The notes under the pieces are model-generated. The model saw only the letters and a program-made list of their open reading frames with translations, searched no databases and was not told the DNA's origin. 40,828 nt of DNA, from the IMG/VR virus record IMGVR_UViG_3300025168_000199, positions 1 to 40,828 of that record, one strand, 5' to 3'. A program made the translations under genes and the position numbers. This document shows positions 1 through 40,828 of this stretch, piece after piece. The DNA comes from a virus (taxonomy: Duplodnaviria; Caudoviricetes). Within the stretch, counting starts at the first letter, position 1. The number at the start of each line of letters is the position of its first letter.

Positions 1-149
1 AAGTATGAAAAGGTGCGTGCTTGTTTTTCACACCAGTGGTTCTATGCACAAGCTCAACCCAGAAAATCGAGTTCTTGGCTTGTTGGCTTTTTGAGTGCAT
101 AAGGGCGGTTTACAAATACTCGTATTACGGCTCACGGGGTTGAAAACCC
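1..149 (+). repeat. Terminal direct repeat, left copy (probably assembly circularisation overlap)
   Basis: Identical to 40680-40828 except A127 vs G40806. Confidence 0.95.
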
Positions 150-185
150 AAGAAGCCAAGAATGACATTTGAGAAGGAGCCACGG

Positions 186-473
186 ATGGCGAACCGCAAA
201 CACAAATACAATTTACTCTCGGGGACAGGAACGAATCAGAACGCAAAGTGGTATGTCGATAAGGATTGGTTCACGGTGGGGGAGGCTGCAAAGATTTTGA
301 TGGTGAGCCGAAACGCCGTGATCAGGTGGATTCACGAGGGGAAGGTCAAGGCGACGTTCCCGCCGATGACCGAGGGCGAGGGCAACTGGATGGTTCACTG
401 GTCGGGGATCGCAAACCCGCCAAATAAAAAACCCCCCCGAGCAACGGATGCCCGAGGGGGAACCAAAGGATAA
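186..473 (+). CDS. Excisionase/HTH_17 (MerR-like HTH) DNA-binding protein
   Basis: WFTVGEAAKILMVSRNAVIRWIHEGKVKA motif. AAGGAG RBS before ATG 186; alternative start at 162. Confidence 0.75.
   Translation: MANRKHKYNLLSGTGTNQNAKWYVDKDWFTVGEAAKILMVSRNAVIRWIHEGKVKATFPPMTEGEGNWMVHWSGIANPPNKKPPRATDARGGTKG
426..460 (-). terminator. Rho-independent terminator of the leftward early operon
   Basis: Minus strand reads CCCCCTCGGGCA-TCCGT-TGCTCGGGGGGG (12-bp stem with G-U pairs) then TTTTTT, just downstream of the stop at 484. Confidence 0.8.
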
Positions 474-483
474 AAGTAATTAG

Positions 484-723
484 TCAACCAGCGGGACCGT
501 TGAGCCACTTGGAGATGGCCTCGCCTCGTTTAACCATGATGTCCGACTGCGGCTTGCCAGCAAAGTGGATCATGTTCTCGGCCTCGTCCAGTAGTTCATC
601 AACTGTTCCGACGTAGTGTTGAGCGGCCAGTTCACTTGGGGCCATAGGCATCTCGTCGAGCCTCCCAGAGTAATCTTCGAGAATGTTGTTGTTCGCGTTT
701 ACGGTGACGATGTATCTGATCAT
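484..723 (-). CDS. Hypothetical early protein (79 aa)
   Basis: ORF with GGAGGCAACAATG start context (733->721). Confidence 0.7.
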   Translation of the reverse strand: MIRYIVTVNANNNILEDYSGRLDEMPMAPSELAAQHYVGTVDELLDEAENMIHFAGKPQSDIMVKRGEAISKWLNGPAG

Positions 724-743
724 TGTTGCCTCCAATGTTCTAA

Positions 744-917
744 CTAGTTTAGATCAAATTTCCAGCAGAAAGCAAGTAGTGCGATCTCCTCAAAGTTTGC
801 AAATTCGTTGTTCGTTTTCGTCAAGTACGCTTCGATCTTGTTCATGAGTCTGATCCGGTCTGCGTCTCTTGCGTCGCGGTGCCACCGTTGCCAAGCATCC
901 ATTACTTCAGGAATCAT
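744..917 (-). CDS. Hypothetical early protein (57 aa, MIPEVMDAWQRW...WKFDLN); not in the ORF track
   Basis: Read by hand. GGAGGG RBS 5 nt before ATG 917, TAG at 746-744, fills the operon gap. Confidence 0.65.
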   Translation of the reverse strand: MIPEVMDAWQRWHRDARDADRIRLMNKIEAYLTKTNNEFANFEEIALLAFCWKFDLN

Positions 918-1227
918 CGTGTCCCTCCAAGTCGATGATCAGGGACCGATGCTCGCTCCACAGTTTCTCGGTCGTGATTAGACGGTGCTTCCATCGGAGC
1001 CACTCCTTGTGAACTTGCCTGATGAAATCAACTTCCTCACGCGAGGCAAGTTTCAATTTGTCAGCGACCTGACTCAGCCATTTCGCGTCGATGATCCCAC
1101 ACTTGTGACGCTTACGCTCACTCATCTCGATTCCGTATGACCTGAGAATGCTCTCAAACGCTTGCACAATTTTTCTCGTGGTCTCCATGTCTTCTTGCCA
1201 CGATGGCTCTGGTTGGATAGCGATCAT
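907..1227 (-). CDS. Hypothetical early protein (106 aa)
   Basis: ATGA overlap with the upstream stop; GGAGGCAATG context upstream. Confidence 0.65.
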   Translation of the reverse strand: MIAIQPEPSWQEDMETTRKIVQAFESILRSYGIEMSERKRHKCGIIDAKWLSQVADKLKLASREEVDFIRQVHKEWLRWKHRLITTEKLWSEHRSLIIDLEGHDDS

Positions 1228-1535
1228 ATGTTCATTGCCTCCGTTGCACATTCGATCATAAGTGATTCGAGGGAAATGATCTTCGCCTCGTCGATCTGGT
1301 TGTTAGTGACTTTGAGAGTTGCGTAGTTAACATAGTCGTCATTTGTTTCCGAGTCGTGTATCGACATGCCGAGCGAAGTGATGAAGACATCGCAGTTCTT
1401 CACGAGCCTTACTTGGTTATTTGGATAGTCAATTTCATCTGACCAGATCACGGCCTCGAACTCCACGTCGTAGAAAACAATTGGACCGTCCTCGTGGTGT
1501 GCGATTGTTCCGTGGTAGGTTTTTGTATCGTTCAT
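1224..1535 (-). CDS. Hypothetical acidic early protein (103 aa, MNDTKTYHG...)
   Basis: Start defined by the 19-bp repeat at 1533-1551. Confidence 0.75.
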   Translation of the reverse strand: MNDTKTYHGTIAHHEDGPIVFYDVEFEAVIWSDEIDYPNNQVRLVKNCDVFITSLGMSIHDSETNDDYVNYATLKVTNNQIDEAKIISLESLMIECATEAMNI

Positions 1536-1588
1536 GTCGTTGCTCCTTTGGTTGGTGATAACTGGCACGCTCTGAGTGGCTCTGTGTT

Positions 1589-1825
1589 TTATGGAAGATC
1601 CCGCGTTGTTTCTCTTTCTGGGAAGAGATTGTAAAAGAAGTTGTATTTGAAAATGAACTGGTCAACGGCGTCTTCGGGGGTGCGAGCGTATTCCCGAATT
1701 TCGTGACCGGGAATGGTTGCCAAGAACTTACCGTACGTTGCATTGAATGATGTCCACACAGCCTGAACGTGACCAGAAGCATCTGTAACGTGGTGGCATG
1801 TTGGTTGGTAACTTTGATCGGTCAT
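1589..1825 (-). CDS. Hypothetical early protein (78 aa, MTDQSYQPTC...)
   Basis: Start defined by the repeat at 1823-1841. Confidence 0.7.
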   Translation of the reverse strand: MTDQSYQPTCHHVTDASGHVQAVWTSFNATYGKFLATIPGHEIREYARTPEDAVDQFIFKYNFFYNLFPERETTRDLP

Positions 1826-1850
1826 GTCATTGCTCCTTTGGGGGTTTGAA

Positions 1851-2159
1851 TCAAGCTCGTGCCGCGTCGCGGGCAATGATCAGTTCGATGGCCCGTATCT
1901 CACTATCGAGCGTCTGAATGAGCCTTAACTGTGAATCGATATCATTCGCGTGCAATGTGATCGCGCCAGATTGTTCTGCAATGAAGGTTGCAAACGACTG
2001 GTCATGTTCGACAACACTTTGCATCCGCACGAGGCTTTTAGCCATCTGGGATTTAAGACTGTTAATAATAATTCGGGCGTCTGCTCTCAGTTGTACAAGT
2101 TTGCTGATTTGAAAATAAAGGTCGCTTTGAATGGTTGCGTTCTTGCTGGTCTGGTTCAT
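1851..2159 (-). CDS. Helical/coiled-coil hypothetical protein (102 aa), paralog A
   Basis: Starts MNQTSKNATIQSDL like 2185-2493; start defined by the repeat. Confidence 0.8.
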   Translation of the reverse strand: MNQTSKNATIQSDLYFQISKLVQLRADARIIINSLKSQMAKSLVRMQSVVEHDQSFATFIAEQSGAITLHANDIDSQLRLIQTLDSEIRAIELIIARDAARA

Positions 2160-2184
2160 GTCGTGGCTCCTTTGGGGGTTTGGA

Positions 2185-2493
2185 TCAGTCTCGTTGAAGA
2201 ACAGGTCGCCGAACCGCGTCGCGGGCAAGGATATTGATGATGTAGTAGAGTTCGGATTCTTTCGTGTTCAATGCACGAGTGAGCGAGTCGATCTCGGCAG
2301 CCCCTTGGTACAAATTGGTGGGGTGCGGTCGTGCGTCATGCCTAAATCGCTTCGCAATCGCATCAACGTCGTCGGCGAAATTGACTGCGGCACGGTGGAC
2401 CATGAGTCGCAGTTCCTCCACTCGTTGTTCGAGAATGCTTTTCTGAAGGTTGAGGTCGCTTTGAATGGTTGCGTTCTTGCTGGTCTGGTTCAT
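2185..2493 (-). CDS. Helical/coiled-coil hypothetical protein (102 aa), paralog B
   Basis: Identical first 14 aa to paralog A and shared IDS..R....SE...ARDA pattern. Confidence 0.8.
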   Translation of the reverse strand: MNQTSKNATIQSDLNLQKSILEQRVEELRLMVHRAAVNFADDVDAIAKRFRHDARPHPTNLYQGAAEIDSLTRALNTKESELYYIINILARDAVRRPVLQRD

Positions 2494-2514
2494 GTCGTTG
2501 CTCCTTTGGTTGGT

Positions 2515-3384
2515 TCAGTTGTTCGTGATGCCGTGTGCGGGCATGGGCTGCTGGAAAACACCAGCCTTAGTTGGTCGCTTGAAGAAGCCGAACTTCTCGT
2601 CCTTGTCGGACACGGTGATGGCTGCGTCGAATTGGATCTCGTCGCCGACTGCCAGCGTCTCGATGACGTTAGTTGGAGCCGTTCCCCAGACGCACCAGCC
2701 GCCTTCGTTCGACTTGACGACCATGTTCCATTTGCACCAGTCCTCGTCAAACTTCTTGCTGACGACCTTACCGACAATCGTGGTGCGGCCCTTGAAGTTC
2801 GGGATCGGATCAGCGGCGGCCTTTTCGTTGGCGATGCGTTGTTCGCGAATCAGGCGTTCGTCCCACTGCTTGAGCAGCGTTCCCAGAAAAGTGACCTGTG
2901 CGTCACTGATCTTGCCGTAGCGTACGAGTTTGCCAACGATGTCCGCGATGATCTGGCAGGTGTCGTCGTCCTCGTTCGCAGGATCGTAGTGGTTCCAACA
3001 GGCTTCGAGGCCGTTGTCAGCGAGAACCTGCTCGGCGTTGCGAATGCGGCTAACTCGCTTGATTGCGTCGTTCTGTTTCTTGGTGTTTCTGAGGATGGTG
3101 TCGCCCGCCGCACTGTTAACCCTGTCACCGCATATGTGACCAAGCCAAACGTATTCGTTCGTCTTGGCGTGGTAGAAAACACCCCAGTTGAAGCATGTCT
3201 CTTGGCCGCATGAGCCGCAGCGGTGTTCGCCTCCGAATACCAAACCACTGGTCTTCGCCATGTGTTTATTGATACCTCTGATGTCATCACCGACATGGTC
3301 GGTCGGGCCTGTGTACAGGTAGCCGATGTACTCGTAGTCGGCGGGTATGAGGTTTGACGGGCAGTGTGGATCTGTGCGTTTCAT
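2515..3384 (-). CDS. Early protein (289 aa) with a Cys/His zinc-binding N-part and a C-terminal OB-fold-like domain
   Basis: CGSCG...GHICG motif; C-terminal GRTTIVGKVVSKK...VWGT...VGDEIQFDA...FGFFKRP pattern. Start defined by the repeat at 3382-3400. Confidence 0.7.
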   Translation of the reverse strand: MKRTDPHCPSNLIPADYEYIGYLYTGPTDHVGDDIRGINKHMAKTSGLVFGGEHRCGSCGQETCFNWGVFYHAKTNEYVWLGHICGDRVNSAAGDTILRNTKKQNDAIKRVSRIRNAEQVLADNGLEACWNHYDPANEDDDTCQIIADIVGKLVRYGKISDAQVTFLGTLLKQWDERLIREQRIANEKAAADPIPNFKGRTTIVGKVVSKKFDEDWCKWNMVVKSNEGGWCVWGTAPTNVIETLAVGDEIQFDAAITVSDKDEKFGFFKRPTKAGVFQQPMPAHGITNN

Positions 3385-3429
3385 GTCGTTGCTCCTTTGG
3401 CTCGGAGAGGAAGTCCCTCCGACACCAGA

Positions 3430-3494
3430 AGTATACACGCATATGCATACTAATGTAGCCTAGTGCCTGCTAAAACCTAATAAAGCCTACGAAA
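3430..3494. promoter_or_regulatory. Leftward early promoter region with a 10-bp direct-repeat operator array
   Basis: TATACT -10 on the minus strand (3435-3430). Repeats GCATACTAAT 3445, GCCTGCTAAA 3465, ACCTAATAAA 3475, GCCTACGAAA 3485. Confidence 0.6.
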
Positions 3495-3501
3495 CGCATT
3501 A

Positions 3502-3530
3502 TAAACAGGGTTTTATTGCTCTGATATAGT
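3502..3530 (+). promoter_or_regulatory. Rightward sigma70-type promoter with extended -10
   Basis: TAAACA (3502-3507), 17-nt spacer, TG-n-TATAGT (3522-3530). Confidence 0.6.
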
Positions 3531-3536
3531 CTCGCC

Positions 3537-3914
3537 ATGCCATCATCGCCCACAGCACGGACGCTGGAGCGGTTGCGGCGTGACGGCTATCTCTCTCAGG
3601 TGGTCGAACGCTGGAACCCTCACGCTCGAATCCGACAGGATCTGTTCGGGGTCATCGACGTGCTGGCGATCAACGACGAGGTCACGATCGGTGTCCAAGC
3701 CACGACCATGAGTGGACGCTCATCCCACGTCAAGAAGATCATGGAATCGACAGCGGCGGTGACGTGGACATCCGCACCACAACGCGAATTGGAACTGTGG
3801 TGCTGGAGGAAGCTCAAGAATCGATGGAGAGTGCATAGGACGTTCTTCGGGGTCAACGACTCACTACAGGAACTGGAGATCGTCAGGGAGGACCGAGGGC
3901 TGCCTGATGGGTGA
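3537..3914 (+). CDS. PD-(D/E)xK-type nuclease, Holliday-junction-resolvase-like
   Basis: RQDLFGVIDVLAI...TIGVQATT restriction-endonuclease-like motif with Q in place of E. Confidence 0.7.
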   Translation: MPSSPTARTLERLRRDGYLSQVVERWNPHARIRQDLFGVIDVLAINDEVTIGVQATTMSGRSSHVKKIMESTAAVTWTSAPQRELELWCWRKLKNRWRVHRTFFGVNDSLQELEIVREDRGLPDG

Positions 3915-4173
3915 CCAGATCGAAGAGTCCAAGCGAAGACGCACGCTCATCATCCAGACAGTCAAACTGTTCGTGATGGAGAACGGCTACTGGCCCTCGG
4001 TTATGGATATCAGCCGTGAGACCGACATCCCCGAATCATCCGCGAGAAGACATGTGATGATGTTGGTTCATCAAGAAGTGTTGCAGATTGCTAACGGTGA
4101 ACGCGGCATCACGCTTGGCCTTCCTGAAATAACAAATCAGAAAATCTGGAGAAAAGACGGTGACGATGCTTGA
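3907..4173 (+). CDS. LexA N-terminal-like winged-HTH protein without a peptidase domain
   Basis: ENGYWPSVMDISRETDIPESSARRHVMML resembles the LexA DNA-binding domain. Confidence 0.7.
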   Translation: MGDQIEESKRRRTLIIQTVKLFVMENGYWPSVMDISRETDIPESSARRHVMMLVHQEVLQIANGERGITLGLPEITNQKIWRKDGDDA

Positions 4174-4197
4174 CGGAAGTTCTGTATCTCGTATAAG
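4170..4197 (+). promoter_or_regulatory. Possible sigma70-type promoter
   Basis: TTGACG, 16-nt spacer, TATAAG upstream of the membrane-protein cluster. Confidence 0.35.
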
Positions 4198-4229
4198 CAC
4201 TCTGGGAATCGTCGCGATGGAGTTGATGA

Positions 4230-4469
4230 ATGACACGCGATAATGGATCGAACATAGTTCGGTTGTCTTTTCAAGACTGGCTCGTCCTCATGGGGATCAT
4301 CGCTCCAATAGCGATTGCAGTCGTGATGACAACACTCAGCGAGCAACGCGAACTGGGTGTGAAAATGGAAACGGTCATCGTCCAGCAGGAGGTGATCGAC
4401 GAGAGAGTGCGACGAGTCGAAGGGACTCTCGACTCTCTCTTGTTGCATGACACGGGATTTAGTAGATGA
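4230..4469 (+). CDS. Single-TM plus coiled-coil membrane protein (holin/antiholin-like)
   Basis: Hydrophobic WLVLMGIIAPIAIAVVMTTL followed by a heptad-like segment. Confidence 0.6.
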   Translation: MTRDNGSNIVRLSFQDWLVLMGIIAPIAIAVVMTTLSEQRELGVKMETVIVQQEVIDERVRRVEGTLDSLLLHDTGFSR

Positions 4470-5011
4470 TTGACGTTTCACGAATCCACGGCACGGCCTT
4501 CTCGGGCTTGTGCCTCACGACTCTGGCGGGGTGCGTGAGCGCGAGCAGTTTGAAACACGCCTCCGTTTCATCCCTCGCTGCTCCCCTCGCTGGAGACCCT
4601 GAACATTTAGCCAACCTCGCGACAAGTGCAGGGGCATTGTGGCCGCTGAGCATCGGAGGATTGGTTGCCATTCTCGCGGCCATCGTTGCGTGGTTCATAG
4701 GCTCGCGAGCGTCAGCCATCGGCTTGCTCGTCATTGGCATCGCGATATGCGTGGCTCCCGTTTTCCTGCTGGATGTACTGACACACTTGTCTATACCTCT
4801 TGCGGTGATCCTCGGGATTGCAGGAGTCGCAACGCTTGCCTATTACCTCGGAGCGTTGTGGCAGAAATGGAAGATCAACAAGAATCTCACGCAACGTGCG
4901 GAGTACATCGAAGACACCGCGAACTTCGCAGAGTTGACAGCAGGATCAGTCGGTCGTGTCCTTCGTGGGATCGATCGCAAGGACTTCAACCCAAGGAAGA
5001 AGATCAGATGA
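4466..5011 (+). CDS. Multi-TM membrane protein with a lipobox-like LAGC (lysis-associated candidate)
   Basis: LTTLAGC followed by three hydrophobic segments and a basic C-terminus. Confidence 0.6.
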   Translation: MIDVSRIHGTAFSGLCLTTLAGCVSASSLKHASVSSLAAPLAGDPEHLANLATSAGALWPLSIGGLVAILAAIVAWFIGSRASAIGLLVIGIAICVAPVFLLDVLTHLSIPLAVILGIAGVATLAYYLGALWQKWKINKNLTQRAEYIEDTANFAELTAGSVGRVLRGIDRKDFNPRKKIR

Positions 5012-5118
5012 CATACGCACTACTCGTAGCATGCTCACTGGCCGCTGGCTCACTGCTTCAAGCGTGGGGCTTCTGGGCGTGGCTCGGATCAATCGCACCG
5101 TGGGGGAAGAACAACTGA
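5008..5118 (+). CDS. Small hydrophobic peptide (36 aa, MTYALLVACSLAAG...GKNN)
   Basis: ATGA overlap with the upstream stop and TGATG overlap with the downstream start. Confidence 0.55.
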   Translation: MTYALLVACSLAAGSLLQAWGFWAWLGSIAPWGKNN

Positions 5119-5798
5119 TGCCGACCGTTACCCTACAACCTACAGAAGCGAAGCAGATCGACGCATTTGTACAGGACGGCTCAACAACCGACAGGTCCAC
5201 AAGCGAGGGCTTGCGAGTTGGATTTGCCTCCAACAGCAAAGAGTATCGCACTCTCATGGAGTGGGACTTGTCACAGGTGTTGCCAAAGAGCATTTCGGCT
5301 ACTGGAATCAGAAGCGTTACGCTCACAATGAATCACAAGGAAGACACTAACTTCAGATCGACTCACACCAAGGACTTGTACATACAAGTCGTCAATGGGT
5401 CTTTTTCAGAGGCAACGACTTGGGTGTACCGCGATGGATCATCGGAAGCGTGGACAGCAGCAGGGGGCGACGTGCAAGTGGCTCCCGGCACATACACGCA
5501 GACGTACACCGGGGACAGCGACCTAGTAGTCACATCCAGTGACGCTAGTTCAGGGAACCTGTTGCACTTCATGCGTGACGCGATCACCAACGAAGGAATG
5601 AAACTTCGCATTCGCATCAGCATGGTTTCGGGTGGAACGAACAGAAATGTTAACTTCTGGAGCGCGAATGCTGGTTCAGAATCAGACCGACCGAAACTAG
5701 ATATCACATACACGGGAGTTCCCGGCATCGGGTTCAAGACCGTTACAACCAGACTGTCCAGCCTGCGACGACGAAAACGTGCGGGCCGCAAGAAATAG
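5118..5798 (+). CDS. DNRLRE/CBM96-like beta-sandwich protein with a basic C-terminal tail; candidate carbohydrate-binding virion protein
   Basis: IDAFVQ...LRVG...YRTLMEWDLS...ATTW...WTAAGGD...FWS...RPKLDITY pattern. Confidence 0.7.
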   Translation: MPTVTLQPTEAKQIDAFVQDGSTTDRSTSEGLRVGFASNSKEYRTLMEWDLSQVLPKSISATGIRSVTLTMNHKEDTNFRSTHTKDLYIQVVNGSFSEATTWVYRDGSSEAWTAAGGDVQVAPGTYTQTYTGDSDLVVTSSDASSGNLLHFMRDAITNEGMKLRIRISMVSGGTNRNVNFWSANAGSESDRPKLDITYTGVPGIGFKTVTTRLSSLRRRKRAGRKK

Positions 5799-5809
5799 AG
5801 AGAACAGAG

Positions 5810-6208
5810 ATGACGACAGCAATCACCGCAGAACTACACAACCACGACATGATGATCGTGCAGGCAACGCTGCTTGCTAACGCCAGTGGCGACGCCACAA
5901 TTCAGACGGCCAACGAGTACAAGGGATTTATCGTCAAGATCAAGGTGGACCCCACGACCGGAAGCACCGCACCCACGGCCAACTGGGATCTGTACGTCAC
6001 CGATGATTACCTCACCGGCACAGATGGGGAAATCCCTGATGTATTGGGTCTGGTTGGAAAAGACCGCCACACGACTTTAATTCAGTCGCTGGAACAGGAC
6101 GACCTGCACAACGGTGCAGCGTGCCACGGCAAACTTACCATTGTCGGTGACGTGATGGGCAACGCGGGCGACGCGACCGTGACCCTGTACATCCTGCGTG
6201 TAGTTTGA
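5810..6208 (+). CDS. Hypothetical beta-rich protein, possibly virion-associated
   Basis: 132-aa T/A/G/D-rich ORF within the operon. Confidence 0.65.
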   Translation: MTTAITAELHNHDMMIVQATLLANASGDATIQTANEYKGFIVKIKVDPTTGSTAPTANWDLYVTDDYLTGTDGEIPDVLGLVGKDRHTTLIQSLEQDDLHNGAACHGKLTIVGDVMGNAGDATVTLYILRVV

Positions 6209-6209
6209 T

Positions 6210-6377
6210 ATGGCAAAGAAGAAAGTAAAGCGTCCCGGCCTGTACGCAAACATCAACGCGAAGCGAAAACGTATCAAGGCGGGCAGTGGAGAAACGATGC
6301 GAAAGAAGGGGGCCAAGGGAGCGCCCAAGGCTGGCTCCTTCAAGCGTAGTGCGAGGACTGCAAAGAAGAAACGCTGA
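6210..6377 (+). CDS. Small very basic protein (55 aa, MAKKKVKRPGLYANINAKRKRIKAGSGETMRKKG...); not in the ORF track
   Basis: Read by hand. TGATG coupling to the next gene. I recall the GLYANI.AKR motif from aquatic phage basic proteins. Confidence 0.75.
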   Translation: MAKKKVKRPGLYANINAKRKRIKAGSGETMRKKGAKGAPKAGSFKRSARTAKKKR

Positions 6378-6649
6378 TGGCAAAGAAGGTCACAAAGCGA
6401 GGCTCGATGAAGGGCATGTCGGTCAAGAGTGGCGACAAGCGATCTGTCAAGGCAGGCGCTGGCATGACGAAGAAGGGTGTCGCGAAATATCGACGCAAGA
6501 ACCCCGGCAGCAAACTCAAGACCGCAGTGACTGGAAAAGTAAAGCGTGGCAGTAAGGCCGCCGGGCGTCGTAAATCTTTCTGTGCAAGGTCACAGGGGTG
6601 GACCGGGACACGCGGTAAGGCAGCAAGAAAAAGGTGGAAGTGCAGATGA
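6377..6649 (+). CDS. Small basic protein, DUF6321-like
   Basis: GMTKKGVAKYRRKNPGSKLKTAV...RRKSFCAR...RWKC motif. Confidence 0.75.
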   Translation: MAKKVTKRGSMKGMSVKSGDKRSVKAGAGMTKKGVAKYRRKNPGSKLKTAVTGKVKRGSKAAGRRKSFCARSQGWTGTRGKAARKRWKCR

Positions 6650-7131
6650 AAGAATCAAACGATCAGCCACGCGAATACTCGACCCTGACCGAGAACCAGA
6701 TCAACTTCCTGAGAGCATTTGAAATCTGCGGGGTTATCAGTGAGGCGGCGCGGCGTGCCAACGTCGATCGAACGCGGCACTACAACTGGCTCAAGGAATC
6801 AGACGACTATCGCGATTGCTTTGATCAGGCCAAGGCGGCGTGCGGCGAACGTATCATCGCCAAGTGTCGGCACATGGCACTGGAGCAGGACAACGTCCCG
6901 ATGCTCATTCACTTGAGCAAGGGCTACTTCCCTGAGATGTTTGGAACTAGGCGTCACGAGATCAGTGGACCCGGTGGTGGTCCGATCACAAGCCAATCGA
7001 TGAGTGGAAGCACAAGCCGATTGCAAGAGAGACTTAATGCGTTACGAGAACGGTGCGAGCGAGAAGGCTCATCCATTGACCTACGAGATCTTTTGGATCG
7101 ACGAGGTGAGTGGTTGGCCGATAGCGACTGA
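6646..7131 (+). CDS. terS: Terminase small subunit (HTH)
   Basis: QINFLRAFEICGVISEAARRANVDRTRHYNWL HTH and HEISGPGGGPI C-terminal motif, immediately upstream of TerL. Confidence 0.8.
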   Translation: MKESNDQPREYSTLTENQINFLRAFEICGVISEAARRANVDRTRHYNWLKESDDYRDCFDQAKAACGERIIAKCRHMALEQDNVPMLIHLSKGYFPEMFGTRRHEISGPGGGPITSQSMSGSTSRLQERLNALRERCEREGSSIDLRDLLDRRGEWLADSD

Positions 7132-8875
7132 CGAGGCTTTGAACCTCTCAGTACGCGAAGAACTCGTTGCTCTAGGCAGCGAGCCGGGGGCCGACCGTGA
7201 TGAGGTCATGGCTGCCTGTCGCTCTAGCATCCACTACTGGCTGAACTACTTTGGTTGGACGTACAACCTGAAGGTGGTTGACGAGGATGGCAACGAAGTT
7301 CCAGCGATTGCACAGCACGTTCCGTTCAGGACGTGGCCAGTGCAGGACGCGGCGCTCAAGGATCTGTGCCACGCGATCGACCACGGCGAGGACGTGATCA
7401 TCGACAAGAGTCGAGACATGGGTGCGTCGTGGCTTTGTGTTGCACTTGCGGTCTGGTACTGGTTGTTCAGGAGCGACGCCCAGATCCTGATGGCATCGCG
7501 TATCGAGGACTTGGTTGATCGCCGTGGTGACCCCGACAGCCTGTTCTGGAAGGTGGACTACATGCTGGAGTCTATCCCTGAGTGGATGCTGCCAGCGGAG
7601 CGGACACACTTCGAGCGTGGTGGATCATGTCGATCGCACATGCAGTTGATCAACCCAAAGACGAACGCGACAATCTCAGGTCAGGCAACCACGGGACATG
7701 TCGGTCGTGGTGGGCGTCGTACCTTTGTGCTGTTCGACGAGATGGCGGCGATGGATCACGCGACTGACGCATGGCGATCAGCGGCGGACACCTCGGCATG
7801 CCGCATCGGGAACTCCACGCCGATCGGTCCCGGTACGGAGTTCACCAAGCAACGCAACTCAGGTTTAGTACACGGCAAGCCAAAGATCGTCACTCTCGGG
7901 TACTGGGATCACCCAACCAAGGGATACAAACGAGAATGGAAGATCGACGAGGACGGCACAATCACAAACATCGCCGGTCGTGGGTATTGGTGTAGTCCTT
8001 GGTTCCGCAATCAGGTCGAGCGTCGTCAAGACCCGTCTGATGTCGGACAGAATATCCTTATTGACCATACCACTTCCGGCGATTTGTTCTTCAACTCATC
8101 TATCGTCACTAGGCATGTTCAAGATTACGGCACGAACCCTGCTCGGTGTGAAATTGAAAACGGCATGATGGTGGAGTGCGAGAACGGTCGCTGGTTTGTG
8201 TACTGCGACATGGTTAGTGGAAGACCTGACCGCGAGACGAACTACTGCATGTTTGCTGACCTTGCACAAGGTCGTGGATCATCTAACTCTGCCGTGGCCG
8301 TCATGGACCGCGAGACTGGAGAATTTGTTGCTGAATACGTTGACCCCTTCACATCACCGTTTGACCTTGCTGAAGAAATCTGTCTTGCCGGTCGCACCGT
8401 GTGGCGTGGTCAGAACGGAGAGGCGTTCTTTGGATGGGAAGTGAACGGGCCGGGCGAGGCGTTCTATCAAGATGTGCAGCGGCAGAACTACTCCTACATC
8501 TACTACAGGCGTCAGTTGGGCAAGCGTGTCGGGAAACGCACGAGGGACTTCGGGTGGCGTTCGGACAGAAGATCCAAACGTATCCTGCTGTCTGGCCTCT
8601 CCAGAGAGATCAATTCTGGAGACATCGAGATACACAGTCGCGAAGGACTGGGCGAGATGCTCGACTATGTGTTTTTCGCGGACGGCAGTATCGGTCCCGG
8701 TCAACTACAAGACGAGTCCACCGGCGCTCGTGAGTCGCACGGCGACCGTGTAATTGCCTACGCAGGTGCGGTGTTTATGAGGGAAGAGGCACCGCACTTC
8801 GACGGCACAGTTTCGACGTTCAAGCGTAACTCGCTTGGAGACATACTCGGACACTCAGAGGTGCTAGATGAATAG
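7037..8875 (+). CDS. terL: Terminase large subunit (start uncertain, 7004-7110)
   Basis: Walker A IIDKSRDMGASW, Walker B FVLFDEMA, coupling motif NSTP, RNase H-like nuclease FADLAQG...HGDRVIA. Confidence 0.95.
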   Translation: MRYENGASEKAHPLTYEIFWIDEVSGWPIATDEALNLSVREELVALGSEPGADRDEVMAACRSSIHYWLNYFGWTYNLKVVDEDGNEVPAIAQHVPFRTWPVQDAALKDLCHAIDHGEDVIIDKSRDMGASWLCVALAVWYWLFRSDAQILMASRIEDLVDRRGDPDSLFWKVDYMLESIPEWMLPAERTHFERGGSCRSHMQLINPKTNATISGQATTGHVGRGGRRTFVLFDEMAAMDHATDAWRSAADTSACRIGNSTPIGPGTEFTKQRNSGLVHGKPKIVTLGYWDHPTKGYKREWKIDEDGTITNIAGRGYWCSPWFRNQVERRQDPSDVGQNILIDHTTSGDLFFNSSIVTRHVQDYGTNPARCEIENGMMVECENGRWFVYCDMVSGRPDRETNYCMFADLAQGRGSSNSAVAVMDRETGEFVAEYVDPFTSPFDLAEEICLAGRTVWRGQNGEAFFGWEVNGPGEAFYQDVQRQNYSYIYYRRQLGKRVGKRTRDFGWRSDRRSKRILLSGLSREINSGDIEIHSREGLGEMLDYVFFADGSIGPGQLQDESTGARESHGDRVIAYAGAVFMREEAPHFDGTVSTFKRNSLGDILGHSEVLDE

Positions 8876-9062
8876 CAAAGATTTCCAAATACGCATACAG
8901 GGTCTGGCCTCAGAAATGGTTGATCTGATCGAGACGCAGGATGGGGAAGGGTGGCTCGCCGCGATTGAATCCAAGCAGAAAACGTGGAGTGTAATGATCG
9001 CCGATAGCCCACTGACGGGCGTTGAATTGATGGAAACGTATGTGAGTTCACTGGACAAATGA
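8868..9062 (+). CDS. Hypothetical protein (64 aa)
   Basis: GAGG RBS; overlaps the TerL stop. Confidence 0.55.
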   Translation: MNSKDFQIRIQGLASEMVDLIETQDGEGWLAAIESKQKTWSVMIADSPLTGVELMETYVSSLDK

Positions 9063-9075
9063 GCGAGTCAAACAC

Positions 9076-9594
9076 ATGTTGGATGGAATCATCGATGAAG
9101 TGCGGGCATGGAGCAAGCGAGTGCTTGAGCCACCACGAAAGGACATGCAGGACTTTTCAGTGTGTCCGTACGCAGCAGGAGCATGGGAAGCAAACGCCGC
9201 CGATGTCGTGTTGGTTGACAACCAGCGAGACGTGCTGCAAGAGATTCCGTCATTCATTGAGAGCAAGTCTGCTGTCAAGATTCTTGTCAAGGTTGAGCCA
9301 GATGATTGGCCGATGGACACGTTTCTCGAAGACGTGCGAAGGCTTAACAAACGGTGGTCAAGGAAGAACGTGTACTGCATGGGGCTGCACCCTTGGGATG
9401 AGAACACATTTCTTGCGTCAGCATCTGAGGAAGATTCAGACCTCGACCTGCACGATGAATATGTGTTCTTGCTGTTGTTTAGGTTGGACGAACTCAATAT
9501 CGCCAGCAAGGCCATCGACGAAGACGGGTACTACAAGCAATGGCGAGCAGAACTGTACTACGAAATCCTCGCAAGAAGAGAGTCCAGTAAATGA
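9076..9594 (+). CDS. CPYA-motif acidic protein (DUF1415-like), paralog 1
   Basis: W...L.....CPYA..AW, an HP motif, and LFRLDELN..S..I...GYY..W. Confidence 0.65.
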   Translation: MLDGIIDEVRAWSKRVLEPPRKDMQDFSVCPYAAGAWEANAADVVLVDNQRDVLQEIPSFIESKSAVKILVKVEPDDWPMDTFLEDVRRLNKRWSRKNVYCMGLHPWDENTFLASASEEDSDLDLHDEYVFLLLFRLDELNIASKAIDEDGYYKQWRAELYYEILARRESSK

Positions 9595-10136
9595 CGCTTG
9601 ATCTGAACACAATCAAGCAGGACTTACAGCAGTGGGTGGTCAACTACCTTGACGTGCCGAGCGAGTTTTACAGCGGCAATAAGCCGTGTCCGTTTGCTCT
9701 CAAGTCGTGGACCAAGAGCAAGGTCAAGGTGGTGCTGGGCGAGGCGGCAGAAGTCGAACGGCAGGTCGCGGCGTGGGATGACAGTTGCGAACTTCTGATA
9801 GTTGTTTATGATCACGAGGCATGGTCAAGCAACGATTGGGTAAGAGAGAAAAACACAAGCATCACGGGTGACGACCTGTATCTCATGTCGTTTGACCCAG
9901 ACGATTCCGACCCTGACGACCCGAGCCTCGACCCTCACGAGTGGGGATCGATAACCGAGGACGTGTATGGGATGGTGTTTTTACAGCGGCTTTCTAATCT
10001 GAATGCGTATTCAGAGAAACTTAGGCCGACTGGTTACTACGAGAACGTGTCCCGTGACTTCATGGAATACGTCAACGAAAGGAAAATGACATGCGTGGCA
10101 GAAGCAAAGCAACCGGCAAACGATCAAAGCCTATGA
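9591..10136 (+). CDS. CPFA-motif acidic protein (DUF1415-like), paralog 2
   Basis: W...L.....CPFA..SW and LQRLSNLN..S..L...GYY, the same pattern as the upstream gene. Confidence 0.7.
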   Translation: MTLDLNTIKQDLQQWVVNYLDVPSEFYSGNKPCPFALKSWTKSKVKVVLGEAAEVERQVAAWDDSCELLIVVYDHEAWSSNDWVREKNTSITGDDLYLMSFDPDDSDPDDPSLDPHEWGSITEDVYGMVFLQRLSNLNAYSEKLRPTGYYENVSRDFMEYVNERKMTCVAEAKQPANDQSL

Positions 10137-10198
10137 GCAAGGGCATGAGCATGATGGGCAAGAAGAAGAAGAAGAAGACTATTCGTCGCAAGAAGTGA
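10091..10198 (+). CDS. Tiny Lys/Arg/Met-rich peptide (35 aa, MRGRSKATGKRSKPMSKGMSMMGKKKKKKTIRRKK); not in the ORF track
   Basis: Read by hand. AAAGGA RBS; explains the in-frame (AAG)6 run; GTGA overlap with the next ORF. Confidence 0.6.
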   Translation: MRGRSKATGKRSKPMSKGMSMMGKKKKKKTIRRKK

Positions 10199-10395
10199 GC
10201 AGCATGCGGATAAACAAATCAAAGGCTGGGTACACCGCTCAAAGTGGCGGTGTATCCAAGACCTTCAAGCGTAAGTCAGAGGCCAAGGATTTCCTCGATA
10301 AGTTCAGGGCCGCGAAGACGAACACGCGACACGGAACGAAGCACAGAAGCAGTAGCAATAAACTCACTCGCAAGTCACCACGATCAGGATATTGA
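10195..10395 (+). CDS. Small basic protein (66 aa)
   Basis: K/R/S-rich ORF coupled to its neighbours. Confidence 0.6.
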   Translation: MSSMRINKSKAGYTAQSGGVSKTFKRKSEAKDFLDKFRAAKTNTRHGTKHRSSSNKLTRKSPRSGY

Positions 10396-10396
10396 C

Positions 10397-10972
10397 ATGG
10401 CAAAGATGCAACAGGCCGCCAACCCAATGATGGGCATGTTTGGCAACCAACAAAATTCGTTTCCACCCATGATGGGCAGCATGCAGCAAACGCAAAGCCC
10501 ACCCATGATGGGCAACATGCAGCAACAGCAGTCTGCTGGTTATGAGCCTGATCCAAGTGATCCGGGGTATTTTACAAACCCAGAGTTCCCCGGCCAACGG
10601 TACGAACAACCAAGCCCCGGCTATTTCAGGCCGTCAGACCTTATGCCACAAGCCCCGCCAAATAAGTTCGCCCTTCCCAATCCGTTTTACAACAAGCCCG
10701 GTGGCTATCCTCCGTTTCTTGATCAGATAGATCCGCAGTTCGATTTCAGTAAACCGAACTTCTACGAGAAACCATTGCCCTACCCATTCACAGATGGAAT
10801 TGCGGGGACGTTGGTAGAAGAAAATCCACTCACTGCAATTAACATTGCGAACACACTTGGCATAGACGCTAGTGGGGGAGATCCTAAAATCAAAGGGATA
10901 ATGGGTTGGCTGGACACGGAACAAGGCCAGATGTTTATGGACACGTACCAAGACGCGATTGACGACAAATAG
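10397..10972 (+). CDS. Low-complexity Q/M/P-rich protein (191 aa)
   Basis: ATG 1 nt after the previous stop. Three PMMG repeats followed by a P/F/Y-rich region. Confidence 0.7.
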   Translation: MAKMQQAANPMMGMFGNQQNSFPPMMGSMQQTQSPPMMGNMQQQQSAGYEPDPSDPGYFTNPEFPGQRYEQPSPGYFRPSDLMPQAPPNKFALPNPFYNKPGGYPPFLDQIDPQFDFSKPNFYEKPLPYPFTDGIAGTLVEENPLTAINIANTLGIDASGGDPKIKGIMGWLDTEQGQMFMDTYQDAIDDK

Positions 10973-10980
10973 AGAAATGA

Positions 10981-12723
10981 ATGCTAGACGTAACGCCTGA
11001 AAACTTGTACGAAGAAATCCAAGCGGCAGAGAACCTCCGCGACGAACACCTTGAAACCTATAGCAATTTGGTAGGCCAGTTTGTTGGTTCTTCGTATCGT
11101 GACATGGCAGGTGGCAGCGGAGATGTACCTGAGAACCACGTCTACGAATACATTTCGCTGACGATACCTCGACTGATTCATGACAACCCGCGAGTCAAAG
11201 TGACGACACGTCGTCCTGTATCACAGCGAATGACCGCAACGGCTTTGCAACATGGGCTGAACCGATGGGCCAAGGGAACCAACATACGTCACCCGTTGAT
11301 GTTGGCAGGCTATGACATGTTGTTGAACTACGGCGTCATGATGACCGTTCAGGAAACCCAGCCCGGCTATGACGACACGGACCCAGATTCGCCACAGTGG
11401 CCCCGTTGTTATCGAATCTCACCAAAGCGATTCATTATCGACCCGTTGGCGTTGTCGTTTGAGCAGTCGAGGTTTGTCGGACACGTTTGGATTCGTGACC
11501 GAGAAGACTTGCTTGAAGAGGCCAAAGATGACGACTCTTGGAACACCGAGTTTATTGAGTCTATGACTGACGACGTTGACTTGGATACTTACCGCGATTC
11601 TCTTGGTGGCAAGAAGGACGCGCCGACCAGAAAAGAAATACTTGGCTACGAGGTGTGGGTTCCAGAGGTTCAGTACGACGACGAACTCGGCCCATTGGAA
11701 GGGTTCAACGGAACGATCTACACCTTGTCGATGGCACAAGGTACTGGCGACGAAATACACGTCGAATACTTGAGAGATCCACGTCCGTACTACGGGCCAC
11801 CAAGCGGACCTTACACGATGTTCGGCGCATATTGCGTTCCCGATAATTCGTTCCCACTTTCACCGTTGGTGGCTGTGTCTGGACAAGCAGACGATCTCAA
11901 CGAACACGTCATCGCGGCACAACGTGCGGCGGCCCAGTACAAGCGAATGGTATTCGTAGATGCCAAGAACAAGAAACTGGCACAGGACGTAGCGTCATCG
12001 CCGGATAACTTTGTCGTGCCGGTTGAGAACCTTGACCGCGAAAGCATCGTGCCTGTTGAATTGGGCGGTGTGACCCAGCAGATGATTGGCTACATTCAGA
12101 TGGCCCGTGAACGCCTCGACCGCAACAGTGGCGTGCAGGACGCACAGCGTGGTGTGGTTACTGGTGATGCAACAGCGACCGAGGTACAGATCGCAGAAGC
12201 GTCTGGCTCGCTTCGTTTCGCGTACATCCGGCGACAGTTCGTAGATGCGGTAGACGACATCGTGCAGAAGGCTGCGTGGTTTATGTACCACGACGACCGC
12301 GTGGTGTTCCCGATAGGCATCGAGGCCGCTGAAGAGATGGGCGTGCCGGAACCGTTCTGGCGTGGCGGCATGCAGACGGCGATGACAGGCGAGAGGTTCG
12401 AGGACTTGGAGATGGAAGTCGAAGCCTATTCGATGGAAAGAACCAACGAGTCGCTGGTGCAGAAACGTGCGATGGAGACGTTGCAGATCGTGACGCAGTC
12501 AGCGCCGATGATGATGCAGATGCCGTTCTTGGACTGGGACGCACTGCTGAAAATGGTTGGAGATTCAATGAACATGCCTGAACTTGGTGAACTAATCAAC
12601 AAGGAAGGCATGCAACAATACATGCAGGCACAACAAGAGGCTCAGGCCGCACAGCAGGTTGACGTTGCTGGTGGTGAATCGAGCGTAGCAAGGGAGAGGG
12701 CTGCTCAAAGCCTTGGACTGTAA
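10981..12723 (+). CDS. Portal protein
   Basis: 580 aa between terminase and scaffold. RISPKRFIIDP and RG....ATATEVQI motifs typical of P22-like portals; Q-rich C-terminus. Confidence 0.9.
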   Translation: MLDVTPENLYEEIQAAENLRDEHLETYSNLVGQFVGSSYRDMAGGSGDVPENHVYEYISLTIPRLIHDNPRVKVTTRRPVSQRMTATALQHGLNRWAKGTNIRHPLMLAGYDMLLNYGVMMTVQETQPGYDDTDPDSPQWPRCYRISPKRFIIDPLALSFEQSRFVGHVWIRDREDLLEEAKDDDSWNTEFIESMTDDVDLDTYRDSLGGKKDAPTRKEILGYEVWVPEVQYDDELGPLEGFNGTIYTLSMAQGTGDEIHVEYLRDPRPYYGPPSGPYTMFGAYCVPDNSFPLSPLVAVSGQADDLNEHVIAAQRAAAQYKRMVFVDAKNKKLAQDVASSPDNFVVPVENLDRESIVPVELGGVTQQMIGYIQMARERLDRNSGVQDAQRGVVTGDATATEVQIAEASGSLRFAYIRRQFVDAVDDIVQKAAWFMYHDDRVVFPIGIEAAEEMGVPEPFWRGGMQTAMTGERFEDLEMEVEAYSMERTNESLVQKRAMETLQIVTQSAPMMMQMPFLDWDALLKMVGDSMNMPELGELINKEGMQQYMQAQQEAQAAQQVDVAGGESSVARERAAQSLGL

Positions 12724-13022
12724 TGCCGATATACGCATTCACAGATGAGAGTAGCGTCGAACACGAGTTGTTCTACAATTCGTCTGACGTTCCTAAAATT
12801 GGTGACACGGTGCAAAGCGACGGCAAGACGCTCACGCGAGTAGCGTCGTTCGTCTTAGACACCGCAGGGATTGCACGCAAGACTCACCAGTACCCATACG
12901 TTTCGCGGGCATTGCCACGAAACCTTGAGGGGGCAGACTGCAACAAGTTGGGGCAGCCAGTTATTCGTTCACAAGCCCATGAGCGGGACATCGCGTCTCG
13001 CCATGATATGGACAAAAGTTAG
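12723..13022 (+). CDS. FmdB-like small protein (MPIYxF start) lacking the CxxC pairs
   Basis: MPIYAF N-terminus and the usual post-portal position. Confidence 0.55.
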   Translation: MPIYAFTDESSVEHELFYNSSDVPKIGDTVQSDGKTLTRVASFVLDTAGIARKTHQYPYVSRALPRNLEGADCNKLGQPVIRSQAHERDIASRHDMDKS

Positions 13023-13055
13023 GGAGCCAGAAATGGTTAACCCCGGAGAAAAAAT

Positions 13056-14120
13056 ATGAGCGACGAAATGTACAACGAGGCAGAGGCAACAGAAACAACT
13101 GAGGCTTCTCAGATTGAAGATGCAATTCTGGACGACATGCCATTGCCGGAAGGACTCGGTACTGCCGGGGCCAAGGGCGATGACAGTGTGTTGGACACTT
13201 TGCTAGGTGTAATTGAACAACAAGAGGAAGAACCTTCTGAACCAGCAGAACCAGAAGACTCCATTGAAAAGTTTGCAACGTCGGAACCAGAAGAAGAAGC
13301 AGAAACAGAAACGGTCGATGAGACACCTGTTGCTGAAACTGGCGATGACCACGAGAGGGCGATGGCCGCTCTCTTGAGAGACGGGACACCGCGTCACATT
13401 CTGGACGAAGAGTACGAACGAAACCCTGATCGATTCGTCGAATGGGGACTCAAGCGTGCAAAGGTTCAGTCTGACGGCGACCGTTTCTCACAAGAACATG
13501 CTGAGTTGAAAGCCAAACTTGACGCAACGCAACAAGTCGAAGAAGGAGCAGAGGGCGAGGTCACCGCTGAGAACACGTCAGCCGACCAAACTCAACCTGC
13601 ACAGAACATCGACTTGGCAACGCAACGTGCCAAGATTGCTGACATCTTTGGTGAAGAAGCAGCAGACGCTGTGCTTCAGCCAATCCAATCACTGACTCAA
13701 GAACTCAAGGCAGTGATCGGGCAGCAACAACAGCGATTGTTCCAGATATCACAGATGATGGAACAGAAAGAAGTGTCGTCTGTACGAACACAATTGCAGG
13801 AACGGTTCCCGCAATTGTCTGACGACGAAGCGTTCAAGACCGTTCGTGAAAAAATGGAAGTGCTTGCCAAGACTGGCCAGTACAAAAATTACCACGACGT
13901 AATGTTGGACGCAGCACGCATATCATTTGCTGACGCAATACAAACAAAGACAGTTGTTGCAAAGATCAACCAAGCCAAATCAGCCGGGCAGCCAAAGCAG
14001 AAATCGACCGCGTCTACCGCGACTCGACCGAAGACTTTGAGCGACCGAGATGATCAGGTTCTTGAATCGTTGATGAGCGGCATGTCATTGAATGATGTTG
14101 CACAGCAATTTAAATCTTGA
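13056..14120 (+). CDS. Capsid scaffolding protein
   Basis: Very acidic N-half, coiled-coil, position directly before the capsid gene. Confidence 0.8.
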   Translation: MSDEMYNEAEATETTEASQIEDAILDDMPLPEGLGTAGAKGDDSVLDTLLGVIEQQEEEPSEPAEPEDSIEKFATSEPEEEAETETVDETPVAETGDDHERAMAALLRDGTPRHILDEEYERNPDRFVEWGLKRAKVQSDGDRFSQEHAELKAKLDATQQVEEGAEGEVTAENTSADQTQPAQNIDLATQRAKIADIFGEEAADAVLQPIQSLTQELKAVIGQQQQRLFQISQMMEQKEVSSVRTQLQERFPQLSDDEAFKTVREKMEVLAKTGQYKNYHDVMLDAARISFADAIQTKTVVAKINQAKSAGQPKQKSTASTATRPKTLSDRDDQVLESLMSGMSLNDVAQQFKS

Positions 14121-14132
14121 TTGGAGTGACTA

Positions 14133-15290
14133 ATGGGTACTGCCCTTAGCAATTTTAACGACTTCATGAACCTGACCGGACCTCGTTACTTGACGAGCGC
14201 CGAGCAGGTAGTCAATGAAGCCGTAGAGAACACTTACCTCCTTTCCCGCATGCTCAAGGGCAAGGGAATGGACAGCGTCATCCAAGGGGGTAGCACAATT
14301 CGTGAAACCCTGATGTTGGATGAAAACAACACTTACGAGCATTACCAGCCGAACGATACCTTCACTTGGAAGAATCCTGAAGTGGCAACGAATCTGGAGA
14401 TCGACTGGCGATTCTCCATCGACCACCTCGCATGGACTGACCAAGAGGTTGAACTTCAGGTTGGCGATGGTCTCTCCCGTGACGCACAGAAGGTCGTGTA
14501 CAAGCGACTCAAGCGTCTCAAGGAGCAGCGTCTCTGGACTTCGATGATGAACGGCATGGAAGGCGACCTCTGGCGTCTGCCTGCTGACTCTGGCGATAAT
14601 GACATGGAGTCATCAAACGGTAAGGTTCCTTACTCGATTCCTTCGTTCATTCACGAAAACAATAGCGGTGCAGCACACTGGAACTTTGGTTCCGACACGC
14701 TTCAGGGTCTTGACATTTCTGAAGCAGGCGAGAAGTATCACAACCAAGTATCGACGTATGACTACGACGATGCTGATGACAGTGATGGCGACAACGATGG
14801 CCTCCTCGATGCCTTTGATGAAATGTTCCTGAAGGTACAGTTCGTTCCGCCTGCAACTAAGCAGGAGTATTTCGAGAAGCCAAACCTGACTCGGCAGTTC
14901 ATTGCAGCCTCCCGTAGTGGTGTCAACCTCTACAAGAGGATGCTTCGTGACGCTAACGATACTCTTGTCAACCGTCAGGATCCTGCGTACAACAACCCGC
15001 AGTACAGCGGCATCGACCTGATGTACATCAGCAGCCTTGACACCGCAGAGATTTACACCAACGGTGGTACGGCCTCAACTGAGTCCGGCGCAGCCATTGA
15101 TGGCGCTCGTTACTACTGGGTCAACGCTAACTACCTGACACCTGTCTATCACTCACGTCGTTACTTCTTCAAGCACGACGTTATGAATCACCCAAACCAG
15201 CCGTTCACAAACGTGCAGCCGGTTGACTGTTGGTGGAACATGTTCTGCTCGTCACGACGACGACAGGGTATTGTTGCTCCTGCTTCGTGA
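14133..15290 (+). CDS. Major capsid protein
   Basis: 385 aa after the scaffold with a GGAG RBS. GGSTIRETL and C-terminal SSRRRQG pattern seen in HK97-fold capsids. Confidence 0.85.
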   Translation: MGTALSNFNDFMNLTGPRYLTSAEQVVNEAVENTYLLSRMLKGKGMDSVIQGGSTIRETLMLDENNTYEHYQPNDTFTWKNPEVATNLEIDWRFSIDHLAWTDQEVELQVGDGLSRDAQKVVYKRLKRLKEQRLWTSMMNGMEGDLWRLPADSGDNDMESSNGKVPYSIPSFIHENNSGAAHWNFGSDTLQGLDISEAGEKYHNQVSTYDYDDADDSDGDNDGLLDAFDEMFLKVQFVPPATKQEYFEKPNLTRQFIAASRSGVNLYKRMLRDANDTLVNRQDPAYNNPQYSGIDLMYISSLDTAEIYTNGGTASTESGAAIDGARYYWVNANYLTPVYHSRRYFFKHDVMNHPNQPFTNVQPVDCWWNMFCSSRRRQGIVAPAS

Positions 15291-15330
15291 TTTTAATTAA
15301 TACAAACACTCAAATACGGAGTAAATAACA

Positions 15331-16068
15331 ATGGCTTTGAGTATTCCTTTTCTTCCCCCAGTTACAAAGCCCGGTGCGCCACTGGATATGCCAGTTGTGT
15401 ATTTCGACGACTTTGTAACAGGTGGATACAGTAGAGACTTGGCCCTTTCGTCTGAGTCTGATCCCGGAGCAAAGTTTTCACAAGTTGCCGATTGCGGCGA
15501 ATGGCTTGTTACTGTCGTAGATGGCGATGGCGACAACACTGAAAACATAACGTGCGCTGACGATGCTGTTGGTGGACAACTTGCTGTTCTCACAAACGAC
15601 AAAGACAATGATTCTGTAGAAATGCAGTTGAATGGCGAATCGTTTAAGGCCGCAGCGGGTAAAACGCTTATCTTTGAGACTCGTCTCAAAGGCGCTGATG
15701 TTAGTGAGTTCGACTGGTTTGTTGGGCTTTCAATCACAGACACTACGGTTATGACGGCAGCGTCTGACCGAATTGGGTTTGAATGTCCAGATTCTACTGG
15801 CGACATCGACGCAATCAGTGAAAAAGACAGCACGCAGACCACGACAGACACAACTAAAGACATTGCAGACAATGCGTTTGTAATTCTTCGAGTTGAAATT
15901 TCTGGCACAACCAAGGCTAGGTTCTTTGTTGATGGTTCGTTGGTAGCGACTCACACTACTAACATTCCAGACGACGAAGCGCTTACCCCAACGGTTTGCG
16001 TACGCAATGATGGTGGAGCGGCTAACACGCTTACGCTTGATTACATTCTGGTAACTCAAGAGCGTTGA
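15331..16068 (+). CDS. Virion decoration protein with a ConA/lectin-like beta-sandwich
   Basis: YFDDF...LIFETRL...WFVGL...ARFFVDGSLVATHTTNIP...LDYI pattern, located after the MCP. Confidence 0.65.
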   Translation: MALSIPFLPPVTKPGAPLDMPVVYFDDFVTGGYSRDLALSSESDPGAKFSQVADCGEWLVTVVDGDGDNTENITCADDAVGGQLAVLTNDKDNDSVEMQLNGESFKAAAGKTLIFETRLKGADVSEFDWFVGLSITDTTVMTAASDRIGFECPDSTGDIDAISEKDSTQTTTDTTKDIADNAFVILRVEISGTTKARFFVDGSLVATHTTNIPDDEALTPTVCVRNDGGAANTLTLDYILVTQER

Positions 16069-16089
16069 TAAGTTTGTTTGATCCTTTTC

Positions 16090-16150
16090 TTCCTCCCTGC
16101 GGTCTTCGGGCCGCAGGGGGGGAACCCTAGCGTGGCGAGTGGGTCCACGC
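16090..16150 (+). other. Strong cUUCGg hairpin plus a second hairpin, no U-tract
   Basis: TTCCTCCCTGCGGTC-TTCG-GGCCGCAGGGGGGGAA (16090-16124), then GCGTGG-N9-CCACGC (16130-16150). Confidence 0.75.
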
Positions 16151-16181
16151 GAATCACACCCACAGGCACAAGGAGTAAACC

Positions 16182-16628
16182 ATGCCGAGTCCAAACAGAG
16201 TGCGACAGATTGCTCAGTACGAAGCAACGCACACGTTATGCAAGACAGTTACAGCAAGCGTCTCATTGACCGCAGCCGATAGTGGAAAACTCATCTGCTG
16301 CGATCTAGTTGCACCGGGTGCAGACACAACGCTCACACTTCCTACACCACAAGTAGGCTTGACCTACCGTGTTGTTGTTTGGAAAGATGATGACGGTAGT
16401 GACGATTTGCTCGTTGCTACTCATGCTTCAACCTCATTGTTCAAGGGCGGCGTTATTCACGCTGACACCAACGCTGACAATGTGTCCGTGCAAGCGGGCT
16501 TTAGTTCAGAAGACACTTGGACGTTTCAAGACGCAGAAGTTGGTACTGATGTCACCTTCGTTTGTGACGGCACACACTGGTATACCACTGGCGTTGTAAT
16601 GTCACAAGATGCCCCGGCTTGCGCCTGA
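16182..16628 (+). CDS. Small virion fibre/decoration-type protein, paralog 1
   Basis: LTAADSGKLI...TLTLP...GLTY...GTDVTFVCDGTHWY. AAGGAG RBS. Confidence 0.7.
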   Translation: MPSPNRVRQIAQYEATHTLCKTVTASVSLTAADSGKLICCDLVAPGADTTLTLPTPQVGLTYRVVVWKDDDGSDDLLVATHASTSLFKGGVIHADTNADNVSVQAGFSSEDTWTFQDAEVGTDVTFVCDGTHWYTTGVVMSQDAPACA

Positions 16629-16634
16629 TAACAC

Positions 16635-17036
16635 ATGCCCTCTTTTTTCTCGTCCAACCAAGACCAGCGTGACCCCAACGTGCCAAAGGGTAGACCTCTC
16701 AAGGTCATTACCTCAAGTACGGCGGTCACTCCTCGCGACAGCGGGGCGGTCATCATTTGCAATGCCGCAAACCTCGTGGTCTCGCTGCCCCTCACTCAAG
16801 AGGGACTCTGGTACACCATCGTTACGGCGGTGATTACTGGTGGTACGGGGACTAGCGTGTCTCCATACTCAGCAGACAAGATTGCAGGCTTGGGCATCGT
16901 GTCGCCAACTGACGACAAGGACTTCATCAACAGCGGGGCTACTGACGTTGGCGGTGACTTCTTGACTGTTATTGGTGACGGCGGTGATGGCTGGTGGATC
17001 GCGGACAGCCGAGGAACGTGGGCTAGAGAATCGTGA
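16635..17036 (+). CDS. Small virion fibre/decoration-type protein, paralog 2
   Basis: VTPRDSGAVI...VSLP...GLWY...GDFLTVIGDGGDGWW, the same pattern as the upstream gene. Confidence 0.7.
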   Translation: MPSFFSSNQDQRDPNVPKGRPLKVITSSTAVTPRDSGAVIICNAANLVVSLPLTQEGLWYTIVTAVITGGTGTSVSPYSADKIAGLGIVSPTDDKDFINSGATDVGGDFLTVIGDGGDGWWIADSRGTWARES

Positions 17037-17045
17037 CTTTTCCCA

Positions 17046-17086
17046 TCCCCTCGCTCGTTGACGCGGGTGAGGGGACTTCCCTTTTT
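17046..17086 (+). terminator. Intrinsic terminator/attenuator after the head-gene block
   Basis: TCCCCTCGCTCG / CGGGTGAGGGGA 12-bp stem followed by CTTCCCTTTTT. Confidence 0.6.
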
Positions 17087-17102
17087 ACTGGAGATTATTG
17101 AC

Positions 17103-17588
17103 ATGCCTAACGTATCGCTTTTCGCCAAGTTCTCTTACACAGATGGACGCGGCAACACATATTCAGACGGGTCTACTTCGACTGCTGTGACCATAGCAGC
17201 GGGTACTGACGAAGTATTCGACCGTACTTACAGCATTGGCTCGACGACGCTATCTGAGATTTGGTCAGACAGTATCATGGGCGACTTTGACTTTCTTTAC
17301 ATACGCAGCAACGTCGATGCCGAAATTCAACTGGTCTGCAACGAAGGCGGCACGCTTTCAGGCAGCAACATTCAGAACGGTTTCTGCTTGAAACTAAAGG
17401 CTGGCATTCCGTTCTACCTGTCTACTGACGACTCCCGCAACATGGGTGACATGGCTGGCACGTTCAACGAGTCTAACCACGGCACCGAGATTGACACATG
17501 GGAGTCCACATGGGCTGCTGACACAATCGACCGTGTAGAGTTCTATGCTTCGGGTGCTGCCCTTGTTCGTGTATTCGCGGTGACCTGA
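17103..17588 (+). CDS. Hypothetical virion protein (161 aa)
   Basis: GGAG RBS before ATG 17103; TGATG coupling downstream. Confidence 0.7.
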   Translation: MPNVSLFAKFSYTDGRGNTYSDGSTSTAVTIAAGTDEVFDRTYSIGSTTLSEIWSDSIMGDFDFLYIRSNVDAEIQLVCNEGGTLSGSNIQNGFCLKLKAGIPFYLSTDDSRNMGDMAGTFNESNHGTEIDTWESTWAADTIDRVEFYASGAALVRVFAVT

Positions 17589-18307
17589 TGCCAATAACAT
17601 TTTCCAACCTTAAAAGTCATGTGCAGCACGCCCTTGGTGGCACGCCTTCGGATCAAATAACCGAGGCCGACATCATCAATCAGGCTGGTCGTCACATGTT
17701 CACCCACGACTGGAAGTTCAGAGAACGTCCGCCGTCAACGATTACGATTACCACATCGACTGAGCATGTAGATCTGCCCGGCGACCTTGGCGAGATCATT
17801 TCGTTGAGAATGAAGGATGGATTAAATGACAGCATACAGTTGACCTCGTACGATCACGTCTTGATGGTACGCAATGGTGACATTGCCAGTGGCGCTCATT
17901 ACTACGCCACAGTCGTGTGGCCGCAGCCGTACGTCACCGGAGACACTACTGACTACACCAGAGTGCCGCCTCGACTTGAAATTGCCCCAAAGCCGACCGG
18001 CAACGATGAGTTGTCAATAGCGTATCGAGCGTCGTGGTCTGACCTAGTGGTGGACACAGATGCCGCACAGGTTCCACCATTAGCCGAGGCGTTGCTGATT
18101 GCGTACGTTCGTGCCTTTGCACTTGGGTACGAAGAAGAGGGTCTAGGCCAACGATTGTTTGAAGTTGAATCCGGGCCACTGTACGAACGTGTATCAATTG
18201 CCGACGGCATGATTCAGAACACTTACGGCGAAATACGCGGTGGCATAATAAGTCGCAACCGTGAAGGTGGAAGATTGCCGTTCAACGCAATACAGGCTCC
18301 AGAATGA
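17588..18307 (+). CDS. Head-tail adaptor protein
   Basis: TFSNLKSHV...IINQAGRHM...W.FRE...LPGD...LEIAPKP...IAY pattern of podoviral adaptors. Confidence 0.75.
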   Translation: MPITFSNLKSHVQHALGGTPSDQITEADIINQAGRHMFTHDWKFRERPPSTITITTSTEHVDLPGDLGEIISLRMKDGLNDSIQLTSYDHVLMVRNGDIASGAHYYATVVWPQPYVTGDTTDYTRVPPRLEIAPKPTGNDELSIAYRASWSDLVVDTDAAQVPPLAEALLIAYVRAFALGYEEEGLGQRLFEVESGPLYERVSIADGMIQNTYGEIRGGIISRNREGGRLPFNAIQAPE

Positions 18308-18684
18308 AGTACGCTAATTACCGTGTAACAAAGTCTGTAATTGCACCGGGTGCTGCGGTTACTGCGGCCAGTTCGACAGGTTACTCGACAGCAACAGCCG
18401 CGAACAAACGCAACACGACTTCGCGTGAGTTCCACGGAGCAATAGCGTGCATCAAGAGTGCTGCTCAAGGCACCTACACGGTTAAATTGGTTCTAACTTC
18501 TGGCGGGACCGAGTATCAGTTAGACGAGGTTGTGCTGACTGCTGGCGAATCGGCAACGTGGAACGAACATGATTACGGCATGCGCCTTGCCGCTACTGAT
18601 ACGATTAAGTTGGAATTTGTTGGCGCGAACACAACTTCAACTGACCGTGTGTATCTGTTAATAAAAACAAGAGACATAGTCTAA
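18304..18684 (+). CDS. Hypothetical virion protein (126 aa)
   Basis: Translationally coupled at both ends; beta-rich. Confidence 0.65.
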   Translation: MKYANYRVTKSVIAPGAAVTAASSTGYSTATAANKRNTTSREFHGAIACIKSAAQGTYTVKLVLTSGGTEYQLDEVVLTAGESATWNEHDYGMRLAATDTIKLEFVGANTTSTDRVYLLIKTRDIV

Positions 18685-21600
18685 TGCCACCATCAAAGAA
18701 GCAAGATGTTAATCTTCCATTTCCTATTAACGGCGTGTTTGAATCGCGACCATATGATCAACAACCAGAACGCACTACAACTGATTCTAAAAACGTCGTG
18801 TCGTTTGATGTTGGCGAAGACAAGCAACGCGGTGGCCAGCGTTTGGGCATTACTAAAGCGACACCTGCTACGAATGAAGGCGGGGGTTTGGGAGACGCTC
18901 GCGTACAACTAGTTGAAGTGGTTCCAATTGGGAATGAAGCAATAGGTTTTCCCGGTGGCGTCATTAACTACAACAACAGCAGTGAAGACGGCGTTCCAGA
19001 CGGAACCCCGTGCAATTTAAGTTTGCTTGCTACAGACCCAAATCAAGACGGACAAGTAGATGATGTTCTGGGCGATCTTGAACCGGCTCCAATTACAGGC
19101 AACGCAACTAACTTTCCAATACCGTTGTTTGAAAGCACTAGTTTGACGCCAAAGCCCACGTCTGCAAACTACACTGACAATCAATATGAAAGTGGCGTAG
19201 GCCCAAGCGGCACACAGCAATCCATTATTCCTGTTGGTGAAAATGGTCCGGTCAACACTTGGAACAACTCAAGCCCCGGCTTGTGGCATGTAAAAACGTG
19301 CGACGATAGAAAAGGCTGTATCTACCCCAAGGCTCCGTTTGATAAGAATTTTATTGTTAACGGATACACATACCCGTTAGTAGATGGTTTGCTTGAAGGT
19401 ACAAGGATGGGCAACAGAGCGCCTTCATTTCTGATCCTTGGGTCTAATGAAATTGGCAAATTGCCATTAGGCATGTTTGGCGGTGGCACTTATAGCAACC
19501 CAACACAAACAACATATGTGTCGAGCGTGCTGCTGCCAACACAAAGCGAAACCGAAGACAGTTTTAACAGTTCAATTTCAAACAACTGGTGCGTAACGTG
19601 TGACATCTGCACGGTTGCAAGCGATACCCTAGGTGGAAGATTTTATTCTAGTTACCGTCCTCCGGCTGGAGGTGAGTACGCACTAGAGGCAAGGCTTTCA
19701 GGCAGCCGTGAATATTATTATGGGTTTGTTTTTAAAGTTAAAGCCGTGGTCTCGCACGAGGCAACAACTATTGACTCGGATTCAGAAAGTGACAGGTGCT
19801 TGTTTGTTGGTTTTCATCAAGCGGCCACTACTGGTAACAGCGAACAAGCAAAGTTAGTTATTGGATCAATTGACAATACCGACAACAACCAGATGTCATT
19901 GACAAACACCCGAACTATCGACACGGCACTAAATGACGAAAACACGTTGGATCGCAAGACTTGGTATTCTCTCGATCTGCGTTTCGTAAATAATTTTTTA
20001 GAAGTACGGTTGGATGGTGCTGGGCCGCTGCCCGACGCAAACGATATAACTGTTACCAAATTCAACTTAGTTGATTTTATAGATGACGATGTTGCGGGCG
20101 ATACATTTGAAACATCAAGGTCAAGGTCTGGGTTATTGTTTTGGAGAAGTTCCACCGCTGGTATTGGTTCGGTTGATGTAGGCGTGAGTCAGCAAGTGCC
20201 AACAGAGTTCAATATAAAACTTGAGGCTTACACACGGTACGCCAGCAGTCAATCGGGGAGTGACTTTGGACTTGGTTTCCAACAAGTAGGTGGCAACTTT
20301 ATTAGTGATCCAGATTTTAAAGATAACTTTGGTGGCACAAGAGAGTTTTGGGCAAGCACCAGCGACAATGACAATCGCAACGAAACTTGGCACTTCAGTG
20401 AAGACGCTTCCCAAACAAGCGGCGGCACGGGGGCCAGAGGGTTTATTGGAATCCAAGCTCACTCCCTGTCTAGTTGGAATGGTTCAGGTAGCGCAAATTT
20501 GAAATTGTTTATGAAAGACGTTGGCAGGTCTGTATCTTACCCAACAAGTTTTTCTGAAGACGGTTACACGCAAGGCACGTTTGCTAGTCTGAAACACGTC
20601 AGTAGAGCCTCGCAGTTGTTAAGTCGCGCAGAATGGGGCGGCGATTACATACGAGATTGGAACGAGCCGTATTTTCACAATTATCAATGGCGCAACATTA
20701 GTGATCTTGGAGACGTTGATCGTGTTGTCTTGGCTGCAACCGAGGGGAATGTTTATGTCTCGTCTAACTCCGGCAGTTCTTTTTCTCAGTCCATTAAAGA
20801 TGACGCAAACCCAAATGACACAGAAAACATTGTTTTCAATCCAGAAACATCACGCATATCTGGCGTTGAATATTTCAATCAATTCTACATGTGCGATGGA
20901 ACCAAGTATTTAGTGCTTGATGTTCCAACAAGAACATTGAAAGATTGGTCAATACTGTGCAAAGCATTGGACAATAATGACGACCCAGTGGGTGACCCTA
21001 ATATTCCCGGAGGGTCAAACGCCGAAGATGATGCGAAATGCAGTTTAATTACTCGGCACATGGGGCGACTTGTTCTGTCTGGATACGGCCCGTTTCCAAA
21101 CAACTGGTTTATGTCGGACTATTACACTGACAGCATCGAAGTCGGACACGGCCCAAACAACTGGGACGTAACAAACGGCGCGGTAGCGGGAACCTCAACA
21201 GGATTGCCTGAGATTGGCGAGCCGATCAAAGCGATGTTCCCGTTCCGAGAAGAAGCATTGGTGTTTGGGTGTCTGAACAGTATCTCGTTGTTGCAGGGTG
21301 ACCCCGGTGACGAAAACAGTAACTCAACAATAACGAGTATCAGCAGGGACATAGGGATCATTGGACCTGATGCGTGGGCGCACGGGCCTAACCGCAGTTT
21401 GTTCTTCTTTGGTACAAATGGCTTGTACTACCTCTCGCCTAACGAGTTCAACGTCAGCCAAACAAACCGATTGTCAGTTGGCCGCATGGACCGCGAATTT
21501 GCGTCAATCGACCTTGCAAAGTTTGATGTAAAACTTGTGTACGATTATTACTTGTACGGCTTGCACATATTCATGTCGCCCAAACAAACTGCTTCGGGTA

Positions 21601-22118
21601 GCACGAAACATTATTTTTACGACGAGCGGTCGCAAGCAATGTGGCCAATGGAATATCCAGAAAGCGTTGGGCCTGCGGCATGCGCCTACTACCCCGACCC
21701 GTCACCAGCAAACCGCCGTGTTCTTCTTGGTGGCTACGACGGTCACATCAGATACTTTGACCCACTAGCAACAAGCGACGACGGGGCCGCCATTGACAGT
21801 TACGTTTGGATTGGACCATTCCAAGTTGGGCCGGTGACTGAATCCAAAGTTATGAGAATTGCCGCAGTCCTAGACGCTCAATCCCCAAACATAAATTGGG
21901 GCATTTACGTTGGCGACACCGCAGAGGAAGCCAAGTCGTCCACGCCTGTTGTAACTGGCGAATGGAAATCAGGACGAAACTTGTGGAAACATGTGCGGGC
22001 TAGGGGCCAGAACATTTACGTTAAGATATTTAGCAACACGTCAACCGCGTTGCCGTGGTCACTCGAAAACATTACTGCCACGCTCGCGGTCGCGGGCCGC
22101 GTTCGTGAAAGGAACTAG
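18684..22118 (+). CDS. Tail nozzle/stabilisation protein (P22 gp10 / T7 gp12-like) with a large internal insertion
   Basis: N-terminal FPINGV...NV...RGGQR. C-terminal propeller-like part (GRLVLSG, GEPIKAM, DIGIIGP, LLGGYDG). Located after the adaptor. Confidence 0.75.
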   Translation: MPPSKKQDVNLPFPINGVFESRPYDQQPERTTTDSKNVVSFDVGEDKQRGGQRLGITKATPATNEGGGLGDARVQLVEVVPIGNEAIGFPGGVINYNNSSEDGVPDGTPCNLSLLATDPNQDGQVDDVLGDLEPAPITGNATNFPIPLFESTSLTPKPTSANYTDNQYESGVGPSGTQQSIIPVGENGPVNTWNNSSPGLWHVKTCDDRKGCIYPKAPFDKNFIVNGYTYPLVDGLLEGTRMGNRAPSFLILGSNEIGKLPLGMFGGGTYSNPTQTTYVSSVLLPTQSETEDSFNSSISNNWCVTCDICTVASDTLGGRFYSSYRPPAGGEYALEARLSGSREYYYGFVFKVKAVVSHEATTIDSDSESDRCLFVGFHQAATTGNSEQAKLVIGSIDNTDNNQMSLTNTRTIDTALNDENTLDRKTWYSLDLRFVNNFLEVRLDGAGPLPDANDITVTKFNLVDFIDDDVAGDTFETSRSRSGLLFWRSSTAGIGSVDVGVSQQVPTEFNIKLEAYTRYASSQSGSDFGLGFQQVGGNFISDPDFKDNFGGTREFWASTSDNDNRNETWHFSEDASQTSGGTGARGFIGIQAHSLSSWNGSGSANLKLFMKDVGRSVSYPTSFSEDGYTQGTFASLKHVSRASQLLSRAEWGGDYIRDWNEPYFHNYQWRNISDLGDVDRVVLAATEGNVYVSSNSGSSFSQSIKDDANPNDTENIVFNPETSRISGVEYFNQFYMCDGTKYLVLDVPTRTLKDWSILCKALDNNDDPVGDPNIPGGSNAEDDAKCSLITRHMGRLVLSGYGPFPNNWFMSDYYTDSIEVGHGPNNWDVTNGAVAGTSTGLPEIGEPIKAMFPFREEALVFGCLNSISLLQGDPGDENSNSTITSISRDIGIIGPDAWAHGPNRSLFFFGTNGLYYLSPNEFNVSQTNRLSVGRMDREFASIDLAKFDVKLVYDYYLYGLHIFMSPKQTASGSTKHYFYDERSQAMWPMEYPESVGPAACAYYPDPSPANRRVLLGGYDGHIRYFDPLATSDDGAAIDSYVWIGPFQVGPVTESKVMRIAAVLDAQSPNINWGIYVGDTAEEAKSSTPVVTGEWKSGRNLWKHVRARGQNIYVKIFSNTSTALPWSLENITATLAVAGRVRERN

Positions 22119-22120
22119 TC

Positions 22121-23083
22121 ATGGGATTTTTTAGCTCTCAAGAAACACAGCCAAACTTCTGGTATTACAACCGCGAAGGCGCTCAGCAAGAGGAAAGTGA
22201 AGCGTTCTACGGACAAGTAGAAGCCTACACGACGTACACAAACCAGTTGTGGGACCAGTGGTCAAACTACGCAAGCATGGCATCAAAGTACATAGAAACA
22301 CTCGGTGCTTCCACGGACAGTAAATACAACTTGATGAAAACCAACTTGACTACTGACTATGAAGATAGAAAGCAGAATATCAACGAGCGGTTCGACGAAG
22401 TTAAAAAAACCAAATACCGTGACATGTCTAGACGCGGTTTAGCGACAACAACTCGCGGTCAATTTGACCGTGCGTACTCTGAGCAGCAAGAAGAATCGCA
22501 ATCTGACCTTGAAGAAAACCGAACGCAAGCAATGCAAACTCTTGAAGCACAGAAAGCAGCATGGGATGAGCAACTGGCGGCAAGAGAGTTTGAGGTAGGC
22601 AGTCAACTTGAAGGCATGAAGCCGTTGATGATGGACCCCGGCCCAATGATGAAACTTGAATACCAACGACGCATGCGGCAGATTGGCGAAGCGGGAGCGG
22701 AGCAAGATTTGGTGACCGGCGAAAACCCCGGTTGGGGCAGCACGTTGTTGCAACTTGGTGGCGCTGCCGCTGGTGCTGCGGTTGGAGGGCCATCAGGAAT
22801 GATGATCGGTTCATCGATGGGCCAAGCAGTGGGCGGTGGTCTTGAGGGTGCGTTTGGTGAATCGTCGTACTACAGAAACCAAGGCATGAATCAAATGATG
22901 CAGGGCGGCATGTCATCGATGATGATGGGGTTTAGCCCAAACGCTGATTGGAGCTTTGATAAAGGCCAGCAATATGGCCAAGATCCATTTGGTAGCGGCA
23001 GTTGGATGAACTACGACAACTACCAAACACAATCAAATAACTTTAATCAGTTTCAGAATCTTTACCAAAGTATGGGCTACTGA
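22121..23083 (+). CDS. Putative DNA ejection (pilot) protein
   Basis: Coiled-coil plus a glycine-zipper hydrophobic stretch LGGAAAGAAVGGPSGMMIGSSMG. Confidence 0.6.
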   Translation: MGFFSSQETQPNFWYYNREGAQQEESEAFYGQVEAYTTYTNQLWDQWSNYASMASKYIETLGASTDSKYNLMKTNLTTDYEDRKQNINERFDEVKKTKYRDMSRRGLATTTRGQFDRAYSEQQEESQSDLEENRTQAMQTLEAQKAAWDEQLAAREFEVGSQLEGMKPLMMDPGPMMKLEYQRRMRQIGEAGAEQDLVTGENPGWGSTLLQLGGAAAGAAVGGPSGMMIGSSMGQAVGGGLEGAFGESSYYRNQGMNQMMQGGMSSMMMGFSPNADWSFDKGQQYGQDPFGSGSWMNYDNYQTQSNNFNQFQNLYQSMGY

Positions 23084-23124
23084 CCAGCAGTCGCTAGTTG
23101 TTACGCTTTGAAAGAAAGAACACA

Positions 23125-24843
23125 ATGTCACAGTCAGCACCAGACCCGTTTGCACTTGTCAAACTAGAAATGTCAAACGCACAGCAGCAGCACCAGCGTA
23201 CACTGGGCATGCTGGAGCGTTCACGCCAAGACAAAGCGATAGCCTACAAGCAACTGCAAGACAGTCGCATTCGCAACGACACTTTTTACATGAACACACA
23301 AGGAAGGCTCGACAAGTCTTTCTACGAAAACTACGCAAGAACAATTGGCGAGATGTCGTTTGGTGCATTTAACGCGGACGTGCGTGCAACACGGGCAGCA
23401 AGTACGCCACCATTGTTTATGTTTGACGACAAAGACGTTGTTCAAAATCCAAACGGGCAAAGCATATTCGACACGGCTGGGCCGGGAGCAATGAACGCAC
23501 AGCCGGGAACTGCTGCCCCGCCGCCTGCAAAGCCAACGCCAAAGACGGGCGAGGTTGGTGGTCCTACTGGACCGCCAGAAAAGCCGCTGCCCGAAACCGT
23601 GGCAAGGCCAAAGAGCGACGCTGAAGAACTAACTCCACAGCAACAACGAGTCCAACAAGTAAGAACAAAGTCGTCGCAATCGCAACAGTCGCAGCCATCG
23701 GCTGCAAGAGCGCCACGTTTAAATCTCAACGCGGTTCACGTTGATCCTGTTACGGGTCAGATGTACGGCAACATCAAGGGACACTTTGTCCCGATGGACA
23801 ACGCCGCTTGGAGTGTGTTGCAAAATTGGCAACGCTCGTCGATTGCGTCTTATCAAGCCGAGACAAGTCGATACAGAGCAAACTCACTGCGTCGCTCGGT
23901 TAACGCTCAGGACAGTCTGCTCGGTGCTTTGACAAGCAACTCAAATCGAGGAATGTTGGCAGAACTTGTGGCCAGCAACCCCGGCTTCCCTGAGATTGGC
24001 ATCGGCATGCTTGGACGAGCAGCAGAAATATTTAACGTAGATACGAAATCTTACAAACGGCACTTGGGTGAGTTGGCTGCTGCGTACCAAGCGGGCAACA
24101 TGGAGATGTTCCGATCTGCTATGGCTGTCCTCGAAGGAGAGATGTACGACACGCAGAAAGAAAAGATCGACAAGAAACTCAAAGTTGTAAACAGCCAAAT
24201 TTCTACGGCGCGTAATCAATACAATGAGGGTGGCGACAAATCGTTGATGTCAGACATTGCCAAACTTGAATCAGAACGCCGTAGACTTACTAACGAATCA
24301 ATGTCGTTGGTACACCCGTCAGACACAAGGCCAATGCATCTTCCTACAAACGAAAACCCCAACAAACCAAGCACGCCAGCAGGTGCTGTTAGCAGCAACA
24401 CGCTTGATACTTGGCTGTTTGAAAACCAACTCGATTATCGTGAAGCGGGTGATTTGATTAGGGCTGAGTTGCAATCGCCGCAAGAAGAAGCCCCCCTGCT
24501 GCAAAGTTACGTTGACGCGATGCGTGCAAGATTTGAAAGCAGCGGCCTAGATGTTCGTGGAACTGACACACAGTTTTACACTTACGCCGCCAAGCAATTC
24601 GGAATTAACGCAGGGTTTAAAGATCCAATTACGGCGACGTTGCCACCACAAATGCGGCCACCACCTTCAGGTGCAAACGGAGAAATGGGTGCGGCAACAC
24701 CGCCACTTATCACAAGTGCTGGCGAAGTAGACTTGGTCGTACTTCAGGATCTCAGGGACGAATACGAGCAGTCATTAAACGGCGAAGAGAAGTCTGAAGA
24801 AACTTGGAATTCGTTTCTTAAAAGCAAGAACATCTTAAACTGA
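23125..24843 (+). CDS. Putative internal virion/ejection protein (572 aa)
   Basis: Position between the pilot protein and the giant protein; P/Q-rich linker and helical regions. Confidence 0.6.
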   Translation: MSQSAPDPFALVKLEMSNAQQQHQRTLGMLERSRQDKAIAYKQLQDSRIRNDTFYMNTQGRLDKSFYENYARTIGEMSFGAFNADVRATRAASTPPLFMFDDKDVVQNPNGQSIFDTAGPGAMNAQPGTAAPPPAKPTPKTGEVGGPTGPPEKPLPETVARPKSDAEELTPQQQRVQQVRTKSSQSQQSQPSAARAPRLNLNAVHVDPVTGQMYGNIKGHFVPMDNAAWSVLQNWQRSSIASYQAETSRYRANSLRRSVNAQDSLLGALTSNSNRGMLAELVASNPGFPEIGIGMLGRAAEIFNVDTKSYKRHLGELAAAYQAGNMEMFRSAMAVLEGEMYDTQKEKIDKKLKVVNSQISTARNQYNEGGDKSLMSDIAKLESERRRLTNESMSLVHPSDTRPMHLPTNENPNKPSTPAGAVSSNTLDTWLFENQLDYREAGDLIRAELQSPQEEAPLLQSYVDAMRARFESSGLDVRGTDTQFYTYAAKQFGINAGFKDPITATLPPQMRPPPSGANGEMGAATPPLITSAGEVDLVVLQDLRDEYEQSLNGEEKSEETWNSFLKSKNILN

Positions 24844-24854
24844 GTTGAAACACA

Positions 24855-27800
24855 ATGACGCAACTTGATCTATCGTTTGATTCTGTGTTTGGCAACCAGC
24901 CTGCTGCTGCGCCCAAGAACAACATTGATTTGTCGTTCGATTCGGTGTTTGGTAATGCACCGTATGGGTATCGCGTAGACGGCACGCCAAAGGGCGAAGG
25001 TTGGCTTGGTCTGATTCCGATGAATGACGGCAGGCAAATGTCTGAGTTGTCAGTTGGTGTTGAGTTTGACGGCAAAGAGACACTGATACCTGCAATTGTT
25101 CCCGGTCTTAGCGACGAACAAATTGACTACTTGAAGGCTGGTGGTGATCCTCGTGAAAATCGCGAGATTATGCAGATGGCTCAAGACCACGCCATGCAAC
25201 GTATGCGTGCGGGCAAGGGTCCATTTGCTGATGCAGATTATGAAAAGCCAAAGCCTAGTTTTCTTGACCGCGATAAGGAACGATTTGACATAGGTCGCGG
25301 CGTTATGCGTCAGGCCCAAGAGTACCTCGACAGCGGCAAGCCTATCGAAAACATAGACGAAGACATCTTGTCATTCATGTTAAGCGACGACTCGCGCGGA
25401 GAGTATGTATTGGAAGAAAAGCAGTACAACGATTTGCGTCAGGCGTTGCAGGATCGTCAGTCAGAAGAGTTGGGTACGTTTAGCGGGATAATTTCAGAAG
25501 TAACTGATCAACTAAAACGCCCGGCTCGTGGGCTTATAGAAACGATTGCATCGACGCCGCAGTCGATGGGTCGTGCGTACGAAACTTTTCGCGAAACAGC
25601 AATGGGGCTTGTCGATACAGACACATCTCTCGGTCAAGCAATAGACATTGTCTCACGTCAAATGCTCAACGAACAAACTGGAAAGATGATCAAAGGCGGT
25701 GAAGCGTTGGATGACGTTTCGCGTGAGTTGCTAGAAACAGAATTGTTTGTTAACAAGGCAGCGGAAATCAATTTAAGTTTAACTGATTGGCGAACGTGGG
25801 CATACACAGTAGGCAAAGGCATTGGTCAAATGGCGGCGATGATTGTTGCAGGCGCAACGGCTGGACCCGCTGGAGTAGCAATTATTGGTTACGGCATGGG
25901 GGCAGATCAGATATACGACGGTGTGTACGACGTGCTTGGAAAAGCAGAGGGCATGCCAGAAGCAGAGCGTGACAGAATTGCAAGAGAGTACGCTTTGGTC
26001 GGTGGTTCAATTAGTGCCGTACTTGAGATGGCTGGTATCGAAAAAGTCTTGGGCCGTATCGGCAAGAACAAGACAACGCTTGGCCAATACTTCAAGGACA
26101 TCGCAGTCGCTTCGATGGCGGAAGGTCTGACAGAGGCGGCACAGACTTCTCTTGAGCAGACGCTCAACTACATGGCCGACGAAACCATACCGATGGACGA
26201 TCGTGTCAACATAGCCACCAAGTTTGTCGAGAACATGTTTACGTCTGAGACAGCGTTGGCCGCTGGTACAGGAGCGATTGTCGGCGGCGGTGCGGTTGCA
26301 GTTGGATCGCCGGTTACGTCGAGAATTGACGAGAAGAAACTACGCAAGAAGTTTGTTGAGCCGTACGTTCGTGACAGGCAGCCTGAGCCGGAGCAGATTG
26401 AGATTGAAGGCCAGCCATACATACGTCAGGAGTCAACCGGCAACCTTATCCCCGCGACCCTAGAAAACATTGTTCAGGAACGTGAGGCCCAGCGTGCGAC
26501 AATTGAAGAAGACTTGCAGACGAAGGAGGCCGAAGACATTGAGGACATTGAGGCCACCGGCGAGAAATTTGTTGTTGTCCGCGATGGCGAAATAGTTGGC
26601 GAGTTTGATCCCGCTGGCAGCGATGAGTTAAATGAGAGCCTGCGTGCCTCTGGTCGCGACCCAGATGAGACCGACATGCAGGACTTTGCATTCGATGAGG
26701 CTGAACGTGTGGCCGCCGTAGAGGGCGGAGAGGTCATGGTGGAGAGTGAGTACCTCAGAGACACCCGAGAGCAGCAAGCCGCTGAGAGGCGAAGTACGCT
26801 CGCTGAGACGGACCCTGAGTTAATCGAGTTGACACCCGCAGAACAATCGCTGCAAGTGATCGATCGTGCGGCGACTGCTGAAAGTAAAAACAACGTACAG
26901 CACACCAGCCGAGTGATGACCACGCGGGAGTCATCGCCAGCAGCCAGAAAAATACAAGCAATTGGTGAGAAGGCTGGACTTGAAGTTGTAGTTATTGAAA
27001 CCCAAACCAGTGATGGATCGGTTGCTGAATTCCCGGCGGTCATTGACCCAAATAACTCACGACGTATATTTGTAAGTGACTCGGGTTCACAACGTGACAT
27101 GCTTGAACTTGTGTTTGGTCACGAATTGTTTCACACGCTGGAAAAAGAAAACCCTGACTTGTACGACGCACTGATATCTCAGTTGCCGTCTAAATTTAGG
27201 CAAGCCCTTGCTAGATACAGCGAGACTGGTTTGCTTGGATCTGACCCCTCGGTAAGCAAACTATTGTCAGAAGGATTTGCGCAGTTAACGCAAGACAGCC
27301 TGCTCGGCCTCGGGACCGAGTCTCTGTTCGACGGTGATGCCACGAAGATCCAAAGGTTCAAGGACTTCGTGCGACGCATGATGGTCAAGTTAGGCATGCG
27401 AGGCAAGTGGGCCAAGGACGTGTTGAACGTCATGGAGCAGATTGCCGGTGGCGTTGACCTTGCCGACATTGGCCTGACCAAGAAACAAGAGAGCCGAGTT
27501 GATCGACTCAGGCGTGACGCAGAGAGAAACAAGCCTAAACAACCTAGACAAACACGACAGCCCGAACAAACTCAACAGCCGCCGCAAACTGCTGTGCAAA
27601 CTGAAGGTGAGCCAGTTGCACAAGAGCCAACCGCACAAGATCCAGTTGTAATTAATTACGAAGATACTAAGGGCGACGTTGGAAGTGATGTAGAGGTTGA
27701 GCCTAAGGATTACTATCCAAACGCAAATGTTGGCGACAACATACATGTGTATGACATAGACGGCAATAGAAGAACTGCCAGAGTTGCAGCAATTTCTGAT

Positions 27801-30800
27801 GCTGGAAGTATGAAAGTTGAATTTGTAAATTCAGCCGGAGAGGTTGTAACTGAAGCACTTGTTGGACTCAGTGCAATCGCTAGTCCCATCAACCCTAAAA
27901 GTTCAGAATTTGAAATTGTTCATATTAGTGGTAGTGGTCAACTACGCGGGTTTGAAGGCAGAAGAATAGAAAGTTTGTCTGACCGTGAATTAGAATTCGT
28001 TGAAGGTCTTGCAATCGACCACCTTAAAAATTTAGATTCTACAGCAGTCGATATGAGTCCAATACAAATTAAACAAGGACTAAATGACGCAGGAGAATCT
28101 CCAGTTTTGAAAACTCGTGCGTTGATGACTGCTGTTAAAGCAGAAATTGCACGTCGCCAAGAGACGGCAGAAACACAAGCACAGCCGCAGCCTGATACTG
28201 CCCCGGTCGCAGGCGTTACTCAGGAGGACATTGACGCAGAGCCTGACCCGACCGTGCAGTTTGCTGCCGCTCCTCCTGTCCAGTCGCCTGAGTTCCGCCG
28301 GTGGTTTAAGAACTCAAAGGTAGTAGATAATCAGGGCAAACCGCAGGTTGTTTACCACGGCACTAAGCGTGAATTCTCCAAGTTTGAGTCTAGGTTTCCT
28401 GAACTCAAACTTTTGTTCTTTACTGAAGATTCCAAGTTCGCATCTGATTGGATGGATGGGCAGGGTGGTGTGAGGCAGGCTTCTGACGAAGTTATTTCAG
28501 AAGCCAACGAAATGCGAGCATACGAAAGGCAGTTGTATGACGAGTTGGGCATTAGAGATATTGATCCTAGCACTGATGCCGGTCTTGCAGCATTCGATCA
28601 AATCCAGCAAACAATCAAAGATCGCATGACAGAGCGATTTGGATTTGAATCGGCAAGCAGGTACAAAGACGTAGGTGGCACTCGTGTTATGCCTGTTTAC
28701 TTGTCGGTACAAAAGTTGTTTGACCCTCGCAAGCATTGGAATTCAATCGAACTTGAATCAAACAGTCCGCAATACATTGAAGCCGCTAAACGTGGAACAT
28801 GGATCGTTTACGAAAACGAAAACACTATCGACCAAATCAAAGCACTTGGTTACGACGGAATACGTTTAGCAGAGTCTACTTTGGAAGACGCACCGCTAAA
28901 CACAATTGCGGTATTTGACCCGACTCAAATAAAGTCAGCCACTGCCAACGTCGGAACCTACGACCCAAGTAACCCTGACATCCAGTTTGCTGCTAGGCGT
29001 AAAGACGAACTAGAAATACAATTTGCAGCCAAGCCGCCAAACGCACCAAATGAACGAGTGCGATCTCTAGCACGCGGCTACATGAATTCCGTTGGAATGA
29101 ACTATGAAGAGCGGGCTGGTGAATATGTTGAGATTGATCCAGTAGTAGGAATGCAAATTGCAGACGCATTTGACGCAATGCAACATTCGCCAACCGACCC
29201 TGCGGTAATTGAATCGTACAACGCGCTTAAGAAAGAAACGCTTGACCAGTATGACTATCTGATTGCAAACGGTGTACAACTAATACCGTGGGCTGGAAAA
29301 GGTGAGCCGTATCCATTCCCAAATGGCAGCAAGTTAATGGCTGAAGATGTACAGGCAAACGAGCGTCTGTATTACTTCAAAACAATTAATCCTGAAGAAG
29401 AAGTATCGTTTGGTCAGGGCGAAGGCGTGCAAGGTAATCCGTTGTTGGATGATGTGGGCCGTCCAGTTCGCGACTCTGTTGGAAACATGCACAGCCAAAC
29501 GTATAACGACCTATTCAGAGCAGTGCATGATTACTTTGGTCACTCTAAAGAAGGTTACGGGTTTGGTCCGCGTGGAGAAGAAAACGCATGGGTAGTGCAT
29601 TCGCGTATGTACAGTTCACTCGCACGTCGTTCGATGACAACGGAAACGCGAGGACAGAACAACTGGGTCAATTGGAACAAGGATTATGGCCAAAGGCTTG
29701 ATGGCACTCCAATCGTTCGCGGGGACGAAGATTACATACCGCTTGCAGACAGGCCATATGCAGAACAAAAAATTGGTTTGTTGCCTAAAGAATATGTTCA
29801 GTTTGCTGCTCGCGTAGAACGAGGCACGTTGCCATTGGGCAGCAAGTCTGATGCAACGCCGCGAACATACAGATTGCGTCACATAAGCAAAGAAGACAGA
29901 ACAGATGTTGGTTTGTCATTAGAATACGCGGGAAGTTCTACAGCCAACCGAGACGAAAGACAGCGATATCAATCTGATCCTAGCGATCGCGAGTTGCATT
30001 TCTACACGGAAAAAGCTCAGGCTGAATACATCGTGCTTACCAATAACAAGGTGTCGCATGATGTTGAAACAGAACTGCGTATTTTGAGATTCGGTTCGCC
30101 TGAACACGCAAGTATGTTTAACAAACTTGTAGAAAGGCGACAGAAAACCAACGCATGGGGAATTGCAGACAACCGAAGATACTTTCAAGAACTAAAACGA
30201 GAGGCGATTGCAGAAGGCTACGACGCTGTTGAAAACCCTATGATTGGACACGTCGTTGTGCTACGCGACGTGGCAGCCTCAGACATAGTAAACGCTCAGA
30301 CGCTTGATAGTGATCTAAAAAACCAACTGGCTCAGAACGTACAGTTTGCAGCGAGAAAGCAAGAACAAGTTTCAGAAAAACGATTGTCTTTAAGTAACGC
30401 TAGAGAAGTAATACCTACGGGCGGCAAAAAAGAAAAAAAGACGGTTACTGTTAAAGATGCAGCAGCCGCCATCATGCGGCCTCGTACAGATTACAAAGAC
30501 GAAAAGCAATTCAACGCGGCGGTTGACCGTGCCGTTCGTATGGTTGAACTTCAACTTGATCAAGAACAAAGTGGGTTAGGTTGGTACAACAAAGACATTG
30601 TCAGCGCGTGGGTTGAAACATCCAAAGTTTATCCTGAACTCGCAGATCCTAAACGCCACATTGAAAAACAAGTTTTCTTGTCGATTGCAGCGGTTCTCTC
30701 AAACGGGCAGCAAGCCCCTGCTAATTGGCAAGACGCGGCTTACGCATATGGAGAATACAAAAAGACAGGTCGCATACCAAAGAGACGCGAGGCGGGGACA

Positions 30801-33800
30801 CTTTATGGAACACGAGGCAACACAATTGCACAGCAATTCTCTGCACTCGAACATATGTTCGATGTAATGGGAGAAGCCAACACCGCAATATGGTTGACCT
30901 CACAGAAAACAGTTGACGAGATGCGATCAATACGTCGCGGTGCTGCAAAAGACCCACGTCTTGCAGACAGTAGTTTTAAAAACGACGCGATGTATAAAGA
31001 GTCTCGGACCATGTCTATTGCGGGTCGCAAGAACGTAACCAAATACGGCGCTTATGTGCTTGGTGAAAAGATTGGTCCGTTTTTCTTGAATCTAAATGGC
31101 ATAGACGAAACTACAATTGACGTGTGGGCAATGCGTACGTTTGGCAGAGAGTTCGGAATTCTCTTAGATAATCCATCAAAAGAAACTGGTGTGCATGACG
31201 CACCGACAGGCATCGAAAGGCCGTACGCCAAACGGTTTTTTGAAGAGATAGGAAAACGACTTGGAATCAAAGAACAAGATGCGCAAGCAGTCGCTTGGTT
31301 TGCAGAAAAAGAACTCTACCTCGCAGCCGGAGTCAAGTCAGCAAAGACTTGGTACTTCAGCGACGGAGCAAGAAAATTCGTTAAATCACCCAGTGGGCAG
31401 AGCAGCGTGCGAACGGCTGCACCGACTGTTGGAGCAGGAAGTTCAATCCAGTTCGCAGCCCGACGTTCCCTCACAAAGAAAGAAAAAACCCGTTGGCTGA
31501 CTGGTCAGGTCAAAGATCCTGAACTTCTTGAGATGCAGGCTAAGTACAGGTCTGCTAGTCCGATTGCGAAAGAAGCCTACCGCGAGGGCCGACGTGAAGC
31601 CAAGGCCGAGGCTAAGGAAAAACGCGAGGTCTACACGACTGCGGCCAAGGGTATCTTAGAGGTCGCACGCAATCGGCAGAGAAAACTCAAGTCAGGCTTT
31701 AAAGACATCGAGAAGATGCGTCGCGAGTTGCGTCAGTTGATGCAGAAGGTGTTGTCGCCGAAAGATCGTGGTCGCTACCTCGGGATGCTTGACGACGTGC
31801 GAACCGAAGCCAAAATGAAAGCCGCTTTGCAGCGAATTATCAATAAGGCGGCTAAGTCTGGATGGTCGGACGAGGTTGACAGATACAGGCGTGCAGTCAG
31901 ACGTGTTGGTCGTCACAAGAACATTCCTGACTCGGTAGGCAAAGAACTGGAAGAGTTGGTTGAGCGTGGCAAACAGCAAAGCACCGAGAAGGTTGCCATC
32001 AAGTCTGGCCCGGACACCGGCAAACTAACTACACGCAAGAAAAACATTGGCGGCGTGAAGGCTAACGTCGAGGCAACTACCGACTTGGTAAAGACAACCG
32101 ACGAGATACTAGAGAAATTGCTGGCTGCACTCGAAAACAAACGAGTCACCAAAGAAGGTCGCGGTGTAATGATTGGCATAGCGATTGACGCGATTGTCGA
32201 AGATTTGCGGGCAGGTGCAAATCCGCTTAAACGATCAATAAAAGTGAGAGGCAAAAAGGGAGACGCAACTACTGCGCAAAATGAAATTAAAACCGGCAAG
32301 TTTATGACCGCGTTGTTGTGGCACAGACAAATCCCCAACATCATCAAAGTAATTACTCGTGATCCAAACGGTAACGGGGTATTTCACAAGTTGTTTGTTG
32401 ATGACATGCGTGCTGCTGAATCTAACATGGAGTTGCGAAAGCAGCAGATAATCGCAGAACTAGAAGAAGCAGCGAAACTTGCTGGTTTCAAGAGCCTTGA
32501 AGACGCAAGCGTACGACTTGACGCTTCTCACGGTATTGGGCTGGCTAACCCGTTAATCGAAATAACGCTTGGCGGAAAAAAAGTACAACTGCTCGAAGGC
32601 GAGTTGTTGCACTTGGCGTTAATGGACGCCGGTACTGTTGAGCAGATAATTTACGACAACGTGCCGCTGAAAATTGCAAGGGCTGGTGATTCTGCTATTG
32701 CGTTCCAGAATGTAACAGACCAAGAGTACACAGAAGCAATCAAGAAACTAGACCCAAAGGTTCTGGCTTATGGTCAATACTTGAAAGACAAAATCAATTC
32801 GCTGTCCTCTGAAATGCAACAAGCGTTGCGAAAGTTGCAGGGCTACGACGCGGAAATGATTCCTGATTACTACCCAGTTTCACGCGACCTTTCGGAAACT
32901 AAATTTGGTTCTGAAGTTGACATGGACAACATGCTTAGGGGTAAGACTGGAGTTGGGCAGTCAGCAATTTTGTTTGCAGAGAATTCAGGCCAGACAAGGT
33001 CGCGTGTTAAAAACAAGAACGCAATCTTTGTCAAGCCTGCTACCAACGTGTTTAGCCAGAACATTGATTCGACGTTGCGAATTATCTACATGGCGGAGCC
33101 TATACGCAATGCCGACGCCATTTCTCGCGACCCTCGGGTCAAGCAAGAGATAACAAGCCGCCACGGTACTCGGGTATACAAAGCTCTGCGTCAGTACCTT
33201 GCAGAAGCGTCAGGCATCAACGAGCATCAGGCTGGCGGACTTGGCACGTTCTTTAGATGGATGACTAGTAACCTCGCTGGGTCATACATTGCCTTGAACC
33301 CAAGCACGATGCTTATTCAGTTCTCTGGTATTCCACGCTTGTACGGTCGTGTCAATATGCTTGACATTACCAAGGGCATCACTTGGGCCACGGCAAACAT
33401 CAAACAACTTGGTTCTATCATGGAGCAACATGGTTACTTTGCTGACCGTTGGTCGCGTTCTACAATTACACGATTCGGCCCACAACAATACAGTGGGCTT
33501 GTGCCGGTCAACAAGGATGGTTTCATGCGTGGCGTGACCGACGCCTTGGTGTCGTTGACAAGAATGGATATGAAATCTTTTAACAAGTCGTGGCGATCAG
33601 CAAACGATTCGATTCAAGTCCTTGACGCGATCGACAAGTTTATATGTGGCGTTGCGTACGGTGCGAACTTGGCAAAGGCCAAACGTGAGTCTCCACAGTT
33701 GTCGGAGGCAAACTTGCAAGAACGTGCCTTGGAGGGTGCGGTTCTGGACATACGCGAAACTCAGAACAGTAGTAGTCGTTTGGACCTCTCGGTGTCTGCA

Positions 33801-34721
33801 TCTGATTGGCGCAGGTCACCAGCGGGTGAAGCGTTCCTCCTGTTCTCGTCAGACAGGTTCACGCTCTTGAATCGTCTTGCACACGGCAAGCGTTTGCTGC
33901 AAGAAGGAAACAAGGCCGAAGGCGCTCGCATCATTATGGGTTCGATGATGTCGATGGCGGCAGAAGTCCCCATACGTCAGGCGTACTGGACGATGATCAC
34001 CGCTGGGGTGTTTGCGTTGTTTGGCGGAGAAGACGACGACCGCAAAAAGGCCGAGCGCGCCCAGAAGGCGGAAGAGGTCTGGTACACCAACATTGTGAGA
34101 TCGTTCGTAGGCATGAGTCCAATCTTCGGCGGCCTGTTTGAAACAGGTGCGTCAATGTTTATGGACAAGATGTACTCGGACGCTTTCTTGAGTTCAGCAG
34201 CGGGCGACGCTGTCGCCAACATCGCGAGAAACGGCAAGCGGGCAACGAGCGAATTTATGAAACTGACTGACGAAGAACAGGAGTTCGCAGTTGAAGTGGC
34301 TATCTCCAGCACCGTCAACATGCTCAGTCAAATTGCAGCCCTAACCACCGGCAACCCGTTGCACCCAATCGTCAACAAACTTATGCGTGGCTGGGCCGGG
34401 AACGGCAACGACCCTGTTGGCGACCTGAACAAACTCGACACCTACTACAGCGGTGTTGAAGAGTTGACCGACGAGCAACGTGAAAACGCAGACGAAGTCA
34501 AGCGTGAGAACAAGGGCATCAAGAGACAAGCCAGCAGAATACGCAGCCAAATAAAAGCCCTGCGTGTTCGTGCCGCTGCGGGCGAAAGCATCGAGGCTGA
34601 GATGCGTGGGTTGCAAGTTCGCATGGCCGAGTTGGAGTTGCGGTCGATGAAGATACTCGGATACGACACAGAAGACTTGCAAGAGTACGCCGACGAGAAG
34701 GGCATCAGTCTCGAACAATGA
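24855..34721 (+). CDS. Giant polyvalent ejection protein (3288 aa): zincin metallopeptidase, ADP-ribosyltransferase, HDxxGH domain, second ART-like domain, HhH-glycosylase-like domain, helical C-terminal core
   Basis: HELFH at aa 756. FRRWFKNSKVVD..GKP.VVYHGT...VFDPTQIKS (ART-PolyVal-type). FRAVHDYFGH...ETRGQN. GWY...LS.....NW...GEKIGPFFLN...TIDVW..R...QA..W. Confidence 0.85.
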   Translation: MTQLDLSFDSVFGNQPAAAPKNNIDLSFDSVFGNAPYGYRVDGTPKGEGWLGLIPMNDGRQMSELSVGVEFDGKETLIPAIVPGLSDEQIDYLKAGGDPRENREIMQMAQDHAMQRMRAGKGPFADADYEKPKPSFLDRDKERFDIGRGVMRQAQEYLDSGKPIENIDEDILSFMLSDDSRGEYVLEEKQYNDLRQALQDRQSEELGTFSGIISEVTDQLKRPARGLIETIASTPQSMGRAYETFRETAMGLVDTDTSLGQAIDIVSRQMLNEQTGKMIKGGEALDDVSRELLETELFVNKAAEINLSLTDWRTWAYTVGKGIGQMAAMIVAGATAGPAGVAIIGYGMGADQIYDGVYDVLGKAEGMPEAERDRIAREYALVGGSISAVLEMAGIEKVLGRIGKNKTTLGQYFKDIAVASMAEGLTEAAQTSLEQTLNYMADETIPMDDRVNIATKFVENMFTSETALAAGTGAIVGGGAVAVGSPVTSRIDEKKLRKKFVEPYVRDRQPEPEQIEIEGQPYIRQESTGNLIPATLENIVQEREAQRATIEEDLQTKEAEDIEDIEATGEKFVVVRDGEIVGEFDPAGSDELNESLRASGRDPDETDMQDFAFDEAERVAAVEGGEVMVESEYLRDTREQQAAERRSTLAETDPELIELTPAEQSLQVIDRAATAESKNNVQHTSRVMTTRESSPAARKIQAIGEKAGLEVVVIETQTSDGSVAEFPAVIDPNNSRRIFVSDSGSQRDMLELVFGHELFHTLEKENPDLYDALISQLPSKFRQALARYSETGLLGSDPSVSKLLSEGFAQLTQDSLLGLGTESLFDGDATKIQRFKDFVRRMMVKLGMRGKWAKDVLNVMEQIAGGVDLADIGLTKKQESRVDRLRRDAERNKPKQPRQTRQPEQTQQPPQTAVQTEGEPVAQEPTAQDPVVINYEDTKGDVGSDVEVEPKDYYPNANVGDNIHVYDIDGNRRTARVAAISDAGSMKVEFVNSAGEVVTEALVGLSAIASPINPKSSEFEIVHISGSGQLRGFEGRRIESLSDRELEFVEGLAIDHLKNLDSTAVDMSPIQIKQGLNDAGESPVLKTRALMTAVKAEIARRQETAETQAQPQPDTAPVAGVTQEDIDAEPDPTVQFAAAPPVQSPEFRRWFKNSKVVDNQGKPQVVYHGTKREFSKFESRFPELKLLFFTEDSKFASDWMDGQGGVRQASDEVISEANEMRAYERQLYDELGIRDIDPSTDAGLAAFDQIQQTIKDRMTERFGFESASRYKDVGGTRVMPVYLSVQKLFDPRKHWNSIELESNSPQYIEAAKRGTWIVYENENTIDQIKALGYDGIRLAESTLEDAPLNTIAVFDPTQIKSATANVGTYDPSNPDIQFAARRKDELEIQFAAKPPNAPNERVRSLARGYMNSVGMNYEERAGEYVEIDPVVGMQIADAFDAMQHSPTDPAVIESYNALKKETLDQYDYLIANGVQLIPWAGKGEPYPFPNGSKLMAEDVQANERLYYFKTINPEEEVSFGQGEGVQGNPLLDDVGRPVRDSVGNMHSQTYNDLFRAVHDYFGHSKEGYGFGPRGEENAWVVHSRMYSSLARRSMTTETRGQNNWVNWNKDYGQRLDGTPIVRGDEDYIPLADRPYAEQKIGLLPKEYVQFAARVERGTLPLGSKSDATPRTYRLRHISKEDRTDVGLSLEYAGSSTANRDERQRYQSDPSDRELHFYTEKAQAEYIVLTNNKVSHDVETELRILRFGSPEHASMFNKLVERRQKTNAWGIADNRRYFQELKREAIAEGYDAVENPMIGHVVVLRDVAASDIVNAQTLDSDLKNQLAQNVQFAARKQEQVSEKRLSLSNAREVIPTGGKKEKKTVTVKDAAAAIMRPRTDYKDEKQFNAAVDRAVRMVELQLDQEQSGLGWYNKDIVSAWVETSKVYPELADPKRHIEKQVFLSIAAVLSNGQQAPANWQDAAYAYGEYKKTGRIPKRREAGTLYGTRGNTIAQQFSALEHMFDVMGEANTAIWLTSQKTVDEMRSIRRGAAKDPRLADSSFKNDAMYKESRTMSIAGRKNVTKYGAYVLGEKIGPFFLNLNGIDETTIDVWAMRTFGREFGILLDNPSKETGVHDAPTGIERPYAKRFFEEIGKRLGIKEQDAQAVAWFAEKELYLAAGVKSAKTWYFSDGARKFVKSPSGQSSVRTAAPTVGAGSSIQFAARRSLTKKEKTRWLTGQVKDPELLEMQAKYRSASPIAKEAYREGRREAKAEAKEKREVYTTAAKGILEVARNRQRKLKSGFKDIEKMRRELRQLMQKVLSPKDRGRYLGMLDDVRTEAKMKAALQRIINKAAKSGWSDEVDRYRRAVRRVGRHKNIPDSVGKELEELVERGKQQSTEKVAIKSGPDTGKLTTRKKNIGGVKANVEATTDLVKTTDEILEKLLAALENKRVTKEGRGVMIGIAIDAIVEDLRAGANPLKRSIKVRGKKGDATTAQNEIKTGKFMTALLWHRQIPNIIKVITRDPNGNGVFHKLFVDDMRAAESNMELRKQQIIAELEEAAKLAGFKSLEDASVRLDASHGIGLANPLIEITLGGKKVQLLEGELLHLALMDAGTVEQIIYDNVPLKIARAGDSAIAFQNVTDQEYTEAIKKLDPKVLAYGQYLKDKINSLSSEMQQALRKLQGYDAEMIPDYYPVSRDLSETKFGSEVDMDNMLRGKTGVGQSAILFAENSGQTRSRVKNKNAIFVKPATNVFSQNIDSTLRIIYMAEPIRNADAISRDPRVKQEITSRHGTRVYKALRQYLAEASGINEHQAGGLGTFFRWMTSNLAGSYIALNPSTMLIQFSGIPRLYGRVNMLDITKGITWATANIKQLGSIMEQHGYFADRWSRSTITRFGPQQYSGLVPVNKDGFMRGVTDALVSLTRMDMKSFNKSWRSANDSIQVLDAIDKFICGVAYGANLAKAKRESPQLSEANLQERALEGAVLDIRETQNSSSRLDLSVSASDWRRSPAGEAFLLFSSDRFTLLNRLAHGKRLLQEGNKAEGARIIMGSMMSMAAEVPIRQAYWTMITAGVFALFGGEDDDRKKAERAQKAEEVWYTNIVRSFVGMSPIFGGLFETGASMFMDKMYSDAFLSSAAGDAVANIARNGKRATSEFMKLTDEEQEFAVEVAISSTVNMLSQIAALTTGNPLHPIVNKLMRGWAGNGNDPVGDLNKLDTYYSGVEELTDEQRENADEVKRENKGIKRQASRIRSQIKALRVRAAAGESIEAEMRGLQVRMAELELRSMKILGYDTEDLQEYADEKGISLEQ

Positions 34722-34764
34722 AACAGTGGTGCGGGGGTCGCACATAAAACATAGGTGAAATGTC

Positions 34765-35535
34765 ATGGACGACAGATCATTCGTAGCGTTTAGTTGTTTG
34801 CACGCACCGTTGCACGACCGAGAAGCGGTGGCTTGGCTTATTGAATTGATTGCTAAGGAGCAGCCCGATGTTGTCGTCAACCTTGGCGACGGTCACGAGA
34901 TGGACTGGGCCTCGAAGTGGGACTCGGAGTCGGAGTGTTCCGCACTCGAAGAGTACGAGTCGCACAACGAGATCATGAAGGAGATCCGACTGGCAGCCCC
35001 TGATGCTCGTCGAGTTTTTCTTCCCGGCAATCACGAGTGGCGATTGTTTAAACCGCAGGTTCCCGAACAGATTCGATCTGCGTTGCACTGGAAACAACAC
35101 GAGCCAGAGTTGCGTGACCACTGGGAACACCCGGTGCAGTACCTGAACTGTCGTCACCGTGGTGTGTTCCGACTTGGTCAGGTTGTGTTCAACCACGGGT
35201 TCGCGGTGTCGGCGTCCAGTGTCAAGAAGGAAACATGCACGCTCACCCGCGAGTGGGGGCTGTACGTTCACGGTCACCTGCATCGTGCGACGCAGCCGGG
35301 TCCACCGGAGCGTGTGCAGATGACGGCGAACTGGTTAGGAAACTGGTGGCGAGCGAACCCCGGTTGTCTTCGAGACTTAAAACCTGCGTACATGGGGATG
35401 CTTGATTCCTCGTCATGGTCGCAGGGCGCAGTCATCGGTCGTGCGCAAATGATCAAGTCACCCAGAGCGAAGCGGTGCTGGGATTGTCGCACCGAAATCT
35501 TCCGAACCTACGACGAGTGGAGCGAGCGACAGTGA
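34765..35535 (+). CDS. Calcineurin-like metallophosphoesterase
   Basis: SCLH, LGD, GNHE, HG and GHLH motifs. Confidence 0.88.
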   Translation: MDDRSFVAFSCLHAPLHDREAVAWLIELIAKEQPDVVVNLGDGHEMDWASKWDSESECSALEEYESHNEIMKEIRLAAPDARRVFLPGNHEWRLFKPQVPEQIRSALHWKQHEPELRDHWEHPVQYLNCRHRGVFRLGQVVFNHGFAVSASSVKKETCTLTREWGLYVHGHLHRATQPGPPERVQMTANWLGNWWRANPGCLRDLKPAYMGMLDSSSWSQGAVIGRAQMIKSPRAKRCWDCRTEIFRTYDEWSERQ

Positions 35536-35798
35536 ACGATCACCCCGAACGTGTTGCAATGGTTGAGTGGATCGACATTGAGGACTGCACGAGTCCTGCG
35601 TGGGTTCCGCGACGTGAGGCAAAGCGTGACGCGAAGACAAGGTTCAAACCGCTGTTCAGTGTGGGCTACGTGATCTACGAGGACGACGAGCGGATCTGCT
35701 TGGCCTCGACGTGGGGGCCGGACACCAGCGGCGTGTTGAAACTGCCCAAGGGAATCTGCAAGTCCATTGTGTACCTTGATGTACATGAATGCAGTTGA
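35532..35798 (+). CDS. Conserved small phage protein (VEWxD...SVG...LAST...PKG type)
   Basis: GTGA overlap with the upstream stop; motif pattern familiar from phage hypotheticals. Confidence 0.7.
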   Translation: MNDHPERVAMVEWIDIEDCTSPAWVPRREAKRDAKTRFKPLFSVGYVIYEDDERICLASTWGPDTSGVLKLPKGICKSIVYLDVHECS

Positions 35799-35800
35799 AC

Positions 35801-35864
35801 GCATACTAGAATCTACGAATACATACTAATACCCCTTGACACCTGCTAATGCATGCATTACGCT
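35801..35864 (+). promoter_or_regulatory. Rightward early sigma70 promoter with a 10-bp direct-repeat array and a 14-bp palindrome
   Basis: TTGACA 35836-35841, 17-nt spacer, TACGCT 35859-35864. Repeats at 35801, 35811, 35821 and 35841. TAATGCATGCATTA at 35847-35860. Confidence 0.8.
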
Positions 35865-35896
35865 GCTCTTGTCAAATGACCAAAGGAGGCAACGAC

Positions 35897-36382
35897 ATGA
35901 AAACACAACCGAAGGTGACAGCATTGCAACGGAAACTGATTGACGCGGACAACAAACTTCGAGCCATCAACAAGTTACGAAGGGAAATGTTTCTTGAACA
36001 AGAGGCTGCCGCGAAACAGGACAAGGTTAAAGCACAGAATGCGATACGACGAGAAGCCGCACTGGAGATCCTGCGACCCCTTAAAAACAAGTTGAGATCA
36101 GGCCAGCAAGTTACAGGCGCACGCCGCTCCAGTTTTTCAATCAGCATGATTGGTCTTAAAAACACTAACAAGCCTTCATGTGATTTCGTCGTCACGAACG
36201 TGCATATTGGTCGGAAGCACTTCGGCGTTCATGTTAGGTACGAAGGAAGCCAGAAACAGCATTGGGTCAGGGTTGAGAAACTGCACGAACAGGACCACGC
36301 GCTTCACGATGGCACTCAGTGGCTGCCAGCACTAACAGACCCGAATAGGTTGCGGGAACTTGTTGAAGGAGGTGAAGCGTGA
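35897..36382 (+). CDS. Hypothetical early protein (161 aa): coiled-coil plus a small beta domain
   Basis: Start defined by CCAAAGGAGGCAACGACATG. Confidence 0.75.
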   Translation: MKTQPKVTALQRKLIDADNKLRAINKLRREMFLEQEAAAKQDKVKAQNAIRREAALEILRPLKNKLRSGQQVTGARRSSFSISMIGLKNTNKPSCDFVVTNVHIGRKHFGVHVRYEGSQKQHWVRVEKLHEQDHALHDGTQWLPALTDPNRLRELVEGGEA

Positions 36383-36618
36383 ACACTGAACTGGCTATTT
36401 CTCTCGTGACGGTTGCGTTTCTCGTTGGCATGCTGATCTCGTTCGTGTGTGCGTGCAAGTACATGGAGCGTGTGTACGACGCCTGCGACCGAGTTCGACG
36501 CGAGTTCTCGAAGAGCATTGCGGAGGATCGGTACTACGTTGAGAAACTCCGCATGGAGACGAATCGCAGATACGAAGAGCATCGGAGGTCGGAGGCGAAA
36601 AAGGATTCGCAAGCATGA
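36379..36618 (+). CDS. Single-TM membrane protein (79 aa)
   Basis: AAGGAGGT RBS, GTG start, N-terminal hydrophobic helix. Confidence 0.7.
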   Translation: MNTELAISLVTVAFLVGMLISFVCACKYMERVYDACDRVRREFSKSIAEDRYYVEKLRMETNRRYEEHRRSEAKKDSQA

Positions 36619-36701
36619 TCGCTATCACAATTCTCACATCGCTCGCCATCATATTCATGCTTGCTTGGATGGTCGCGAGCGTCAGGGAGTCTCAGAGATG
36701 A
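36615..36701 (+). CDS. Tiny hydrophobic peptide (28 aa, MIAITILTSLAIIFMLAWMVASVRESQR); not in the ORF track
   Basis: ATGA overlaps at both ends; AAGGA RBS. Confidence 0.55.
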   Translation: MIAITILTSLAIIFMLAWMVASVRESQR

Positions 36702-37228
36702 GTTACCAGATCAAGCAGTTTGACCTGCACATCGAGTGCGACACGATCGCATTTTCAGCACGGCCTCAGGGTGAGGTCGCAAAGATACTCAGAGAGTTGG
36801 CTCAACGACTCGACGAGATGAATGAGTTGAGGGACGGCTCGCAGTTCGTCCTTCAGGACACGCACAACTGTAAGGTCGGTTGTGCAACGTGGGATGACTT
36901 TTCAACGGAGGCAACGGATGTCACAAACAGAGACATTGACAGGAGAGGTGAGGGGGATGCCAGCACAGGCGTACCACGACTCACTCGGGGTTTCATCGAC
37001 AGCGCTCAGGAGCGTTCTGAAGTGCGACCAATTGGCGAGGCATCGGGAGATGTACCCGCTGAACACGAAGGCGTTGACGTTCGGCGAGGCCGTACACACG
37101 GCGGTGCTGGAGCCAGCCACGTACCGGCGACGCTACGGATTGATGACCGAAAGTGGAAACACCAAAGCAGGCCGCGAGCAGAAGGCTGGGTTCCTCAGAC
37201 TCAACAAGGAAGTTCTCAGCAAGGGTGA
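36698..37228 (+). CDS. Small conserved phage protein (F.L.I.....AF....EVAKILRELA...L.D....VG) with an extension overlapping the exonuclease gene
   Basis: ATG coupled to the upstream stop. The first ~65 aa look like a real domain, and there is no stop until 37228. Confidence 0.6.
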   Translation: MSYQIKQFDLHIECDTIAFSARPQGEVAKILRELAQRLDEMNELRDGSQFVLQDTHNCKVGCATWDDFSTEATDVTNRDIDRRGEGDASTGVPRLTRGFIDSAQERSEVRPIGEASGDVPAEHEGVDVRRGRTHGGAGASHVPATLRIDDRKWKHQSRPRAEGWVPQTQQGSSQQG

Positions 37229-37769
37229 CGCAGAGGCGTGCGGTGGTATCGCGATCAGCGTCAGGCAGCACCCGGCGGCAGGTCGGCTGCTTGACACGAA
37301 GCAGTATTTCGCGCGAGTCGAGAGTAGTTTCTACGGAAAGCACGAGCCTACAGGATTGGTCACGAGGTGCAGGTGCGACCTGATCGTTACCGGCGGCGAC
37401 AACGATCGCATCGTTGACCTGAAGACAACCGAGGACGCGAGCGAGGAGTCGTTCATGCGATCGGTCGTCAAGTACGGTTACCACATTCAGGCTGCGTACT
37501 ATCGCGGTATCGTGGAGCAGTTACTTGGGGTCCGGCTGCCGTTCTACTTCGTCGCGGTAGAGAAGAAGGCTCCGTATCTCGTGCAGGTATTTGAACTGGA
37601 CGAGGAGGCAATGAGGATTGGATTTGACGAGGCGCAGTACGCCCTGAAGTTGTACGACGATTATCGAGGCAAGCCCGCTGGCCCGATGCACAACGGATAC
37701 AGCGCGGCAATCAACAAACTCTCGCTGCCACTCTGGTACGGCGGGAATAAGGAGGCAACAGATGTCTGA
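36918..37769 (+). CDS. Exonuclease VIII/RecE-like PD-(D/E)xK nuclease (DUF3799-like)
   Basis: YH...SST.L, FGEAVHTAVLEP, RCRCD, IVDLKTT, YGYHIQAAYY, FVAVEK. Confidence 0.9.
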   Translation: MSQTETLTGEVRGMPAQAYHDSLGVSSTALRSVLKCDQLARHREMYPLNTKALTFGEAVHTAVLEPATYRRRYGLMTESGNTKAGREQKAGFLRLNKEVLSKGDAEACGGIAISVRQHPAAGRLLDTKQYFARVESSFYGKHEPTGLVTRCRCDLIVTGGDNDRIVDLKTTEDASEESFMRSVVKYGYHIQAAYYRGIVEQLLGVRLPFYFVAVEKKAPYLVQVFELDEEAMRIGFDEAQYALKLYDDYRGKPAGPMHNGYSAAINKLSLPLWYGGNKEATDV

Positions 37770-38508
37770 ACTAGTAGTGCATGGAACAAATGAAATGTCA
37801 GTGCGGGACGTGTCGGAGATATTCGCGAAGTCGGGAATGTTCGACTCGGCACAGTCCGCAGTGCAGGTGGCAGCGAAGTTGATCGTCGGTCGAGGTCTTG
37901 GAATGAACGACTACGACTCGATGCAGTTCAACATCATCAAGGGTAAGGTCAACCTGAACGCGAACATGATGGCCGCTGCCGTCAAGCGAAGTGGCAAGTA
38001 CAACTACAAGGTGATCGCACACGACGAGAACCAGTGCGTGATCGAGTTCTTCGAGAACTGGGGCGAAGGCTGGCAGGCGATGGGGACCGAGTCGTTCACG
38101 ATGGAGGACGCGACGCGGGCCGGACTTGGCGGCATGAACTGGAAGAAGTACCCTCGCCCGATGTTGTTCGCTCGTGCGATCAGTGCGGGGTACAGGAAGT
38201 TCTGCCCAGACGCGTTCGGGATGGCAGCGATCTACGTTGAGGAGCGTGGCGAAACCGAGATCCCAAGCAGCGAGCCGATCGCCGATGCCGAGGTGGTGGA
38301 GACCTCAATCGAGTCCCAGTACGAGGACAACTACGATCGACTGAAGCAGATGTGCGCTGACTACGAGTCACGAACCGGGAAGAATGTTTCCACTGGAATG
38401 TGCGGATACTTTGGCGTCGAGTGTATCGACGACATGAAGGCCGACTCTGTGCCTGCCGCGATCGACATGATGAATACCAAACTGAAAGGAATTGATTCAG
38501 ATGCCTGA
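37762..38508 (+). CDS. Single-strand annealing recombinase (RecT/Beta-like)
   Basis: Follows the exonuclease. IIKGK..L.A..M, FT.EDA.RAGL, WKKYPRPMLFARAIS. Confidence 0.8.
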   Translation: MSELVVHGTNEMSVRDVSEIFAKSGMFDSAQSAVQVAAKLIVGRGLGMNDYDSMQFNIIKGKVNLNANMMAAAVKRSGKYNYKVIAHDENQCVIEFFENWGEGWQAMGTESFTMEDATRAGLGGMNWKKYPRPMLFARAISAGYRKFCPDAFGMAAIYVEERGETEIPSSEPIADAEVVETSIESQYEDNYDRLKQMCADYESRTGKNVSTGMCGYFGVECIDDMKADSVPAAIDMMNTKLKGIDSDA

Positions 38509-38779
38509 AGAGAAAACAAGCATAGGACTGTGGAAAAACGAGAGCCAGAACGCGAAGGCTCCACAGATGACAGGCCAGTTGACGTGTCCCTGTTGTGACA
38601 AGGAGTTGAGGGTTGCCGTGTGGACGCAGGAAGTACAGGAGGGAAAGCCACTGCTCTCGGGGCAAGTCGAGCCAAAGGTCAAGCCTGAGTCCTCGTCTTC
38701 TTCTGGTGGTGGTTCTCTTGACGATGTTATGAACGCGGTCACGCCAGACGCGATTACACCGGAAAACATTCCGTTTTAG
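38501..38779 (+). CDS. Small SSB-like (OB-fold) protein
   Basis: LWKN....P..TG...VAVW...LSG pattern, flexible linker and C-terminal IPF. Confidence 0.7.
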   Translation: MPEEKTSIGLWKNESQNAKAPQMTGQLTCPCCDKELRVAVWTQEVQEGKPLLSGQVEPKVKPESSSSSGGGSLDDVMNAVTPDAITPENIPF

Positions 38780-38789
38780 GAGGTGATGA

Positions 38790-38972
38790 ATGTCAGCGAT
38801 GCTAGATATCTACAAAGTCTCTGAACGCTACGGAGTCAACAAGGACACGATCCGACGTTGGATCAAGTCTGGTGATTTCCCTAAGCCGATCAGGGTTGGA
38901 AAGAAACTTCTCCGTTGGGACGTGGTCGATCTCGCCGCGTACGACCGTGATCGGAAAGGCGATCAGTCATGA
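38790..38972 (+). CDS. AlpA/excisionase-family HTH regulator
   Basis: VSERYGVNKDTIRRWIKSGDFPKPIRVG...RW. AGGAGGT RBS. Confidence 0.88.
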   Translation: MSAMLDIYKVSERYGVNKDTIRRWIKSGDFPKPIRVGKKLLRWDVVDLAAYDRDRKGDQS

Positions 38973-39769
38973 TCAGGATCATCGGATTCGATGACTATCT
39001 CGCGCCCGACGTGAAGCGGGGGAGAGTGAAGCACCCACGGTGGTTTCGCCAGAAGTGCCAACTCTCCCCAGAGGCGCAGTTGCTCCTGATGGCCGAGGGC
39101 GGCCCTGCCATGTTTGGCATCTGGTGCTTGCTTCAGGCGTGGGCGATGCGTCACCCCAAGCGGGGAGGCGTCTTCGCTTGCCTGACCGGCGAGCCGCTGA
39201 CCTACGCGGAGATTGCTGCGATGATCGGTGTCCCCGGCAACGAGCATCTGGTGCGAGCGACCATAAGCCGAGTCTCGAAGATAGGTTGGATGGCAGTGGA
39301 CGAAGTCCAGACATCCTCCATCGAAACTCCCGACAAACTCCCGACAAACTCCTGTCTAGAGGAGAGGAGAGGAAGAGGAGATGAGAGAGAGAGTATTTCT
39401 CCTCGTGAGTTTGATCTCTCTGAGATCCGCGAGGAAAACGCAGAGCCGCTGGACGGTAAGAAAATAGCGGAGGAGATGGTCGATTTGATGCGTCAGTGGA
39501 AGGGTTCCTCTGTGGGCCTCCTAGAAGCCCGTCTAATCGATTCCGTAGTCAAAGAGGCTACTGAGTCACCTGTGGGGGAGAACTGCCCACAGAGGACGTG
39601 TACGGCCCTCCTACGGCACGCTGTCGGCTCTGGAGTAAACTTCCAAGCATCGGGGTCTGCTGACGTGTACCTGAAGACCCTTCTGAAGCAGTGGAGAACC
39701 GATGGAAAAATTCCAGATAAAATCCCGACAAAGTCTAGAGATATCTGGGATCACACCGTGTCTTACTGA
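38969..39769 (+). CDS. Replication initiator (lambda O / replisome-organiser-like)
   Basis: N-terminal WF...G.W..L...G.L...G.PLT...IA wHTH, internal iterons and an AG-rich tract, DnaC-like gene downstream. Confidence 0.75.
   Translation: MIRIIGFDDYLAPDVKRGRVKHPRWFRQKCQLSPEAQLLLMAEGGPAMFGIWCLLQAWAMRHPKRGGVFACLTGEPLTYAEIAAMIGVPGNEHLVRATISRVSKIGWMAVDEVQTSSIETPDKLPTNSCLEERRGRGDERESISPREFDLSEIREENAEPLDGKKIAEEMVDLMRQWKGSSVGLLEARLIDSVVKEATESPVGENCPQRTCTALLRHAVGSGVNFQASGSADVYLKTLLKQWRTDGKIPDKIPTKSRDIWDHTVSY
39302..39393 (+). repeat. Putative replication origin: 11-bp iterons plus a purine tract
   Basis: GAAGTCCAGAC, ATCCTCCATCG, AAACTCCCGAC x2, AAACTCCTGTC, then AGAGGAGAGGAGAGGAAGAGGAGATGAGAGAGAGAG. 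Confidence 0.7.
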
Positions 39770-39792
39770 CAACCAAATTGAATGGAGGCAAC

Positions 39793-40308
39793 ATGAACTA
39801 CCAAACTGAGTCTTGGATGGCGTGGAGAGATCACCTTCCGAAACAGAACCGGAATCTTCGCCGTGTGATCGATAGTCTTCTTAGATCCGGAAGTGGGATG
39901 ACCTGCGATGAAATCGAGGTCGAGACAACCATGTCTCATCAGTCCTGCTCCGCGACTATCACGCACGCCTGCCGTCGTGGCCTGCTCATCAAGAGCGGGC
40001 TGCGACGGCCAACCCGAACGGGATCACTCGCAATGGTCCACGTTCTCGCTGCAACACCAGAGGAGGCAACCGATGTCAGCAAACCTGAACCAGATGGGAC
40101 TGTGGAGACGATCCGATGTCCCGAAGCGTCACGCACTGAAAGTAAAACCAATAACGCTCGACAGTCTGAGCAAGGACTGGAGCATCCTGCACGATCGACT
40201 CCTCACCCAGATTCGGAAGCGGGGAGCGTTGCTGATTTTCACCGGCGGCAGGGGCTGCGGAAAAACTCAGATGGCAGTCAGCCTGATAGCCCATCGCTGT
40301 TTGGATGA
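39793..40308 (+). CDS. Winged-HTH protein with an extension overlapping the loader gene
   Basis: GMTCDEIE....HQSCSA...GL...SG.RR.TR.G pattern; GGAGGCAACATG start. Confidence 0.7.
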   Translation: MNYQTESWMAWRDHLPKQNRNLRRVIDSLLRSGSGMTCDEIEVETTMSHQSCSATITHACRRGLLIKSGLRRPTRTGSLAMVHVLAATPEEATDVSKPEPDGTVETIRCPEASRTESKTNNARQSEQGLEHPARSTPHPDSEAGSVADFHRRQGLRKNSDGSQPDSPSLFG

Positions 40309-40687
40309 GGTCGTCTGCAAGTACACGACCGCAGCGGACATGTACAGGAAGCTCCGTTCATCGTTCGATGATGACAGCGAGGTCAGGCTAGACAAGCAGA
40401 TGAACCTGCTCTGCGGTCGCGGTCGATTGGAGCCGTTGGACCTTCTCGTCATCGACGAGGTTCACGAGCGGAAAGCCTCCGAGTGGGAGCAGCACCGACT
40501 GACCGAGATCATCGACGCGAGGTACAACCGCGACCTGACGACGATACTCATCACGAACGAGAAGCCAGAGGAAGCGGTTGATACCCTCGGCCCCTCCATC
40601 GTTGACCGCGCGAGGGAGACGGGATCGTTCGTTCCGTTTCGGTGGGGATCGTTCCGACCGTTGATCAGGGAACAGGAAGAAGTATGA
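40073..40687 (+). CDS. DnaC/IstB-like AAA+ helicase loader
   Basis: Walker A GGRGCGKT, Walker B LLVIDEV, IIDARY...TILITN...DR. Confidence 0.9.
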   Translation: MSANLNQMGLWRRSDVPKRHALKVKPITLDSLSKDWSILHDRLLTQIRKRGALLIFTGGRGCGKTQMAVSLIAHRCLDEVVCKYTTAADMYRKLRSSFDDDSEVRLDKQMNLLCGRGRLEPLDLLVIDEVHERKASEWEQHRLTEIIDARYNRDLTTILITNEKPEEAVDTLGPSIVDRARETGSFVPFRWGSFRPLIREQEEV

Positions 40688-40828
40688 AAAGGTGCGTGCT
40701 TGTTTTTCACACCAGTGGTTCTATGCACAAGCTCAACCCAGAAAATCGAGTTCTTGGCTTGTTGGCTTTTTGAGTGCATAAGGGCGGTTTACAAATACTC
40801 GTATTGCGGCTCACGGGGTTGAAAACCC
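40680..40828 (+). repeat. Terminal direct repeat, right copy
   Basis: Matches 1-149 with one mismatch. Confidence 0.95.

Follow-up and report, generated by a model that had tools for sequence, protein, structure and literature searches.

A private peptide repeat fences the exchangeable modules of a giant phage polyvalent protein and may mark cut sites of its own zincin-like domain

A 3288-aa polyvalent protein encoded in a 40,828-nt stretch of DNA of an uncultured phage (Caudoviricetes; IMG/VR record IMGVR_UViG_3300025168_000199, called the window below) contains six copies of the peptide [V/I]QFAA[R/K/A], one at each joint of its module array. The peptide likely marks where the zincin, i.e. 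the zinc-protease-like domain of the same chain, would cut, because in relatives of the protein their own peptide changes along with this domain. Judging from sequence comparison, we put the probability that the zincin reads the linkers and cuts them in cis at roughly 0.55. That polyvalent proteins process themselves has been predicted before (Iyer 2017); what appears to be new is a private peptide that tracks the peptidase and fences each module.

The ORF at 24855..34721 belongs to an operon of the podovirus-like morphogenesis type and is preceded, on the same strand, by the genes for the terminase, portal, major head protein and adaptor. This position suggests that the protein is a virion component, and its packaging and ejection would be in keeping with both the gene position and the precedents of phi24B gp47 and N4 gp50. 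The features considered below are as follows.

24855..34721, + strand: polyvalent protein of ejection type (3288 aa); of the three genes that follow the tail genes, its gene is the last and the largest
24966..25226, + strand: small mobile domain, aa 38-124, matching the C-terminal end of the homolog P0124 at 62% identity
26925..27467, + strand: zincin-like MPTase domain, aa ~691-871, with HELFH and candidate Glu806
27657..28184, + strand: window-specific module, aa ~935-1110, with one homolog (P0056) and no QFAA on its N side
28254..28271, + strand: linker 1, VQFAAA, aa 1134-1139, Q codon at 28257 (aa 1135)
28272..28979, + strand: unit 1, ART-PolyVal ADP-ribosyltransferase-fold domain (PF18760, E 1.2e-22)
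28980..28997, + strand: linker 2, IQFAAR, aa 1376-1381, Q codon at 28983 (aa 1377)
28998..29015, + strand: unit 2, empty spacer, linkers 2 and 3 being spaced 12 aa
29016..29033, + strand: linker 3, IQFAAK, aa 1388-1393, Q codon at 29019 (aa 1389)
29034..29795, + strand: unit 3, HDxxGH...GEENA domain without assigned function, conserved and also found as a free-standing protein
29796..29813, + strand: linker 4, VQFAAR, aa 1648-1653, Q codon at 29799 (aa 1649)
29814..30338, + strand: unit 4, rare module with weak ART resemblance and 40% identity to a module of P0124
30339..30356, + strand: linker 5, VQFAAR, aa 1829-1834, Q codon at 30342 (aa 1830)
30357..31445, + strand: unit 5, DUF7178-like module, frequent in other polyvalent proteins
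31446..31463, + strand: linker 6, IQFAAR, aa 2198-2203, Q codon at 31449 (aa 2199)
31464..34718, + strand: conserved scaffold at the C-terminus, aa 2204-3288, with 47-61% identity to the homologs P0002 and P0003
36882-38508: Exonuclease VIII-like and RecT-like genes

The first-pass annotation had reported six linkers, none elsewhere in the protein, and synonymous variation of their codons; all of this was borne out. QFAA occurs exactly six times in the protein, each time with V or I before and A, R or K after it, compared with 0.05 copies expected from composition, and none of 2000 shuffles of the protein yielded six copies of any 4-mer. No further QFAA is encoded on the + strand of the window in any frame, and a single one lies on the - strand in a shadow frame. 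Among same-residue codon pairs of the linkers 31 of 72 were identical, with 26.7 expected from the codon use of the gene (P 0.17). The DNA flanking the linkers is 28-30% identical, the longest exact run common to two copies is 12 nt, and the four Arg codons are all different. We conclude that the linkers are conserved as peptide and not as DNA.

These codon data bear on an alternative raised in the first-pass annotation, that the repeat is a joint for domain swapping. If it were a pure by-product of module shuffling, providing short homology for a RecET-like system with no function of the peptide, the Exonuclease VIII-like and RecT-like genes of the window would fit, as would the empty 12-aa unit, which resembles a cassette scar, and the DNA-identical duplicated joints found in L001 (a near copy of P0003), L008 and L017 (P 0.001-0.002). 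However, the linker codons of the window are no more alike than chance, with exact runs of at most 12 nt, L018 keeps the peptide with 1 of 13 codon pairs identical, and the six-residue switch described below calls for selection at the peptide level. We regard this explanation as improbable, and a pure DNA joint as unlikely for the window protein. A DNA-level recombination site in the window was likewise rejected, codon identity being close to chance.

As the first-pass annotation had proposed, the linkers lie at module edges. Within aa 1100-2250, 217 of 354 BLAST ends and 218 of 350 BLAST starts fell within 12 aa of a linker; taken together these are 435 of 704, from hits that are related and so not independent. 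Six random sites caught 87 of the 704 on average and 386 at the maximum (5000 draws). All six linkers lie at joints of the array, and homology of the C-terminal scaffold begins exactly at the last linker in the window protein, P0002 and P0003. The linkers thus fence an array of exchangeable cassettes. The modules at aa 38-124 and aa 935-1110, which lie outside the array, are not fenced by QFAA, and this counts against cutting in cis.

The domain labels given in the first-pass annotation fared unevenly. Unit 1 is an ART domain, which P0002 and P0003 contain at 65-75% identity and with identical boundaries, and unit 3 with its HDxxGH motif is a real domain that has viral homologs. The ART resemblance of unit 4 is a weak match (hhalign 54%, 37 columns), and the HhH-like label of unit 5 was not confirmed, this unit being DUF7178-like (E 6e-4; Atlas 0.90). 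The unit 4 homolog in P0124 ends in P0124's own linker; it has no upstream linker, which again counts against cis cutting. PDB sequence searches with units 3 and 5 gave nothing under E 0.04. A single-sequence fold of aa 1116-2222 was unusable (pLDDT 35.9). Unit 3 was modelled with pLDDT 85.5; a Foldseek search of the PDB with this model returned no match at E 0.001 or better, and in a fold comparison (VIA) the best Z was 2.7, with ArdC at 2.4, within noise; that the HDxxGH...EE of unit 3 might form a second zincin is conjecture. In the unit 3 model, linker 4 coincides with the final turn of helix, as expected if the peptide were a capping element of each fold. This explanation, together with chance, is largely refuted and very improbable: shuffling never reproduced the repeat, the flanking domains are unrelated, and free-standing homologs of unit 3 lack the peptide. 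Both ends lie at most 15 aa from the linker positions in 26 of 120 short homologs.

The HELFH motif noted in the first-pass annotation was found at aa 756-760 (nt 27120-27134) and is the only HExxH in the protein. A candidate third ligand, Glu806 (27270-27272), and HELFH are invariant in a three-row alignment, and HExxH is retained in at least 90% of 23 alignment rows. The Pfam match of the region to Peptidase_M57 is weak (E 0.016). By sequence, its HExxH and downstream Glu qualify the region as a zincin-like MPTase of polyvalent proteins. HExxH is missing in 31 of 166 long homologs, of which 8 have HExxxH and 3 look truncated. A profile-library search gave 9 matches, 2 of them repeat artefacts; no relative turned up when viral contigs were scanned with just the peptidase, and a metagenome scan recovered the window's own contig together with a single partial relative. 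The 57 ORFs covered with Pfam and the 30 covered with PHROGs, of 210 listed, many of them without a match, yielded no second peptidase. The contig may be incomplete, and a protease gene could lie outside it.

Homologs have repeated linkers of their own, e.g. RYSLR, FSEQR, MLSPA or ILxQ. Among cultured phages, Synechococcus phage MinM2 is a candidate, its protein WEV89212 having four ESAR (aa 1125, 1329, 1546 and 1918), and gp16 of Octadecabacter virus BD1 belongs to the ILxQ class. P0002 and P0003 have peptidase regions ~50% identical to that of the window, and different cargo, yet every joint carries [QR]FAA, which makes 7 sites for P0002 and 5 for P0003. Exact k-mer counting overlooks most linkers because they are degenerate. 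The linker at the ART tail was compared with the unit-3 tail of the same protein in 45 dereplicated proteins by a permutation test, and the own-protein score averaged 11.3 versus 7.2 ± 0.5, a difference reached in 0 of 20000 permutations. The own linker was the best match for just 12 of the 45 proteins and among the best three for 19, which counts against cutting in cis. The ART tail is identical at 36 of 38 residues between P0003 and P0124, the peptidases of which are 26% identical; this near-identical tail ends in IQFAAR in P0003 and MMLSPA in P0124, and the module head has switched likewise. A change of the last six residues after so similar a tail requires selection on the peptide. The linker is rewritten when a module changes scaffold.

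It had also been asked whether the linker co-varies with the peptidase, and co-variation was indeed strongest with this domain. Linker similarity followed the zincin lineage with rho 0.31-0.38 and the ART carrying the linker with 0.08-0.09; in 71 clusters the values were 0.38 for the peptidase and 0.09 for ART. When the peptidase core alone was used in 46 full-length clusters, partial r was 0.25 for the peptidase, 0.13 for the C-terminal scaffold, 0.09 for the N-terminus and 0.08 for ART. All 35 distinct linkers of one peptidase clade have Q as the key residue, and all 17 of a second clade have S; another clade is mixed (8 S, 5 Q and 2 K of 15), counting against cis cutting. By nearest neighbour, scaffold lineage predicted the linker almost as well: the N-terminus was correct in 26 of 29 cases and the peptidase in 33 of 38. 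Lineage and enzyme are not separated, because the N-terminus predicts the linker as well as the peptidase does. Mean z for linker strength was 0.94 in 67 clusters that have HExxH, similar to the 0.90 in 6 without a detectable peptidase, several of which rest on one comparison; this gives cis cutting no support. In proteins with the peptidase first, the peptidase tends to be followed by a copy of their own linker (P 0.007, n=19), while the peptidase-last clade has no own linker beside the peptidase (P 0.12, n=20), which speaks against cis cutting. So does P0081, a protein with a window-type C scaffold in which EEAVH replaces HExxH and five SxART linkers are kept, one of them before the peptidase.

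The co-variation would be explained equally well if the peptide were bound rather than cut, i.e. if the zincin-fold domain or the scaffold recognised it as a mark for docking or threading, and so packed, unfolded or ordered the modules during loading and ejection. The EExxH of P0081 with intact linkers, the small partial effects retained by C- and N-scaffold similarity, an uncut N4 vRNAP and the dispensable protease activity of ArdC all suit such a mark. Against it, N4-like proteins eject large cargo without a shared linker, most homologs keep HExxH, and two-sided sites that match the ends of free-standing homologs suit release better. We consider docking unlikely, although it is the leading rival. 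Cutting in trans, by a host envelope or cytoplasmic protease or by a phage protease encoded off the contig, is less probable still. In its favour, P0081 keeps its linkers with EExxH, the contig may not be complete, and head-operon phages L044, L009 and L030 have related domains with, at their end or start, tags common to separate genes, comparable with the T4 gp21 system. However, no head protease was found among the window ORFs covered with Pfam and PHROGs, QFAA is absent from other virion proteins, and the specificity of a host enzyme should not shift with the phage peptidase clade.

Self-cutting was proposed in 2017 by Iyer, Burroughs, Anand, de Souza and Aravind, who suggested that the MPTase releases domains autoproteolytically; in their main text neither a linker nor a cleavage motif is named, the word 'linker' giving 0 matches (PMC5512222). 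The MPTase is the commonest domain of polyvalent proteins. In the papers found, no site or substrate is named for such self-cutting, and its best-studied carriers, N4 vRNAP and ArdC, are uncut. Like the proteins described there, the window protein is a giant virion-operon chain with an HExxH MPTase, in which ART-PolyVal stands beside disparate domains (unit 3, the DUF7178-like module and the zincin-like domain) that are shuffled among homologs. Unlike them, it has a private module-fencing peptide that tracks the peptidase, and it lacks LPD38, for which Pfam gave no match. The precedents with the HExxH domain, N4 vRNAP, ArdC and TraC1, are mostly uncut (PMC5512222), which counts against cis cutting, and N4 gp50 vRNAP was solved intact with its HExxH domain (PMC13434306). 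phi24B gp47 is present in virions, its peptidase being assigned by the authors to peptidoglycan (bioRxiv 10.64898/2026.04.10.717836). With N4 gp50, phi24B gp47 and phi14:2 gp65/gp66 (bioRxiv 10.1101/2020.03.07.982082) the window protein has in common its place as the largest gene behind the tail module and an order of N part, cargo, zincin-like domain and large C part; for fused crAss-like polyproteins, zincin cleavage has been suggested. Unlike N4 gp50, it gave no match to an RNA polymerase domain in Pfam or PHROGs, its units measuring 175-365 aa; N4 gp50 itself is intact, and no linker is shared within its family. The prohead proteases T4 gp21 (L/I-x-E) and phiKZ gp175 (S/A-x-E) cut at a short phage-specific motif (PMC9026906). 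Such a motif in packed and ejected proteins is what the window protein would share with these phages, its own cleavage and packaging being presumed; there, however, many head proteins are processed in trans by a serine protease encoded apart from them, whereas the window motif is confined to one chain, contains no Glu of the L/I-x-E or S/A-x-E type and occurs in no other window protein. N4-like vRNAPs, which are reported to be uncut, share no linker, and this favours cis cutting in the window protein: a linker beat shuffles in 1 of 10, and the close kin of that one do not keep it. KEPVN, present in both N4 linkers (P 0.007, post hoc), was rejected as a family feature, being unmatched in nine relatives.

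In MARTX toxins and RNA-virus polyproteins, a chain of effectors is released at repeated sites by a cis protease, which in MARTX is a cysteine protease. We use these as a working analogy; protease class and delivery differ, and a sequence relation is not expected. For the window protein, cis cutting by the zincin would proceed as follows. A fixed scaffold, made of the N-terminal part with the zincin-like domain and the C-terminal part, holds an exchangeable module array in which one private peptide fences each module. The protein's own zincin domain would likely read this peptide and cut there, freeing the modules, probably on or after ejection into the host. New modules would likely enter by recombination in register at the joint, and selection would then adapt the joint to the resident peptidase. 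The proteolytic activity of the zincin, linker cleavage, its timing and an anti-host role of the pieces are what we infer from these comparisons. The predicted pieces are about 124, 28, 1.5, 29, 21, 41 and 121 kDa from 366 kDa. As the private peptide tracks the peptidase clade, the MPTase self-cutting proposal becomes directly testable, the window clade and P0124 forming a swap pair.

Slightly short of even odds, we extend this reading to many podoviruses, in which an ejected polyprotein would combine a zincin and a private four-to-six-residue site, as a co-evolving lock and key, with plug-in effectors released in the host. If this is true, any enzyme placed between two sites would be packaged, delivered and released in the host, the ends of an incoming module would be rewritten to the resident key, and the zincins would make up a family of sequence-specific phage proteases, widespread but so far unrecognised, whose specificities are orthogonal. 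The sites would then be the exact domain boundaries of many early effectors of unassigned function; whether they are cut or just bound, the linkers show exactly where the modules of such phage effectors begin and end.

The repeated peptide lies in the product of one gene:

24855-34721: giant gene, encoding 3288 aa

QFAA occurs six times in this protein, each copy preceded by V/I, trailed by A/R/K and located where the first-pass annotation had placed it. A chance origin, which we consider extremely improbable, would have to account for six copies where 0.05 were expected; none of 2000 shuffles gave six copies of any 4-mer. The annotation had also read the synonymous codon variation as conservation of the peptide rather than the DNA, and this reading was borne out: codons were identical in 31 of 72 same-residue pairs between copies against 26.7 expected (P 0.17), and the flanking DNA was 28-30% identical, with a longest exact run of 12 nt. 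We conclude that the likeness among the copies, and the selection on it, is at the peptide level and not at the DNA level. It is very unlikely that the peptide is a recombination scar. The sole HExxH of the giant protein is HELFH (aa 756-760). A twofold DLSFDSVFGN repeat at its start (24855-24960), echoed in a relative's contig (L001), is possibly a packaging tag.

The QFAA sites fence a cassette array. In comparisons with 202 long homologs, BLAST alignments began or ended 704 times within aa 1100-2250, and 435 of these boundaries lay within 12 aa of a site, whereas six random sites caught a mean of 87 and a maximum of 386 in 5000 draws, the matches being related to one another; the motifs thus stand at module boundaries, as had been claimed. 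P0002 and P0003, the nearest relatives (L001 nearly duplicates the latter), match the window protein in its N part, in its C part and in unit 1, and carry other cargo. [QR]FAA stands at 7 joints in P0002 and 5 in P0003, and their C-part homology begins exactly at the last QFAA site. Single chains of four other homologs (P0010, P0029, P0036 and P0009) hold 5 to 12 ART-PolyVal copies, the majority of which terminate in the linker peculiar to that protein. Two modules of the giant protein (aa 38-124 and aa 935-1110) are not fenced by QFAA, and in P0124 the counterpart of unit 4 is followed by a linker and has none in front.

Unit 3 (29034-29795) is a domain found widely among phages, in which N..R..HD..GH and GEE...ETRGQN are invariant; it is without a Pfam family or a PDB fold match. 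Many contigs encode it as a stand-alone protein, and it forms the start of Rhodococcus phage E3 gp205, a protein annotated as structural. In 26 of 120 short homologs, the two ends of this free protein lay no more than 15 aa from linkers 3 and 4; none of the listed ones below 300 aa ends in the QFAA peptide. In the predicted model (pLDDT 85.5), the stretch containing linkers 2 and 3 was of low confidence, and the last turn was formed by linker 4.

Homologs have linkers of their own, such as RYSLR, FSEQR, RAQSD, LSID, MLSPA, ESAR and I-L-x-Q. For each protein, the pentapeptide that follows its ART tail was given a score against the 36 residues after unit 3, a domain unrelated to ART, both in that protein and in others. 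Both anchors were present in 61 of 947 sequences (45 after dereplication). The mean own score was 11.3 against a null of 7.2 ± 0.5 (0 of 20000 permutations), which answers the first-pass question of whether homologs carry private repeated linkers; a protein's own match came out on top in 12 of the 45 proteins and among the best three in 19, and only part of the family therefore shows a clear signal. The giant protein of the cultured Synechococcus phage MinM2 (L075:9415-17826) has four ESAR copies, of which one follows its unit-3 homolog and another its ART, with the same match in Planktothrix phage Pag-Yong1.

Tags were also seen on separate genes of head-operon phages with related domains. 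In L044:3409-14147, 12 of 15 ORFs examined begin with MIKLKxLLxE, and an ART-PolyVal domain starts directly behind this tag, which is reminiscent of a capsid-targeting propeptide of the T4 type with L/I-x-E at its end; T4 gp21 cleaves after this motif (PMC9026906). In a 172-kb phage (L009:69-16460), at least five separate genes adjoining terminase and portal carry K-H-L-[PAQ]-G, often then x-H-D; one of these copies closes an ART domain. In L030:2388-10534, the portal and two neighbours carry [TA]KS[MF] just short of the stop codon, a few residues away, and one of the copies is the ART tail.

By sequence comparison, the linker tracks the peptidase more closely than the ART that carries it. Across 71 clusters, the similarity of linkers correlated at 0.38 with that of peptidases and hardly (0.09) with that of ARTs. 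In the 53 clusters left after dropping 18 without a peptidase neighbour, the nearest peptidase predicted the key linker residue in 47 and the nearest ART in 31 (chance 0.43). As the first peptidase region could include the upstream linker, the comparison was repeated with the peptidase core in 46 full-length clusters (rho 0.31, partial r 0.25); partial r was 0.13 for the C-terminal 500 aa, 0.09 for the N-terminus and 0.08 for ART. Nearest-neighbour prediction succeeded in 33/38 cases with the peptidase, 26/29 with the N-terminus, 33/43 with the C-terminus and 25/46 with ART. By this last measure the N-terminus predicts as well as the peptidase does, so the proposed co-variation separates enzyme from lineage only imperfectly. 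The key residue is Q in 35/35 distinct linkers of the ADLSTFxHExGH peptidase clade, S in 17/17 of a second clade and A in 3/3 of the window's clade; a fourth is mixed (8 S, 5 Q, 2 K). A telling case is the swap between P0003 and P0124, whose peptidases are 26% and ARTs 38% identical overall, with the last 38 ART residues differing at 2 places: this tail ends in IQFAAR in P0003 and MMLSPA in P0124, the module head being switched likewise. A related ART tail in P0011 ends in LRYSLR.

Several results count against cleavage in cis. P0081, which shares the C scaffold of the window protein at 23% identity, carries EEAVH in place of HExxH and still has five SxART linkers, one ahead of the peptidase domain. 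Mean linker strength was z 0.94 in 67 clusters with HExxH and 0.90 in 6 without a detectable peptidase, a small, noisy sample. An own linker adjoined the peptidase in peptidase-first proteins (P 0.007, n=19), and none beyond chance did so in peptidase-last proteins (P 0.12, n=20). In three relatives' contigs (L001, L008 and L017), the DNA of the joints is identical more often than chance would allow, which shows that they were recently copied in register. Cutting of the linkers by a protease acting in trans is quite unlikely; no other peptidase was found with Pfam on 57 and PHROGs on 30 of 210 listed ORFs, many ORFs being matchless and the contig maybe incomplete. That the peptide is bound but not cut is unlikely. 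Ten N4-like vRNAPs keep HExxH, which therefore need not mean self-cleavage; unlike the window protein they have no shared linker (own 18.0 vs others 16.8), which fits 'no linker, no cut'.

The giant gene is preceded on its strand by genes for terminase, portal, major head protein and adaptor and then by genes for 1144, 320 and 581 aa; exonuclease VIII-like and RecT-like genes lie downstream. This layout appears to resemble that of podovirus ejection genes. Two adjoining ORFs between terminase and portal (9076-10136) both match phrog_28122, and a metallophosphoesterase gene (34765-35535) directly follows the giant gene. We favour, at a probability of about 0.55, a reading in which the chain would be packaged as a large ejection protein and its zincin domain would recognize the candidate site [VI]QFAA[RKA] and cut there, probably during or after ejection. 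Four modules of predicted sizes of about 28, 29, 21 and 41 kDa would be freed from 124- and 121-kDa scaffold halves.

The polyvalent family and the self-cleavage hypothesis are already known. Iyer et al. 2017 defined polyvalent proteins, with MPTase in about 36% of them, proposed that they cleave themselves prior to packaging, inside the head or once injected, and described N4 vRNAP, ArdC and TraC1 as uncut; the word 'linker' is absent from the main text (PMC5512222). The N4 gp50 structure is intact, with the HExxH domain ahead of a helical C part (PMC13434306), and the protease activity of ArdC is dispensable (PMC7213743). phi24B gp47, an LPD38 and peptidase protein, is present in virions (bioRxiv 2026.04.10.717836), and zincin cleavage in crAss-like phages has been suggested (bioRxiv 2020.03.07.982082). 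In PMC9503650 we found nothing further on cleavage sites. In the literature searched, which covers few subscription papers, we found no account of such a linker, its co-variation with the peptidase or a measured cut. The giant protein belongs to the polyvalent proteins and, if the cleavage reading holds, works like a self-processing polyprotein, for which the MinM2 giant protein offers a test system in a cultured phage.
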